Part shown: positions 1 through 64,000 of the stretch, one piece after another
Layout: every line of letters begins with the position of its first letter
How positions within the stretch are numbered: the first letter of the stretch is position 1
From: Nitrospirales bacterium
Lineage (GTDB): Bacteria; Nitrospirota; Nitrospiria; Nitrospirales; UBA8639
DNA: 64,000 nt
Assembly: GCA_965223295.1 (NCBI GenBank)
Contig: CBDCWC010000003.1
Location: forward strand, 768,001-832,000
Direction of reading: 5' to 3'
The notes under the pieces: model-generated
Seen by the model: the letters and a program-made list of their open reading frames with translations, nothing else
What the model was told of the DNA's origin: nothing
Database searches by the model: none
Program-made: the position numbers and the translations under genes

Positions 1-404
1 GACCCAGCAGACATACCACCAATATCGGCATGATGGGCTCGATTGGCCACAAAGCCAAGGAGAGAAGATTCCGATTTCTCGTCAACAAATATTGGCGAAA
101 CAATCGTGATATCCGGCAAATGCGTTCCCCCACAATAGGGATCATTGACCATGGCCGCGTCACCTGGCTCAAAGCCCATCGTGTCAAGACAGGCTTGTAC
201 CGATAGTGGCATGGCACCAAGGTGTACGGGGATATGCGCAGCTTGCGCCACAAGATTTCCTTTTGCATCAAACACTGCACAAGAGAAATCACGCCGTTCT
301 TTGATATTCGGCGAGAACGCGGCCCGTTGCAGACGTGCACCCATTTCTTCCGCAACCGACACGAATCGGTGTTTCATAATTTCTGTACGAATGGGATCAT
401 TCAT
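1..404 (-). CDS. Hydantoinase B / 5-oxoprolinase subunit (5' part; runs off the window)
   Basis: Not in the ORF track. Manual translation from the ATG at 404 gives MNDPIRTEIMKHRFVSVAEEMGARLQRAAFSPNIKERRDFSCAVFDAKGNLVAQAAHIPVHLGAMP, the typical Hydantoinase_B N-terminus. It overlaps the stop of the A subunit. Confidence 0.92.
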   Translation of the reverse strand, partial: MNDPIRTEIMKHRFVSVAEEMGARLQRAAFSPNIKERRDFSCAVFDAKGNLVAQAAHIPVHLGAMPLSVQACLDTMGFEPGDAAMVNDPYCGGTHLPDITIVSPIFVDEKSESSLLGFVANRAHHADIGGMSAG

Positions 405-2409
405 CGGAGGCTCCCACTCCAATAAGGATATTGGAATAAGGATCAATTTTGGCCTGGTCTGTAGGTCCCAGATACACGGTGGTATCGTCCAAGACAATGA
501 TCGCCGGTCCAGACACTACATGGCCCGGACGCAAGCGATTTCCCCAATAATGTGGCAACGCTTGAATAGAGTTTTCCACCACCACTGGACGGTCTTCCCA
601 TTTCGCCAGAGACGCATCAGGTGGACCTAGAGGATGGGAAGACAGAGACGGAGGGCTCACGCGGCCAACGGCTTGGACCCGCACATTCACAATCTCAATG
701 TCCGCGTCAGGCTGACAATAGCCATAGCGCGTCTGATGAATCTGATCAAATTCTTTTCGGAACTGAGCCGTGAGGGGCACATTGAGATCAAATGATTGCC
801 CGACATAGCGGACATCAACCGTTTGAAAAATAATGGCCTGATCAGGAGATACGCCTTCCCGTTCTAAATCGTTTTCCCCCTGTTGGACGATCGTCCTGGT
901 GTGTTGTTCAAGTTCTTCACTCGTCGTTTCATTCGGGAGCATGACCGTACGCACATAATCCAATTGCACATCTGCAGCCAACATACCTAATGCCGACAAC
1001 GTCGCCGCCATTGGCGATACTAAGACCTGGGGAATGCCTAACGCTCTTGCCAAATCACAGGCATGCAGGCCTCCAGCCCCTCCGAACGACACCAATACCG
1101 TCTCTCGAGGGTCTTCACCCCGCTCTACCGAGATCACGCGAAGGGCCCGCTCCATATGAGCATTCGCAATCTGAATGATGCCTAGCGCCAAACACTGCCT
1201 TGTATCCAAACCCTCTCGCGAAGAAAGTGTGATTCCTTGACTGAATGCATCAAACGCTTGTTTCGCCGCCTCTACATCCAGGACCTGTTGCCCGCCAAGA
1301 AACCCATCGGTGGGCAAACGCCCCAAGATCACCTGAACATCAGTCACAGTCGGCGTTTGGCCGCCTCGCCCATAACACACAGGACCAGGGTTCGCCCCGG
1401 CACTTTGCGGCCCCACACGAAGATTGCCGCCAGCGTCGACAGCTGCCAACGAACCACCACCGGAACCCACAGTATGAATATCAATCACCGGCACACGAAT
1501 GGGACAACCACCGATTTCAGCTTCGCTGGTCACATGAATATTGTTATGGACGAATGCGACATCCGTCGACGTCCCGCCCATATCAAACGTTAAGAGACGA
1601 TGAAAACCTGCCAATTCCGCCAAATACCTGGCCCCGACCACTCCACCAGCTGGCCCTGACAGAATCGACCGCACCCCATGGCCTCGAGCTTGCGAGACAG
1701 ACAAACGTCCCCCGTTTGATTGCAAGATGTGAAACTCAGCAGGCAGCATCTCTTGCTCTAACTTTCCCAAGTACGTATCGAGTACCGGCGACACATAAGC
1801 ATTCACGGCCGTCGTGCTTGTTCGTTCGTACTCGCGAAATTCGGGCAAAATTTCTGATGAAGCGGTCACAAAAAATCCTTCTGCACGCAATCTATTCGTG
1901 ACCCATTGCTCATGTTTGGGATTCAGGAACGAGAAAAGAAACGAAACTGCCACCGATTGGATATTCTGGCCTCTTAATTCTCCGATAATCTCATCAAGTT
2001 CATATTCCTGAAGTGGCGTCACCACATTCCCTTCTTCATCCATTCGCTCTGTGATTTCAAACGACCATTCACGCGGGATGAGTGGCGAAGGGATAGATGG
2101 GAGCAAATCGTATAGCTCCGGGCGATCTTGTCGGCCGATCTGCAACACATCGCGAAAGCCTTTCGTTGTCATCAACGCGGTTCGGGCACCTTTACGTTCT
2201 AGGATGGCGTTGGTGGCAACGGTTGAACCATGCACAATATGACGACTATTGGTTTTGGTCAGTTGAGATAACCCTTGCAAGACAGCTTGGGAAGGATCAG
2301 TAGGAGTCGAAAGAATTTTGAAACGTTGAAGAGATTGATCGCTGGACGAATAGATCACAAAGTCAGTAAACGTCCCTCCAATATCAATGCCAATAAGAAA
2401 ATCATTCAT
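397..2409 (-). CDS. Hydantoinase A / 5-oxoprolinase ATP-binding subunit
   Basis: GIDIGGTFTD, HGSTVATNA, SGPAGG, DMGGTSTD and GPQSAGANPGPVCYG motifs. Confidence 0.93.
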   Translation of the reverse strand: MNDFLIGIDIGGTFTDFVIYSSSDQSLQRFKILSTPTDPSQAVLQGLSQLTKTNSRHIVHGSTVATNAILERKGARTALMTTKGFRDVLQIGRQDRPELYDLLPSIPSPLIPREWSFEITERMDEEGNVVTPLQEYELDEIIGELRGQNIQSVAVSFLFSFLNPKHEQWVTNRLRAEGFFVTASSEILPEFREYERTSTTAVNAYVSPVLDTYLGKLEQEMLPAEFHILQSNGGRLSVSQARGHGVRSILSGPAGGVVGARYLAELAGFHRLLTFDMGGTSTDVAFVHNNIHVTSEAEIGGCPIRVPVIDIHTVGSGGGSLAAVDAGGNLRVGPQSAGANPGPVCYGRGGQTPTVTDVQVILGRLPTDGFLGGQQVLDVEAAKQAFDAFSQGITLSSREGLDTRQCLALGIIQIANAHMERALRVISVERGEDPRETVLVSFGGAGGLHACDLARALGIPQVLVSPMAATLSALGMLAADVQLDYVRTVMLPNETTSEELEQHTRTIVQQGENDLEREGVSPDQAIIFQTVDVRYVGQSFDLNVPLTAQFRKEFDQIHQTRYGYCQPDADIEIVNVRVQAVGRVSPPSLSSHPLGPPDASLAKWEDRPVVVENSIQALPHYWGNRLRPGHVVSGPAIIVLDDTTVYLGPTDQAKIDPYSNILIGVGASDE

Positions 2410-2672
2410 GAGATATTAAGGTAAAAGCGCGAAGAATGAAGAGCATTGTTTTCTTATTTCTTTACCGTCAAGATCACCCAACATGCACGGTCTCGCTGGT
2501 AGAGAAATTCAAGTCCTACTTGAAACCAACGCCCTATGTTTCTGAGAATCAAATCTTACAACGGAAACAGCATGAGAACCTAGTGGACAACAAGAGGAAG
2601 AACGTGGAAGAGCTTGCATAGAATGTCTGAACGTACCAAACCATGTGACGGATTTGCAGGCAGAAAAGATTA

Positions 2673-3080
2673 CTAGTGCGAAGGATCGATAATTTTTAAA
2701 GACGGCATTCCAGCCCGGTAAAACCCTCGGTCTCGCGTTAATAATACATCGGCGTGATGAGAGGCATGCGCCCCAATCAGGAAGTCTGCAACCATACGAG
2801 TTCGTTTACCACCTTTTTCCCTGTAGGCTTTCCATAGCTGCCCCGCCTTTAAGGCCGCATCAACCTCTATTGGAGAATAGCCAACACCTAAGTTCATGAG
2901 TGCTTCTTGTGCGATCTTCACGGTTGAAAACACTGCTGCCACTTCGGCCCAAACCACTTCACACGCAATTAATGAGCCTTGTTGAATACAGGATCGGAAC
3001 GCCTCTTTTGATTGCACTCCATGCTTTGGATCGGCTCCAAAAATGTCAATGAGAACGTTCGTATCAATGGCCGTAATCAC
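2673..3080 (-). CDS. VapC-family PIN-domain toxin
   Basis: AIDTNVLID and ADFLIGAHA...LLTRD PIN motifs; overlaps the upstream antitoxin. Confidence 0.9.
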   Translation of the reverse strand: MITAIDTNVLIDIFGADPKHGVQSKEAFRSCIQQGSLIACEVVWAEVAAVFSTVKIAQEALMNLGVGYSPIEVDAALKAGQLWKAYREKGGKRTRMVADFLIGAHASHHADVLLTRDRGFYRAGMPSLKIIDPSH

Positions 3081-3307
3081 CGTGGGTCTGCTTCACCACG
3101 AAGGTCTTTGATGACTTGATCAGTCTTCGTTTTCGTTTTGAGAATACCGAAAAGTGCATCCACGGGATCATACATAGAGGCCTTTGTGGCAACAAGTTTT
3201 CCTTCTTGTTCTTGAAACTCTAGGACTTGTCCAGCATGCAAGCCAAGACGCTCGCGAAGCGGCTTAGGAATGGTAATTTGTCCTTTCTCCGAAACAATAG
3301 ATTTCAT
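3077..3307 (-). CDS. AbrB/MazE-type antitoxin (VapB)
   Basis: MKSIVSEKGQITIPKPLRERLGL, an AbrB-fold signature. Start moved to the ATG at 3307 because a promoter lies directly upstream. Confidence 0.85.
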   Translation of the reverse strand: MKSIVSEKGQITIPKPLRERLGLHAGQVLEFQEQEGKLVATKASMYDPVDALFGILKTKTKTDQVIKDLRGEADPR

Positions 3308-3342
3308 ACTTTTATTGTATGAATTCATACATTAACTGTCAA
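3303..3342 (-). promoter_or_regulatory. sigma70 promoter and palindromic operator of the vapBC pair
   Basis: Minus strand TTGACA-17nt-TACAAT-6nt-ATG. Overlapping palindromes TTCATAC-N7-GTATGAA and GTATGAATTCATAC. Confidence 0.75.
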
Positions 3343-3404
3343 ATTTTGGCTATTAGAGAACTGGAATACTCTGAAGATCACGACAGAGAGACCTGAACAT
3401 TTAC

Positions 3405-3475
3405 TGGGTCTGTTGATCGCCAAAGGCTTCATGGCGAAATATGGCCCTTGATATTTTCATTATTCAACACGCCCT
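3405..3475. mobile_element. Short (71 bp) MITE, family B
   Basis: Ends TGGGTCTGTTGA / TCAACACGCCCT with TAC on both flanks. Internal GGCGAAATATGGCCCTTGATA is shared with other copies. Confidence 0.7.
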
Positions 3476-3585
3476 TACTGGAATGCGAGGATCAACTAGC
3501 AGAAAACGATCTTACTATTTCCATTTTGGAGGGGAAAATTTGAAGATGCCGATAAAGATGATGTGAGATAAATTTTCGAGAAACG

Positions 3586-5103
3586 CTACCCTTTGAGGAT
3601 ACCTTTTAGTGACACACGGCGGGGGCTGCCACTGGCATTGTCTTGAATCGTCAATGTGGCGTGATAAGTTCCTGGATCTTGCGTGGCAAATCTTACCTTC
3701 ATGACACAGGATTCTCCTGTGTGGAGTGTCTTGTCTTGGCAGGCGGGACTAAGCATCTGAAACGCTTCTGACCCTGGGCCTGATATGACCACCTCTATCA
3801 CCCGAAGGGGACCAAGGCCGATATTAGAGAACCTGACCTCTCGTTGAGCCTTCTCAGTCGAAGGCGAGGTAGATGTAGGTGAATCTTGCTCAAATACCAA
3901 CGCATCAGTGCTGACACTCGACATTGGAATAGCCCCGCCACCGCTCAAGAGTACGGACACTCCATCAGTATTCGTACTGGCTGTGGCAAAATCAGGACGA
4001 GAATCCTGATCGAAGTCCTGGACAACCACCTCAGCAGGTGTAGCCCCCACACCAAAATGACCGACCGTTGTAAAAGAGCCTGTCCCATCTCCAACAAAGA
4101 GAGACAAACTATTGGAATCTCGATTGACGACAACAAGATCTAATCTGTCGTCTTGATTCATATCCTGAATTTCCACACCAACTGGAGCAAACCCCACTTT
4201 TATGGGATCAAGAAAACGAAATTTTCCGGGCGCGTCTTGGAGAAGAACACGGACTGAATCAGCATACAAGCTGGTGACGGCTAAATCCAAAAGACCATTC
4301 TGATCAATATCCGCTCCCTGTACCGCACTTAAGGTGAAACCTGGCTGAAGATCAGTGAAATGCAAAAAATTTCCATCACCATCATTTTTCAAGATCGAAA
4401 CAAGCCCATTGGGCGTACTCCAACTGGGCTGGCTCCAGGTCACCGCTAAATCGACTAAACCATCGCCGGTCAGTTCTCCAACAAATACTCCTGTAGGAAA
4501 CAAGTCCTTCCCACGATCATCTTCATAAGTCAGCGATTCCCGCAAACGTCCTTTACCATTGTTCAAAAGAACGCTCACATTAAAAGGCGGGTAGTAACCA
4601 AATCGTCCGCTATTCGCCGCCACCACATCGCTCCAACCATCCCCGTTGAAATCCTGAGCGGCTAAGAATGTCGTCCCTTTTCCCGAAGCCTGACGAGCAA
4701 CTTTCTGAAACAATCCCTTTCCATCACCCTTGAGGATGACGACTTGATCGGATCCGCTCAAGGCCACCACTAAATCCAGGACGCCATCACGATCCATATC
4801 CTCGGCAACCAAGGCTAATGGAATTTTACCAACACCAAACGACACCGCTGATTGAAACGTACCGTTGCCATTGCCTAACAACACGGAAACATCATCTGAT
4901 GTACTATTCACGGTCGCCAAATCTTCATATCCATCATCATTAAAATCCCCCGTCGCAATGGCTTGCGGCGCACGCCCCACAGGGTTACTGGGCGTGAGCG
5001 TATAGTCGAGATTTTGTGCCAGGGTGGGAGTACCCACATTGCCAATCCAAGCACAAATCATTCCGGCGAACACAATGCGGCGTAAATCTTTTTTGTCAAG
5101 CAT
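3586..5103 (-). CDS. Secreted FG-GAP/VCBS repeat protein with a C-terminal Ig-like (ASH/choice-of-anchor-D-like) domain
   Basis: Signal peptide; repeated GDFNxDGxxDLAxxN...VSVLLGNGNGTF units; C-terminal GESCxxxVxF...YHATLTIQDNASGSPRRVSLKG. Confidence 0.85.
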   Translation of the reverse strand: MLDKKDLRRIVFAGMICAWIGNVGTPTLAQNLDYTLTPSNPVGRAPQAIATGDFNDDGYEDLATVNSTSDDVSVLLGNGNGTFQSAVSFGVGKIPLALVAEDMDRDGVLDLVVALSGSDQVVILKGDGKGLFQKVARQASGKGTTFLAAQDFNGDGWSDVVAANSGRFGYYPPFNVSVLLNNGKGRLRESLTYEDDRGKDLFPTGVFVGELTGDGLVDLAVTWSQPSWSTPNGLVSILKNDGDGNFLHFTDLQPGFTLSAVQGADIDQNGLLDLAVTSLYADSVRVLLQDAPGKFRFLDPIKVGFAPVGVEIQDMNQDDRLDLVVVNRDSNSLSLFVGDGTGSFTTVGHFGVGATPAEVVVQDFDQDSRPDFATASTNTDGVSVLLSGGGAIPMSSVSTDALVFEQDSPTSTSPSTEKAQREVRFSNIGLGPLRVIEVVISGPGSEAFQMLSPACQDKTLHTGESCVMKVRFATQDPGTYHATLTIQDNASGSPRRVSLKGILKG

Positions 5104-5110
5104 GTTTGGT

Positions 5111-5371
5111 CTAATTGAGCGATGAACCGGAAAAGGATTTTTCTATGACAATTTCAATTTCATCAGATGCCGCAACCCCTCGATTACGAAAACGCGCAGC
5201 CCAACCAGGATGCCGCTCCAACGTCTGAAATATGTTTTTGACAATATCAGGCTTCACCTGTGCTTCCCATTGCTGGAGCCATGCCCGCTCATCATCCTCG
5301 CCATCGTAGTCATCCGGAAAGGTGGCTTCCAAGGAAAACCTCAACTTAAACGATTCCTCTTCCTGATACAT
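5111..5371 (-). CDS. Hypothetical protein
   Basis: 86-aa ORF with AGGAG RBS, 7 bp upstream of the FG-GAP gene on the same strand. Confidence 0.7.
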   Translation of the reverse strand: MYQEEESFKLRFSLEATFPDDYDGEDDERAWLQQWEAQVKPDIVKNIFQTLERHPGWAARFRNRGVAASDEIEIVIEKSFSGSSLN

Positions 5372-5489
5372 AATTTCTCCTTGTCTGAATCCACACGAGA
5401 GGTTAACGGGAGCAGCAGTCGATTGTCCTCATTTTAACAATTTGGCTATACTTAGGTTTACCATGTCGTGAAAAAGGAGGTCTAATACC

Positions 5490-5717
5490 ATGCCAATTTT
5501 TGCGTATAAATGCCAAGCCTGCTCTCACCGCTTTGACTTGCTTGTGCACGGATCGAATATACCAGCCTGTCCGGAATGCCAGGGGAAAAAGTTGGAAAAA
5601 CAATTGACTGGATTTGCCGTTGGCGGCACCGACGGCGGAATGGATTTTTCAGGGGGACCCGGAAGCTGTGGAAGCTGCGGCGACCCGCGAGGCCCTGGCG
5701 CCTGCTCAATGAATTAG
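5490..5717 (+). CDS. FmdB-family zinc-ribbon protein
   Basis: MPIFAYKCQACSHRFDLLV...CPEC; AGGAGG RBS. Confidence 0.85.
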   Translation: MPIFAYKCQACSHRFDLLVHGSNIPACPECQGKKLEKQLTGFAVGGTDGGMDFSGGPGSCGSCGDPRGPGACSMN

Positions 5718-6202
5718 GAACGACTTGTACTGTGACGCTTGAGACTTGCCGTTGTTGCGGAGATATCAGATAGGGAATTCAGAAACCGAAGGGAAGGATG
5801 ACCTGGAGTCACATGAATCACTGGTTTTCCGCTCGAATCACAATCTGTCACAAAACCGAGCACTTCTGAATCATAGGGGAAAAGCCGAATCGAGGCCACG
5901 TAAGCTTGTTTTCCCACCGAGAAACGACATTCTGCTTGCTGTGGCAACCCTCGACTGACTGCATACTCCAACGCATTCTGAACTTTCTTTCCAGCTTTTT
6001 TCGGCAGCACGTCTCTCACAGATTGACCCAAGATGATTTCTCCACCCAAGAAGTGCGTACATGGGAATGGGTAAAAACAATCTCGATAAATTCCCTGAAC
6101 ATCCCAACGAAAAACTTTGTGGGGGAAGAAAGCGACGTGGTCTGGACGAAATAACATCCGAAACAGAGTATGCCACTTGTCGACCGGCCAGCGCAGTGAC
6201 AC
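5714..6202 (-). CDS. Hypothetical protein (possibly PAS-like)
   Basis: 162-aa ORF with GGAGGG upstream of a GTG start; only weak resemblance to PAS folds. Confidence 0.5.
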   Translation of the reverse strand: MSLRWPVDKWHTLFRMLFRPDHVAFFPHKVFRWDVQGIYRDCFYPFPCTHFLGGEIILGQSVRDVLPKKAGKKVQNALEYAVSRGLPQQAECRFSVGKQAYVASIRLFPYDSEVLGFVTDCDSSGKPVIHVTPGHPSLRFLNSLSDISATTASLKRHSTSRS

Positions 6203-6332
6203 GGAACCCTCCCTGGTACCGCTAAAAATTCTACTGTAAAAGGACCGTCTAATAGAATCAACACTTTTTTCTGATGTTTGTGTGCTGTAAGGCCACCCTC
6301 GCCTTTAAGATACAATCCCCTGTCAGGCATTA

Positions 6333-6525
6333 GGGGGCTGTTGAATAATGATGATATCAAGGGCCACATTTCGCCTCTGTGACGTCACATATCAGAGGCC
6401 TCGGGGCTGTTCAAAAAAGTCCGTTCAGCAAGGCCACAGCCATGTTCGCGCGCGGAGCGTCCTGGTAGTACGTAAGCACGGAAAAAGGGCGAGAACGCCG
6501 CTGGCGGCTTTTTTCAACAGACCCA
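6333..6525 (+). mobile_element. Long (193 bp) MITE, family B
   Basis: Ends GGGGGCTGTTGAATAA / TTTTTCAACAGACCCA with TTA on both flanks. Internal second left end GGGGCTGTTCAAAAAA. Closely similar to 13088-13280 and 44082-44274. Confidence 0.85.
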
Positions 6526-6534
6526 TTAGCGAAA

Positions 6535-6987
6535 CTACTCTTGCCCATTGAAGTGCTCATTTCCGTTCAGCCCATCTTCTTCAGGATCGGACCACATCCG
6601 CTCAGGGAAACCCAGAGCATCTTGTCCCATTCCATAAAAAAGGGCATGTGCCGCAACCACGTACGTAATCCAGCCAACGGTCCCATCCACCTCCACCACT
6701 AAATAGTCTGGGTTTTCGGCTTCCGGAATGGTGAGTTCACGTCCCGGCAAAGTCATCATGACCCGATGCACACTGACATGCGGTGACACTTCCTCTCCGA
6801 TGCCCGCATAACGGATGGCAATCATACCATTCGGAAGTAAATCATTTCGGTTGAAAACGCTGGCTTGAAAGGCTTGAGCATTAAGTTGAGAATCACACGA
6901 CCAGGCAGGAGGGGAAATGGCCCATAACAGAAGGCCAAGCAGCCAAGGAATGTTTCCGATAAGTGGTCCTTCTCGTAAGCGCCCCAT
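6535..6987 (-). CDS. Hypothetical exported protein
   Basis: AAGGAGG RBS and a hydrophobic signal-like N-terminus. Confidence 0.7.
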   Translation of the reverse strand: MGRLREGPLIGNIPWLLGLLLWAISPPAWSCDSQLNAQAFQASVFNRNDLLPNGMIAIRYAGIGEEVSPHVSVHRVMMTLPGRELTIPEAENPDYLVVEVDGTVGWITYVVAAHALFYGMGQDALGFPERMWSDPEEDGLNGNEHFNGQE

Positions 6988-7041
6988 ACGGCACCTCCTT
7001 GTTGGGACTCGTTAAGAGACTCCTTTCTCTCCTACTCTTTC

Positions 7042-7068
7042 TTATCGGTTGTTTATCTGAAAAGTTGA
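7042..7068 (-). promoter_or_regulatory. Putative sigma28 (FliA) promoter
   Basis: Minus strand TCAA-N15-ACCGATAA, versus consensus TAAA-N15-GCCGATAA. Confidence 0.55.
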
Positions 7069-7192
7069 GGACTGAGAGGATAGTATGGGAGGTAACAAAG
7101 CAAAGGGCTGAGAAATGTTATCAATGTTAGCTTAGGAAAGCACTGGGACTTCCAAGTATTTTGGCCTGGAAGCCCCAATTGTCTCGTAACAC

Positions 7193-8020
7193 TTAAGCTG
7201 ATTTGGACTCTGGGATCATATGTACATCGCGTTGTGGAAATGGAATAGTAATGTCTTCCCGGTCAAAAGCCAGCTTCACCTGCTCATGCATGTTAAAGAA
7301 GACAGCCCAATAGTCTTCAGGCTTCACCCACACCCGCATCAGCATATTTATCGAACTATCACCATGCTCTTTGACATAAACTTCTGAAGGTGGATTTTGC
7401 AACACCCGGGAATCTGTGGCAATCACGTCTTGCAACACTCGTTTAGCTTTCAGCACGTCATCCCCATAACTAATGCCAAACGGCATATCCACTCGACGAT
7501 GCGGCTCAGCATTTAGATTAGTCAGACACCCATTTGATAGTAATCCATTGGGGATAATAATTCTTCGATTGTCTAAAGTCGTTAGGATCGTGACAAAAAT
7601 TTGAATCTCTTTCACAATGCCCAAATAGCCTTGCGCCTCAACCAAATCCCCTACCTTGAAGGGCTTGAAGAACAAGATGAGTACTCCTCCTGCAAAATTT
7701 GCGAGACTGCCTTGGAGCGCCAAGCCTACCGCTAATCCGGCAGCTCCCAACATGGCAATAAAGGACGTGGTTTCCACCCCCACCATTGAGGCCACACTGA
7801 TGATAACCAGCGCTTTCAGCAAAATTCCTCCCAAATTGATAAGGAACTTTCTGAGCGTCACTTCGACTTCGCTCCGCTCTAATGTCTTCTCAAATACACT
7901 CATGACCCGCTTAATCACCCAAAACCCAACAATCAGGGTCACAAGCGCCAAGAGCAGCTTGGGACCATAACTCAGCAATAATTCAGTGGCAGTTTGCGTC
8001 AACTGTTCAACATTGATCAT
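7193..8020 (-). CDS. mscS: Small-conductance mechanosensitive channel
   Basis: GAAGLAVGLALQGSLANFAGG, PFKVGD and IPFPQRDVH motifs. Confidence 0.93.
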   Translation of the reverse strand: MINVEQLTQTATELLLSYGPKLLLALVTLIVGFWVIKRVMSVFEKTLERSEVEVTLRKFLINLGGILLKALVIISVASMVGVETTSFIAMLGAAGLAVGLALQGSLANFAGGVLILFFKPFKVGDLVEAQGYLGIVKEIQIFVTILTTLDNRRIIIPNGLLSNGCLTNLNAEPHRRVDMPFGISYGDDVLKAKRVLQDVIATDSRVLQNPPSEVYVKEHGDSSINMLMRVWVKPEDYWAVFFNMHEQVKLAFDREDITIPFPQRDVHMIPESKSA

Positions 8021-8253
8021 CGATCAAAACCTCCTCGACAAAATAAGTGATTGGGGTAAAAGGGAATGTGATTCAATGTGCTAGCATCCATGCAGCAGCA
8101 ACCGATCAACAGAAGAGAATGGGGTACGAAGTGTGAAATTTCTCCAAAAACGGCATGGACGCCAACACGACCCAGTGATGCACCTGAGCCTTATGACAGA
8201 GGGGAGAGAACTACGGTTTTAGCTGACAGTCAGAGCCATGGCTACCGGCTTCA

Positions 8254-8466
8254 CTACTCAGAACTACCCAGCATATCATCAATGAGAGGACGATTCAGAT
8301 CTTCACAACCCGGACAGATCACATCAAAAAACGCTTCGTGATCTTCTACATAATTCTTGTCATCGACTAAATTTTCTTCATGTATCAAATCAAAACAGAC
8401 CGGACAGAGTACCATCAGTCCGCGCATCACCCGTATCGTCTTCCGCCCTGAACTGCTGGACATCAT
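8254..8466 (-). CDS. Small acidic protein with two CxxC motifs
   Basis: CPVC...CPGC; AAGGGG RBS. Confidence 0.55.
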   Translation of the reverse strand: MMSSSSGRKTIRVMRGLMVLCPVCFDLIHEENLVDDKNYVEDHEAFFDVICPGCEDLNRPLIDDMLGSSE

Positions 8467-8513
8467 CGTAGGTCATGCCCCTTCGGCTGTGGCAAGGAGA
8501 CTCTAGGGCACAA

Positions 8514-8810
8514 TTAGGACCACCCACGTTGTTGGGCTAACATGAAATCTTCCTGTTCTAGATCGATTTCACAGACAGGGCATTCGATGGGCTGATCCTG
8601 GGGCGGGACAGCAAGTGGGGTCTCCTGGATTTTTCCTTGACAGACATGATAGAACTTTCCTCGTGCATGTTCATCATCCATGATGTCTGATTCATATTTG
8701 AGGATCATATAATACTCCTGCTTGAATAATCTCGTGATCAATTTATAACAAGCCTTGGAATCCCCGTGCAACACTTCTTCGTACACCTTCACCGATTGAG
8801 AAAATCTCAT
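8514..8810 (-). CDS. Small hypothetical Cys/His protein
   Basis: HVC...CPVC; GGAG RBS. Confidence 0.6.
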   Translation of the reverse strand: MRFSQSVKVYEEVLHGDSKACYKLITRLFKQEYYMILKYESDIMDDEHARGKFYHVCQGKIQETPLAVPPQDQPIECPVCEIDLEQEDFMLAQQRGWS

Positions 8811-9992
8811 TTCATCTCCAGACAGCCTCGATCTAGACTCACAATTCTGACGACTTTCTGCATGTGGGCCTGCCTTTGGATGCTTCCTCCTATCACCTGG
8901 GGGCTTTCTGGTTCACCCGGTACCCCCTCTACCCTGGTCGACTTACAGCCAATCGCCGAACATCGTTTCTCCAAGCCGATTTTTTTGACAGCAAGCCCGG
9001 ATGAGACTCCCCGATTATTTGTCGCAGAGCAAGATGGACGTATTTTGATCGTTCAAGAAAATGCTGTTCGAGTAACGCCGTTCTTGGATATCAGCCAAAA
9101 ACTTTCAACAGGTGGTGAACGTGGCCTTTTAGGACTCGCCTTTCATCCAAATTTTTCCTCTAATAGCCGTTTTTTCGTCAATTATACTCGTGCTCAGGAC
9201 GGAGCCACCGTTATTGCTGAGTATCAAGCCTCCCCAGACCCAAATCGAGCCGATCCGAACGAATCGGTTCTGTTGGTCATTCCCCAGCCATATGGCAATC
9301 ATAATGGTGGAATGATCGCGTTTGGGCCCGATCACTATCTTTACATTGGAATGGGTGATGGCGGTTCGGGTGGTGATCCCGAAAATTACGCCCAACGGCG
9401 AACCCAATTGCTTGGGAAAATTCTGCGCATTGATGTCGATCAGCCCTCCCCCTACGGTATCCCGGCTGACAATCCTATTCTTGTCGGAAAGGGAAATGGA
9501 CGCCCTGAAATCTTTGCGTGGGGGTTTCGCAATCCCTGGCGATTCTCATTCGACCGAAAGACCGGTGACCTTTGGGCAGGCGACGTGGGACAAAACGAAT
9601 GGGAAGAAATCGATATTGTTGAAAAAGGAAAAAACTATGGCTGGCGTTTCTTAGAAGGCACCCACTGTTATCATCCGAAAACGCAATGTCGTCAGGTGAA
9701 CTTTTTGATTGATCCAGTCAAGGAATATTCACATTCGTCAGGGCGATGTTCCATAACCGGAGGGTATGTGTATCGCGGCGCTAAAATCCCGGCTTTGCAG
9801 GAAAGTTATATTTATGGAGACTTTTGTACCGGCGAAATTTGGGAATTTCGGAGGGGCAAAAGCCCGTTACTTATCGATACCGACCTCAATATTTCCTCAT
9901 TCGGAGAGGATCAAGATGGTGAGTTATATGTGATAGGACACGGAGGGCAAGTATTGAAGATTGTTCCGAAGATCATCAGTCCTCAACCGTAG
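8766..9992 (+). CDS. PQQ-dependent sugar (glucose/sorbosone) dehydrogenase family; true start probably ~8862-8880
   Basis: GERGLLGLAFHP, NHNGG, GDGG, GFRNPWRFSFD and ISSFGED motifs. Confidence 0.9.
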   Translation: MQHFFVHLHRLRKSHFISRQPRSRLTILTTFCMWACLWMLPPITWGLSGSPGTPSTLVDLQPIAEHRFSKPIFLTASPDETPRLFVAEQDGRILIVQENAVRVTPFLDISQKLSTGGERGLLGLAFHPNFSSNSRFFVNYTRAQDGATVIAEYQASPDPNRADPNESVLLVIPQPYGNHNGGMIAFGPDHYLYIGMGDGGSGGDPENYAQRRTQLLGKILRIDVDQPSPYGIPADNPILVGKGNGRPEIFAWGFRNPWRFSFDRKTGDLWAGDVGQNEWEEIDIVEKGKNYGWRFLEGTHCYHPKTQCRQVNFLIDPVKEYSHSSGRCSITGGYVYRGAKIPALQESYIYGDFCTGEIWEFRRGKSPLLIDTDLNISSFGEDQDGELYVIGHGGQVLKIVPKIISPQP

Positions 9993-10032
9993 AAGAAGAC
10001 CTGACACAAAAAACGTATCCACGCAGCTCGAC

Positions 10033-11061
10033 TCAAAACTTTTCAACTTTCCGGAACAACTCAATTTCGTCTAGGACCTTTCCAACGCCATAGACCACAG
10101 ATGTGAGCGGATCTTCAACGGTAATGATCGGCAAATTCGTCTCCTCTTGAAACCGCGTCGCTAAACCCGGCAGCATGGATCCACCACCCGTAATCACCAC
10201 ACCCTTATCAATAATATCTCCAGCCAATTCAGGCGGGGTATTTTCGAGTGAGGTGCGCAAGGCATTCACAATGGAATGAATGGGGTCTTCCAAGGCTTCC
10301 CGAATTTCGGAATCATTGACCACAACGGTCCTGGGAATTCCGGAAATCATGTCCCGCCCTTTGACCATCATGGTCTTGGCTTGTTCTAACGGATACGCCG
10401 AGCCCACTTCTATTTTCACCCGCTCAGCCATATGTTCGCCGATAAGCAAATTATATCGACGCTTGATATAGCTCATGATGGCATCGTCCATGGAATCACC
10501 CGCCACCTTGACCGACTCACTGCACACAATTCCGCCCAAAGAAATCACAGCAATATCAGTCGTGCCTCCACCAATATCCACCACCATATTCCCTGAAGGC
10601 TCGGTTATCGGCAGACCCGCACCAATAGCCGCGGCCACAGGTTCTTCAATCAGATAGACTTCTCGCGCACCAGCTTGATTAGCGGATTCCCGAACCGCTC
10701 GCTGCTCAACTTCAGTGATCCGTGAGGGCACGCCAATAATACAGCGAGGCCGCACAAACGCTCGCCGGTTGTGGGATTTGGTAATAAAATACTCCAACAT
10801 CCGTTCCGTCATCGCAAAATCGGCAATCACACCTTCTTTAATCGGACGAATAGCCACAATATTGCCTGGCGTCCGCCCCACCATACGCTTGGCCTCTACC
10901 CCGACGGCCAACACCGAGTTAGATTGCTTATCTAGAGCAACCACCGAGGGTTCGCTCAAGGTGATACCCTTCCCTCGAACATACACCAATGTCGTGGCCG
11001 TCCCTAAATCAATGGCCAGATCACTTGAAAACCACCCAAGCACATCACTTAACCCTGCCAT
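10033..11061 (-). CDS. mreB: Rod shape-determining protein MreB
   Basis: DLAIDLGTA, IEEPVAAAIGAGLP, VDIGGGTT and LENTPPELAGDI motifs. Confidence 0.95.
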   Translation of the reverse strand: MAGLSDVLGWFSSDLAIDLGTATTLVYVRGKGITLSEPSVVALDKQSNSVLAVGVEAKRMVGRTPGNIVAIRPIKEGVIADFAMTERMLEYFITKSHNRRAFVRPRCIIGVPSRITEVEQRAVRESANQAGAREVYLIEEPVAAAIGAGLPITEPSGNMVVDIGGGTTDIAVISLGGIVCSESVKVAGDSMDDAIMSYIKRRYNLLIGEHMAERVKIEVGSAYPLEQAKTMMVKGRDMISGIPRTVVVNDSEIREALEDPIHSIVNALRTSLENTPPELAGDIIDKGVVITGGGSMLPGLATRFQEETNLPIITVEDPLTSVVYGVGKVLDEIELFRKVEKF

Positions 11062-11547
11062 GGAGCCCCCATACAAGACTGTGGTTCAGAAAATGCTGAT
11101 TATGTATCCGTGCATCACGCACTCTCGACATATATCGGGAAACGATTTGCAAAAATAAAGGAATAAATGAAAAAAGTTTAGGAATGCGGGATATTCGAGA
11201 ACTCATCGCCTCATCCATGAAACCTCGAGATAGGGCAATAGATCGGTATTTCCACTACCTCAATCGAAAACACGATTTGTCCACGGTGACAGCATACATA
11301 CCTGGCAGGCCCTCATCGGCCCGCCACAGGCTAGGCGATCACTGTGCCGATGTCAAGAGTGAAGATGAGACCTCGTCAAGATCATGCCACCACAAAAAAA
11401 GGCAAGAGGTATCATCCCCAAAATTTGCTCTCTATCTGACTCTCAGGGCGCTTGCTCTCAAGAGGGTGTATGGTATAAGTAGGAAGGCCTCTTCATGTTA
11501 TAGTGATGGGGTACTGATTTTCTCCTGGAGTAAGAGTTACCTTCATC

Positions 11548-12987
11548 GTGTCCAAAAAATTTCTGCTGATTGTTATTTTCCTCGGTCTCACCGCGACGTA
11601 CCTAGGTATTATTGGAAACGCACGATGGGGAGATTCGTCTCCTCCTGAGATTTCTGTGGAACAACCCTTCGAAAAGGTTGGACCGACCACACCACTTATC
11701 GTCAACATTCAGGATAAAGATACCGGTCTTCGTGATATCTCAATCCGTATTATCCATAATTTGGAGACATACCTCTTAGCTGAGGAAACATTTCCATCCG
11801 AGGGTTGGCTGTCAGTTGACGGTGGCAAAGAGCATGAGTTCAGATTTGAGCGTATCCCCTATGGCGGCTCAGAACTTCCACGACGACAAGGACAGGCGCA
11901 ACTCATTATCACCGCCCGGGATTATTCCTGGCGGAATTTGTTTGAAGGCAACAGCCAGCGTATTGAAAAAGATTTCACGCCGCAGTTTTCGCCGCCTCGC
12001 CTAGAAGTGTTGTCGCTGCCAACCACTATCGTCCAAGGTGGATCGGGTGTGGTGCGATACCGGGTCATCCCGGACGTTCCCAACCACGGCGTCAAAATTG
12101 GCAAAGCTTTTTTCCCCGGGTTTCCGGCACCAGATAAAGCTGGCATGTTTGCCTTTATTGCGTTTCCATACAATGCGCCTCGAAATTCACCCATTCAAAT
12201 TATGGCAGATGATGGATTTGGAAATAGCGCGCTTTTGGATGTGGATTTCCAGATCAAACCTAAATTTTGGCGCACCCGGCCGATAAAAATTTCTGACAAA
12301 TTTATTCGCAAAACCGTCCCATCTATTTTGGCGCAAACGCCTGAACTGACCCGTCAGGGCGATCTGCTTCAGGACTTTCTCCTCGTCAACGACACCTTAC
12401 GGAAGATCAATAATGAAACCATTACAGAACTCACCAAGCAGTCTCGCCCAGAACTTTTATGGAAAGGTGCCTTTCGTCAACTCTCCGGGTCAAAAGTACA
12501 AGCCTCATTCGCAGACCATCGAGAGTATCTCTACAAAGGAAAAGTGGTGGATACTCAGGATCATTTAGGGTTTGACTTGGCCGTCACGAAGCATTATCCC
12601 GTGGAAGCGGCAAATCATGGAGTCGTGATCTATGCCGGATACCTTGGGATCTACGGCAATACGGTTATTCTGGATCATGGCTATGGACTCCTGTCGCTGT
12701 ATGCTCATATGTCCTCGATTAATGTCAACGTGAAGGATGAGGTAACCATGGGCCAGCCGCTTGGCAAATCAGGCACAACTGGCCTCGCGGGTGGTGACCA
12801 TTTACACTTTAGCCTCATATTACATGGTGAACAGGTGAACCCCACAGAATGGTGGGATCCCTTCTGGGTAAAAACACGCATTAAAGACAAACTCGGCCTG
12901 CCTTCTCTCATTAAAGCATCCGAGGTTGAGCCTGAAGCAGAATCATCTGGTGAAGAACTTGGCCCCAAACCTCCACCCGTGCCCTAA
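11548..12987 (+). CDS. M23 family metallopeptidase
   Basis: HLGFD, YGNTVILDHG, YAHMS and HLHF motifs; N-terminal membrane anchor. Confidence 0.9.
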   Translation: MSKKFLLIVIFLGLTATYLGIIGNARWGDSSPPEISVEQPFEKVGPTTPLIVNIQDKDTGLRDISIRIIHNLETYLLAEETFPSEGWLSVDGGKEHEFRFERIPYGGSELPRRQGQAQLIITARDYSWRNLFEGNSQRIEKDFTPQFSPPRLEVLSLPTTIVQGGSGVVRYRVIPDVPNHGVKIGKAFFPGFPAPDKAGMFAFIAFPYNAPRNSPIQIMADDGFGNSALLDVDFQIKPKFWRTRPIKISDKFIRKTVPSILAQTPELTRQGDLLQDFLLVNDTLRKINNETITELTKQSRPELLWKGAFRQLSGSKVQASFADHREYLYKGKVVDTQDHLGFDLAVTKHYPVEAANHGVVIYAGYLGIYGNTVILDHGYGLLSLYAHMSSINVNVKDEVTMGQPLGKSGTTGLAGGDHLHFSLILHGEQVNPTEWWDPFWVKTRIKDKLGLPSLIKASEVEPEAESSGEELGPKPPPVP

Positions 12988-13087
12988 AGTAAAAAAACAT
13001 GAGAGGTACGGGGTCAGGCAGGAAGTGAAAGCATCACACTCCTTCATTTTTCTGTTTGCCTTTTTTCTCATTACAGACATTTTCCAA

Positions 13088-13280
13088 TGGGACTGTTGAA
13101 TAATGATGATATCAACGTCCAAATTTCGTCTCTGCGAGATGACATGTCAGAGGCCTCGGGGCTGTTCAAAAAATTCCGTCCAGCAAGGCCGCAGCCATTG
13201 TTGCGCGCGGAGCGTACTGGTAGTACATGAGCACGGGAAAATGGTGAGAACGCCGCTGGCGGCTTTTTTCAACAGACCCT
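13088..13280 (+). mobile_element. Long (193 bp) MITE, family B
   Basis: Ends TGGGACTGTTGAATAA / TTTTTTCAACAGACCCT; colinear with 6333-6525. Confidence 0.85.
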
Positions 13281-13302
13281 AATCATCGCAAGGCTTTGAT
13301 CT

Positions 13303-15723
13303 ATGGCTAAACGCCCAAAAATTCCTCCGTCATCCAAGGCGGCAACCGCCACGACAGTGATTCCTGTTCCGTTAGATGAAACGACACGAGAACGGTATTT
13401 GAATTATGCGCTATCCGTCATTACTTCACGAGCGCTGCCCGACATTCGCGACGGATTAAAGCCGGTACAGCGGCGCATCTTGTATTCAATGTTCCAGAAC
13501 CACCGCCTCACGCCGGAACGCCCCCCGATTAAAAGCGCCAAAGTCGTGGGATCAGTCATCGGTGAATGGCATCCACACGGCGATGTGGCCGTCTACGATG
13601 CCATGGCACGTATGGCCCAACCGTGGTCGCTGCGTGCCACCCTCGTTGATGGCCATGGGAATTTCGGGAGCCAAGATGGAGACCGCCCTGCTGCCTACCG
13701 ATATACCGAAGCCCGACTGACGCCACTGGCCCTTGAACTGTTGAACGAACTGAACAAAAACACCGTCGACTTTCACCCCAATTACGATGGCAAAGCTGAA
13801 GAACCCCTGGTCCTGCCTTCACGCTTTCCTAATCTGCTCGTTAACGGATCAACCGGTATTGCGGTTGGCATGGCCACTAACATGCCTCCACATAATTTGG
13901 GCGAAGTCATTGACGCAGCTATTGCCCTCATCGGCAACCGAAACGCCTCCATTTCTGATCTGATGAAATCCTTGAAAGGTCCTGACTTCCCGACCGGCGG
14001 TGAAATCCTCAACACGCGCACGGAAATTCGGGAAATCTACGAAACCGGCCAGGGTTCAATCCGACTGCGCGGAGAATATACGGTTCGCACGGTGGGAGCC
14101 GGAAAATCGGAAATACTCATTACCTCAATTCCATTTGCTGTTGATAAAGCCACGATTGTCGAACGCATTGGGGAGCTGATTCTCACCAAAAAGATCCCTC
14201 AGTTAGTTGACGTGCGTGACGAATCCACCACCGACGTGCGCATTGCATTGGAATGTCAAAAAGACGCCGACCCCCATTTGGCTATGGCCTATTTGTTCAA
14301 ACATACGCCGCTTCAAAACAATTTTTCCGTGAACATGACCTGTTTAGTGCCGATTCCCAGCTCATCTATGTCACGACCCGACTGCCTCAACCTCAAGCAA
14401 ATGCTGGAGCAGTTCATCGACTTCCGGTTCACGACGGTCACACGCCGATTCACCTATGACCTGCAAGTCTTGGAACGCCGCATTCACATACTATATGGCT
14501 TTAAGAAAATTTTTGATGCGCTTGATCAGGTCTTAAAAATCATCAGACAAAGTGACGGCAAGTCCGACTCTGCCACCAAGCTTCAACAACGGTTTGGGCT
14601 GGACCCAATCCAGACTGACACCATTCTTGAAACACCCATTTATAAATTGTCCAGAACCGAAATAAAAAAGATGTTGGACGAACTGAAAGACAAACTGCGT
14701 CAAGCCAAAGATCTCAAAACACTCTTAGGTTCTAAAACACGATTATGGGGAGTGGTGAAAAAGGAGTTAGGGGAGGTCGCCAGGACCTTTGGGGACAAAC
14801 GGCGAACGAAGATAGGCCGCCGCCAAACGGAAGAAGTCGAATTCGATCCTGATGCGTTCAGAGTCAAAGAGGATGCGGTTATCACAATCTCCACCGACGG
14901 CTGGATCCGGCGTGTTGGGCTGATTAAGGATCTGTCGAAAGCCCGCGTTCGTGAAGGTGACCGCCTGATGACCATACTCGGAGGAAATACGTTTGACTCT
15001 CTGGTCATTTTTTCAAATTTCGGCAGCGCTTACACGATACGAGTTGGAGACATTCCTCCTGCCAGAAGCGGTTATGGAGACCCCGTACAGAAACTCTTTA
15101 AATTTAAAGATGGCGAACGCATCATCGGCGGATGGAGCTATGATCCCCGCATGTTGTCTTATCTTGGAAACCCTTTTTCATCTCCAAAATCAAACGGTGG
15201 GCAACTGGCCCTGTTCGATAAAAAAGGTCACCCTCAAACGACCGTCTCTCTGGAGGCCATCGCTGTCACGACCAGCGGGATGGGGCTTCGCATTGCTCTC
15301 AGTTCGTTTCAGGAGCCTTCAACTCGATTGGGACGAAAGTTTTGTAAGCTTAAAGATGGTGAAGAAGTTGTAAGTTTGGAAGTTATTACCGGCCCACTCA
15401 AACAAACCATGGTTGCGGTGGCTTCCACCAAAGGGCGGGCGCTCTTGTGCAAAGCTGAAGACATCGCCCAGTTGGCGGGTCCTGGCCGCGGTGTCATTGT
15501 GCTGAAGTTGGACCCTAAAGATACTCTGGTTGGTTTTAAACTCTTGTATTCCAAGGAGGACCGCTTGGTCCTCCTCAAAGAAGGGGGCGGCACAATTCCA
15601 GTGACCCTTTGTAAATATCAAGTGGTGGGACGCGGAGGGAAAGGGCATGCCCTCATCAAACGAGGCCGCTTCAGCGGAATGGAACCGGCTGACGTGAGCA
15701 TCCCGGTTTTTCAAACGGAATGA
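13303..15723 (+). CDS. parC: Type IIA topoisomerase subunit A (topoisomerase IV-like)
   Basis: RALPDIRDGLKPVQRR, HPHGD, catalytic AAYRYTEARL, GPDFPTGG; no GyrA-box at the start of the CTD. Confidence 0.8.
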   Translation: MAKRPKIPPSSKAATATTVIPVPLDETTRERYLNYALSVITSRALPDIRDGLKPVQRRILYSMFQNHRLTPERPPIKSAKVVGSVIGEWHPHGDVAVYDAMARMAQPWSLRATLVDGHGNFGSQDGDRPAAYRYTEARLTPLALELLNELNKNTVDFHPNYDGKAEEPLVLPSRFPNLLVNGSTGIAVGMATNMPPHNLGEVIDAAIALIGNRNASISDLMKSLKGPDFPTGGEILNTRTEIREIYETGQGSIRLRGEYTVRTVGAGKSEILITSIPFAVDKATIVERIGELILTKKIPQLVDVRDESTTDVRIALECQKDADPHLAMAYLFKHTPLQNNFSVNMTCLVPIPSSSMSRPDCLNLKQMLEQFIDFRFTTVTRRFTYDLQVLERRIHILYGFKKIFDALDQVLKIIRQSDGKSDSATKLQQRFGLDPIQTDTILETPIYKLSRTEIKKMLDELKDKLRQAKDLKTLLGSKTRLWGVVKKELGEVARTFGDKRRTKIGRRQTEEVEFDPDAFRVKEDAVITISTDGWIRRVGLIKDLSKARVREGDRLMTILGGNTFDSLVIFSNFGSAYTIRVGDIPPARSGYGDPVQKLFKFKDGERIIGGWSYDPRMLSYLGNPFSSPKSNGGQLALFDKKGHPQTTVSLEAIAVTTSGMGLRIALSSFQEPSTRLGRKFCKLKDGEEVVSLEVITGPLKQTMVAVASTKGRALLCKAEDIAQLAGPGRGVIVLKLDPKDTLVGFKLLYSKEDRLVLLKEGGGTIPVTLCKYQVVGRGGKGHALIKRGRFSGMEPADVSIPVFQTE

Positions 15724-15812
15724 ACACCTTAAGATATCTAAAGGTTTCTTAGAGATCACAGGAGATTATTAATAGGGATATAGGGAATCATTGTGTTTGA
15801 TTATCCTTAAAG

Positions 15813-15964
15813 TCCCCCTCCATTGTAAGGACGGGGAATTTTTCCGAAGAGGGAAAATTCGGGAGGTAGAAACGTGGAGTGGGAACACGTCAGTTTCAAC
15901 CGACAACTTATTGCCAATTGCACAATTCTACCTCACCTTAATCCTCCCCTTACAAAGGGGAGGA
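15813..15964. repeat. Inverted doublet of the TCTACC/ACA-loop palindromic repeat (family R)
   Basis: Reverse unit 15813-15870 and forward unit 15927-15964 (TCTACC..TCCTCCCCTT-ACA-AAGGGGAGGA), 56 bp apart. Confidence 0.85.
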
Positions 15965-16057
15965 CGCTTACTGAACCACGCTTCGGACTACGCCTGCGGA
16001 AACAGCATTCCCAAAAAATTCCGCAGTGCGTTCTTTTCAACCTAGAAGGATTACGGA

Positions 16058-18007
16058 ATGGCTAAATCATACGGTGCGAGTGACATCTTGGTCCTAGAGG
16101 GCATTGAACCCGTTCGTCGTCGACCCGCCATGTATATTGGTGGAACGGATAAGACCGGGCTTCATCATTTGGTCTGGGAGATCTTAGACAATGCCATAGA
16201 TGAGGTCATGAATGGTTATGCCTCTCAAATAATTCTGGAGCTGGATAAATCTCGAGAGGGCATTCGCATCACCGATAATGGTCGAGGCATTCCCGTTGAC
16301 AAACACCCCAAACACAAAAAATCTGCGTTAGAAATTATCATGACCACCTTGCATGCCGGTGGAAAATTTGAAACTGGCAGCTATATTCATTCTGGGGGGT
16401 TACATGGAGTCGGCGCTTCCGTCGTAAATGCCCTCTCTCGACATTTAGAAGTCCAAGTCAAACGAGACGGAAAGGAATGGGAACAGACCTATCAAGCGGG
16501 AATTCCGCAAGGTCCAGTAAAAAGTAAGGGAAAAGGCGGTGTGCGAGGTACAGGAACCTCCGTGTACTTTCGTCCTGACCCCAAGATTTTTGGAAAGACC
16601 ACTCAGTTCGATCCAACCATGCTGCAGGACACGTTGGATGCCAAAGCCTATTTGCATAAAGGCTTAAAACTCACGTTTAAGGACGGAACCACAGGCCAGA
16701 CTCATCAATTTCATCATGGACAAGGGCTCCAAGAATATTTGCAAAAACTGGTAGGAGACCGAGGGAAGAAGCCCACGGTGGACTTTGTGTTTTATCTTGA
16801 ACGTCAACTTGGGAACGAAACATCAAGCTCGAATAGTGGCACTCAAAACATTGGCCTGGAGCTAGCCCTCCAGTGGACCGACGAACCAGCCGAATTCGTC
16901 AAAAGCTATGTGAATGGGGTCGCCACGCCTAATGGTGGCACACATGAAATGGGCCTCCGTGGTGGCCTTGTGAAGGCCGTGCGCAATTACATTGAGACCC
17001 ACAACTTAGTGCCCAAAGGACTTTCCTTGCAAGCTGAAGATATTCGCGAGGGCATGGCGGCCGTTCTCAGCGTGCTGGTCTTACACCCACAATTTCAAGG
17101 ACAAACAAAGGAACGGCTAAATAATCCTGAAGTCCAAGCCCAAGTAGACACCATTATCCGACCTGCCTTGGAAAACTATCTGAATAAAAATTCGACCATC
17201 GCCGAAACTCTAGTGGGACGAATGGTCCTAGCGGCACGAGCCCGCGAAGCATCGCGGGAAGCCTCAAAAGCGGTGATGCGCAAATCGGCCGTAAGCCACC
17301 GTCTGAATCTTCCGGGCAAACTGGCTGATTGCCAAAGCACTGATCCCACCATCAGCGAATTGTTCATCGTAGAGGGTGACTCGGCTGGAGGAACAGCAAA
17401 ACAGGGGCGAGATTTAAAAACCCAAGCCATCTTGCCCATCCGCGGCAAAGTCCTGAACACGGAAGAACTCACGCTCGCCAAGGTGGTGGAGAACAAAGAG
17501 CTGGCGGATCTCGTGAAAGTACTAGGCTGTGGAATTGGGAAAGATTTTACCCTCAACAAACTTCGCTATCACAAAATCATTTTGCTGATGGATGCCGATA
17601 TTGATGGCTATCACATTAGTACCTTGTTACTCACCTTTTTCTTTCGCCATATGCCAGAACTGATTCGGGGCGGCCATGTTTTTATCGCCCAGCCCCCGCT
17701 GTATCGCATTGAAATAGGCAAAGAAATTCAGTGGGCCGGAACTGACGAAGAAAAGGATAAAATTGTGACAGGTGCTCGTGCCAACGCCAAACCCATCATT
17801 AGCCGCTTTAAAGGGCTAGGGGAAATGTTTCCACAACAACTCAAAGAGACCACCTTAAACCAGTCGACCCGTCGCTTACTCAAAGTCGAACTCCTCGACG
17901 AACTCAACACCGACCGCACATTCCATGATTTGATGGGCAAACGCACCGATGCGCGTTATGAATTTCTCATGGCCAACGCCGGCTCTGTTGAGAATTTGGA
18001 TGTGTAA
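16058..18007 (+). CDS. parE: Type IIA topoisomerase subunit B (topoisomerase IV-like)
   Basis: EPVRRRPAMYIG, DNGRGIP, GLHGVG, VEGDSAGG, PIRGK, DADIDG and RFKGLGEM motifs; 649 aa. Confidence 0.8.
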   Translation: MAKSYGASDILVLEGIEPVRRRPAMYIGGTDKTGLHHLVWEILDNAIDEVMNGYASQIILELDKSREGIRITDNGRGIPVDKHPKHKKSALEIIMTTLHAGGKFETGSYIHSGGLHGVGASVVNALSRHLEVQVKRDGKEWEQTYQAGIPQGPVKSKGKGGVRGTGTSVYFRPDPKIFGKTTQFDPTMLQDTLDAKAYLHKGLKLTFKDGTTGQTHQFHHGQGLQEYLQKLVGDRGKKPTVDFVFYLERQLGNETSSSNSGTQNIGLELALQWTDEPAEFVKSYVNGVATPNGGTHEMGLRGGLVKAVRNYIETHNLVPKGLSLQAEDIREGMAAVLSVLVLHPQFQGQTKERLNNPEVQAQVDTIIRPALENYLNKNSTIAETLVGRMVLAARAREASREASKAVMRKSAVSHRLNLPGKLADCQSTDPTISELFIVEGDSAGGTAKQGRDLKTQAILPIRGKVLNTEELTLAKVVENKELADLVKVLGCGIGKDFTLNKLRYHKIILLMDADIDGYHISTLLLTFFFRHMPELIRGGHVFIAQPPLYRIEIGKEIQWAGTDEEKDKIVTGARANAKPIISRFKGLGEMFPQQLKETTLNQSTRRLLKVELLDELNTDRTFHDLMGKRTDARYEFLMANAGSVENLDV

Positions 18008-18095
18008 AGACAGAAGTCCAAAAAAAATTCTTTTCACTTTCCTCAAATTTCTCATTTGATCCCGACCTTCGGTTACTCACCTAGTGGTCTTTCCC

Positions 18096-18130
18096 CACAA
18101 CTCCCTGTACATTCATAGAAGGGTTGGGTA
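18096..18130. repeat. 35-bp imperfect direct repeat, copy 1
   Basis: CACAACTCCCTGTACATTCATAGAAGGGTTGGGTA; 27/35 identical to 19048-19082. Confidence 0.6.
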
Positions 18131-18146
18131 GCATGCATCCCTCGTA

Positions 18147-18680
18147 ATGAACACACATTCTTCCAAGAAAAAGATCGTCATTTTGGCTGGCCCAAACGGT
18201 GCAGGGGAAACGACCTTTGCTCGGGAATTTCTTCCAAACGAAGCTGAATGCCCAAGGTTTATTAATGTTGATCTCATTGCAGAGGGACTCTCCCCTTTCG
18301 ATCCTGCGATAGCCGCATTCAAAGCCGGCCGCGTGATGGTTCAGGAGATCTCAACACTCGTACGCCGTCGGGAGAGTTTCGCCTTTGAAACGACACTAAG
18401 TGGACTCAGATACGCACGACTTATTCCTCAATGGAGAAAAAAAGGATACTTCGTCAAGCTTATTTTTCTCCAACTGCCAAATCCAGAAATGGCCATTGCC
18501 CGAGTTGAAGGGCGGATCATTCAAGGGGGGCATGCCGTCACAAAGGAAGTGATACGAAGAAGGCACAAAGCTGGATGGCACAACTTCCAACACATCTATA
18601 AACTTCTTGTCGACACATGGATTTTGTATGATAATGCATTGGAAAAACCAAGATATGTTAGCTCAGGAGTCAAAGAGTAA
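18147..18680 (+). CDS. Zeta-toxin-like P-loop ATPase with a Walker A K-to-E change
   Basis: LAGPNGAGETT, FINVDLIA, FAFETTLSG and RIIQGGH motifs. Confidence 0.85.
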   Translation: MNTHSSKKKIVILAGPNGAGETTFAREFLPNEAECPRFINVDLIAEGLSPFDPAIAAFKAGRVMVQEISTLVRRRESFAFETTLSGLRYARLIPQWRKKGYFVKLIFLQLPNPEMAIARVEGRIIQGGHAVTKEVIRRRHKAGWHNFQHIYKLLVDTWILYDNALEKPRYVSSGVKE

Positions 18681-18937
18681 TGGCCAAAAAACAAGCAGCC
18701 ATCAATGATCCAGATCTTGCTAAAGTTGGTGTAGCCCTTAAGCGCGCTGCAGCAAATGCCAGGAAATTAGGATTCGAGACCAACACTCCCGTCTATGTGT
18801 ATCGAGATGGGAAAATAGTCGATATCGTGGCTGAACACCGAAAAACACAATCACGCAAAAAAGTGGGAAACAACACTTCAAAACCACCAAAACAGGGCCG
18901 GACTAGACAACCCTCTAGCACGAAACCCAAGCGATAA
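18680..18937 (+). CDS. Small partner of the zeta-like ATPase (putative antitoxin)
   Basis: Translationally coupled (TAATG). ALKRAA..AR....TNTPVYVYRDGKIV pattern is typical of genes downstream of these ATPases. Confidence 0.7.
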   Translation: MAKKQAAINDPDLAKVGVALKRAAANARKLGFETNTPVYVYRDGKIVDIVAEHRKTQSRKKVGNNTSKPPKQGRTRQPSSTKPKR

Positions 18938-19047
18938 CCCTTTCTTGTTTCCCATTTGCCCCATATGAGTAAAGTCCCTCCATCACACCAAACCCGGTTC
19001 ATCAGCCTTTCCTAGCCCAACGATTTCATCAGCCCCATCCTGAACCA

Positions 19048-19082
19048 CACAACTCCCTATACTTTTTTAAGGAGGTTGGGTA
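19048..19082. repeat. 35-bp imperfect direct repeat, copy 2
   Basis: CACAACTCCCTATACTTTTTTAAGGAGGTTGGGTA. Confidence 0.6.
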
Positions 19083-19173
19083 CATTCTTCCTAATAAGGA
19101 ATAGAGCCAGCCCGGGACTCATAGTCACTCCTGTTATCATCCCCATCCTTAATAAATGGAAGCTTAATTAGGT

Positions 19174-20841
19174 ATGAATGAAGAAGAACAAAAATTTCTT
19201 GCTGATCTCGATAAACGCCTGTGGAACGCGGCTGACAGGCTACGCGCGAATGTGGATGCGGCGGTCTATAAACATGTCGTTCTCGGGTTAATCTTCCTGA
19301 AATATGTATCGGACTCACTTAAGGAACGGCGGGCGGAATTAGAAGCCCATTTTCGCGACCCAAAGCACGACTACTTCCTGGGAAAAGATGCGGACGAGCT
19401 CATTCCGCAGGAACTCGAAGCGCGCGATTATTACCTTGAAAAGAATGTCTTTTGGGTACCGGCACTTGCACGGTGGGACTTCATCCAAGCCAACGCCACG
19501 GTTGCCCTTGGAACAAAGCTGAAAGTCAAAAACGGCAAGACCAACATCTATGAATTTAAAGGTATTGGCCGTCTGTTGGATGATGCGCTCGATGCCGTTG
19601 AGAAAGAAAACCCAAAACTCAAAGGGATATTAGAAAAAGACTACGCTCGCAAACAGATTGATGCTGCCCTTCCTGGCCTCATCAACGAAGTCATTGCCAC
19701 CATTCCTTTCCACCATCGCACACTCAAATCAAAGGATATTCTCGGCCACGTGTATGAATACTTCCTCGGTGAATTTGCCATTGCAGAAGGGAAGAAAGGC
19801 GGACAGTACTACACACCAAAGAGCATCGTTACACTCATCGTCGAAATGCTAGAACCCTATAAAGGACGTGTCTATGACCCGTGCTGTGGTTCCGGCGGAT
19901 TCTTCGTGCAGTCGGAAAAGTTCGTGGAAGAGCACGGCGGGCGCATTGGTCAAATCTCTGTGTATGGGCAGGAATCCAACCCCACCACCTGGCGCTTGGC
20001 TTCCATGAACATGGCCATCCGCGGTATGGATTTTGATTTTGGCAAAGAACCAGCCAACACCTTCTCGCGTGACTTGCATCCGGATCTCCGTGCCGACTTT
20101 ATCATGGCGAATCCTCCGTTCAACATGAAGGAATGGAACACCGGTGTTCGAGACGACGACCCACGGTGGAAATACGGCATTCCTCCGAATGGCAACGCCA
20201 ACTTTGCCTGGATGCAGCACATGGTGTATCACCTAGCGCCTAACGGCAGCTTGGGTCTCTTGCTCGCCAACGGATCCATGAGCAGCAATACCAACAACGA
20301 AGGTGAGATTCGCAAGGCACTCATCGAAGCTGACCTTATCAAATGTATGGTCGCTCTCCCCGGTCAACTGTTCACGAACACACAGATTCCGGCGTGCATT
20401 TGGTTTCTTACACGCAGCAAGGTTGCCAGAAATGGCTGGCGTGATCGTAAAGGCGAAACGCTGTTCATCGATGCCCGCAATCTCGGCTACATGAAAGACC
20501 GAGTACTGCGGGACTTTGCACCAGATGACATTCGGAAGATTGCCGACACCTTCTATTCATGGAGATCAGATTCTCGTCATTCCCGCGGAGGCGGGAATCC
20601 AGGTTTGTATGAAGATGTTCCTGGATTCTGTAAATCCGCAAACCTAGACGACATTAAAAAGCACGATTACGTGCTCACCCCAGGCCGGTATGTCGGCGCG
20701 GCAGCTCAGGAAGAAGACAGCGAGCCGTTTGAAGACAAGATGGCCAAGCTAACAACCCAATTAAATGAGCAATTCGAAGAGAGCACACAACTGGAAGCGG
20801 TGATCAGGGAGAACTTAGAGAGGCTGGGTTTTCGTGTGTAA
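19174..20841 (+). CDS. hsdM: Type I restriction-modification methyltransferase
   Basis: LWNAADRLR, GGQYYTP, YDPCCGSGG, NPPF and LTPGRYVG motifs. Confidence 0.96.
   Translation: MNEEEQKFLADLDKRLWNAADRLRANVDAAVYKHVVLGLIFLKYVSDSLKERRAELEAHFRDPKHDYFLGKDADELIPQELEARDYYLEKNVFWVPALARWDFIQANATVALGTKLKVKNGKTNIYEFKGIGRLLDDALDAVEKENPKLKGILEKDYARKQIDAALPGLINEVIATIPFHHRTLKSKDILGHVYEYFLGEFAIAEGKKGGQYYTPKSIVTLIVEMLEPYKGRVYDPCCGSGGFFVQSEKFVEEHGGRIGQISVYGQESNPTTWRLASMNMAIRGMDFDFGKEPANTFSRDLHPDLRADFIMANPPFNMKEWNTGVRDDDPRWKYGIPPNGNANFAWMQHMVYHLAPNGSLGLLLANGSMSSNTNNEGEIRKALIEADLIKCMVALPGQLFTNTQIPACIWFLTRSKVARNGWRDRKGETLFIDARNLGYMKDRVLRDFAPDDIRKIADTFYSWRSDSRHSRGGGNPGLYEDVPGFCKSANLDDIKKHDYVLTPGRYVGAAAQEEDSEPFEDKMAKLTTQLNEQFEESTQLEAVIRENLERLGFRV
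20575..20602 (+). repeat. ATTCCC-N8-GGGAAT palindromic repeat inside hsdM
   Basis: CGTCATTCCCGCGGAGGCGGGAATCCAG, read as RHSRGGGNP; same family as 43783-43854. Confidence 0.8.
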
Positions 20842-22114
20842 TTCTTTGAATGTTAAAGACCATGGGACAGGATGGTCACACTCTCCAATCGGCGATCAAT
20901 TAGAAACTATCATTGACTACCGAGGAAAGACCCCACCTAAGTCAGAATCCGGGATCCCAACGATAACTGCGGCGAACGTTAAGAGTGGGCGCATTGATCT
21001 AAGTACTATCTCCTTTGTATCAGATGAAACTTACAAACGCTGGACAACGCGTGGACTCCCAAGCTCTGGTGACGTCTTAATCACTACCGAGGCACCTGTT
21101 GGGGAGATTGCCCCATTCCCAGGCGATAAGACTTATTTGATTACGCGTCGCGTTATAGCCCTTCGTGGAAAGAAAGGGCAACTCGACAATCGTTTTCTAC
21201 TTTATGCCTTGATGTCTCCGCTTGCTCAAGAATATTTAGTCTCACGCACCCGAGGATCAACCGTACCCCGCATTCTAAAGCCAGACATCCTCGGAATGAA
21301 GATTCCGATTCCACCCTTCCAGGAACAACGCGCCATCGCCCACATCCTCGGAACGTTCGATGATAAGATCGAGCTCAACCGGCGTATGAACGAAACGCTG
21401 GAAGCCATCGCGCGCGCGATCTTTAAGTCTTGGTTCGTCGACTTCCTGCCTGTGCGCGCCAAAGCCAGCGGCGAACCATCCGACTCCATCTGCCGCCGCC
21501 TCGGCCTTACCCCCGACCTCCTCGCCCTCTTCCCCGGCCGTTTCCAAGACTCCGAACTCGGTGAGATTCCAAAAGGATGGGTACAAAAGCGCGTAGATGA
21601 CCTTTTGAAACTTTCTTATGGCAAAGCACTCAAGGCGAGCGATCGCATCGAAGGGCAAGTGCCGGTTTATGGGTCAGGCGGGATAACAGCGTTCCACAAT
21701 GTACATCTCGTAGATGGCCCAGGAATTATCGTTGGCCGTAAGGGCACCGTCGACAGCCTCTATTGGGAAGACCAACCATTCTATCCAATCGACACAGTTT
21801 TTTACGTGGTGCCCAAGGTTGAACTCACCTTTTGTTTTTATCTTTTGCAGACCCTTAAGCTTGACCAAATGAATACGGATGCGGCGGTACCCGGTCTTAA
21901 TAGAAACAATGTCTACCGTTTGCCGCTTGCTTGGGCACCGGGCAAATTGCGATCGGCCTTTGATGAGGTTGTGAAGCCATTACGCAGTCACAAATTTTCC
22001 AACACGCAACAGTCGGAAATACTAACAAAGATCCGCAACACCCTCCTCCCCAAACTCCTCTCTGGCGAACTACGTGTGTCTACGACTGAAAAACCCCAGG
22101 AAGTCGTCACATGA
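20834..22114 (+). CDS. hsdS: Type I R-M specificity subunit
   Basis: Two TRDs; conserved PPFQEQRAIAHILGTFDDKIELNRRMNETLE and RNTLLPKLLSGEL regions. Confidence 0.95.
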   Translation: MCNSLNVKDHGTGWSHSPIGDQLETIIDYRGKTPPKSESGIPTITAANVKSGRIDLSTISFVSDETYKRWTTRGLPSSGDVLITTEAPVGEIAPFPGDKTYLITRRVIALRGKKGQLDNRFLLYALMSPLAQEYLVSRTRGSTVPRILKPDILGMKIPIPPFQEQRAIAHILGTFDDKIELNRRMNETLEAIARAIFKSWFVDFLPVRAKASGEPSDSICRRLGLTPDLLALFPGRFQDSELGEIPKGWVQKRVDDLLKLSYGKALKASDRIEGQVPVYGSGGITAFHNVHLVDGPGIIVGRKGTVDSLYWEDQPFYPIDTVFYVVPKVELTFCFYLLQTLKLDQMNTDAAVPGLNRNNVYRLPLAWAPGKLRSAFDEVVKPLRSHKFSNTQQSEILTKIRNTLLPKLLSGELRVSTTEKPQEVVT

Positions 22115-23130
22115 AACTGCCCTCCACAAATCTTGGGGGAGGCGAAGTTCTCCTTTACGAAGCCCCGGATGGGGAGGTTCGAGTTGATGTCCGGTTAGAG
22201 GAGGAGACAGTTTGGTTGTCCCTGACTCAGATGGCGGAGCTCTTTGAACGTGATAAGTCCGTGATTTCACGGCATTTACGCAACGTGTTTGCCACCGGAG
22301 AACTAGAGCGGGAGGCAACTGTTGCAAAAAATGCAACAGTTCAAGCTGAGGGGGACCGCGAAGTCGTACGGACAATCGAGTACTTTAACCTCGACGCTAT
22401 CCTCTCTGTTGGCTATCGTGTCAACTCTAAACGCGGCACCCAATTCCGTATCTGGGCGACACGAACGCTCAAAGACCATCTAGTCCTTGGCTACACGCTC
22501 AATCGGCAGCGCTTCGAACGTAATGCCCGCGAGCTGGAAGCGGCGTTGGCTCTGGTACGTAAGGCCGCTACCGGGGAGGCACTCACCACGGACCAAGGCC
22601 GTGGCTTGGTGAATCTCATTGCTCGGTACACTCAGACCTTTCTGTTGTTGCAGCGCTACGACGAAGGGTTGCTGACGGAACCGAAGGGGACAGCGGGCGG
22701 CGTGTTGCTGGACCCAGGCGACGCTCGCGCTGCCATCACTCAGCTGAAACAAGAGTTGATGACGCGCGGCGAGGCTTCCGATCTTTTTGGATTTGAGCGG
22801 GAAGACGGTCTGGCTGCAATACTCGGCAATTTGGATCAAAGCGTCTTTGGCGAACCAGCGTACCCGACAATTGAATCTAAAGCCGCCCATCTACTCTATT
22901 TTGTGATCAAAAATCATCCTTTTGCCGATGGAAATAAACGCATTGGTTCTTTCCTCTTCGTGGATTTCCTGCATCGCAATGGACGACTGTTTCGAGATGA
23001 AGAAGCTGTCATCAACGATGTGGGGCTAGCCGCTCTAACTCTCCTCATCGCAGAATCTGCACCTAAAGATATGGCTGTCATGATTCGTTTGATCATGAAC
23101 ATGTTGGTCGGTGAGGCTCATGATTTCTGA
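22111..23130 (+). CDS. RhuM-family DNA-binding domain fused to a Fic/Doc domain
   Basis: ETVWLSLTQMAELF and ILSVGYRVNSKRGTQFRIWAT (RhuM); HPFADGNKR (Fic/Doc). Confidence 0.9.
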   Translation: MKLPSTNLGGGEVLLYEAPDGEVRVDVRLEEETVWLSLTQMAELFERDKSVISRHLRNVFATGELEREATVAKNATVQAEGDREVVRTIEYFNLDAILSVGYRVNSKRGTQFRIWATRTLKDHLVLGYTLNRQRFERNARELEAALALVRKAATGEALTTDQGRGLVNLIARYTQTFLLLQRYDEGLLTEPKGTAGGVLLDPGDARAAITQLKQELMTRGEASDLFGFEREDGLAAILGNLDQSVFGEPAYPTIESKAAHLLYFVIKNHPFADGNKRIGSFLFVDFLHRNGRLFRDEEAVINDVGLAALTLLIAESAPKDMAVMIRLIMNMLVGEAHDF

Positions 23131-26100
23131 AGATCAACTTGAACAACTCTGCCTGACGTGGTTCCAGGATTCTGGATGGGAGTACCGCCACGGTCCTGAT
23201 CTTGCCCCGGATGGAGATACGCCCGAGCGAATCAACTTCCGTCAGGTGTTGCTGCAGGATCGACTGCATGAGGCGCTTCATCGATTGAATCCTGGTATGC
23301 CGGAACCGGCGTTGGAGGACGTGCTGCACCGGGTCACCAAAATCCATGAACCTGCATTGGTACAGAGCAACCGGCGATTTCACGAGGCCCTTCTTGATGG
23401 TATGCCCGTCGAGGTTGATCAAGAAGGTGAGAAACGTGGCGATCGGGTGCGGCTCATCGACTTAGAGTATCCCGAGAACAATCGGTTCTTGGTGGTGAAC
23501 CAATACACCGTGCAAGGCACGAAGCAGCCGCGTCGTCCCGACCTGGTGTGCTTTATCAATGGCCTGCCCATCGCAGTGATCGAACTTAAAAATCCCACTG
23601 ATGAACAGGCGGATATTTGGTCAGCATTTCATCAGCTCGAAACCTACAAGGCCGAGATCAGTGATTTGTTTCTTTTCAATGAGGCCTTGGTGATCTCGGA
23701 TGGGTTGCACGCGCGGATTGGTTCTCTCACGGCGGATCGGGAGCGCTTTCTTCCCTGGCGCACGATTCGGAGTGAGTCTGACCGTCCGTTACTCCAGTTC
23801 GAGCTAGAGAAGGTGGTGCGAGGATTTTTCGCACCAGATCTGCTGTTGGACTACCTTCGCTATTTTATTCTGTTCGAACAGGGTGATGATGGTCTCATCA
23901 AAAAGATTGCCGGATATCATCAGTTTCATGCCGTACGCGAGGCGGTAGGAGCCACGGTCACTGCTGCCACCCAACCGGATTCTGGCGTGGTAGCGGAGGA
24001 GCGGGCCACCTACGGGAAGATGGTGCAACCTGCCTCGCGTAAGGGTGGGATTGTGTGGCATACGCAGGGTTCCGGGAAGAGTATTTCAATGGTGTTCTTT
24101 ACGGGCAAGCTCATGCAGCAGCCTGAGATGCAAAACCCAACGGTTGTGGTGGTGACCGACCGAAACGATTTGGATGGGCAGCTTTTCCAGACCTTTACTG
24201 GCGCGCGAGCGTTGCTAAAGGAAACGCCACAACAAGCGGAAGGCCGTGAGCAATTGCGTGAGTTATTGGCCGGTCGGCCGTCAGGCGGCATTATCTTTAC
24301 GACGGTGCAGAAGTTCACACCTCTAAAGGATGAAGAGCAGTTTCCGCAACTCACAGATCGTGCGAATGTGGTGGTGATCGCCGATGAGGCGCATCGTTCC
24401 CAGTACGGATTCCGTGCGGTACTCGACAAGAAATCCGGCAAATACAAGTATGGCTTTGCCAAGCACCTGCGCGATGCGCTGCCCAACGCTACGTTTGTAG
24501 GGTTCACTGGCACGCCGGTTGAGCGAGACGACAAGGACACTCGTGGGGTCTTTGGCGACTACGTGAGCATCTATGACAATCAGGATGCCGTTGATGACAA
24601 CGCCACAGTCCCGATTTATTACGAAAGCCGACTCGCGAAGTTGGATGTGAACCAGGCTGCTATCGATCAACTCAATGCGGAAGTTGAGGAGATTTTCGAA
24701 GACGAAGAGGATGTTGCCCTTCGGGAAGCGGCCAAGACCAAGTGGGCGGCGCTAGAGAAGCTGGTCGGCGCTGAGCCGCGTATCCAGCAAGTCGCCGCTG
24801 ATATTGTGAAGCACTTCGAAGATCGCACGGCTGCGGTTGAAGGCAAGGGCATGATTGTGGCGATGAGTCGTGAAATCTGTGTGCAGCTTTATGATGCCCT
24901 CGTGGCATTGCGGCCACAGTGGCATAGTCCCGATCCCTCCCATGGGATGATCAAAGTCATCATGACCGGTTCCGCTTCGGATACGGAACTGTTGCGGCCC
25001 CATATCTACAATGCCACGACGAAGAAGCAACTCGAAAAACGATTCAAGAATCCCAAAGACCCGCTCAAGCTTGTGATTGTGCGCGATATGTGGCTGACCG
25101 GTTTTGATGTCCCCTGCCTCCATACCATGTATGTGGACAAGCCCATGCGCGACCACAACCTGATGCAGGCCATCGCGCGTGTAAATCGCGTTTTCCGGGA
25201 CAAGGAAGGTGGGCTGGTCGTGGACTATATCGGCATTGCTGCTGAACTTCGTCGCGCATTGAAGAATTACACAGAAAACCGAGGCAAAGGGCAGCCCATT
25301 CTCAATGCGGACGAGGCCCTTGCAAAACTAAAGGAATTGCTAGAAATCGCTCGAGGTCTTTTACATGGCTTTGACTATCGTGAGTACCGGACCAAGGCGA
25401 CCGATCTTTTGTTACCGACCGCGAACTTCGTGTTAAGCCTGGAAGACGGCAAGAAGCGCTGGTTTGATGTGGTGCTTGCTATCACCAAAGCCTTTTCCCT
25501 CTGCGGGACGCTGGATGAGGCGATTCCTTTGCGTGAGGAAATTGCCTTCTTTCAGGCCATCAAGAGCGTGATCGCGAAGGCCACGGAGACCGACAAGAAG
25601 CTTTCTGAAGATAAGAAGCATGCAGTCCTCAAGCATATCCTCGATAACGCGGTTGTCGCTGAGGGTGTTGAAGATGTCTTCAAGTTGGCAGGCCTGGAAC
25701 GGCCAGACATTGGCATCCTCTCTGACGCCTTCCTTGAAGAAGTTCGGCAATTGCCTCAGCGTAACTTTGCGGTGGAGCTCTTGCAAAAGTTGCTCAACGA
25801 CGAGATTAAATCGCGTAGCCGAACGAATGTGGTGTTGGAAAAGAAATTTAGCGATCGTCTCTTAGAGGCGTTGAATCGCTACCGCAACCGTGCCATTGAA
25901 AGCGCTCAAGTCATCGAAGAACTCATCTCCATGGCAAAGGAATTCCGCGAAGCTGTGAAACGCGGAGAAGAACTAGGCCTGAATATGTCGGAATATTCGT
26001 TTTATATGGCACTGGCCGACAACGAAAGCGCCGTGCGTGAACTTGGCGATGAGATTCTCAAGAAAATTGCCCACGAACTGACGGACAAACTGCGCAACAG

Positions 26101-26263
26101 TACAACCGTGGACTGGCAAAAACGCGAAAGCGTCCGCGCCCGATTACGGAATCTGGTGCGGATCACCTTACGTCGCTATAAATATCCGCCTGACAAACAG
26201 GAAGAGGCCATCAAGTTGGTACTCGACCAAGCGGAACGCTTGTCGGATGAGTGGAGTAAGTAA
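23120..26263 (+). CDS. hsdR: Type I restriction endonuclease subunit R
   Basis: RPDLVCFINGLPIAVIELK, WHTQGSGKS, DEAHRSQY, GFTGTP and QAIARVNR motifs. Confidence 0.96.
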   Translation: MISEDQLEQLCLTWFQDSGWEYRHGPDLAPDGDTPERINFRQVLLQDRLHEALHRLNPGMPEPALEDVLHRVTKIHEPALVQSNRRFHEALLDGMPVEVDQEGEKRGDRVRLIDLEYPENNRFLVVNQYTVQGTKQPRRPDLVCFINGLPIAVIELKNPTDEQADIWSAFHQLETYKAEISDLFLFNEALVISDGLHARIGSLTADRERFLPWRTIRSESDRPLLQFELEKVVRGFFAPDLLLDYLRYFILFEQGDDGLIKKIAGYHQFHAVREAVGATVTAATQPDSGVVAEERATYGKMVQPASRKGGIVWHTQGSGKSISMVFFTGKLMQQPEMQNPTVVVVTDRNDLDGQLFQTFTGARALLKETPQQAEGREQLRELLAGRPSGGIIFTTVQKFTPLKDEEQFPQLTDRANVVVIADEAHRSQYGFRAVLDKKSGKYKYGFAKHLRDALPNATFVGFTGTPVERDDKDTRGVFGDYVSIYDNQDAVDDNATVPIYYESRLAKLDVNQAAIDQLNAEVEEIFEDEEDVALREAAKTKWAALEKLVGAEPRIQQVAADIVKHFEDRTAAVEGKGMIVAMSREICVQLYDALVALRPQWHSPDPSHGMIKVIMTGSASDTELLRPHIYNATTKKQLEKRFKNPKDPLKLVIVRDMWLTGFDVPCLHTMYVDKPMRDHNLMQAIARVNRVFRDKEGGLVVDYIGIAAELRRALKNYTENRGKGQPILNADEALAKLKELLEIARGLLHGFDYREYRTKATDLLLPTANFVLSLEDGKKRWFDVVLAITKAFSLCGTLDEAIPLREEIAFFQAIKSVIAKATETDKKLSEDKKHAVLKHILDNAVVAEGVEDVFKLAGLERPDIGILSDAFLEEVRQLPQRNFAVELLQKLLNDEIKSRSRTNVVLEKKFSDRLLEALNRYRNRAIESAQVIEELISMAKEFREAVKRGEELGLNMSEYSFYMALADNESAVRELGDEILKKIAHELTDKLRNSTTVDWQKRESVRARLRNLVRITLRRYKYPPDKQEEAIKLVLDQAERLSDEWSK

Positions 26264-26720
26264 GTTTAGTTACGCTTCAAGCTCGGTTGGATAAGCACCA
26301 TGTCAATTTTCAACAAGAGATATCAGACTTTTGCTAGGTTTATTTCCAACCAAAAATCAAGGAATTGGCTGGTGACCATGCCAAGATGAATACCATTATG
26401 GATGCAACTTTTGAACGCTACAAATTTCTCTCCGACGACAAGTTTCCATAGGTGGCTGCCAAACACCTCTTATGGCAAGATTACGATCCAATCCGTACCG
26501 AAAAAACTGTGTAGGACAGGGGCTTGCTTCCTTTCTCTTTTTTTATTAGGGACTTATCGGGAAAACCATCTCTGATGGTTTTGGCCGTGCTGTTCGCCTA
26601 ACTGATGAGCGGATTGCTCATATCTGCAGCATCAGGATATAGCAGGAATGAATTTTTCAGGATCTCTTTTGCCGCACTGGAACACAGCGCGTAACTCCTC
26701 ATCGGTTTACCAAAATTATG

Positions 26721-26853
26721 TTTTGCATACTTATACTATGCAAAATTAGACATAATTAAATTTCATGGCCATTCCTTTGAAATCTTTGATTACTGAATTA
26801 ATATCAAAATAGATTTGACAAATTACGAAATTGCATACATTATGTATGCAATT
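26721..26853 (+). promoter_or_regulatory. Two 25-bp inverted repeats (putative AbiEi operators) and a -35 box
   Basis: TTTTGCATA-N7-TATGCAAAA (26721-26745) and AATTGCATACAT-T-ATGTATGCAATT (26829-26853); TTGACA at 26815-26820. Confidence 0.75.
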
Positions 26854-26870
26854 ATATTACTTTTTAAACT

Positions 26871-27659
26871 ATGGGTAATACTTCGACAAACAGATCTCTG
26901 GATCGATTGCTACCTGAAGGGCAGTTGGTCAATCGTCAATGGTTCAAGGCAAGGGGCGTGGATCGCCCACTCGTAGACTTTTGGCTCCGCTCGGGAAAAC
27001 TTGAGGCCGTGTCACGTGGCCTCTACCGGCGTCCCGGACCTCCCTTAAAATGGGAGCAGGTTGTCTATTCTTTAAATGAGATCGGCATACCTATTCATGT
27101 CGGCGGGCGTAGTGCCTTAGAGCTTCAGGGTCTTGCGCATTATCTCCCGCTAAAAGGCATCACAACCATTTCTCTTTACACGACGACGTCCAAGGTGCCT
27201 TCCTGGATCCACTCCTATCCTGGTGATTTCACTCTGAAGGTTCATTCCCATCGTTTATTTAGAAGATTGCCGCAACTCGCAGTTCATTCAAGAGCGTTTG
27301 GATCTTGGGACTGGCCTATTCCGTATGCCACGATTGAATTGGCGTTGATAGAATTTTTGGTGAAGGTTCGTCATCCTGCTGATTTTGACTTGGCGGATAA
27401 GTTTTTTGAATCGGCGACTGTACTCCGACCCGCCTTAATTCAGGAGCTGTTGCTCGCCTGCACTCACGTACAGGCTAAACGGCTCTTTCTCTGGTTTGCC
27501 AATCGGCATCACCATCAATGGTTCGGAAAACTCGATCTTACAAAGGTTAATCTTGGTCGTGGCAAACGGGTAATCGTGAAGGAAGGATCGCTCGATACCC
27601 GTTATCACATTACCGTTCCTCGGACCATGGCACATGGAAACCACGAATCCGTATTTTGA
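26871..27659 (+). CDS. Type IV TA antitoxin, AbiEi family
   Basis: wHTH-like N-terminus; HVGGRSALELQGLAHYL, KRLFL and NLGRGKR motifs; directly upstream of AbiEii. Confidence 0.88.
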   Translation: MGNTSTNRSLDRLLPEGQLVNRQWFKARGVDRPLVDFWLRSGKLEAVSRGLYRRPGPPLKWEQVVYSLNEIGIPIHVGGRSALELQGLAHYLPLKGITTISLYTTTSKVPSWIHSYPGDFTLKVHSHRLFRRLPQLAVHSRAFGSWDWPIPYATIELALIEFLVKVRHPADFDLADKFFESATVLRPALIQELLLACTHVQAKRLFLWFANRHHHQWFGKLDLTKVNLGRGKRVIVKEGSLDTRYHITVPRTMAHGNHESVF

Positions 27660-28551
27660 ACAAGTCCGGCTGCTTGTGACCCTGCTTCCGCATGTGTCGC
27701 GACACCCTTGTTTTGCCTTAAAAGGTGGGACGGCAATTAATTTGTTCATTCGGGACATGCCCCGTTTGTCTGTCGACATCGATCTCGCCTACTTGCCGGT
27801 TCAAGACCGTGACACTAGCCTAACAGCAATCGATCGGTCATTAAACGTTATTGGTGCGGACATCGAACGAGTCGTTCCACGTTCTGTTGTCCACAAGACG
27901 GTTCTAGAGGACACAGGGAACGTGTTTAAATTGCTTGTGCAGCAGGGAGAAGTCAGCGTCAAAGTGGAGGTGACACCGGTATTACGCGGCAGCGTGTACC
28001 CACCTACTGTAGGTGAACTCGTTCCATTGGCACAGGGCGAATTTGGCTATATACAGATGCCTCTCCTGAGCTTCGAGGATTTATATGCGGGAAAAGTGTG
28101 TGCGGCACTGGATCGCCAGCATCCACGTGATCTTTTCGATGTCTACTTTTTACTCGCCAACGAAGGCATAACCCCGAAGCTGAAGAATGCATTTCTTGTG
28201 TATGTAATCAGTCACAATCGCGCTATTACTGATTTGTTGGCTCCGTTACCTAAAGATATTGAACAAGTCTATCAATCGGAATTCGTAGGTATGGTCAACA
28301 AACCGATTGAGTTAGAATCGCTCTATGCTACACGCGAGGAATTGTTTAACACGATTCACCGCCTGTTGACAGATCAAGATCGACAGTTTCTTTTGAGTTT
28401 TAAACGTGGTGAACCCGAGTGGCATCTTTTGGACCTGGAGAGTGTTGACCAACTTCCGGCCGTTCGGTGGAAGCTACTGAATATTCAGCGCATGACACCC
28501 GCGAAACGCGAACAGGCTGTTGAACGTCTTCATCGCGTGTTATTCGGATAA
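27634..28551 (+). CDS. Type IV TA toxin, AbiEii/AbiGii nucleotidyltransferase
   Basis: FALKGGTAINLF, RLSVDIDL and KVCAALDRQHPRDLFD motifs. Confidence 0.92.
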   Translation: METTNPYFEQVRLLVTLLPHVSRHPCFALKGGTAINLFIRDMPRLSVDIDLAYLPVQDRDTSLTAIDRSLNVIGADIERVVPRSVVHKTVLEDTGNVFKLLVQQGEVSVKVEVTPVLRGSVYPPTVGELVPLAQGEFGYIQMPLLSFEDLYAGKVCAALDRQHPRDLFDVYFLLANEGITPKLKNAFLVYVISHNRAITDLLAPLPKDIEQVYQSEFVGMVNKPIELESLYATREELFNTIHRLLTDQDRQFLLSFKRGEPEWHLLDLESVDQLPAVRWKLLNIQRMTPAKREQAVERLHRVLFG

Positions 28552-28772
28552 ACCAAATGTCTGAATATCTTCACGTTGAAAAGGCCTTTCTGGATCAGCT
28601 TACCACTCTTGGGTGGACCATCATTGATCAGGGGAACGGCTTCATTCCTTCTGATCCGACTGCTAGCTTGCGCTGCAGTTATCACGAAGGTTGGGAGGCA
28701 AGTCTGGTTTTATAACATCTAAGCTTGTATATGCCTGAAGCATGGCCAGACTGTTGCGTGCGGAGTCAGTTT

Positions 28773-29801
28773 TTACACCCTGATTCTTTCCAGGGCTATG
28801 CGGTTGGCAACAATCAAGGGAGGTAGGTGATCCCGTAATGAAGTCGTTAAGACCTGATGAACGGTTTGCTGGATATTCGCAATCCATAGCGCTAATCGTC
28901 GCTGATGCAAAATTTCTCGAACTACAAGCTGGATTAACCCTCCGGCGTTCAAGAAGTAATCAGGAACATGCAAGATGTTTCGCTTCATCACACGATACGG
29001 ATCACGCTCTTCGTCCAAAAATTGATTGTTGGCTCCTCCGGCAACAATCCCGGCTGTGAGTTGAGGAATGATTTTAGCATTCAAGACGCCACCGAGGGCA
29101 CAAGGCGCAAAGATGTCGGCCAGGACACTATGAATTTTCGATAACGGGACAACGGAGGCATTCCAGGATTGTTGAGCTCGGGAGGCACGTTTAGGTTGCA
29201 AGTCAGCCACAACTAACTTCGCACCCTCCTTGAACAGGAGCTTTCCTAAATTCCATCCCACGTGCCCAACACCCTGAATGGCCACCACCCGACCACTCAG
29301 ATCTTGCGTCCCATACACTAATTGACAGGCAGCTTGCATACCGGCCAGCACGCCCTTTGCTGTCGAGAGCGTGGGATCTCCACTGCGCCCGGTAGTTCCC
29401 GTCACATGGGAAGTCTGCTCCGCGACGACATCTAAGTCTTCAGGAAGAATCCCTGAGTCTTTCGCGGCAATATATTTGCCATTCAGTGAATCAATGAACT
29501 TTCCCATCGCGAGCAGCAAGAGACGGGGTTTCTCTGTCTCTGGATCCCCAATAATGACGGCCTTGCCTCCACCAATCTCTAATCCGGAGACAGCGGCTTT
29601 TTTGCTCATGGCTTCGGCCAAGCGAAGCACATCGTGTAGAGCCTCTTTCTCATGTTGATATGGCCACATGCGGATACCGCCCAAAGAGGGTCCAAGTCGA
29701 GTGGAATGCACCGCAATAATCGCATGGAAGTTGACCGACTGGTCTTTCCCGACAACGACAGTTTCAAATCCCTTAATTTTGAGGTGTTTAGTCTTAAGCA
29801 T
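28773..29801 (-). CDS. Glu/Leu/Phe/Val dehydrogenase (leucine dehydrogenase-like)
   Basis: HSTRLGPSLGGIR, GGGKAVI, IQGVGHVG, APCALGG and AGGANNQ motifs. Confidence 0.9.
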   Translation of the reverse strand: MLKTKHLKIKGFETVVVGKDQSVNFHAIIAVHSTRLGPSLGGIRMWPYQHEKEALHDVLRLAEAMSKKAAVSGLEIGGGKAVIIGDPETEKPRLLLLAMGKFIDSLNGKYIAAKDSGILPEDLDVVAEQTSHVTGTTGRSGDPTLSTAKGVLAGMQAACQLVYGTQDLSGRVVAIQGVGHVGWNLGKLLFKEGAKLVVADLQPKRASRAQQSWNASVVPLSKIHSVLADIFAPCALGGVLNAKIIPQLTAGIVAGGANNQFLDEERDPYRVMKRNILHVPDYFLNAGGLIQLVVREILHQRRLALWIANIQQTVHQVLTTSLRDHLPPLIVANRIALERIRV

Positions 29802-29931
29802 GATTCTGTTTTGAGATTTCCCATATCTTAAGCTGGATTGATCCCTAACACAAAAGAGTTTTTTATTAAAGAACTAAGGAAAAAGGAAATTTAACCCACA
29901 AAACCCTAGAGAGTCCTCCTAGTGTTTAGTT

Positions 29932-31698
29932 ATGACTTATGACGCTTCAGACCAATCAAATGCTACACTGCTCATCATGCATTCTCCTGACTCACCTTCG
30001 AAGATCGGCGGTAACCTCGATCGCGTGAAATGCTATCACGAGCAAACCAAGCATGAATTCAATCGTTTTGCTAAATCGCTAGGCTATTTGGACTGGGCGA
30101 ATCAACCTGATCCGTTTCGTCGGTTTCAGGAAGCTCCGCTTATTTTCTTCCCCTTGCTCAAACTTGATGAAGAGCCAATCTCACCGTCGTACGAAGCGTT
30201 GTTTCAGAAGTCTACGATTCCGTCCCAACAAGTTACACTTCATACCGTATCCCGATTCTTTGAATATGCCTTATCATTGACGGCTTGGAAAGAATACAAC
30301 GGCACACGCTGGGCCTTACGAAGTAATCCTTCCAGCGGAAACCTGCATCCTACAGAAGGCTATCTGTTTATTGGCGACCTTCCAGAACTTTCTCTGGAAC
30401 CAGGGCTCTATCACTACGCGCCCAAAGAACATGGACTAGAGCATCGATGGCAGGTTTCTTCAGGTGTGGCTCAATCCCTTCTTCAACACTTTCCAACAGA
30501 AAGCTTTTTAGTTGGACTGTCATCTATCCATTGGCGCGAAGCCTGGAAATATGGTGAGCGGGCCTTTCGCTACTGCCAACATGATATCGGCCATGCAATT
30601 GGCACACTGCGCATCGCCGCCACCACCCTGGGCTGGAATATGGTCGTCCTCTCTGGTACATCTGATGACACGATTGAGCAATTTCTAGGCTTACAACGCC
30701 AAGAGGATTTCCATACATCTGAACGCGAGTATCCTGAATTGCTAGCGGCCGTGTGGCCAGGAACCATCCAAGCATCTCTAGAGATAGGCTTGGCCTTTGA
30801 AAAACCATCAGAAAAACTCTTAGTATTTGGTGAATGGAAAGGAACAGCTAATCGTTTAAGCAAAGATGATCCCGTCCACTGGGAAATTATTGATAAAGTC
30901 ACTGAAGGCGCCTGGAAATCCACACAGGAATCCAAAACCATATCGTTCTCGTCTCATTCTGCAACCCAGCCCCAAACCTATGAGAAAAAAAGCGAACCCC
31001 TTGCAGGCCAAATTATCCACCAACGGCGAAGCGCCGTGTCATTTGATGGTCACACCAGCCTTTCGGTTAGTCGCTTTTACACGATGCTGCTACGGATTAT
31101 GCCAAACAACCATTTGCCATTTTCTGAGCGCCCCATGCCCTGGGATGCACTGCCCTGGAACCCAACCGTTCACCTAGCCTTATTTGTTCATCGAGTCGAC
31201 GGACTTGAACCGGGAATGTATTGGCTCAACCGCAATCCCAAAGAACGGCGGGTCACAGATTTTCAGTCAAACATGCATGAGCAGTTTGTTTGGACAACGC
31301 CAAGGAATTGTCCCTCTGAACTCCCGCTCTACCTACTAGAAGAGGGCGATGCAAAAAATTTAGCGATGCAGCTCAGTTGCGGGCAGGAAATCGCGAGTGA
31401 CAGCGCCTTTACCCTTGGAATGATTGCGGAATTTGATGAAAACCTGGAAACGTATGGGCCCTGGTTTTACAAACGCCTGTTTTGGGAAACCGGACTTATT
31501 GGTCAAGTGTTCTATCTGGAAGCCGAAGCCGCAGGAGTACGAGCCACCGGCATTGGCTGTTTTTTTGACGACCCCGTCCATCGTGTTTTAGGTTTTTACC
31601 CCAACACCAAATGGCAATCCCTCTACCACTTTACTGTCGGCGGCCCCGTCGAAGATGCCCGCCTGACGACTTTGCCACCCTATGAACATCTAAGGTAA
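29932..31698 (+). CDS. Two-domain SagB/ThcOx-type nitroreductase
   Basis: YHEQTKH, LRSNPSSGNLHPTE, WREAWKYGERAFRY and TGIGCFFDD motifs. Confidence 0.9.
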   Translation: MTYDASDQSNATLLIMHSPDSPSKIGGNLDRVKCYHEQTKHEFNRFAKSLGYLDWANQPDPFRRFQEAPLIFFPLLKLDEEPISPSYEALFQKSTIPSQQVTLHTVSRFFEYALSLTAWKEYNGTRWALRSNPSSGNLHPTEGYLFIGDLPELSLEPGLYHYAPKEHGLEHRWQVSSGVAQSLLQHFPTESFLVGLSSIHWREAWKYGERAFRYCQHDIGHAIGTLRIAATTLGWNMVVLSGTSDDTIEQFLGLQRQEDFHTSEREYPELLAAVWPGTIQASLEIGLAFEKPSEKLLVFGEWKGTANRLSKDDPVHWEIIDKVTEGAWKSTQESKTISFSSHSATQPQTYEKKSEPLAGQIIHQRRSAVSFDGHTSLSVSRFYTMLLRIMPNNHLPFSERPMPWDALPWNPTVHLALFVHRVDGLEPGMYWLNRNPKERRVTDFQSNMHEQFVWTTPRNCPSELPLYLLEEGDAKNLAMQLSCGQEIASDSAFTLGMIAEFDENLETYGPWFYKRLFWETGLIGQVFYLEAEAAGVRATGIGCFFDDPVHRVLGFYPNTKWQSLYHFTVGGPVEDARLTTLPPYEHLR

Positions 31699-31729
31699 AA
31701 GAGCCGAGAATCAAAAGTGTTCCAATGCT

Positions 31730-31967
31730 TCTACCTCCTCTAGCTCCTCCTTACAAAGGAGGGGGAAATCTCAAACGACTGTTTTCCACAGATCTCTCCT
31801 AGCTCTCGAACTTTCCTGCTCTTTTCCTCCCCTTTGTAAGGGGAGGTGAAGGTGGGGTAGAGTTACTAATACTGAAATAGATGTTCAAAACCTTTCCTGC
31901 GAATGGAATCAGTTGAAAATTGTGAATCTCTACCTCCCATAATCCCTCCTTACAAAGGAGGGAAAAA
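31730..31967. repeat. Three family-R palindromic repeats (+,-,+) upstream of DUF559
   Basis: 31730-31765 (+), 31825-31862 (-), 31929-31967 (+); each has TCTACC followed by a hairpin with a CTT-ACA-AAG apex. Confidence 0.88.
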
Positions 31968-31988
31968 GTTTTCGACCACGATTGATCC

Positions 31989-33038
31989 ATGCCGACTAAA
32001 AAAGGAAATCCGAAACTTCTTCCCATTAAGCGTCGACTTCGGTCCAACTCAACCCGGACGGAAGAATTGCTTTGGGCAAAACTCCGCCATAAACAATTCT
32101 TCCCCGTAAAGTTCCGTCGGCAACATGGAATTGGACCATATATTGTGGATTTCTTTTGTCCTGAAAAACGTTTGGTTGTTGAAGTTGATGGGGACACCCA
32201 TGCGACTGAAGCTCAACAAACAAAAGATCACACACGCGAAGAGTATCTCAGGTCTTTGGGGCTACAAATTGTACGGCACACAAACCATGAAGTCCTTAAT
32301 AATCTTGATGGGGTTTTGGAGGACCTGATTCGACGCGTCTTAAAAGAATCTACCTCCTATAATCCCTCCTTACAAAGGAGGGAAAAACTACCAGACAAGG
32401 ACATTACGCTTTCTTCCAAGAAGTCAACAAAAGAAATTAGAAATGCCGAACTGAAACCTCTGCCGCGTGAGTTTTATGATAGGCCCACATTGAAGGTGGC
32501 GAAAGCACTGTTAGGGAAAGTGCTCGTTCGAGAAACATCCAAAGGCAACCTAATGGCAAAAATTGTCGATGTTGAAGCCTATGTTGGACCAAAGGATAAG
32601 GCTTGTCATGCGTCCAAAGGCCGGACGAAACGCACAGACATCATGTTTGGTTCAGCCGGATATACGTATGTCTATCTCATCTATGGAATGTACCACTTGC
32701 TCAATATCGTCACTGAGCAAGAAGGCTATCCCGCTGCTGTTTTAATTCGAGGTCTGGAACCTGTAGAAAAAGTAGCTCCATCAACACGTCAAACTCGCAT
32801 TGATGGCCCGGGACGGGTCGGCCGTTTCTTAGAACTAGCCCACACCCATAACGGCCTCGATACAACACAAGGCAAGACGATTTGGGTCGAAGATCATGGC
32901 GTCACCGTTCCAAGGAAGAGCATTCAAGCCCTACCCCGCGTCGGCGTCGACTATGCAGGAGAATGGGCAAAGAAACTGTGGCGATTCTGTCTCCCTACTT
33001 CTTCTCCCCCCAAAAGACGTCAATCCAAAATAATATGA
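31989..33038 (+). CDS. DUF559 (Vsr-like) endonuclease domain fused to DNA-3-methyladenine glycosylase (MPG/AAG family)
   Basis: N-terminal RRLR...EELLWAKLR...KFRRQHGIGPYIVDF...VVEVDGDTH; C-terminal LPREFYDRPT..VAKALLGK, VEAYVG.D.ACHAS, YVYLIYGMY, AVLIRG and PRVGV. Confidence 0.88.
   Translation: MPTKKGNPKLLPIKRRLRSNSTRTEELLWAKLRHKQFFPVKFRRQHGIGPYIVDFFCPEKRLVVEVDGDTHATEAQQTKDHTREEYLRSLGLQIVRHTNHEVLNNLDGVLEDLIRRVLKESTSYNPSLQRREKLPDKDITLSSKKSTKEIRNAELKPLPREFYDRPTLKVAKALLGKVLVRETSKGNLMAKIVDVEAYVGPKDKACHASKGRTKRTDIMFGSAGYTYVYLIYGMYHLLNIVTEQEGYPAAVLIRGLEPVEKVAPSTRQTRIDGPGRVGRFLELAHTHNGLDTTQGKTIWVEDHGVTVPRKSIQALPRVGVDYAGEWAKKLWRFCLPTSSPPKRRQSKII
32349..32387 (+). repeat. Family-R repeat in frame in the DUF559-MPG linker
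   Basis: TCTACCTCCTATAATCCCTCCTTACAAAGGAGGGAAAAA; 38/39 identical to 31929-31967; translated as STSYNPSLQRRE. Confidence 0.9.
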
Positions 33039-33187
33039 GTGCTATTGAATCCTTTCCCCGGATATCTTGAACAAGTACAGCCGTCTACGTTACCCTAAGC
33101 TGTCAGAAATATGTTGGCTACGTCCCGTATGCGACATGTGACAAATCGCTTCTCTTTTCCACGAACAATAAAGAAGGAGACACAACT

Positions 33188-33280
33188 ATGGGCAATCCGC
33201 TCGATACCATTAATGGGACCATTACCGCAGGGTTTGTCCTAACGATCGTGCTGTACGGCTTAGTCAAAATGCTGGTATGA
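33188..33280 (+). CDS. 30-aa hydrophobic micro-ORF
   Basis: AAGGAG RBS; MGNPLDTINGTITAGFVLTIVLYGLVKMLV; below the ORF-track cutoff. Confidence 0.65.
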   Translation: MGNPLDTINGTITAGFVLTIVLYGLVKMLV

Positions 33281-33333
33281 CCTCACCAGCCAATACCGAT
33301 TTTTTATTCATCTCACAAAGATAAGGACACAAC

Positions 33334-33813
33334 ATGGAAAGCATATTAGCCTGGGGACATTTCCTCGCGGGGATTACCTGGATCGGCATTCTCTATTATT
33401 TTAATTTCATCCAAGTCCCGTTTCTCAAAGTCGTGACACCCGAAACCAAGGCTGAAGCCTTCAAACATCTAGTCCCCAACGCCTTATGGTGGTTTCGATG
33501 GGGCGCGCTCGCCACCTGGGTGTTTGGATTTATGTTGTTAGGGAATCAAGGCCGAATCGGCGGAGCCTTTTTATTACAAGGCCAAGATGCGGTCATCGGC
33601 ATGGGTGCTTGGCTCGGCACAATCATGCTCTTGAACGTCTGGGGCATCATTTGGCCCAATCAGAAAAAAGTGTTGGGCATGAAAGAAGCCACGCCGGAAG
33701 AAAAAGCCGCGGCAGCACGCACAGCCCTGTTGGCGTCACGCACTAATACCATGCTTTCTATTCCCATGTTATTCTTCATGGCCTCCTCCGGCCATGCTTC
33801 AGGGTTGTTCTAA
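33334..33813 (+). CDS. Urate hydroxylase PuuD-like membrane protein (Urate_ox_N domain only)
   Basis: WGHFLAGITWIGILYYFNF, ALWWFRWGA, NVWGIIWPNQK and SRTNTMLSIPM motifs. Confidence 0.85.
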   Translation: MESILAWGHFLAGITWIGILYYFNFIQVPFLKVVTPETKAEAFKHLVPNALWWFRWGALATWVFGFMLLGNQGRIGGAFLLQGQDAVIGMGAWLGTIMLLNVWGIIWPNQKKVLGMKEATPEEKAAAARTALLASRTNTMLSIPMLFFMASSGHASGLF

Positions 33814-33843
33814 ACAGACAACTAGCGACCCAATCCTTTCAAT

Positions 33844-33877
33844 AAAAAAGGCCGGCTCACGTGAGCCGGCCTTTTTT
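33844..33877. terminator. Bidirectional rho-independent terminator
   Basis: AAAAAAGGCCGGCTCACGTGAGCCGGCCTTTTTT between convergent genes. Confidence 0.9.
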
Positions 33878-33942
33878 ACTTTTACCCTTCACCTAAGAAT
33901 TCCCGAAAGGGTGTATCCTTATACTTACTCTCCGCAATAAAT

Positions 33943-35052
33943 TTAAGACGGTATTGATGGATCATAAGCCGGATAGTCAGTATAGCCGTCTTTTTCAAAC
34001 GAAAACCACGTATTCATATCTTCTGATGGAGCCAATGGCCATCCATTCCGAAATCGCTCAACCAGATCAGGATTGCTGATATAGGGTCGGCCAAAGGCCA
34101 CAAGATCAGCCTGCTTGGTCCGAATCGCCGCCTCAGCCGTTTCTTGCGTATACCCACAATTGCTCATAATGGGCCCCGAAAACACCTTTCGAAATTCACT
34201 CAGTGTCATGGGCTCTCCCAACTCATGAAACCCAAAGGCCAACCCGTCGACCACATGCAGATAAGCGAGCCCTTCCTTTTCAAGCTGGCTAGCGGCATAG
34301 GTAAAGGTTTCACGAAAATCTTCGGAGCCCATATCATTATAATTGCCATTCGGACTTAGCCGAACTGCCACTCGATGTGCTGGCCACACCTCAATGACCG
34401 CGGATACAATTTCATGTAAAAAACGAAAACGGTTCTCCAGACTTCCGCCATACTGATCCGTCCGTTTGTTAGTTTTTGATTGCAAAAATTGGTCAATCAG
34501 ATAGCCATTCGCACTATGAATTTCCACGCCATCAAACCCGGCGTTTTTGGCTCGTTTCGCTCCCTGCTTATAAGCTTCAACCACACCAAGAATTTCAGCG
34601 GTCTCAAGAGCTCGAGGGGTTTCATAAGACTTTTTGCCTTGTGGGGTATGTATATATTCCCCATTCGATTTCACGGCAGACGGTGCCACTGGCAAAGCTC
34701 CACCATGAAAATCACTGTGTGAAGCTCGACCGCAATGCCATAGTTGAAGAAAGATTTTTGATCCTTTGGCATGCACGGCATCGGTCACAATTTTCCACGC
34801 TGTCCCTTGCTCGTCAGTATATATGCCAGGCGCATTGACCCAACCAATCCCCTGCTCCGAAATAAAGGTGGCCTCTGTAATAAGCAGGCCAGCATTGGAT
34901 CGTTGCGCATAATATTCAGCCATGAGGGCATTAGCCATCCGTTCTGTCCCAGCCCGCGCACGAGTCATGGGAGAGAGTACAACGCGATTGTCTAATTTCA
35001 AATCACCTAATTGAAAGGGAGTCAGCAACTCTTGAGGTGGAGTCATGGTCAA
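33943..35052 (-). CDS. Old yellow enzyme family alkene reductase (NemA-like)
   Basis: SPMTRAR, YYAQR, QLWHCGRASH, GFDGVEIHSANGYLIDQF and AFGRPYISNPDL motifs. Confidence 0.93.
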   Translation of the reverse strand: MTMTPPQELLTPFQLGDLKLDNRVVLSPMTRARAGTERMANALMAEYYAQRSNAGLLITEATFISEQGIGWVNAPGIYTDEQGTAWKIVTDAVHAKGSKIFLQLWHCGRASHSDFHGGALPVAPSAVKSNGEYIHTPQGKKSYETPRALETAEILGVVEAYKQGAKRAKNAGFDGVEIHSANGYLIDQFLQSKTNKRTDQYGGSLENRFRFLHEIVSAVIEVWPAHRVAVRLSPNGNYNDMGSEDFRETFTYAASQLEKEGLAYLHVVDGLAFGFHELGEPMTLSEFRKVFSGPIMSNCGYTQETAEAAIRTKQADLVAFGRPYISNPDLVERFRNGWPLAPSEDMNTWFSFEKDGYTDYPAYDPSIPS

Positions 35053-35061
35053 TCCTTGGAG

Positions 35062-35298
35062 TTATTCCTGAACAACGATATGAGTATCGGTTTCTTCGAC
35101 GCCGGGAATCGGATGAATTTTGGTCATAATAAGATTGGCTAAGGCCCGGTCGTCAGGCGCATTGACCAACCCAAAGATATCCGGATGACCAAAACACGCA
35201 TGCGCCTGTTCAACTTCAGACAACGCTTTCAACGTAGCCAACACATCTTGGGCCTTCCCGGCTTTAACCTTCATCAAAATATACGCTTTTGCTGCCAT
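35062..35298 (-). CDS. Stand-alone Lrp/AsnC ligand-binding domain protein
   Basis: KAYILMKV..G...V...L....V......G..D...I..IPGVEETDTHIV pattern. Confidence 0.85.
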   Translation of the reverse strand: MAAKAYILMKVKAGKAQDVLATLKALSEVEQAHACFGHPDIFGLVNAPDDRALANLIMTKIHPIPGVEETDTHIVVQE

Positions 35299-35553
35299 GG
35301 CAACCTCCTTGTTCTAGAACCATTGCACCGTAGGCTTACCGAACGCTGTTCTACCATAGACACCATCGTAATTCTAGCCTGCCATTAGGGTAGCAGACTG
35401 GTTTTTATGGCTATTTCACAACATCATAATCTCTGCGTCTTTGGTTTTTCGAAATTTATTATGCCGAAAGGTGAAGCCTGACATTCTATAAATCGAGTCT
35501 GACCCCTTATAAATGTAAATGATACATTGACCAACGCACTTGTCATTTGCTAA

Positions 35554-35570
35554 TTAGGAATCATTCCTAA
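35554..35570. promoter_or_regulatory. Per/Fur-box-like operator
   Basis: Perfect 8-1-8 palindrome TTAGGAAT-C-ATTCCTAA downstream of TTGACC (35527) and upstream of the Fur-family gene. Confidence 0.75.
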
Positions 35571-35594
35571 GAAGGAATTATACTAAGAGTCTCG

Positions 35595-36068
35595 ATGAAC
35601 CTTTCTCTTGATGACATCCAACAAAAGTTTCGTGACTGTGGGCTAAAGTCCACGCCACAACGGACGGCTATTTATCAAGCCTTAGTACAGAGTACTGCTC
35701 ATCCGACCGCAGAAGATCTTTTCACGCAGGTGTCGCCCACGTTACCCATGTTGTCTATGAATACAGTCTATTACACATTAGACATCTTACGCACTGCCGG
35801 CCTCATACAAGAAGTAAATATTGGCCATGAGCGAGCCCGTTTTGATGCAAACCTCACTCCCCATCATCATGTGATTTGCTTGGGCTGCCAGACCATTTAC
35901 GATGTCATGGATTCGCGATTGAACCGCTTAACCTCACCGTCGGGAATTCCCAAAGACTTTGAGATCACCAATCATCAAGTCGCCTTCAGAGGATATTGCG
36001 GCTCTTGCCGCCGATCTCGAACAAAGAAGAAGGCATCACCATCGGGTCGAAACCCCGTTACACATTAA
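35595..36068 (+). CDS. perR: Fur-family regulator, PerR-like
   Basis: TPQR, HPTAE, RFDAN..HHHVICxxC and final CxxC; precedes rubrerythrin. Confidence 0.8.
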   Translation: MNLSLDDIQQKFRDCGLKSTPQRTAIYQALVQSTAHPTAEDLFTQVSPTLPMLSMNTVYYTLDILRTAGLIQEVNIGHERARFDANLTPHHHVICLGCQTIYDVMDSRLNRLTSPSGIPKDFEITNHQVAFRGYCGSCRRSRTKKKASPSGRNPVTH

Positions 36069-36079
36069 AGGAGGATGTT

Positions 36080-36508
36080 ATGTGCAACAGTCTAAAAGGC
36101 ACCAAAAGTCACGAAAATTTGAAAGCCGCCTTCGCCGGCGAGTCTCAGGCCAACCGCCGCTATCTGTACTTTGCGAAGCGTGCCGATATTGAAGGATACA
36201 CCGATATTGGCGGCCTGTTCCGCGATACATCAGAAGCCGAAACTGGCCATGCTTTTGGTCATTTAGATTTTTTAAAAGAAGTTGGTGACCCAGCCACCGG
36301 TGTTCCCATTGGAAATACCGATGCCAATTTAAAGGCTGCGATTGAAGGTGAGACCTACGAATACACCCAAATGTATCCGGGCATGGCCAAAACTGCCCGC
36401 GATGAAGGCTTCGAGGAATTAGCGGAATGGTTTGAAACGCTCGCCAAAGCCGAGCGCTCACATGCCAACCGCTTTACCAAAGGGCTTGAGTCACTGAATC
36501 AAGGGTGA
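36080..36508 (+). CDS. Rubrerythrin (short, no rubredoxin domain)
   Basis: [30 protein letters not shown] and AERSH motifs; AAGGAGG RBS before the ATG at 36080. Confidence 0.93.
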
Positions 36509-36548
36509 TCACTAACAATTTTTGAAGTAATTGTAAGCCTCCTTCTTT

Positions 36549-36723
36549 CCTCCCCTTTTGTAAGGGGCTTGGGCCCGAAGAGGGCCCAAGCAGGTGGGGT
36601 AGAGTCTGGCGTCAAGCTCATGATGTTCATTTTTAAATATGAAGTTCTTATTGCTAGTCGATGTCTCTACCTCCCGAATTTTCCCTCTTCGGAAAAACTC
36701 CCCGTCCTTACAAAGGACGGGGA
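36549..36723. repeat. Inverted doublet of family-R repeats
   Basis: Reverse unit 36549-36603 and forward unit 36666-36723; the latter is 55/58 identical to the reverse complement of 15813-15870. Confidence 0.85.
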
Positions 36724-36755
36724 ATTTATGACCTTCTTTTCCAACATATGCAACC

Positions 36756-38033
36756 ATGCCGAAATTTGATTTGATTACTCCGGGGTGGCAACGCTCTGAT
36801 CTTGAGACTGAAACGCTGCGAGTGTTTGATATCTGTGACGGGTGTCGCCGCTGTTTCAATCTTTGTCCGTCATTTACGACAATGCTCGACCGTATCGATG
36901 ATCATGAAAGTGATATCTCAAAACTCACGCCACAAGATTTCACGCAGATTGAACAAGAATGCTACTACTGCAAACTCTGCTTTAACCATTGCCCCTATTC
37001 CCCCCCACACGAATATGACTTAGATTTCCCTCGGTTAATGGCTGCCTGGAAAAAGCACCGCTCAGCTGAAGGTGGAACCACCTGGCGCGATAAACTGCTC
37101 ATTCAAACTGACCTTATTGGGAAAGCCGGGAGTCTGACCGCGCCATTCACGAATTGGGCACTACAAACCCCTTGGGTACGCGGTCTTGTGGAAACCGTTG
37201 CAGGCGTTCATCACTCGCGAAAAGTCCTCCCCTTTCAAGCCGAAACATTTACCCAATGGTGGGAACGACGAAAGTCGTCGGCATCGAAACCTCCCACGCC
37301 AAAAGCCAAAGTAGCTTTCTTTCCCAGTTGCTTAGTCAACTTTCAAGTTACCGACATTGGCAAAGCCACCATACAAATTCTTGAAAAGAACGGGATTGAG
37401 GTCGTCGTCCCACCCAACCAACAATGCTGCGGCATGCCACGCTTCGACTTAGGCGATATCGAGAGCATGCAAAGGATCGCTGACCAGCAATGCCAACAGT
37501 TCATGCCCTACGTCGAGCAAGGTTATGACATCGTCATTCCCGCCCCTAGTTGCAGCTTGATGTTCAAGCGGGAATATCCCTACCTGAAACCTTCTCCCGA
37601 CGTGACGCGCCTCGCAGAACACACATTTGACGTCTGCGAATATCTAATGCGCTTAAAAAAAAACAAGACCCTTTCCTTAGATTTTGTACAGAATCCCGGT
37701 CGAGTGGCGTATCAAATTCCTTGTCATCTCCGAGATCAAAACATTGGATTTAAATCGAAAGACATGATGGAGCTCACAGGGGCCAAGGTCCATCTGATTG
37801 AAAAATGCTCGGGGCATGATGGTACCTGGAGCGCCAAGAAAGAATTTTTTGACATGTCGATGAAAATTGCGAAAAAAGCGGTGAGGGAAATCAAGGACGA
37901 ACATTTCGATATAGTGGCATCCGATTGCCCGCTGTCCGCCGTACAACTCGACCAGGCTCTTAATGCTCCTCCGACTCGACCCGCGCTGCACCCCATTCAG
38001 GTGGTCCGCAATGCCTATGGGCTACCCTCATGA
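36756..38033 (+). CDS. Fe-S oxidoreductase (GlpC/HdrD-like, rubrerythrin-associated)
   Basis: CDGCRRCFNLCP, CYYCKLC..HCP, CCGMP, CH and CSG motifs. Confidence 0.88.
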   Translation: MPKFDLITPGWQRSDLETETLRVFDICDGCRRCFNLCPSFTTMLDRIDDHESDISKLTPQDFTQIEQECYYCKLCFNHCPYSPPHEYDLDFPRLMAAWKKHRSAEGGTTWRDKLLIQTDLIGKAGSLTAPFTNWALQTPWVRGLVETVAGVHHSRKVLPFQAETFTQWWERRKSSASKPPTPKAKVAFFPSCLVNFQVTDIGKATIQILEKNGIEVVVPPNQQCCGMPRFDLGDIESMQRIADQQCQQFMPYVEQGYDIVIPAPSCSLMFKREYPYLKPSPDVTRLAEHTFDVCEYLMRLKKNKTLSLDFVQNPGRVAYQIPCHLRDQNIGFKSKDMMELTGAKVHLIEKCSGHDGTWSAKKEFFDMSMKIAKKAVREIKDEHFDIVASDCPLSAVQLDQALNAPPTRPALHPIQVVRNAYGLPS

Positions 38034-38611
38034 AGCCCATCGCGCCACAAGAGCTGCTCTCTGCAGCAGCGTATGAAGAACAACGAACAGACATTCGGCA
38101 GCGCATTATTACTCTGAAGAAACGCCGACGAATGACAGTCGGTGAATATATTACCTTAGTGTTTGAAAATCGCGAGACGGTCGTTTTTCAGATACAAGAA
38201 ATGTTACGAACCGAACGTATTTTTGCACCAGAGAAAATTCAAGAAGAATGTGATGTCTATAATACACTCTTGCCCGGAGCGGACGAACTCAGCGCCACCC
38301 TCTTTATTGAACTTACGGAAGAGCATAAAATCCAAGAACTTCTGGACTCCCTCAAAGGTATTGACAATCCGGATATCGTGGCTATCTGTATAGGAAGGGA
38401 GAAAATTTTTGCCGCCTTTGAAGCCGGACATAGCAATGAAGAAAAGATTAGTGCCGTGCATTTTGTTCGATTTGCCGTCACTCCAAATTTTAGGGACCAA
38501 CTGGCCCAGGCTGACACCCCGGCCTTCCTAACTATTAACCACAAGAATTTTCAAGCAGAAGCCCCAATAGGAGATGAAATGAGACAGGAATGGCTTAACG
38601 ACTTACAATAA
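38030..38611 (+). CDS. DUF3501 family protein
   Basis: FENRETV.FQIQEMLRTE, YN.LLP...LSATLFIE and SAVHFVRF motifs. Confidence 0.88.
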   Translation: MKPIAPQELLSAAAYEEQRTDIRQRIITLKKRRRMTVGEYITLVFENRETVVFQIQEMLRTERIFAPEKIQEECDVYNTLLPGADELSATLFIELTEEHKIQELLDSLKGIDNPDIVAICIGREKIFAAFEAGHSNEEKISAVHFVRFAVTPNFRDQLAQADTPAFLTINHKNFQAEAPIGDEMRQEWLNDLQ

Positions 38612-38774
38612 GTTTCTGTTTGTCAGACCATGAGGAATAAGGCCATTGACTCAAATTGACAATCGAAAAAGGTATACTTTAAGATAAAAACTCAATATTG
38701 CAGTCCTTTCAACCGATTGAAAGGAAAGAAGAATTTTACATTTTTCGTGACGTTCATAAAGGGAGGACACACAC

Positions 38775-39095
38775 ATGGTTACCATTACCGAAATCGCGGA
38801 AGAAAAGATTAAAGAACTCATAAAGGAAGAAGAAAGTGCCGTGGGACTTCGCATTTACGTGAAAGGCGGAGGCTGCAGCGGCTATCAATATGGCATGTCA
38901 TTCGAAGACAAAACCAGCGACGACGACACCATCGTGGAAAAAGGTGATGTCAAAGTCATCGTAGATTCACAAAGCGCCCCCATGCTCAGCGGTGCTGAAG
39001 TGGACTATGTCGACAGCTTGCAAGGATCAGGATTCTCCATCAAAAATCCACAAGCGAAATCGACCTGTGGCTGCGGGAGTTCCTTTTCAACGTAA
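38775..39095 (+). CDS. erpA: A-type Fe-S carrier (ErpA/HesB)
   Basis: GGGCSGYQY and NPQAKSTCGCGSSF motifs. Confidence 0.85.
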   Translation: MVTITEIAEEKIKELIKEEESAVGLRIYVKGGGCSGYQYGMSFEDKTSDDDTIVEKGDVKVIVDSQSAPMLSGAEVDYVDSLQGSGFSIKNPQAKSTCGCGSSFST

Positions 39096-39123
39096 TCTAC
39101 TATTTCTAGAGAAGACTGACCAG

Positions 39124-39175
39124 AGAAGGGTTGGACACAGTACAATGCGTACCTGAGTTCAACCCTTCTTTTTTA
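39124..39175 (+). terminator. Rho-independent terminator after erpA
   Basis: AGAAGGGTTG...CAACCCTTCT followed by a T-tract. Confidence 0.7.
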
Positions 39176-39201
39176 TTTGTGTCCTTCTAGAGAATCTCCT
39201 C

Positions 39202-40041
39202 ATGTCTAAATCCACATTAACTAAACGCCTGGAATTTTGCTCTTCCCATCGCTACCACAATCCCAAATGGGATGATGCGAAAAATCGAGAAATATTCGGC
39301 CCCTGCAATAATCCCAATACACATGGTCATAATTATTTGCTAGAAGTCACCCTCTGCGGAGAGATTGACCCAGTCACCGGCATGATCATCAACTTGTATG
39401 ACCTCAAGCAACATTTGTGGGACGTGTTGATTGAATTTGATCATAAAAACTTAAATCTCGATACACCCTATTTCACCACCCGAATTCCGACAACAGAAAA
39501 TCTGGCCCTCACCTTATGGAAGCTTTTAGAAAAACACCCTGATCTACCTTCGCTTGACAAAATTCGCCTCTACGAAGATGCCACACTTTATTCAGAAATC
39601 CAGAAAGGGTTTTTCCCACCCTCTTCACAAACTGACATCGCACTGATCGGTCGCCGATATCAATTCGCAGCGGTACATGAATCTGACCAAAAATCTGCAC
39701 GAGGACATCAGTACGAATTATGGGTATCTATTAAAGACTCCATCCCTGCGGATACTGGACAAATTGTTAATCTTCAGGCATTAGACAACATCGTCAACCA
39801 AGAAATTCTTCAAAGATGGAACCAACGAAATCTTAGCCATGACCCTCTTTTTGCTGATTTTCCCATTACTGATGTCAGCATAGCTCAACAGTGCTGGGCG
39901 ATCCTGACTCCCTTTTTCCCTACTCATCGGCTTAGTCATATTGCTCTCAGCCAACAGCCTGAAACTTTAGCCATCTTCTCTGATTCATATCTACCTCGAA
40001 CAGCACAAACCAGAGATCTCAACATCCAACAAGTCGGCTGA
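39202..40041 (+). CDS. Two-domain 6-carboxytetrahydropterin synthase / PTPS family protein
   Basis: F.SSHR, CNNPNTHGHNY, DHKNLN and PTTEN in domain 1; degenerate second T-fold domain. Confidence 0.85.
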   Translation: MSKSTLTKRLEFCSSHRYHNPKWDDAKNREIFGPCNNPNTHGHNYLLEVTLCGEIDPVTGMIINLYDLKQHLWDVLIEFDHKNLNLDTPYFTTRIPTTENLALTLWKLLEKHPDLPSLDKIRLYEDATLYSEIQKGFFPPSSQTDIALIGRRYQFAAVHESDQKSARGHQYELWVSIKDSIPADTGQIVNLQALDNIVNQEILQRWNQRNLSHDPLFADFPITDVSIAQQCWAILTPFFPTHRLSHIALSQQPETLAIFSDSYLPRTAQTRDLNIQQVG

Positions 40042-40060
40042 GATTTGTAAATAGACGCCC

Positions 40061-40399
40061 TTAAAGGCTTTGCGAAAAATACTCCGCAATGAGAGCGGCT
40101 AATTCGTCGGATTCGAGTTGACCTTCTTGGGCCTCTAAGAGGTTGCCGTTGGAGAAAAAGTGGGTGGTGGGGTAAGTTTCAAAGTTGTGTTGTTTTTTGA
40201 TGGCTCGGCATTTTCCAGGAACATGCATTTTGGCTTTGCCAAATCGTATGGTGGCATGCTCCTTTGCTGAAGCTTCCAGAATTGGATCGTAGGCTTTGCA
40301 AGGCTCACAGGCAGCAATCCCATAGGCCACGACTGCCGCGGGAGCCTGCGTGAAGTCCGCGTAGTTTTCATCATTGACGTTTTCAACGATTCCTGACAT
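40061..40399 (-). CDS. Thioredoxin family protein
   Basis: CEPC motif and cis-Pro YPT. Confidence 0.8.
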   Translation of the reverse strand: MSGIVENVNDENYADFTQAPAAVVAYGIAACEPCKAYDPILEASAKEHATIRFGKAKMHVPGKCRAIKKQHNFETYPTTHFFSNGNLLEAQEGQLESDELAALIAEYFSQSL

Positions 40400-40600
40400 A
40401 TCGACTCCTTCTTCTGGCTGTCCTTTCTAAAACGTTTTAATCATCAAATATGCCATTCACCCTCACCTCTCCCTTAATGGCGCGAGGATCTAGTCCTTTC
40501 TGGGTGGGGGAAGGCTATCGTCCTAGACAACACGAGGCAAAAGAAAACCCTAAGGAAGCGCATCACACTTCGCTTAGGGTTCTCTTATTGTTCATGCTAA

Positions 40601-41071
40601 TTAGTTAAGTTTGCTTAAGGCTTCCAGGATCTCTTTGTCATCCCGTGCCACTTTGATTTCTTGCACTTTGGCATAAGCGACTTTGCCTGATTTGTCGACA
40701 ATGACGGTAGCTCGCTTAGAGCAATTCAATGGTTCAAAATACAAACCATAGGCTTTTGACACCGTCCGGTGCATATCCGCTAAGAGTTTGTGTTTGAGTT
40801 CTAACGAATCGGCCCAGGCTTTGTGGGAAAAGAAGCTATCGCAGCTAATCCCCAAGATTTCGGCATTAGCGGATTCAAAGTTAGGAAAGTCGTCCGTCAA
40901 ACACTTATTTTCCCCTTGGCATACGGGACTCCAGTCTAATGGATAAAACGCCAACACAACATTTTTCTTGCCTTGGAAATCACTCAGCTTAATATCATTT
41001 TGATCTTGATCTTTCAGGGTGAAATCTGGAGCAGTATCTCCAACTTTAATTTCTGCGGCCACATCTGACAT
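40601..41071 (-). CDS. Peroxiredoxin (AhpE/BCP-like)
   Basis: [19 protein letters not shown] and RATVIVD motifs. Confidence 0.9.
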
Positions 41072-41378
41072 GTTCTATCTCCTCCTTGTTGGTAAAATTG
41101 ACGAAAAAGGTTTAGGACAGCCTTTGGTCGTACCATGAGGTGAAAAAGTTTGTCAATTGGCGCATATGGCACTTAAGACCTATGCGGCTTTCTCCAGTTT
41201 GCCTACCAAATACTATTTCATTTGTAGTTTTTTAAAGTACGGTCTTTTCTGTAGGCTTTAGTAATACGGAATCTTTTGCTTCTTGTGTTTTACCCCATCT
41301 CAGGGTATCGTAAAATCAAGGCCGGAAAGTATCTCCTCTCTCATACTTCATGTAAAAAGGATGCCGTTTCTTTCCTGA

Positions 41379-43778
41379 ATGAATACCTTCCAGCAGTTTT
41401 TTTCAGGGCTTAAAACTTGGTCTTGGCTTCGGATATTTCTCGTGAGCGCTCTGGCCTTTCTGGTTGTCGGGACTGGAACAGTGTTGGGCATTCTCTGGCA
41501 AGTGACCCGGGACCTGCCCACGTTTGATTCCTTCCAGGATTATCATCCAAGCTTGGTTTCTAGAGTCTATGCTGATGACGGCGAAATGATTGGACAATTT
41601 TTTATTGAACGTCGTCTGTATACTCCTATTGATCAAATTCCCAAAGCTCTCACTCAAGCCGTGATTGCTGTCGAAGACACCAGATTTCTTGAGCACCCTG
41701 GACTTGATGTTGTGGGAATTGGACGAGCCGCCTGGACGAATCTCAGAAAAGGGGGGCGTTTCCAGGGAGCCAGCACCATCACTCAGCAATTGGCACGCGC
41801 CCTGTTTCTAAGTCCTGAACGTACGTATACCCGTAAAATTAAGGAACTCGTTCTCGCGATTAAGATGGAGTGGGTCCTGACCAAAGACCAGATTCTAGAA
41901 ATGTATCTGAATCAAATTTATTTTGGTCATGGAGCCTATGGAATCGCCGCAGCCACTCTCACCTATTTTGATAAAAGCGTGACAGAATTGAGCCTTCCAG
42001 AAGCCGCGTTTTTAGCAGGACTGCCCAAAGCACCCAATACGTATTCTCCGTTTCGCAATCCTGATCTGGCAAAGTCTCGGAAAGAACTCGTCTTACATCG
42101 AATGGTCGAAGCGAAATTTATCACGAAAGAGGACGCCCAAACGGCTATCGAGACGGTTTTGAACTATCGTCGACAGTCTATTGAACCAATTGCGTCCTAC
42201 TTTATTGAAAATATCCGCCAACATTTGGTGGAACGCTATGGAGAGTCCTTGGTCTACAAAGGCGGACTACAGATCCACACGACGTTAAATATTGCTATGC
42301 AAAAATCCGCACAAGAAAGCCTGCAACGAGGGTTACGTCAAGTGGATAAACGCCAGGGCTGGCGTGGCCCCCTCGGACATGTAGAATTTGGCAAAGACTT
42401 TGAGCCCCCGGATGAATATCCAGAATTACAGACGGTTCAAGCGGCCCTCACCCATGGTCTTTATCGGGCACTGGTGACAAAAGTGTCCAAAAAGTCAGCC
42501 GAAGTTTTGATCGGGAATACGCATAAAGGGACGATCGCTTTTGACGATATGAAATGGGCACAGCGGCGGCTAAAAGATCCCAATGATGTGGAGACTGCCG
42601 AAGTGCGCGAAAAGGCCACACCTCGTCAAATACTCAAGATAGGCGATATCATTGAAGTCTTGCCAAAAAAAGGCGATCTAGAGTCCGGCATTTTTGTGCT
42701 AGAACAAACCCCATTGGTGGAAGGCTCTTTGCTGGCACTAGACCCTCGGAATGGAGCCATCCAGGCCATGATCGGAGGTTATGATTTTTCTCGTAGCCAA
42801 TTCAACCGCGCGGTGTCAGCTCGACGTCAACCGGGTTCGGCATTTAAACCGTTGATCTACGCCACCGCCCTTCAACAAGGCCTGACACCGGCCACATTAA
42901 TTTTGGATGCACCAGTGGTGTACCAAGATGAGGAACTAGACCGCGTATGGAAACCTGAAAATTATGAGAAACGGTTCTATGGAACCATCTCACTCAGGGA
43001 AGCCCTGCGTCATTCCCGGAACGCGGCTACGGTCCGGCTCCTTGAACAGATTGGTGTCCCAAAGGTTGTGAATATTGCCAGCGACTTAGGTATCCAAAGT
43101 CCTCTCAGTCAAGATCTCTCCCTCGCTCTTGGGTCATCCAGCGTCACCCTGCAAGAAATCACGTCTGCATTTGGTGTCTTTGCCAACCAAGGGATGTGGC
43201 TCAAACCTTATCAAATTACGCTTGTGAAAGATGTCAACGGGGAAATTCTGGAGCAACATTTTTTTGAACCTCGACAGGCCATGAAACAGGACAATGCATA
43301 CCTCACAACCAACATGCTCATGGATGTGATTCAAAGCGGAACTGGTCGTCGTGCGAAAAGGATTGGGCGCCCCTTAGCAGGGAAAACAGGGACAACGAAT
43401 GGCTACAATGATGCGTGGTTCGTGGGTTACGCCCCGAATTTAGCCACCGGGGTATGGGTCGGGTTTGATTCGGTGCGAACATTAGGCCGATTAGAATCTG
43501 GTGCTCGTGCGGCTCTACCAATCTGGACAGATTTCATGGCACAGGCTCTTCGTGATTCACCTGTTATGACATTTACCATCCCAGAGGGTATTCAATTTGC
43601 CCAGGTCGATACGACCACAGGAGACTTACCAACGAAATCCAGTCGTCATATTAGTACTGAAGTCTTTCGAAAAGGAACAGAACCGGCAAAGGGGGCTGCG
43701 AAGAAAGCCAATCCCATGGATTTCTTTGAATTTGACCGAATGAATTCAGGCTCTTCCACTCAACTCTCTTCGTTTTAA
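41379..43778 (+). CDS. mrcA: Penicillin-binding protein 1A
   Basis: EDTRF.EH.G, GASTITQQL and RKIKE (transglycosylase); SAFK, SRN and KTG (transpeptidase). Confidence 0.93.
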   Translation: MNTFQQFFSGLKTWSWLRIFLVSALAFLVVGTGTVLGILWQVTRDLPTFDSFQDYHPSLVSRVYADDGEMIGQFFIERRLYTPIDQIPKALTQAVIAVEDTRFLEHPGLDVVGIGRAAWTNLRKGGRFQGASTITQQLARALFLSPERTYTRKIKELVLAIKMEWVLTKDQILEMYLNQIYFGHGAYGIAAATLTYFDKSVTELSLPEAAFLAGLPKAPNTYSPFRNPDLAKSRKELVLHRMVEAKFITKEDAQTAIETVLNYRRQSIEPIASYFIENIRQHLVERYGESLVYKGGLQIHTTLNIAMQKSAQESLQRGLRQVDKRQGWRGPLGHVEFGKDFEPPDEYPELQTVQAALTHGLYRALVTKVSKKSAEVLIGNTHKGTIAFDDMKWAQRRLKDPNDVETAEVREKATPRQILKIGDIIEVLPKKGDLESGIFVLEQTPLVEGSLLALDPRNGAIQAMIGGYDFSRSQFNRAVSARRQPGSAFKPLIYATALQQGLTPATLILDAPVVYQDEELDRVWKPENYEKRFYGTISLREALRHSRNAATVRLLEQIGVPKVVNIASDLGIQSPLSQDLSLALGSSSVTLQEITSAFGVFANQGMWLKPYQITLVKDVNGEILEQHFFEPRQAMKQDNAYLTTNMLMDVIQSGTGRRAKRIGRPLAGKTGTTNGYNDAWFVGYAPNLATGVWVGFDSVRTLGRLESGARAALPIWTDFMAQALRDSPVMTFTIPEGIQFAQVDTTTGDLPTKSSRHISTEVFRKGTEPAKGAAKKANPMDFFEFDRMNSGSSTQLSSF

Positions 43779-43782
43779 GTTT

Positions 43783-43854
43783 GTCATACCTGCCGAGGCG
43801 GGTAGCCAGAAAAAATCAGACTGAACATTGGATTCCCGTTTTCACGGGAATGAG
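43783..43854. repeat. Inverted doublet of ATTCCC-N8-GGGAAT-type palindromes
   Basis: GTCATACCTGCCGAGGCGGGTAGCCAG ... TGGATTCCCGTTTTCACGGGAATGAG. Confidence 0.75.
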
Positions 43855-43861
43855 GGCATAA

Positions 43862-44043
43862 GGGCACCTCTAAAAACTGTTGATTTTTTCCGAGGGCAAG
43901 GAAGCAGCGCGCGGAAACCCGCAGTGTATGGGCCAATACATGAGGGCGCACGGTGCGAAGAGCACCACGTCTGTGCGCGCCGAAGGCTGTGAGCACCCGG
44001 CTGACGCGGCCATTGGGGAAAAGGACAGTTTTTAGAGGTGCCC
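43862..44043. mobile_element. 182-bp MITE, family A
   Basis: Perfect 19-bp terminal inverted repeats GGGCACCTCTAAAAACTGT / ACAGTTTTTAGAGGTGCCC; no transposase. Confidence 0.85.
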
Positions 44044-44081
44044 AGAAGAAGGATCCTCAACCCGCCGTTACCTTTTATTTA

Positions 44082-44274
44082 TGGGTCTGCTGAAAAAAGC
44101 CGCCAGCGGCGTTCTCGCCCTTTTTCCGTGCTCACGTAATACCAGTACGCTTCGCGCGTAAAAAGAGCTGCGGCCTTGCTGAACGGACTTTTTTGAACAA
44201 ACCCGAGGCCTCTGACATTCGACGTCGCAGAGACGAAATGTGGCCGTTGATATCATCATTACTCAACAGCCCCT
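44082..44274 (-). mobile_element. Long (193 bp) MITE, family B, reverse orientation
   Basis: Reverse complement of the 6333-6525 type; TTA on both flanks. Confidence 0.85.
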
Positions 44275-44296
44275 TTATGGGCATGAGGTAACCCTG

Positions 44297-44515
44297 CTAT
44301 CCTTTGGCATCTTGGTATTCTTCATGCCAGGCCATTTGAATAGCCTCGAGCTTTTTCTCATTTGAACCTTGCGGATCGTCCTTGAAGTCTGGCAGGGCTA
44401 CAATCCAAGCATGGAGATCGGTGAAACGCACAGTTAACGGATCAGTTTCAGGATACTCTTCCTGTAATCGAATCCCAATATCTTCGGCATCTGTCCACAT
44501 CAGATCATGCGTCAT
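44297..44515 (-). CDS. iscX: Fe-S assembly protein IscX
   Basis: W.D..DI...L...YP..DP..VRFTDL, NEKKLEAIQMAW. Confidence 0.93.
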   Translation of the reverse strand: MTHDLMWTDAEDIGIRLQEEYPETDPLTVRFTDLHAWIVALPDFKDDPQGSNEKKLEAIQMAWHEEYQDAKG

Positions 44516-44577
44516 GATTTCCTCTTATTTTTGATAACTGCTTGATATTCTATGCTACCTAGTATATCGGTGGCTGG

Positions 44578-44733
44578 GAGGAATGATCAAAAATTCATGC
44601 AGCAAGGCCGCAGCTATTGAGGCACGCGGAGCGTACTTTCAGTACGTGAACATGGCCAAATGGCGACCTGCCAGCGAGAAGCCGCTCCGGCGAAGGGAGG
44701 GAACGCCGCTGGTGGATTTTCTCATCATTTCTC
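44578..44733 (+). mobile_element. Family B core element with a nested 34-bp insert
   Basis: Shares CAGCAAGGCCGCAG, GGAGCGTAC..GTACGTGA and GAACGCCGCTGG; abuts the hscA stop codon. Confidence 0.7.
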
Positions 44734-46551
44734 TTATTTGACGAATTCTGAAACCTTTTTGCTTTCTAATGCTTCCTTCAATGTGGCATCCATCAACACT
44801 TCAGCCAGATGATGTGTCTCTTTTTCCATCTCAGAAATTCCTGCCCGAATGAGACGATGGTCATCACCTTTTTGTGTTTCACCCAACTGTTGAATGACAC
44901 GTTGAATTTCAGCTTTTTCTTTATCACTAATCAAGCCTGAGGCACGGGCCAACGCTTTTTCTGTGGCGACAATGATGGCCGTGGCTTCGGTTCGAGCCTC
45001 AATGACCTGCCGGGCCTTAATATCTTCCTCGGCAAATTGGAAGGACTCTCGGATCATGTCTTCTACTTCGTCATCCGTGAGCCCGTGAGAAGGTTTCACT
45101 TGTACTGTTTGGGCTTCGTTTGTCCGAATATCTCTGGCCGTCACATGTAAAATGCCATTCGCATCAATAAGAAAAGTGACTTCCACACGAGGCACACCGG
45201 CAGGTAACGGCGGCATTTTCAATTGAAATCTGGCTAAACTACGATTGTCTTTCACCAACTCCCGTTCACCCTGAAGAATGTGAATATCCACCGATGTTTG
45301 TCCATCCACATAGGTCGTGAACATTTCCTTCGAGCTAGTGGGTATTGTGGTATTACGCCGAATCAAGGCACTCATCACGCCACCCATCGTCTCAATACCC
45401 AAGGACAACGGTGTCACATCTAAAAGAAGAATTTCTTTGTTATGCCCACCGAGAATATCTGCTTGGACTGCCGCACCAAGGGCGACCACTTCATCTGGAT
45501 TCAATTCACTGTGAGGTTGTTTGCCAAATAGCTCTTCCACTTTCTGTCGGACTAACGGCATACGCGTGCTGCCGCCAACTAACACCACTTCGTCAATTTG
45601 ATTTGCCGTTAACCCTGCGTCTTTTAGCGCTGAACGGCACGGAGCCAGCGTCCGATCCACGAGGGCCATAACCAGCGACTCCATCGCTTCACGGGTAACA
45701 GTTTTTTCATATCTTCCCTTGGGGAGTTCGACGACCATCGTGGTTTCTGTGGCATCAGATAACCGCACTTTAGCCCGTTCGGCTTCCAAGCGTAACGTTT
45801 GCATCAGATCGGAATGATCTTGGCATTGAATCCCATGTTGTTCGTATATTTCTTTGACCAAGACATCAATAAAACGTTGATCAAAATCATCGCCCCCTAA
45901 ATGCGTATCGCCGTTCGTGGCCAGAACTTCAAAAATGCCGTCTTTTAATTTGAGGATCGAGATATCAAACGTTCCACCGCCTAGATCGTAGATGGCGATG
46001 AGACCTTGCGTTTTTTTCTGAAGACCATAGGCTAAAGACGCCGCAGTAGGCTCATTGATGATACGCAAGACTTCTAAGCCGGCAATCATTCCAGCGTCCT
46101 TGGTCGCTTGACGCTGACTATCATTAAAGTAGGCCGGAACCGTAATCACAGCCTTAGAAATATCTTCTTTCAAAAACTCTTCTGCCCGTCGCTTTAATTC
46201 TTTTAAAATCATGGCAGAAACCTGAGGAGGGGAATAAGTCTTCTCCCCAACTTCAATACGAATGACGCCATTTTTTTCCTGCAGCGAATAGGGGAAATAT
46301 TTCCGCTCATCAGCAACGTCTTCTAATCCTTTTCCCATAAACCGCTTAACGGAATATATGGTCCGAGAAGGATCACGTGTGAGATGAGCTTTTGCCGGGT
46401 CACCGACAATCAACCCGTTATCCGTCATCCCCACAATCGACGGGACCTTTGCCTGCCCCTCAGGACCCGGGATCACACGCGGGGTCCCATCATCCATATA
46501 GGCAATCAAAGAATTTGTCGTCCCTAAATCAATGCCAACGATTCGACTCAC
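44734..46551 (-). CDS. hscA: Fe-S chaperone HscA (Hsp70)
   Basis: GIDLGTTNS, TVPAYF, DLGGGTFD and VKPSHGL motifs; isc context. Confidence 0.92.
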   Translation of the reverse strand: MSRIVGIDLGTTNSLIAYMDDGTPRVIPGPEGQAKVPSIVGMTDNGLIVGDPAKAHLTRDPSRTIYSVKRFMGKGLEDVADERKYFPYSLQEKNGVIRIEVGEKTYSPPQVSAMILKELKRRAEEFLKEDISKAVITVPAYFNDSQRQATKDAGMIAGLEVLRIINEPTAASLAYGLQKKTQGLIAIYDLGGGTFDISILKLKDGIFEVLATNGDTHLGGDDFDQRFIDVLVKEIYEQHGIQCQDHSDLMQTLRLEAERAKVRLSDATETTMVVELPKGRYEKTVTREAMESLVMALVDRTLAPCRSALKDAGLTANQIDEVVLVGGSTRMPLVRQKVEELFGKQPHSELNPDEVVALGAAVQADILGGHNKEILLLDVTPLSLGIETMGGVMSALIRRNTTIPTSSKEMFTTYVDGQTSVDIHILQGERELVKDNRSLARFQLKMPPLPAGVPRVEVTFLIDANGILHVTARDIRTNEAQTVQVKPSHGLTDDEVEDMIRESFQFAEEDIKARQVIEARTEATAIIVATEKALARASGLISDKEKAEIQRVIQQLGETQKGDDHRLIRAGISEMEKETHHLAEVLMDATLKEALESKKVSEFVK

Positions 46552-46588
46552 AATCTATCCTTTATAACTAAGATCATATGAAGCGTTA

Positions 46589-47311
46589 TCATCCTGTTGT
46601 TTCGAGTAACTCACTCACCATATTGCAAATGTAGGTGCGATTGGAAAGAATTTCCTGCATGTTACGTAACACGGCATTTTTCTCATCTCGAGCTTCACCT
46701 GGCCCAAAATGAGTCTGTTGCAATTGATCCCATTCCCGATATTTTTCACGTAAGGTCTTTTCCATTTCCGCCTGGCGTTTTTCAAGATGCTCTCGTGCCG
46801 TCTTGAGTTTCTGGCGAAGTTCAATACGTTCTGGCGAATCTTCTTCTGACGAAAGATTTCGGAAGGACTCCATATCCTCTTGGAGCTCTAAAATTTCTTC
46901 AAAAAGATCGGCTGGCGGATTTGACCGAATATCCTTCACCGCCCCGGCTTCCAGACGAATGAGATATTCGACACGTTGAATGGGATCTTTCAATGTCCGA
47001 TAGGCCGCATTAAGAAAAGCCGAATTGCCTAAGCTAATCGTCTTTTCTGATTCATCTTTGGTGGAATAAAAATCAGGATGGAATGTCCGGCTCAGCTCAT
47101 AATACGTTCGCTCTAACTCTCCCTCATCGATATTGAGCAACCGAGACAATTTAAAACAGGCGAAATAATCGAGGTCTTTAGAAAGGGGTTGGACCTTCAC
47201 GCATTGCCCGCACAAATATTCTCCAGTCACTTCAGACTGACAGTGCCAGCACATGCTGCGCGCCATCGGCAATTCGCGTGGATTAGTCGATGTCGAATGG
47301 GTATGTTCCAT
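46589..47311 (-). CDS. hscB: Co-chaperone HscB
   Basis: J-domain HPD, LNAAYRTLKDPIQR; N-terminal CWHC..CGQC. Confidence 0.92.
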   Translation of the reverse strand: MEHTHSTSTNPRELPMARSMCWHCQSEVTGEYLCGQCVKVQPLSKDLDYFACFKLSRLLNIDEGELERTYYELSRTFHPDFYSTKDESEKTISLGNSAFLNAAYRTLKDPIQRVEYLIRLEAGAVKDIRSNPPADLFEEILELQEDMESFRNLSSEEDSPERIELRQKLKTAREHLEKRQAEMEKTLREKYREWDQLQQTHFGPGEARDEKNAVLRNMQEILSNRTYICNMVSELLETTG

Positions 47312-47401
47312 GGTATGAATGACGATCTGACAAGTCAGGCATGACCAACTACGCCATGCCTGATCAACTTATTAGCGCCTTCTCGATGTCAGTGCTGTGG
47401 C

Positions 47402-47755
47402 CTAGGCTGAAAATGATTCTCCACATCCGCAGGTTTTAGAGGCATTCGGATTGATAAACTTGAAAGCCCCGCTCACCATATCTTTTTGATAATCTAGCGT
47501 CATCCCTTGAAGATAGATAGCGCTTTTAGCATCCACAATAACTTTCACGCCATTGACCTCGGTCACAGTATCAAATTCACCAATGTTTTCATCAAAATTG
47601 ACGGTATAGCTTAACCCTGAACAGCCTCCGCCTTTCACACCCAGTCTCAGCCCACCTTCGGTGATGCCTTGAAGGTCTAATAACCGCTGCACCTCTTTCA
47701 AGGCGGCATCGGTCATCGTGACTATTGTCGTGTTATCAGCTTCTTGTGTTTCCAT
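47402..47755 (-). CDS. iscA: IscA
   Basis: GGGCSGLSY and NPNASKTCGCGESF motifs; isc context. Confidence 0.9.
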   Translation of the reverse strand: METQEADNTTIVTMTDAALKEVQRLLDLQGITEGGLRLGVKGGGCSGLSYTVNFDENIGEFDTVTEVNGVKVIVDAKSAIYLQGMTLDYQKDMVSGAFKFINPNASKTCGCGESFSA

Positions 47756-47790
47756 TATGCACTCTCCTCAATCACCGACTTAATAAAACC

Positions 47791-48207
47791 TCACGATGAG
47801 GCGGCGGGTTCTTCAACGTTCGGCTTTTTCTCATCAGCTTTCTTCTGATAATCACCCAACGCTGCTTTTATGGCATCTTCTGCCAACACCGAGCAGTGAA
47901 TCTTCACCGGAGGAAGATTTAACTCTTCCACAATATCGGTATTCTTAATTTTCTGGGCTTCTTCAACGGATTTTCCTTTTAACCATTCTGTCGCCAAACT
48001 GGAACTGGCAATGGCCGAGCCACACCCAAACGTCTTAAACTTGGCATCCACAATAGTTTCGTTCTCGACTTTAATTTGAAGTTTCATGACATCGCCACAT
48101 TCGGGTGCTCCCACAATTCCCGTGCCGACGCCCTCATCTTCCTTTTTAAACGATCCTACATTACGGGGATTGTTGTAATGATCGATCACTTTTTCACTAT
48201 AGGCCAT
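47791..48207 (-). CDS. iscU: Fe-S scaffold IscU
   Basis: GAPECGD, GCGSAIAS and LPPVKIHC motifs. Confidence 0.96.
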   Translation of the reverse strand: MAYSEKVIDHYNNPRNVGSFKKEDEGVGTGIVGAPECGDVMKLQIKVENETIVDAKFKTFGCGSAIASSSLATEWLKGKSVEEAQKIKNTDIVEELNLPPVKIHCSVLAEDAIKAALGDYQKKADEKKPNVEEPAASS

Positions 48208-48257
48208 GATTCATTCCTCCTTCTGATTTATAAACTGATTCGATTTATTCTCCTTGT

Positions 48258-48379
48258 CAGGATATTCAAAATGTTCATCCAACAAGGCCGCAGACCATTC
48301 GGTGAGCGGAGCATACAGATAAGTACGTGAGCACAACGAATGGGTGAGAACGCAGTTGGTGGCCATTTTCAATATCCTG
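48258..48379 (+). mobile_element. Family B core element (122 bp) between iscS and iscU
   Basis: Ends CAGGATATTCAAAAT / ATTTTCAATATCCTG; internal CAAGGCCGCAG, GTACGTGAGCAC and GAGAACGC. Confidence 0.75.
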
Positions 48380-48381
48380 CT

Positions 48382-49596
48382 TCAATGGGCTGCCCATTGA
48401 ACAGTCTTCAAATCTATCCCCTCTTTCGCCATTTCATACAATGGAGACATCTCTCGAAGATGGGTGACGGCTTTCAACATCCGATCAATCGTATATTCAA
48501 TTTCTTCCTCTGTTGTAAACCGGCCAAGCCCAAATCGAATGGAGGAATGGGCTAAATCCGATCCCACGCCTAAGGCCCGCAAGACATAGGAGGGCTCGAG
48601 CGTCGCGGACGTACAAGCCGAGCCTGAAGACAGGGCAATTTCCTTCACACCCATCAACAACGCCTCTCCTTCCACATAGGCAAAACTAATATTCAAATTA
48701 CCTGGTAAACGTTCTGTGGGGTGACCATTTAAATAGACTTCGTCCATGGCTCCCATGATACCTTCTTGCAAACGATCGCGAAGTTTCGCCTGACGAATAG
48801 CTTCAGCAGCCATCTCCTGCTCGCATAATTCACAAGCTTTTCCAAATCCGACGATTAAGGGTACAGGCAACGTCCCGGAACGCATGCCACGTTCATGGCC
48901 ACCACCATAGATCATTGGCTCTAAGCGGACACGAGGGGCTCGCCGACGAACATACAGAGCCCCAACTCCCTTCGGACCATAAATTTTGTGGGCAGAGAAT
49001 GACATGAGATCAATGCCCATTTCCTGAACATTGACTGGAATTTTTCCAACTCCTTGCGTAGCATCACAATGAAAAATAATGCTCGTTTCTTTGGCAATTT
49101 TCCCAATTTCGGCGATGGGGTTAATGGTCCCAATTTCATTGTTGGCCAACATGACAGAAATTAAAATCGTTTTATCTGTAATGGCATTGCGCACATCATC
49201 AGGACTGACCCTTCCTTGTTTGTCCACGGGGAGAAAGGTCACAGAGACGCCCTTCTTTTCCAGGTATTTCGCCGTATCAATGACTGCACGATGCTCCGTC
49301 GAACTGGTGATAATATGGTCACCCTTTTCTCGATACATCGAAACAATACCTTGCAGCGCCAAATTATCGGACTCCGTGGCTCCACTGGTAAAAATAATTT
49401 CCTTGGCATCCGCGCCAATTAAATGCGCAATCTGTTTTCGCGCCTGCTCAACGCCTTCTTCGACTTCCCAGCCGAAACTATGATTCCGACTGGCCGCATT
49501 GCCAAATTTTTCGGTGAAATACGGAAGCATCGCTTCGACCACTCGCGGATCACACGGGGTGGTTGAATGATTATCTAAATATATGGGCAACTTCAT
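48382..49596 (-). CDS. iscS: Cysteine desulfurase IscS
   Basis: [18 protein letters not shown] and [10 protein letters not shown] motifs. Confidence 0.96.
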
Positions 49597-50075
49597 AATT
49601 GAACTCCTTCTTTTTTACGAGATTCCACAATGATTAAGGGAGGCTCTTCCATCATATCTTCAATAGACATGCTACTGAGTAAATGTACAATACTTTCTTG
49701 AACTTTGAGGAGTGGTGTGCGGATATTGCAATGATCCATTTGTTCACAAGCGGCATGATCATCTTTTTCGTGATAACAATCCGCAATACCTAACGGGCCT
49801 TCGATAGCTTCCAACACTTGGGCAATGGAAATATCCCGTGGCTCACGAGCCAAGACATAGCCTCCCTTAGGACCGTTTTGACTTTCAATCATGTCATGTT
49901 TGGCCAAGGTTTGAAGCACTTTGGCTAAGAGTTCTAAAGGAATATGATGCTCCTCAGCAATTTCCTTCGTGTTCACAATCCGAAATTCAGAATAGGCCTG
50001 TTCTCCATATTGCACGGTGGCCATATATTGGAGAGCCATCAGGGCATAGTCTGCTTTTTTGGAAAGTTTCAACAT
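49593..50075 (-). CDS. iscR: Rrf2-family regulator (IscR-like)
   Basis: GPKGGY.LA, EAIEG and three Cys; heads the isc operon. Confidence 0.85.
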
Positions 50076-50122
50076 AACTTTACGAGCGGTTCTCTATAAT
50101 TCAGAAATTTTCTAAATTCTTC

Positions 50123-50196
50123 AATCCCGACTTATATGATCGTATTTAAGATATCATTGACCTCACAACGCAGTCAAGACTAAAATGGTCGGAGAT
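50123..50196. promoter_or_regulatory. Divergent promoters with two Rrf2/IscR-type boxes
   Basis: AATCCCGACTTATATGATCGTATTT and AGTCAAGACTAAAATGGTCGGAGAT; TTGACC-18-TAAAAT on + and TTGACT on -. Confidence 0.6.
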
Positions 50197-50289
50197 TGAA
50201 TTAGTCGGATTCTCAATGAGATGACTAAAGCTTAACTGAGATCAACTGATAGCAAATCCACTTAATATATTGTTTTAAAGGAGAAAATA

Positions 50290-50703
50290 ATGGGGGGGAG
50301 CAATCCATATATTGAAAAAAGTCAGACGACAATTGCGGAGAAACGGTTCAAAGTTACTTTTATGACTCCTGAAGGTCCCACCGAAATTCAGGTCGATCCA
50401 GATACGCTGCCCTTAGGGGAAACTGGCTTGGAGGGAAGCATACTGGACATCGCGTTGGGCAATGGCATTGATGTGGAACATGCTTGCGGCGGGGTCTGCG
50501 CTTGCTCGACATGCCATATCATTGTGAAAGAAGGTTTGGATACCTGCAACGAACCCACCGATGACGAAAATGATCAACTCGATGAAGCTCCAGGCTTAAG
50601 TCTGAAATCTCGGCTCGCCTGCCAATGCGTACCGAACGGCGAAAAAGACCTGATTATTGAAGTCCCCGAATGGAACAAAAATCTCGTCAAAGAAAGCCAC
50701 TAA
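50290..50703 (+). CDS. fdx: ISC-type [2Fe-2S] ferredoxin
   Basis: EHACGGVCACSTCH and SRLACQ motifs. Confidence 0.92.
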   Translation: MGGSNPYIEKSQTTIAEKRFKVTFMTPEGPTEIQVDPDTLPLGETGLEGSILDIALGNGIDVEHACGGVCACSTCHIIVKEGLDTCNEPTDDENDQLDEAPGLSLKSRLACQCVPNGEKDLIIEVPEWNKNLVKESH

Positions 50704-51021
50704 GACCAGTTTCTTACCCGCAACAAGTCCTCTCTTAAAAGCCTGAGATAGTCGGGCCAAAAGCTTTGTTCTACGACACAACACCATTACAAGATGTCTG
50801 TGGAAATTGCATTTGGCCCAATTTCCTTTACTGAGTTTTCCACTCTAACCTGCTTTCCCTCTCAAACCAACAACCATGTCAGTAAGATTGTTGCCTTTTG
50901 GTCAAAAATGATAGGCAGTTTTTTCACTACCAAAATTTTGGGGCTCTTTTGATACAAGGGTGTATCTGTTTATCACAGAAAATAGGAATGATGAACGAGG
51001 TCATATCTAAAAAATTATTTG

Positions 51022-51067
51022 TTATCAATAAGATATGGACAAATAATTATATGGCTTAACTTTTGCT
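51022..51067 (+). promoter_or_regulatory. Putative sigma54 promoter with an IHF-like site
   Basis: TGGCTTAACTTTTGCT (GG-N10-GC); TATCAATAAGATA upstream. Confidence 0.6.
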
Positions 51068-51137
51068 TAATTATCACATTTCGTAATTGCTTTCGTTGAA
51101 AAGCCAACTAAGTCAGGCCTCTGAAATGCGAGTCTCT

Positions 51138-51377
51138 ATGATTCTGATTTGTGCATGGTGCCAGCAAGAAGATAAACGTGAAATATTGGCTCCAGAAAAC
51201 GGGTGTGCCTCAGAACAACAGTCACACGGAATCTGTGAGCCTCATGCCGCGCTCCTCCGCCAGACGTATCAACCCGCAACTGGTCATCGCCTCTTAAGGT
51301 TGTCCATTCGTCAAAAATTCCTTCTCTCCTCCCTACGGTCAATCAAGTCATTTATGAACGCAGCGAATCTTTTTTGA
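51138..51377 (+). CDS. Small Cys/His putative metal-binding protein
   Basis: ICAWC...SHGICEPH; start codon uncertain (51126 or 51138). Confidence 0.6.
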   Translation: MILICAWCQQEDKREILAPENGCASEQQSHGICEPHAALLRQTYQPATGHRLLRLSIRQKFLLSSLRSIKSFMNAANLF

Positions 51378-51445
51378 GAATTCACCTGAGTTCAGGTGTT
51401 GAGAATTTTATGCAAGAAAGACATTCCCCACACGCAAAGCTTCCA

Positions 51446-51522
51446 TGGGTCTGTTGAAAAAAGCCGCGAACAGCTTCCTGAAGAAATATGGCCCTTGATC
51501 TCTTCATTATTCAACACTCTCT
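51446..51522. mobile_element. Short MITE, family B
   Basis: TGGGTCTGTTGAAAAA ... GAAATATGGCCCTTGAT..TTCATTATTCAACAC. Confidence 0.7.
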
Positions 51523-51717
51523 CTATCAAAGGAATCGTAACAAACCGTACCCATAGTCTTTTGCGGGGCCACCGGCTATGTAAACGTGACGGATATCTAC
51601 AGAATCATCCTTCGTTCCTTTTTATTGCCCCATCCAAATTTTTCTGGTACCTTGTGAAAGAATTGCTCACCACAGCACGCACCATCTTTTCTCGACTTTA
51701 CCTAACAGGACTCACTT

Positions 51718-52740
51718 ATGGCATGGGAACCTAAAGATCCGTGGGGCGGCAGCGGGCAAGATCCACTTGATGAGGCGTTGCGCAAAGCCCAAGATCAAAT
51801 CAAAAATCTCGTTCCAGGAAAAGGTTTTAAATCTGTTGTCTATATCGTGATTGCCGTTCTAGCCCTTTGGCAATCGGTCTTTATCGTTGCCCCGGACGAA
51901 CAAGGACTCGTGAAACGATTTGGGGACATTGTCCGAGTTGTCGAACCCGGCCCTCACTTTAAAATTCCTTTTGCCGAAACGGTTGACACCCCGAAAGTTG
52001 AAAAACTGCATCGAGTGGAAGTCGGATTCCGAACCGATCGAGGCCGCACAAGATTTGTGCCACGCGAGGCACTGATGCTGACAGGAGATATGAATATTAT
52101 CTCTCTCGAATTTATTGTCCAATATAAAATTAATGAAGCAAAAAACTATCTCTATCAAGTCGCGAATGTAGAAAACACGATTCATAATGCCGCTGAAGCC
52201 GCCATGCGGGAAGTCATCGGCAAAAGTAAAATCGACGAGGCCTTGACAGTCGGAAAAGCCGAGATTCAGCAAAATGCCCAGATCTTGCTTCAGGGCATCC
52301 TTGATCAATACAAAGCTGGCGTGCAAATCCAGACAATTCAGTTACAAGATGTGAATCCTCCAGAAGCCGTGGCTGCTGCGTTTAAAGATGTCGCCAGCGC
52401 CAAAGAAGATCGGGAAAAACTCATTAATCAAGCGCATGGGTTCCGCAACGATCTTATTCCCAGGGCCAAAGGGGAAGCGGCTCAGGCCATCAATCAAGCC
52501 AAAGCCTATGCCCAATCCCGCATTAACCGTTCAGAGGGGGAAGCCAATCACTTCCTGCAAACCTTAAAAGAATACAAACAAGGAAAAGACGTGATTAGTA
52601 AACGCGTATATATTGAAACGATGGAAAAAGTCCTCTCTAAAACCGAAAAAATTATTCTGGATACCAATGCGGCAAAAAGCATATTGCCCTACCTTCCCTT
52701 AGACCGGCTCGGGAAATCCCGTGGAGGGAGCGCACAATGA
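51718..52740 (+). CDS. hflK: FtsH modulator HflK
   Basis: MAWE...DPWG, MLTGD.NI, LQDVNPP..V.AAF.DV and LPYLPL motifs. Confidence 0.93.
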   Translation: MAWEPKDPWGGSGQDPLDEALRKAQDQIKNLVPGKGFKSVVYIVIAVLALWQSVFIVAPDEQGLVKRFGDIVRVVEPGPHFKIPFAETVDTPKVEKLHRVEVGFRTDRGRTRFVPREALMLTGDMNIISLEFIVQYKINEAKNYLYQVANVENTIHNAAEAAMREVIGKSKIDEALTVGKAEIQQNAQILLQGILDQYKAGVQIQTIQLQDVNPPEAVAAAFKDVASAKEDREKLINQAHGFRNDLIPRAKGEAAQAINQAKAYAQSRINRSEGEANHFLQTLKEYKQGKDVISKRVYIETMEKVLSKTEKIILDTNAAKSILPYLPLDRLGKSRGGSAQ

Positions 52741-53594
52741 AAAGCAATCTCATCTTTGGAATTATTTTCGTGTTAGGGCTTCTGATTACGTTGGGGCTTT
52801 CCCCTTTTTTCATCGTGGATTTAACAGAATCAGCCATCGTCGTGGCCTTAGGTAAACCCGTTCGGACGATCACCGAGCCGGGCCTCAAGTTCAAAATCCC
52901 CTTCTACCATCAAGTCACATTCTTTGATAAACGGTATTTGGATTATGACGCCCCTGCCAGAGATGTTATTACCAGTGACAAGAAATCTATGGTCATCGAC
53001 AATTTCGCCAAATGGCGAATTGTGGATCCTCTGAAAGTCTATCAGGCCTTTCAAACGCAACGCGGCGCCCTTCAACGGTTAGACGATATTGTCTATTCAG
53101 AACTTCGAGTGGAACTGGGACGGCATGAATTGGCGGAAATTGTCTCAGCGAACAGGGCATTAATCATGAAACTCGTTTCTGACCGTTCTAATGAGAAGGC
53201 TTCTGCTTATGGGTTAGAGGTCTTAGACGTGCGCATTAAACGCGCGGACCTTCCGGAACAAAATGAAAAAGCCATTTTTGCCCGGATGCAGGCGGAACGG
53301 GAACGGCAAGCGAAACAATACCGGGCAGAAGGTGAAGAGGAAGCTCAGAAAATTCGCTCTGAAGCTGAAAAAGACAAAGAGATTATTTTGGCGGAAGCTT
53401 ATAAAACCTCTCAAGAACTTCGAGGGGAAGGGGAAGCAAAAGCGTATAAAATCTATGCCGGGGCATACAAGCAAGATCCGCAGTTTTTTGAATTTGTGCG
53501 ATCCATGGAAGCTTATCGAAAAACCTTCACTAGCGATACGACGATGGTCCTCACCCCAGACTCAGAATTTCTCAAATTCCTCAAGAAACGATAG
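52737..53594 (+). CDS. hflC: FtsH modulator HflC
   Basis: DKK.MVIDNFAKWRI.DP, DVRIKRADLP, RMQAER and FF.F.RSMEAY motifs. Confidence 0.94.
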   Translation: MKSNLIFGIIFVLGLLITLGLSPFFIVDLTESAIVVALGKPVRTITEPGLKFKIPFYHQVTFFDKRYLDYDAPARDVITSDKKSMVIDNFAKWRIVDPLKVYQAFQTQRGALQRLDDIVYSELRVELGRHELAEIVSANRALIMKLVSDRSNEKASAYGLEVLDVRIKRADLPEQNEKAIFARMQAERERQAKQYRAEGEEEAQKIRSEAEKDKEIILAEAYKTSQELRGEGEAKAYKIYAGAYKQDPQFFEFVRSMEAYRKTFTSDTTMVLTPDSEFLKFLKKR

Positions 53595-53649
53595 ACGAAA
53601 ATCTTCGTCCTCTTTTGATCCATCCTTGTCGTTCACCGTTTATTAGCGC

Positions 53650-54309
53650 ATGGCGAACCCAGAACATGTTCAGCTATTGATCGACGGAGGCGTTGCCGAA
53701 TGGAATAAATTTCGTCGTAACTCTCAATCACCACAGCCAGACCTGAGTGGAGCTGATCTTTCTGGTTATGACTTTACAGGCCTTGATCTAAGCCATGCCA
53801 ATCTAGAGGGAACCGACCTCTCCGATGCCTATCTCTTTCGCGCCAATCTCACGGAAGCCAACCTGACGAAAGCGAACCTCACAGAAGCCGATATATTGGA
53901 AGCCAATTTCATCAAAGCCAATCTTTCTCATGCCATCATGGTGCACGTGGATCTCTCCGCTACAGGCTTAATTGCCTGTAACCTCGAAGATGCCAATCTT
54001 GAAAAATCTAATCTCACACGCGCTTCGCTTCCATGGGCCAATCTCACCGAAGCCAATCTTTCACAAACCAACCTGCATCTGACCGATTTACGTGAGGCGA
54101 AGTTAACTCGAGCCAACCTCCACACTGCCTCTCTTCAAGATACGTCTATCACCGGAGCCATTCTCGAAGAAGCCAACCTTCTTGGCGTAACCAACGTGTC
54201 CATTGATCTCCTCGCCAAAGCCAAGACCTTCTACCACGCCCAACTCGATCAGGACCTCAAAGGCCAACTTCTCCAGAACCACCCCCACCTCTTTGAACAA
54301 CCCAATTAG
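53650..54309 (+). CDS. Pentapeptide repeat protein
   Basis: A(N/D)Lxx repeats; MANPEH...GVAEWN..R N-terminus. Confidence 0.9.
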   Translation: MANPEHVQLLIDGGVAEWNKFRRNSQSPQPDLSGADLSGYDFTGLDLSHANLEGTDLSDAYLFRANLTEANLTKANLTEADILEANFIKANLSHAIMVHVDLSATGLIACNLEDANLEKSNLTRASLPWANLTEANLSQTNLHLTDLREAKLTRANLHTASLQDTSITGAILEEANLLGVTNVSIDLLAKAKTFYHAQLDQDLKGQLLQNHPHLFEQPN

Positions 54310-54371
54310 TACGTCTGTTAGTGAGTATATGTTCCTTGGCTTTCCAGTAGTTAATTGTGTAATAGGCCTTA

Positions 54372-54442
54372 TGGGTCTGTTGATCGTCAACGACTTCCTG
54401 GCGAAATATGGCCTTTGATATCTTCATGATTCAACACTCCCC
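54372..54442. mobile_element. Short (71 bp) MITE, family B
   Basis: TGGGTCTGTTGA ... TCAACACTCCCC with TTA on both flanks. Confidence 0.75.
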
Positions 54443-54679
54443 TTATCTTATTTTCAGACCGATCTACACCTAGTCTGCTCCCTCGTTAAAAACCTGAGCT
54501 GCAACACGAGAGCCTTTGACTATTCGTTCCATTGTCAAACTCGATTAGTCCTCATCCCACCTACAATTGATAAAAGACGGGTTCCCCCTAGAAAAATATG
54601 AATAGACCTGCTATGTAATTCTTATTACATTCGAAGCTTTATCAATTTTGTCTCATTCCTTGCAGCAAGACCTCAGTCG

Positions 54680-56467
54680 ATGCGGATCAGCCCTTACCCT
54701 CCAACCTCTACCCAACGACTCTTTTTTCTAGGAGGATTTAGGTTCGGAGTCCAGACCTTTTTTCTCGTCTCGTTGACTTATCTTCTTGGATGGGGAGAGC
54801 CCCGTCTTCTCTTTGCTCAGCTTCCCCCAGTTATTGATCCAACTGGGCGTTCAGGGGAACCTCCAACTCTGGAAGACCAAAAACCCGAACTTACGCCGCC
54901 GACCGAATTCATCTTGCCTCCTGTTGAGACACTTCCCGAACTACAACCAGACCGAGTGCCACAGCTTCGAACCATGATCCGGACCATCCGTGTGGAGGGC
55001 AGCACGGTTTTTAAACCAGAAGAACTTAGGAAAGTAACAGCCAAGTACGAAAATCAAGAGCTTTCAACCGATGATCTTGAAGCCCTCCGTAAAGAGCTTA
55101 CCCTGTTATATATCAATAACGGGTACGTCAATTCAGGCGCAATTATCCCAGACCAATCCATTCAGAATGGCGAAATCACCTATCAGGTTATTGAAGGCAA
55201 ACTGACAGATATTCAGATTGACGGAACCAACTATTTTCTTCCTTTTTATTTCGAACAGCGCATTGCCCCAAGTACGGGTCCACCTCTCAATATTCGACCT
55301 CTTAAGGAACGTCTACAAATCCTCTTACAGGATCGACGGATACAGCGGTTAAATTCTGAATTAAAACCTGGACTCAAACCTGGAGAAGCTACTTTAGACG
55401 TGCGGGTAGAAGAGTCCTCACCCTTCCGAATCTGGGCGGAATTTAATAACTTTCAATCCCCCACAGTCGGTGCCGAACGCGGATTAGCCACCATTGCGGC
55501 AGATAATCCATTGGCCATTGGAGACCTTTTTCAATTGACCTATGGCCAGTCAAAAGGCGTCGATCCCTTACTGGATGTCAGATATTCCGTCCCATTGACT
55601 CCATGGGATACGACCCTAGAATTGCAATACCGGAAGAACGATTTCAATGTTGTCTCTTCAGCATTTAGACAATTAGACATCGACAGCAATTCCCAGATTT
55701 TCAAAGTGTCGTTGCGGCAGCCGTTGTATCGAACATTGACAGACGAGATTGCCATCTCCATCATCGGCGAACATCTTCAAAATCAGAATTTTATTGGTGG
55801 GACAGGATTCTCGTTTACCCCAGGAACAACAAGTAAAGGCAAGGCCAAAGTTTCAGCAATACGATTTGCTCAAGAATGGATCCATCGGCAACCCAACCAA
55901 GTGCTGGCATTCTTTTCACGATTCAGTGTAGGGATTGATGTGCTGAATGCCACTAATAATAGGATAGCCGAAGATGATCCAGATGCTCATTTTTTCGCCT
56001 GGTTAGGACAAGCCCAATGGGCACAGCGCTTAGATTTACTCGATATGCAACTCATCAGTAATTTGGCCTCCCAAATTGCTAATGACAGCCTTTTCCCTCT
56101 TGAGCAATTTGCCGTGGGCGGTCGCTACAGCGTCCGAGGGTACAGAGAGAACCAGCTTGTACGAGACAATGCCTTTCTCTTTTCCTTAGAATCTCGCATT
56201 CCGGTCCTGCCAGCAATCATCGGACCTCGAGTCAGCGTACATTTTGCCCCGTTCATTGATGTCGGTCGTTCATGGAATGCTCAGATCTCCACCCCAAGTC
56301 CCAAAACATTAGCCAGTATTGGAGCTGGCCTTCGCTTAGGATTCTTTGATCGTGCCTTTGCCAACGTCTATTGGGGTCAACAACTCAATCATGTCAGCGA
56401 GACCCCGCCAGGTGGCAATCTTCAAGACCATGGGGTCCATGTCCAGTTCATCTTAAACATTTTGTAA
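54680..56467 (+). CDS. ShlB/FhaC/HecB (TpsB) outer-membrane transporter
   Basis: POTRA (I.V.GSTVF, LY...GY.NSGA) and GG.YSVRGY motif; beta-barrel C-terminus. Confidence 0.9.
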   Translation: MRISPYPPTSTQRLFFLGGFRFGVQTFFLVSLTYLLGWGEPRLLFAQLPPVIDPTGRSGEPPTLEDQKPELTPPTEFILPPVETLPELQPDRVPQLRTMIRTIRVEGSTVFKPEELRKVTAKYENQELSTDDLEALRKELTLLYINNGYVNSGAIIPDQSIQNGEITYQVIEGKLTDIQIDGTNYFLPFYFEQRIAPSTGPPLNIRPLKERLQILLQDRRIQRLNSELKPGLKPGEATLDVRVEESSPFRIWAEFNNFQSPTVGAERGLATIAADNPLAIGDLFQLTYGQSKGVDPLLDVRYSVPLTPWDTTLELQYRKNDFNVVSSAFRQLDIDSNSQIFKVSLRQPLYRTLTDEIAISIIGEHLQNQNFIGGTGFSFTPGTTSKGKAKVSAIRFAQEWIHRQPNQVLAFFSRFSVGIDVLNATNNRIAEDDPDAHFFAWLGQAQWAQRLDLLDMQLISNLASQIANDSLFPLEQFAVGGRYSVRGYRENQLVRDNAFLFSLESRIPVLPAIIGPRVSVHFAPFIDVGRSWNAQISTPSPKTLASIGAGLRLGFFDRAFANVYWGQQLNHVSETPPGGNLQDHGVHVQFILNIL

Positions 56468-56556
56468 CACGAAACCCGCATACTCCTTCCTCGACATCCT
56501 ACAAAAGAAGACAGAGAAGAGTCTCGGTGTTACGGACTCTCTGAAACTCATCATTA

Positions 56557-56747
56557 GGGGATTGTTGAATAATTCAATTTCAAATCCCGAAGATGCTCTC
56601 AGAGGGTAAGCGCCTTCAATCCGACGGGCCTGTTCAAAACAGTCCGTCCGGCAAGGCCGCAGCCCTTTTTGCGCGCGGAGCGTACACCCCCTACGTGAGC
56701 ACGAAAAAATGGCGAGAACGCCGCTGGCGGCTTTTTCAACAGGTCCA
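56557..56747 (+). mobile_element. 191-bp MITE, family B, with an alternative left module
   Basis: GGGGATTGTTGAATAA ... TTTTTCAACAGGTCCA with TTA on both flanks; the right TTA is the stop codon of the OmpA ORF. Confidence 0.8.
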
Positions 56748-57470
56748 TTAAAAAGATGAAGAAGGCGAGGCTACCTGAATGCGTTGCCCCTTAGAGAGAA
56801 ATTTGGTGAACTCAAGCGCCGGAGTCAGATCCTGATCGGCAATCAGTCGTAAACGAGCGAGACATCCTCGTTGCGTCTGTCGGATAGCCAAATTCGAAAA
56901 AACATGCCGTGCGCGGAGATTATCTTCCTGACACGCTTCGCTTCCTATTCGACAGATAAGCGGATCTTGGCCATAATTCAGGATAGACATTTGCTGGGGC
57001 TGAATCCCTAACAGCAGCAAATACTGAGAAAGGGTCATGAGATGAAAGTTCGCCCTTGCCAGATTATAGGCTGAGGTGCCGCGGGGATCGCAATGTCCTT
57101 CGACCCGCAATTGCCATTCCGGTTCTTGCTGCAAGAATTCGATTGTTTGAAGAAGTAATCCTTTCAATCTGTCATGAATAACTTGTCGATGTTCATCGAA
57201 ATACACATCAGCCAACACTGGCCCATCTAACGCTTTTTGAGGCTGAGCTTGCCTTTCGTTGGCCCCTGGAACACCTGAGGTTTTAAACCTCAGAAGGCTG
57301 AAGGCTTCTTGAAGGTTTTCTAATTGAAGGAGAAAGGAGGAGGCCGGGGTATCACTTGGATGAGAAAGAGAAAGACCTGCGGCTACCACACACTCGCCGC
57401 CGATCAGAGTTAAGCTCAAGAAGCAGCCTAGTGAAACGTTCAACGAAAATCGACGCATCCGAATACACAA
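56748..57470 (-). CDS. OmpA/Pal-like domain protein (divergent)
   Basis: DVYFD, VEGHCDPRGTSAYNL and NYGQ motifs; signal-like N-terminus. Confidence 0.75.
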   Translation of the reverse strand: MCIRMRRFSLNVSLGCFLSLTLIGGECVVAAGLSLSHPSDTPASSFLLQLENLQEAFSLLRFKTSGVPGANERQAQPQKALDGPVLADVYFDEHRQVIHDRLKGLLLQTIEFLQQEPEWQLRVEGHCDPRGTSAYNLARANFHLMTLSQYLLLLGIQPQQMSILNYGQDPLICRIGSEACQEDNLRARHVFSNLAIRQTQRGCLARLRLIADQDLTPALEFTKFLSKGQRIQVASPSSSF

Positions 57471-57702
57471 AGAAAATCGAGTTCAGGGAAGATTCAAAAG
57501 GGTTGAAGGCGCCAAACCGCACATCCACCCTTCTGTAACCCGTATCGGATGGCCATGAAGAAACTTTATGCATGGAAGTCAAAGGGAAAAATTGGAAACA
57601 TGATTGAGTGAATATGGATTCCACTAGGCGCAACTACCGGTCTAGGCCACTGAAGTTGAAAGAGAAAATCAGGAGAGAACAATCGTGGGAGGGAAAAATT
57701 AG

Positions 57703-57743
57703 AAAAAGAAGCCTGTCCCCACTTTTGACTGTGGAGACAGGCT
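57703..57743 (-). terminator. Rho-independent terminator downstream of DUF928
   Basis: Minus strand AGCCTGTCTCCAC..GTGGGGACAGGCT followed by TCTTTTT. Confidence 0.7.
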
Positions 57744-57928
57744 AGGTAACTGAGGGTGCACAGAAAAGAGAGAAATTTCAGATCTATCTGATCTGGAAAT
57801 GCCTGACCAACGACCAGACTACTAGTCGCCGGGACGATTCCATTCTCCGACTTTCACCGCCCGAAAGCTAAAGATTCAGTCCTTCTACGAAAAAGACAAC
57901 TGTTCCTTCTCGCTCCCTCCAGCCACGG

Positions 57929-58756
57929 TTACAATCCACGTTGCCGATCAGTTTGAGCAACAGTATAGAGTTCAACTTGTTCAAGTAAGGTCGCACGAAT
58001 ATCATGCAGCTCCGATCGAGTCGGATTTTCTTGAATGCTCTGAGAAATCGTAGCCATGGCGTCGTACCAAAATCCTGCCTTGGCAAATAGTTTGGTCGCA
58101 TCGAGCGGATTCGCCTGCCTGACGTTTTCAGCCATCCCCTCTGGCAATCGATCCATTTCCAAGGTGCCGCCAGCAACAATATCTTGGGAGCGTTGAGCAG
58201 AATCAGGAATTAACGAGACAAACCATTGATAGGTTTTTCCTGTTTCAAACTTTAGGTCATACTCGGTTAAGGAAAGAATCTGAACGCCTGGTTCTAGAGG
58301 AGACGGCAACGGCACCTCAAGAAGAGGCTCTACTCCATCTCCTTCAACCACCGTAAATTCCAATGGGTACGACGTGGTTTTGGAAAGATACCAGACTAAC
58401 TGGGGCTGTTCTTCAGACGTCATCGCCACATGATCCGGAACGAGCGCATACAGAACAGGCACCTCGGACGGTCCCCGCGTTCCTCCACCGACCCGCCCCC
58501 CTGGCGCACCACGAGACGGCGGCTGATACAACGGCTCCGAAGGTTTTGAAGAAGCTACTGATTGATCATCAACGACTCGTACCAAAGCAAGTCCCTTCGG
58601 GTCTTGCTTCTCTTCAACCGTCTTTTCTGTAGACTGCGCAGATAACTCAGACGATCGCTGAGTTTGATCCTCCTCTCCTAATGCGAAAGTACTCAGCCCA
58701 ACTGTCAGTCCAATCACGGCCATTCCCCAGATTGCGCATAAGATCTTCATGATCAA
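57929..58756 (-). CDS. DUF928 domain exported protein
   Basis: RGAPGGRVGGGTRG, G.TY.W.VS, A.AGFWYDA and R..LL.QV.L motifs; signal peptide. Confidence 0.85.
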   Translation of the reverse strand: MIMKILCAIWGMAVIGLTVGLSTFALGEEDQTQRSSELSAQSTEKTVEEKQDPKGLALVRVVDDQSVASSKPSEPLYQPPSRGAPGGRVGGGTRGPSEVPVLYALVPDHVAMTSEEQPQLVWYLSKTTSYPLEFTVVEGDGVEPLLEVPLPSPLEPGVQILSLTEYDLKFETGKTYQWFVSLIPDSAQRSQDIVAGGTLEMDRLPEGMAENVRQANPLDATKLFAKAGFWYDAMATISQSIQENPTRSELHDIRATLLEQVELYTVAQTDRQRGL

Positions 58757-58845
58757 TTCTCCTTTTTTCCTCTTAGAGAAGCTATGCCTCCTAGAGTAAA
58801 GGTCGATTTGCTGGCCTATAGAGATGAATTCCTCATACTAGCTTA

Positions 58846-58925
58846 ACGCAAACTTTATTCCAAAAAGTAAGATGAAGCTTTATCCTGACAATTTCAAGGA
58901 AACGATATATTTTTCAATGAGTTAA
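58846..58925 (-). promoter_or_regulatory. Putative sigma54 promoter plus IHF-like site for DUF928
   Basis: Minus strand TTGGAATAAAGTTTGC (GG-N10-GC); TTTCAATGAGTTA about 50 bp upstream. Confidence 0.5.
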
Positions 58926-59144
58926 AAAACCCGAGGTAAAAACAAGGTTACGTGCTCCAGAGAAAACTGTCTACATCGTGTACTGTTCGTTAATTGAAAA
59001 ACTGGAGCTTTCTCAAAAACCTCCTTGTTCATGATAGTCATGAGGGATGAGAAAACTCTGCAGACATTTTGACCTTATTCATCGTTGTTCCTAGAATACA
59101 GCTCTTCATAGTCATGTTCTTTTCGAGAAAGGACAATCAGACTG

Positions 59145-61469
59145 ATGACTAGCCAGCAATTATCAAAGTTTACATTTTCACAACTTGTCATACTCATATT
59201 GCTAGCAGGAATTCTTGGAAGCTGGAGCCTCCCAAGCTTAGTGATCGCAGAAACCCTTCAAAATGAACCCATGATCAATGGACATCAGGCCTACGAACAA
59301 GGGGACTTTAAACAAGCTGCTGAGATTTGGACAAAAGCTTCCGTCGATTTTCAGCAATCAGGTGATTCCGTTAACCATATTCAAGCCTTAATTTTTGCCT
59401 CCCGAGCACTGGCTGAGATGGGCAAAAAACATCGGGCCGAGCTTCTTTTGCAGACTGTGGTACACACCGCACAATCACAGGCTCAGCCACACTTAATGGC
59501 CCAAGCCCTAGGGCAATTGGGAGCACTACATGTGAAAGCCGGGGACGAAGAGGCCGGGCTCAAAATCCTTCAGGAAGGACTGACGATAGCCAGAGATAGT
59601 GAAAATCGCCATCTCATGGCCACTATACTGAATGACTTGGGTAACGCGCAGGCTGTGCTCAATAATTCCACCGGCGCTCTTGCCGCCTATACCGAGTCCA
59701 GCATTCTAGCTGACTCCCTCAACCTTCATTCATTGTCCATTCGGGCAATGGTGAATGCTGGCTTAATGGAAATAAAGACCGGAGCCTTCCCCAATGCCAC
59801 GATTCGACTGCAACAAGCTTCAGAAAAAACCATGAGCCTTCCCGACTCACATGAGAAAGTCCAAAATTTCCTTCTCATAGGGCAAGGCTTACAAGACATC
59901 AGCCACTTGGACAACGAAAATCGAGTGAGCCTCTTCACCCAGGCCAGCGAGGCTTTGCGCGCAGGGATCCGTTCAGCGAAAGCCATAGGGGACTGGAGAC
60001 AGGAATCCTACGGATGGAGTTTTCTAGCCAAAATGTACGAAGAGGAAGGGCGTCCCCAAGAAGCTTTCAAACTCACGCAATTAGCCATCCGCACGAGTCA
60101 ACAGGGAAATATCCCTGAAGCGCTCTACCAGTGGGAATGGCAAGCGGGACGGCACCTTAAACAGCTCGGCCAGCTCGATGAGGCGATCCTGGCCTACCAA
60201 CGCGCGATCGACACGCTTCAGCCCATTCGGCATGAGATCGTCTCGACTCTTCCCAAGCACCCAGAGGCCTTTAGAGAAAACGTTGGAGCACTCTTTTTTG
60301 AAATGGCCGACGCCTTACTGGAACAGACCGACCAATTACCAGACGGTCACAAACGGGAGAAACTTCTCTACCAAACCCGGGACACGCTCGAGACATTCAA
60401 GGCCGCTGAGTTGCAAGACTACTTCAAAGACGATTGCGTGGAGGTGAATCAGGCCCGCATTCAGCCTATTGATCGCATTGCCCCCAACACAGCCATCATC
60501 TATCCCATCGTGTTTCAAGATCGCACAGACATCCTTGTCAGCCTGGCGGGAACCATCAAACGGATTACCGTTCCTATATCTGAAGAGGAATTCACTCAAC
60601 ACATCGACCGTTTTCGCACCTTGCTAGAAAAACGCACGACACACCAATACCTCCCACATGCGCAATCCTTATATAATTTGCTGATACAACCATTAGAATC
60701 ATCTCTCAAAGAATTCAACATACACACGCTTGTCTTTGTGCCTGATGGCCCCTTGCGGACCATCCCGATGGCCGCCTTGCACAATGGCGATCAATTTCTC
60801 ATTCAACAATACGCCGTAGCGACGACACCCGGAATTACGCTCACAGACGCACGCCGGCTGGATCGCACACAAGTCAATCCCCTCTCCCTAGGCTTATCCA
60901 AAAGTGTTCAGGGATTTTCTGCCTTGCCCAATGTCCAGAGGGAAATCCAAGAGATCCAAAATCTTTTTGGAGGTACAGCCCTGCTCAATGAAGAATTTCT
61001 CGCACCGAATATTCAACGAGAAATGAAACAGGAGAACTTTACCGTGGTCCACATCGCATCACATGGAAAGTTTGACCAAAACCCGCAAAACTCCTATGTG
61101 TTGGCCTATGATGAAAAACTCACGATGAATCAGTTAGTTGAATCCATCGGCCTCTTTCAATTCCGACAAACCCCTTTAGACTTGCTATCGTTAAGTGCAT
61201 GCGAAACCGCTACAGGAGATGAACAGGCCGCATTGGGGCTCGCAGGTCTGGCTATTAAGTCTGGGGCCCGAAGCGCATTGGCGACTCTCTGGTTCATTAA
61301 CGATCAAGCCTCGTCGATGCTCGTACATCATTTCTACACCCATTTAAAACAGTCCGCCTTTTCAAAAGCCCAGGCCCTCCGTGAAGCCCAAATGACACTT
61401 CTGGACCATTCAATCTATCGCCACCCCAGCTACTGGGCACCCTTTCTCCTCATCAACAATTGGCTCTAA
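59145..61469 (+). CDS. TPR + CHAT (caspase-like) domain protein with an N-terminal signal/TM segment
   Basis: FVPDG.LR.IP.AAL, HIASHG (catalytic His), LSACETA.G (catalytic Cys), ATLW.IND and HP.YWAPF motifs. Confidence 0.92.
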   Translation: MTSQQLSKFTFSQLVILILLAGILGSWSLPSLVIAETLQNEPMINGHQAYEQGDFKQAAEIWTKASVDFQQSGDSVNHIQALIFASRALAEMGKKHRAELLLQTVVHTAQSQAQPHLMAQALGQLGALHVKAGDEEAGLKILQEGLTIARDSENRHLMATILNDLGNAQAVLNNSTGALAAYTESSILADSLNLHSLSIRAMVNAGLMEIKTGAFPNATIRLQQASEKTMSLPDSHEKVQNFLLIGQGLQDISHLDNENRVSLFTQASEALRAGIRSAKAIGDWRQESYGWSFLAKMYEEEGRPQEAFKLTQLAIRTSQQGNIPEALYQWEWQAGRHLKQLGQLDEAILAYQRAIDTLQPIRHEIVSTLPKHPEAFRENVGALFFEMADALLEQTDQLPDGHKREKLLYQTRDTLETFKAAELQDYFKDDCVEVNQARIQPIDRIAPNTAIIYPIVFQDRTDILVSLAGTIKRITVPISEEEFTQHIDRFRTLLEKRTTHQYLPHAQSLYNLLIQPLESSLKEFNIHTLVFVPDGPLRTIPMAALHNGDQFLIQQYAVATTPGITLTDARRLDRTQVNPLSLGLSKSVQGFSALPNVQREIQEIQNLFGGTALLNEEFLAPNIQREMKQENFTVVHIASHGKFDQNPQNSYVLAYDEKLTMNQLVESIGLFQFRQTPLDLLSLSACETATGDEQAALGLAGLAIKSGARSALATLWFINDQASSMLVHHFYTHLKQSAFSKAQALREAQMTLLDHSIYRHPSYWAPFLLINNWL

Positions 61470-61755
61470 CAAAGACTCAGGGTCCAATGACCCTGACGCT
61501 GAACATATCTACCCGGTCGGTCTCCTACCCTTCGAGAGCACGCCTTCTTTAGCCTCCTCTAGCCCTAACATTTCTTAACTCCAATCTTCTATAAACCCTG
61601 CTCATCCAAAAACTACAAGCTTTTGCCGACGTAAACTAATCGGCTCTACAACATACGCTCTGACTGCTCCTAACGTAGACAGACTGACAACCTTGTTTCC
61701 ATATTTTTTCACTAGTCTTATGAAAATACGAGACTCTCTAGGCGCGGAGCCAATA

Positions 61756-61823
61756 TAACCTATTGAAAGTAAAGGACTGTAAGAATTCAGGGGTGCGCGA
61801 GCGAGAAAGGCACTAAGCTTGCT
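61756..61823 (+). promoter_or_regulatory. Putative sigma54 promoter plus IHF-like site
   Basis: AGGCACTAAGCTTGCT (GG-N10-GC at 61809-61822); TAACCTATTGAAA upstream. Confidence 0.6.
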
Positions 61824-61895
61824 CTATTTGACCGATGAGAAACTCTTCAGGGCCACGAGTTAGTATATTAGATACCCCTTTTCAAGGGATTCCAA

Positions 61896-62006
61896 GTGCA
61901 ACTCTCCGACATCTATCAATATATTTTTTTAGGTATTTGCTTTCTATGCTTCATCATCCTGGGCATCGCCTGGTACGTGCTTCTCAGCAATCGTAATAAA
62001 AAATAA
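61896..62006 (+). CDS. 36-aa single-TM micro-ORF
   Basis: GTG start after AAGGGA; MQLSDIYQYIFLGICFLCFIILGIAWYVLLSNRNKK. Confidence 0.55.
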   Translation: MQLSDIYQYIFLGICFLCFIILGIAWYVLLSNRNKK

Positions 62007-62090
62007 CAGCCCCATCATCAAAACACGCCATCGCCATCTCACCCCTCGTTATTGTCATCCACCATTATCCTCGCCCCCGTCGGCACGGAA

Positions 62091-62131
62091 TTGCCCTTCG
62101 CGCTTCCACATGTTATAACATAGTAATAACA
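62091..62131 (+). promoter_or_regulatory. mazEF-like promoter/operator
   Basis: TTGCCC-17-TATAAC; alternating palindrome TGTTATAACATAGTAATAACA. Confidence 0.6.
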
Positions 62132-62144
62132 CAAGGAGATGGCC

Positions 62145-62390
62145 ATGAAAAGTTCGGTAACGAAAATAGGCAACTCGAAAGGCGTCATTATTCCTTCACA
62201 CCTTTTGAAACAATGCGGGTTTACTAAGGAAGTTTCTCTGGAAATCAAAAATGATACTCTCGTCATTTCCAAAGCGAAAAAACCCAGAGAAGGATGGGCT
62301 GAAGCATTTATTGAAGCTGGAGCCAACCAAGAAAAACTCCTCATCCATGATATGAGTAATGATTTTGATCAGGACGAATGGATATGGTGA
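62145..62390 (+). CDS. AbrB/MazE antitoxin
   Basis: KIGNSKGVIIP, PREGW and DEWIW motifs. Confidence 0.88.
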   Translation: MKSSVTKIGNSKGVIIPSHLLKQCGFTKEVSLEIKNDTLVISKAKKPREGWAEAFIEAGANQEKLLIHDMSNDFDQDEWIW

Positions 62391-62701
62391 GGCAGTTCGA
62401 AGTCTATCTGGTTTCTTTAGATCCCACACAAAATTCGGAAATCAAAAAAACAAGACCGGCCTTGGTGATTTCGCCCAATGAAATGAATCACACGTTACAA
62501 ACGGTTCTGGTTGCACCAATGACAACGACCCTGTGCAACTTTCCATCAAGAGTGAGAACAACCTTTCAGGGTAAGAAAGGTGATGTCGCCTTAGATCAGA
62601 TGAGGGCCATTGATCGGTCACGTCTAGTCAAAAAACTTGGGAGCATTCATCCTACGGCGGCAGAAAAAACTCTAGCTGTCTTACAGGAAATGTTTTCTTA
62701 A
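62378..62701 (+). CDS. PemK/MazF toxin
   Basis: LDPT..SEIKKTRP.LVISP and DQ.RAIDRSRL motifs. Confidence 0.92.
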   Translation: MDMVRQFEVYLVSLDPTQNSEIKKTRPALVISPNEMNHTLQTVLVAPMTTTLCNFPSRVRTTFQGKKGDVALDQMRAIDRSRLVKKLGSIHPTAAEKTLAVLQEMFS

Positions 62702-62992
62702 TACAGAAGCGGTAGTAAGGATAGCAAAGAGTCCACAAAATTCCATTGGTTCTTACAACTCGACCTTGCCTATTGTCAGGCACACAGTCGCTTCTACATC
62801 ATCGCCCCGCGCACACTCATCGTCGCCATCTCTGCAGTTCCCCATTAAGATCGTCTTCGGGCTGTCAATGGGCATTCAACCTTTCCTATTTCTCTGCCAG
62901 GCAGACTACGTGGAGACGGATTCTCTCTTATCTTGTACATCCAAGATATAGTCAGCATAATGGTTAGAAATTCAACTATTGGAGGATTTCAT

Positions 62993-63271
62993 ATGGCCAA
63001 CGTTGATCAGTACCTTTCCGTCACGCAAGCCAAGGCACAACTTCTTGATCTCGTGCGCCAGTTACCCAAACGTCAGGAGACCGTAGCCATTACACGTGAT
63101 GGCGTCCCCTCTGCTGTGCTTCTCAGCATGGAACATTTTGAGGGCTTAATGGAAACCCTGGAAATCTTGAGTGATCAGAAAACTATGCGAAGACTTCGAC
63201 GCTCCATGAAGGAAGCTCAAGCGCATCAGTGGATGACTGAGACATCGGCTTTCGGTTATGGAAAATCGTGA
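62993..63271 (+). CDS. Phd/YefM antitoxin
   Basis: SVTQAKAQL..LV, ITRDG.P.AVLLS and ETLEILSD motifs; GGAGG RBS. Confidence 0.88.
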   Translation: MANVDQYLSVTQAKAQLLDLVRQLPKRQETVAITRDGVPSAVLLSMEHFEGLMETLEILSDQKTMRRLRRSMKEAQAHQWMTETSAFGYGKS

Positions 63272-63564
63272 AGCCGTACCGCGTCCGTTACACACCGGAA
63301 GCAGCCCGGTATATTCGGACTTTCCATCCCCAAGTCAAACAAGATATTCGAGAGGCTATCAAAATTCTGCGAGAAACTCCCCTGCAGGGCCATCTCCTCC
63401 ACCATGAACTCTCTGGCTATCGATCTTACCGAGTGCGGAGTTATCAAATCATTTATCAGTTGAATGAAAAAGACCGGACCGTAGATGTGATCTTTGTGGG
63501 CCCCCGTCGGAATGTCTATGAAGAAATCTTAGCCTTGATCCGCAACCCCTCGTCTAGAAACTAA
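63268..63564 (+). CDS. RelE/ParE family toxin
   Basis: Y.V.YT.EA, G..L..EL.GYRSYRV and VGPRRNVYE motifs. Confidence 0.88.
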   Translation: MKPYRVRYTPEAARYIRTFHPQVKQDIREAIKILRETPLQGHLLHHELSGYRSYRVRSYQIIYQLNEKDRTVDVIFVGPRRNVYEEILALIRNPSSRN

Positions 63565-63595
63565 TGTGGTAGCTTCGTAATAGGGAGATGAATCC

Positions 63596-63786
63596 CGGAT
63601 CTGTTGAAGAAACCCGACAGCGGTGTTCTCGCCATTTTTCCGTGCTCACGTCGTGCCAGTACGATCCGCGAGCAAAAATGGCTGCGGCCTTGCTGGACGA
63701 CATTTTTCAACGACCCTATGGAACTGATAGTGAACAGCTTCCTGGCGAAATATGGCCCTTGATATCTTCATGATTCAACGCTCCTA
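63596..63786 (-). mobile_element. Family B core plus short module (191 bp), diverged
   Basis: GTTCTCGCCATTTTTCCGTGCTCACGT..GGCTGCGGCCTTGCTG followed by GGCGAAATATGGCCCTTGATATCTTCATGATTCAAC; ATCC on both flanks. Confidence 0.75.
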
Positions 63787-64000
63787 ATCCTCGAAAACAT
63801 CAGTCCGGAATGACACAGCTTGTTTCGTAAAGAGATTCAAGTGGAACGGCTACTTTGTGTCGCACCTCCCTCGCCCTTCTAGATCTTCATTCCGAAAAGG
63901 AACAGGGGATTGGGATAATCGTAAGGGCTCATCAGAAATTTCGCAGACGGTGTCACATAGACTTTCCCTACCATCAAAGAGACCACGTTCGAAATGAACT

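Follow-up and report, generated by a model that had tools for sequence, protein, structure and literature searches.

Known since the 1990s, BoxC/PIT/TM repeats are recorded from more than 260 genomes (PMC4666352). They were described as class II purine-motif intrastrand triplex repeats, with CCCTCNCCC-N3-6-GGGNGAGGG-N3-GGGNGAGGG as the TMECO consensus (Holder et al., 2015, PMC4666352). No mobility functions were found for them in the 2015 study (PMC4666352). A second system of comparison is the REPtron, in which the enzyme genes (RAYTs) are described as fixed in the same extragenic place and as vertically inherited (PMC3733652; bioRxiv 10.1101/2021.07.10.451892), and in which the dispersed REPINs are reported to decay slowly after RAYT loss (bioRxiv 10.1101/2021.07.10.451892). 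On the side of the nucleases, Vsr, DUF559 and 3R3P have been placed in one group (PMC3424549). Among titles and abstracts, mostly outside subscription journals, no literature link of DUF559 or YcjD to BoxC/PIT/TM repeats was found, and the consulted sections of PMC4666352, PMC1189080, PMC12817139 and PMC3733652 contain no link of DUF559 or YcjD to these repeats.

The locus described here lies in a stretch of 64 kb, referred to as the window, of a genome of 3.78 Mb in three contigs (G000). In it a DUF559 gene is framed by short palindromic units of two subtypes, L and R, and is fused to the host gene mpg. The coordinates are collected in Table 1.

Table 1. Repeat units, the DUF559-mpg fusion and the bordering host gene in the 64-kb window.
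Feature	Position	Strand	Remark
R-type unit with nested GAAGAG hairpin	15813..15870	-	Doublet between two type II topoisomerase subunit genes
L-type unit, partner in the 15.8-kb doublet	15927..15964	+	
Nitroreductase-family host gene	29932..31698	+	Left boundary of the insertion site
R-type unit	31730..31768	+	Deletion from here to the last R unit gives the single-repeat scars of relatives
L-type unit, left end of the canonical cassette	31826..31861	-	L+R doublet with the unit at 31929
Additional R-type unit, after L and ahead of the start codon	31929..31967	+	38/39 identical to the downstream unit
ORF of 349 aa	31989..33038	+	In-frame fusion of a DUF559 nuclease domain with methylpurine-DNA glycosylase (mpg)
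DUF559 (PF04480) domain, aa 14-116	32028..32336	+	Putative catalytic E25, D54, H71 and D80 intact
Right-end R-type unit of the cassette, at the DUF559 C-terminus	32349..32387	+	Codes part of the linker to Mpg
MPG domain (PF02245), aa 161-337	32469..32999	+	Host gene, own start replaced
L-type unit with nested GAAGAG hairpin	36549..36603	-	In a doublet flanked by the genes of rubrerythrin and an Fe-S/CCG-domain protein
R-type unit with nested hairpin	36666..36723	+	Partner in the 36.6-kb doublet

An earlier note on this DNA had counted eight units, in the cassette area and in doublets at 15.8 and 36.6 kb, and the tag TCTACC was indeed found at all eight, on the plus strand at 15927, 31730, 31929, 32349 and 36666 and on the minus strand at 15865, 31856 and 36598. 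Both its figures for the 39-bp direct repeats at 31929-31967 and 32349-32387 were reproduced (38/39 identical, period 420 bp), and the single apex changes at 15813 and 36549 are present in the sequence, as are the three stems it had quoted. Six of the eight units folded better than all of 200 shuffles (z -4.0 to -5.4); the units at 31730 (z -1.4) and 15809 (z -1.9) did not. The doublets at 15.8 and 36.6 kb were recognised as L+R by inspection, since nested hairpins had hidden both from the doublet pattern. The Rfam scan of the window gave no match. Over the whole genome approximately 28 such units are spread over all three contigs. The scan for CTACC followed by a hairpin gave 29 matches, one of them unlike the others, among 3528 CTACC sites, while four control tags gave 1-6 matches each and TCACC, which overlaps the tails of the A-type and BoxC-type repeat families, gave 19. 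The strict unit pattern was matched 16 times genome-wide and its reversed control 0 times.

Three of the window units carry an extra hairpin with a GAAGAG loop in the linker (15836-15862, 36572-36594 and 36676-36698). Hairpins of this kind, with a variable stem, occupy the linker of A-type and BoxC-type units alike and were also seen in the loci L034, L041, L043, L044, L048, L052, L065, L076, L375, L397 and L398. At the 36.6-kb doublet the hairpin is found in both units in G000, in one in G055, G064 and G012, and in neither in G016; it is a nested insert that is gained and lost. The 15.8-kb doublet lies between the genes of the type II topoisomerase B and A subunits (window 13303-18007, minus strand).

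Each unit is built, in order, of the tag, a 7-nt tail, a 3-nt linker, a 7-bp stem and the loop TTACAAA. The stem is mirrored by the 5' tail in the way that an antiparallel purine triplex demands, and because of this mirroring each unit is read as a triplex motif beyond a hairpin; the folding programs returned hairpins only. All seven triplets were compatible in 14 of 18 units of G000, in 25 of 27 units from 400 kb of two relatives and in 40 of 42 units from other loci, counts which take only units with a 3-nt linker, out of 29, 32 and 48, respectively. Shuffling gave means of 5.1, 12.6 and 20.3, with maxima of 10, 20 and 32. The result leans heavily on two founder types, and rarer variants keep the mirror too. 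Between the unit at 31730-31768 and its counterpart in G055 there are two C-to-T changes, at mirror positions of tail and stem, and the opposite arm is the same; the mirror is thus kept where Watson-Crick pairing is not. Tail-to-tail doublets joined L and R in 23 of 23 cases, a count that leaves out two "LL" pairs (one hairpin, both strands) and four head-to-head pairs, all L+R.

Judged by sequence, the units are a variant of the BoxC/PIT/TM triplex repeats and not REPs, and the earlier description of them as a REP-like palindrome family of their own gives way, in view of the mirrored tail and the L+R pairing, to this assignment. They share with the described class a stem-loop with a mirror-image third strand attached via a 3-nt loop, an intergenic position and variable flanks (PMC4666352). 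Inverted doublets always join two subtypes, in 5/5 cases in E. coli (PMC4666352) and in 23/23 here. The differences are a 7-bp triplex core, a TTACAAA loop and a CTCTA tag, against the 9-bp CCCTCNCCC core of TMECO, and units that in some cases fall inside coding linkers. Moreover, a DUF559 gene is framed by units here, whereas PMC4666352 reports no mobility gene at the repeat sites. With their 7-bp core and longer A/T loop the units do not fit the exact TMECO consensus, and for that reason they are a variant of the class, not TMECO itself. The REP hallmark, a GTAG or CGTC tag directly 5' of the hairpin, is absent; the tag here is CTACC, some 11 nt before the stem, and the GTAG that occurs in the units falls 3' of the hairpin, on the other strand.

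The fusion ORF reads DUF559, the second repeat and MPG in one frame. The frame has no ATG, GTG or TTG between codons 110 and 168, and for an intact Mpg the start of the cassette appears to be needed. The structure model of the DUF559 domain (pLDDT 88.9) was matched by Foldseek to 3HRL (E 2.6e-7), to the catalytic domain of I-Bth0305I (9.5e-5) and weakly to Vsr (0.03-0.05); 3HRL was also the sole solved structure matched by sequence (E 2.6e-20), and there was no HUH protein among the listed matches of the domain. The residues E25, D54, H71 and D80 correspond by spacing to E170, D196, H213 and D222 of I-Bth0305I (PMC3239194). The set is complete in 27 of 31 clade-A genes, and dN/dS was 0.20 for the stand-alone genes and, among eight fused pairs, 0.15-0.26 in seven; the putative catalytic residues are intact and under purifying selection. 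With I-Bth0305I, an EDxHD homing endonuclease (PDB 3R3P), the system shares the fold and the D..H..D spacing of 17 and 9 residues (PMC3239194). Also reminiscent of homing are the filled and empty alleles at a single site and one case of short shared flanks. Unlike it, DUF559 here has no NUMOD DNA-binding region, intron or intein, only 13 residues precede the domain, and the gene is free-standing or fused, framed by repeats and present at many unrelated sites. E. coli YcjD, NGO0050 (PDB 3HRL) and Vsr belong to the same structural group (PMC3424549), and ycjD ends BoxC-like; in contrast to Vsr, no cytosine methyltransferase was seen among the neighbours examined, and the Foldseek match is weak. 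Plasmid and phage searches with the domain gave at least 40 and at least 4 records, respectively, all below 60% identity. To our knowledge no strand-transfer chemistry has been described for a single Vsr domain.

G000 carries a second DUF559, fused to a PAD_porph-family gene and with BoxC-type flanks (L001 331-1842; region G000:C2:1487326-1487643). This fusion is common in the genus, and the changed motif residues and decaying repeats of several copies suggest an older, decaying insertion.

Among clade-A loci the R unit overlaps the C-terminus in 29/29, one of them decayed, and an inverted L unit stands directly before the start in 21/29; the remaining eight, all of this genus, have an extra R unit there. 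By its sequence the canonical cassette is inverted, L-DUF559-R, and in the window the order is L, spacer, R, gene, R. G055, the closest relative, is near-identical through the gene and shares the upstream R, and its downstream unit is different, which makes the 38/39 match a recent copy. On this comparison the 420-bp direct repeat is secondary, an extra R unit placed ahead of the gene, and the region around the cassette is a recombination mosaic. It had been proposed that the direct-repeat block itself excises as a circle and integrates, leaving one repeat behind. The 38/39 identity and the single-R alleles before mpg (G144 and two further forms in public contigs) would be expected from such a cycle, which we nevertheless regard as very improbable. 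The layout is inverted in 21/29 loci and the downstream unit of G055 differs, which speaks against the block as the mobile unit. The single-repeat sites, predicted as pre-insertion sites, do exist and turned out to be deletion scars: they link the 31730 unit with mpg while both flanks of the filled alleles are preserved, which marks them as losses. Twenty clean-empty mpg alleles carry no repeat at all. Direct repeats at both ends are not a conserved feature of the relatives, and no one-repeat pre-insertion site was found. Among the joints listed for four sequencing runs, neither a 420-bp joint nor a circle junction was seen, which carries little weight as these were contigs of related strains. 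No RNA dataset was among the listed runs (best share of words 0.39).

The 32 clade-A loci fall into at least 11 neighbourhoods, eight of which occur among 13 genomes of one genus, and the proposal that the cassette is itself mobile stands in the sense that it changes place. At the mpg site of 45 genomes 18 alleles were filled, 20 clean-empty and four scars, two held other inserts and one was truncated. Clean-empty alleles keep the mpg start codon, and their nitroreductase-family gene lies 26-38 bp from mpg. Filled, clean-empty and scar alleles interleave on the mpg tree, where the filled state needs 10 changes, eight of them forced by strong branches. Clean-empty alleles are not easily produced by deletion, which points to repeated exchange or invasion of alleles. 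Interleaving as such needs no nuclease, because for the filled alleles the DUF559 tree broadly agrees with the mpg tree (Spearman 0.61, with the frameshifted gene of G198 omitted from the DUF559 tree) and the region is a general mosaic; descent is broadly vertical for the mpg-fused copies only. A single homing-like case may be G220 and G198, which share both cassette ends and about eight mpg codons though their mpg genes are 69% identical, in a locus that is mosaic anyway. In two relatives (L011 and L020) the nitroreductase-mpg gap contains another insert of approximately 800 bp, by eye similar to a small toxin-antitoxin pair, which makes the gap appear to be an insertion hotspot.

At two operon gaps of genus g8, surveyed in 30 genomes each with three of the 60 loci unresolved, the alleles include short gaps, single units, doublets, unrelated repeats and the cassette. 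In the gene that follows, G160 and G072 are 99% identical; G160 is filled, and G072 has a gap of 58 bp. In these ABC-operon gaps (L334-L393) several unrelated small repeat families turn over, with flanking proteins 95-99% identical between species. Of 11 genomes, 8 have the 36.6-kb doublet, and the other three carry a terminator-like hairpin instead. By eye, no target-site duplications were seen at the three site series (mpg, the g8 gaps and the 36.6-kb doublet).

Two small elements of other kinds lie in the window as well. A second, unrelated dispersed family of about 190 nt, MITE-like and in both orientations, was found at 6328-6526, 13086-13279, 44081-44279, 56557-56767 and 63597-63785, with partial copies at 3405, 44589, 48268, 51445 and 54372. 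An AbiEi/AbiEii type IV toxin-antitoxin pair is located at 26871-28551, 3.4 kb upstream of the cassette.

The link between gene and repeat was followed across genomes and phyla. Among 201 genomes of the order the repeat was present in all 34 with a clade-A gene (called at E<=1e-39) and in 43 of 167 without; in family f2 the figures were 5/5 and 6/85. Median copy numbers with and without the gene were 69 and 1 in genus g8 (13 and 25 genomes) and 8 and 1.5 in g1, the genus studied here (11 and 20 genomes); p-values on such comparisons overstate, since the genomes are kin and not independent. Collection scans were run with a clade-A alignment, the broad alignment A3 having no stretch conserved enough, and they cover the best 80 out of 577 confirmed relatives in species genomes and out of 476 in metagenomes, sets which lean to clade A. 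Of these best 80 homologues in species genomes, 43/78 had a reverse unit upstream, 51/77 had a forward unit downstream and 60/75 had either, against 11 (upstream) and 6 (downstream) of 1184 control windows; the opposite orientations were found in 18/78 and 15/77, and 15 of 75 had no unit by the generic triplex scan. Metagenome DUF559 loci, again the best of the confirmed relatives, gave 34/69 and 35/67, with controls of 8 and 6 of 760.

On a tree of 210 proteins the 46 rows with an A-type repeat need 8 changes, compared with 41.9 when shuffled, and fall into three supported groups and one row; in this quick tree 99 of 207 forks are open, and clade A does not come out as a single clade. A multi-phylum group of 30 rows has mostly a AATCCCCC-tagged repeat, and the ycjD side has BoxC-type units with CCCTCACC. 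E. coli ycjD itself ends in a partial BoxC-like hairpin, with a full BoxC unit approximately 170 bp further on. The second DUF559 of G000 is flanked by BoxC-type units and not by the A type, and as two DUF559 genes of one genome have different repeat types, host base composition as the cause is argued against. The partnership of DUF559 and repeat in a REPtron/REPIN-like layout, the central proposal of the earlier note, is supported by the flank enrichment and by the co-presence of gene and repeat in genomes, and the data agree with what it had expected of hairpin enrichment beside the genes, of repeat type following protein clade, here across phyla, and of copy number following the gene.

A passive association would explain part of this otherwise: an ancestral block of gene plus flanks in each clade, moved by ordinary recombination. 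DUF559 would then serve the host in repair or maintenance, and the repeats would be retained for a regulatory or mutagenic role. Purifying selection, a single clade-A match per genome, the long-lived fusions to mpg and to a peptidyl-arginine-deiminase-family gene and the mosaic locus all fit such a history, as do the unrelated repeat families gathered in the same intergenic gaps and the terminator-like hairpin that relatives have at the site of the 36.6-kb doublet. It is made unlikely by the patchy presence of the gene (34/201 genomes), by at least eight different sites among 13 genomes of one genus, and by the matching of subtypes across phyla and within one genome; according to earlier studies cited in PMC4666352, PIT/TM motifs also showed neither promoter nor terminator activity.

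The strongest contrary result for our best reading comes from G072 and G099 (single contig, 100% complete), which are without an intact DUF559 gene and keep 48-65 repeat copies, including 41 (28+13) and 55 (25+30) exact units, respectively, with no visible decay. Abundant repeats in the absence of the gene had been named as evidence against the partnership; they do occur in these two genomes, which counts in part against it. By analogy to the reportedly slow decay of REPINs after RAYT loss, the gene may have been lost recently. The two genomes also suit a reading in which the nuclease parasitises the repeats, cutting gene-less L+R doublets and homing in by repeat homology, while another enzyme or host repair spreads the repeats. 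The gene does sit between L and R at many different sites, and its closest characterised structural relative is a homing endonuclease. Of 19 doublet spacers, moreover, 16 were not recognisable as gene-derived and two more reached p<=0.02 uncorrected, which is weak; the two tested in G000 gave no significant gene derivation. Still, one spacer is plainly a gene remnant (leader plus first codons of the DUF559 gene), the copy number is higher with the gene also among the repeat-bearing g8 genomes (median 69 vs 18), and the clean-empty mpg alleles offer no doublet for homing. We find parasitism rather unlikely on this balance.

The reading we prefer, to which we assign a probability of roughly 55%, is a REPtron-like system built on a Vsr-fold nuclease and recombination, in which recognition, cutting and copying are predicted. 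Its ground is the observed layout, L/R polarity, triplex-type co-variation and matching of clade and subtype, together with the copy-number correlation and the presence and absence at orthologous sites. The system, selfish or semi-domesticated, would have two parts, a nuclease cassette and a dispersed population of its ends. The cassette would be a single-copy Vsr-fold nuclease gene framed by two non-identical, potentially triplex-forming ends, the L end inverted just before the start codon and the R end overlapping the C-terminus; the dispersed ends would occur singly or as L+R doublets resembling gene-less derivatives of the cassette. The nuclease would recognise its own repeat subtype as a non-B structure and nick or cut beside it, and host recombinational repair would then place copies of the ends, of doublets or of the entire cassette at new or allelic sites, much as in homing. 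Copying by cutting and repair would explain junctions of the replacement type without target duplication. In the window, the cassette would have inserted long ago in place of the mpg start, leaving Mpg to be made as a fusion, with extra R units accumulating later and one copied onto another to give the 420-bp direct repeat.

A system of this kind would work like a REPtron with predicted homing-endonuclease chemistry and is a member of neither. The traits shared with the REPtron are a single-copy enzyme gene between inverted short repeats, dispersed doublets, a copy number linked to the gene, repeat-specific enzyme subfamilies and repeats that outlast gene loss (PMC3733652; bioRxiv 10.1101/2021.07.10.451892). 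The enzyme, however, is a Vsr-fold DUF559 and not an HUH Y1 tyrosine transposase, and in contrast to RAYTs the cassette is known from at least 11 neighbourhoods and can be fused to host genes. IS200/IS605 elements and MITEs have asymmetric structured ends, no target duplication and internally deleted derivatives. The cassette resembles them in its structured, unlike ends, in lacking target duplication and in having deleted derivatives, and differs in that there is no HUH or DDE transposase and the junctions are imprecise replacements.

We put forward tentatively, as a possibility still short of an even chance, the wider idea that across bacteria the BoxC/PIT/TM-class repeats are mobilised by cognate DUF559/YcjD proteins: a distinct mobile class whose ends would be recognised as intrastrand triplexes and spread by nuclease-triggered recombination without a transposase, each clade with its own triplex subtype. 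The DUF559 nuclease is on sequence grounds a testable candidate for the long-missing mover of BoxC repeats. With a named candidate enzyme of about 120 residues and clade-matched substrates, the origin of BoxC/PIT/TM repeats becomes a direct biochemical question, E. coli YcjD included. If the idea is true, it would give a function to a widespread DUF, possibly that of a natural triplex-reading nuclease. The locus also offers an allelic series at one site, empty, filled, scarred and fused, in which a cassette would invade, capture a host start and be lost.
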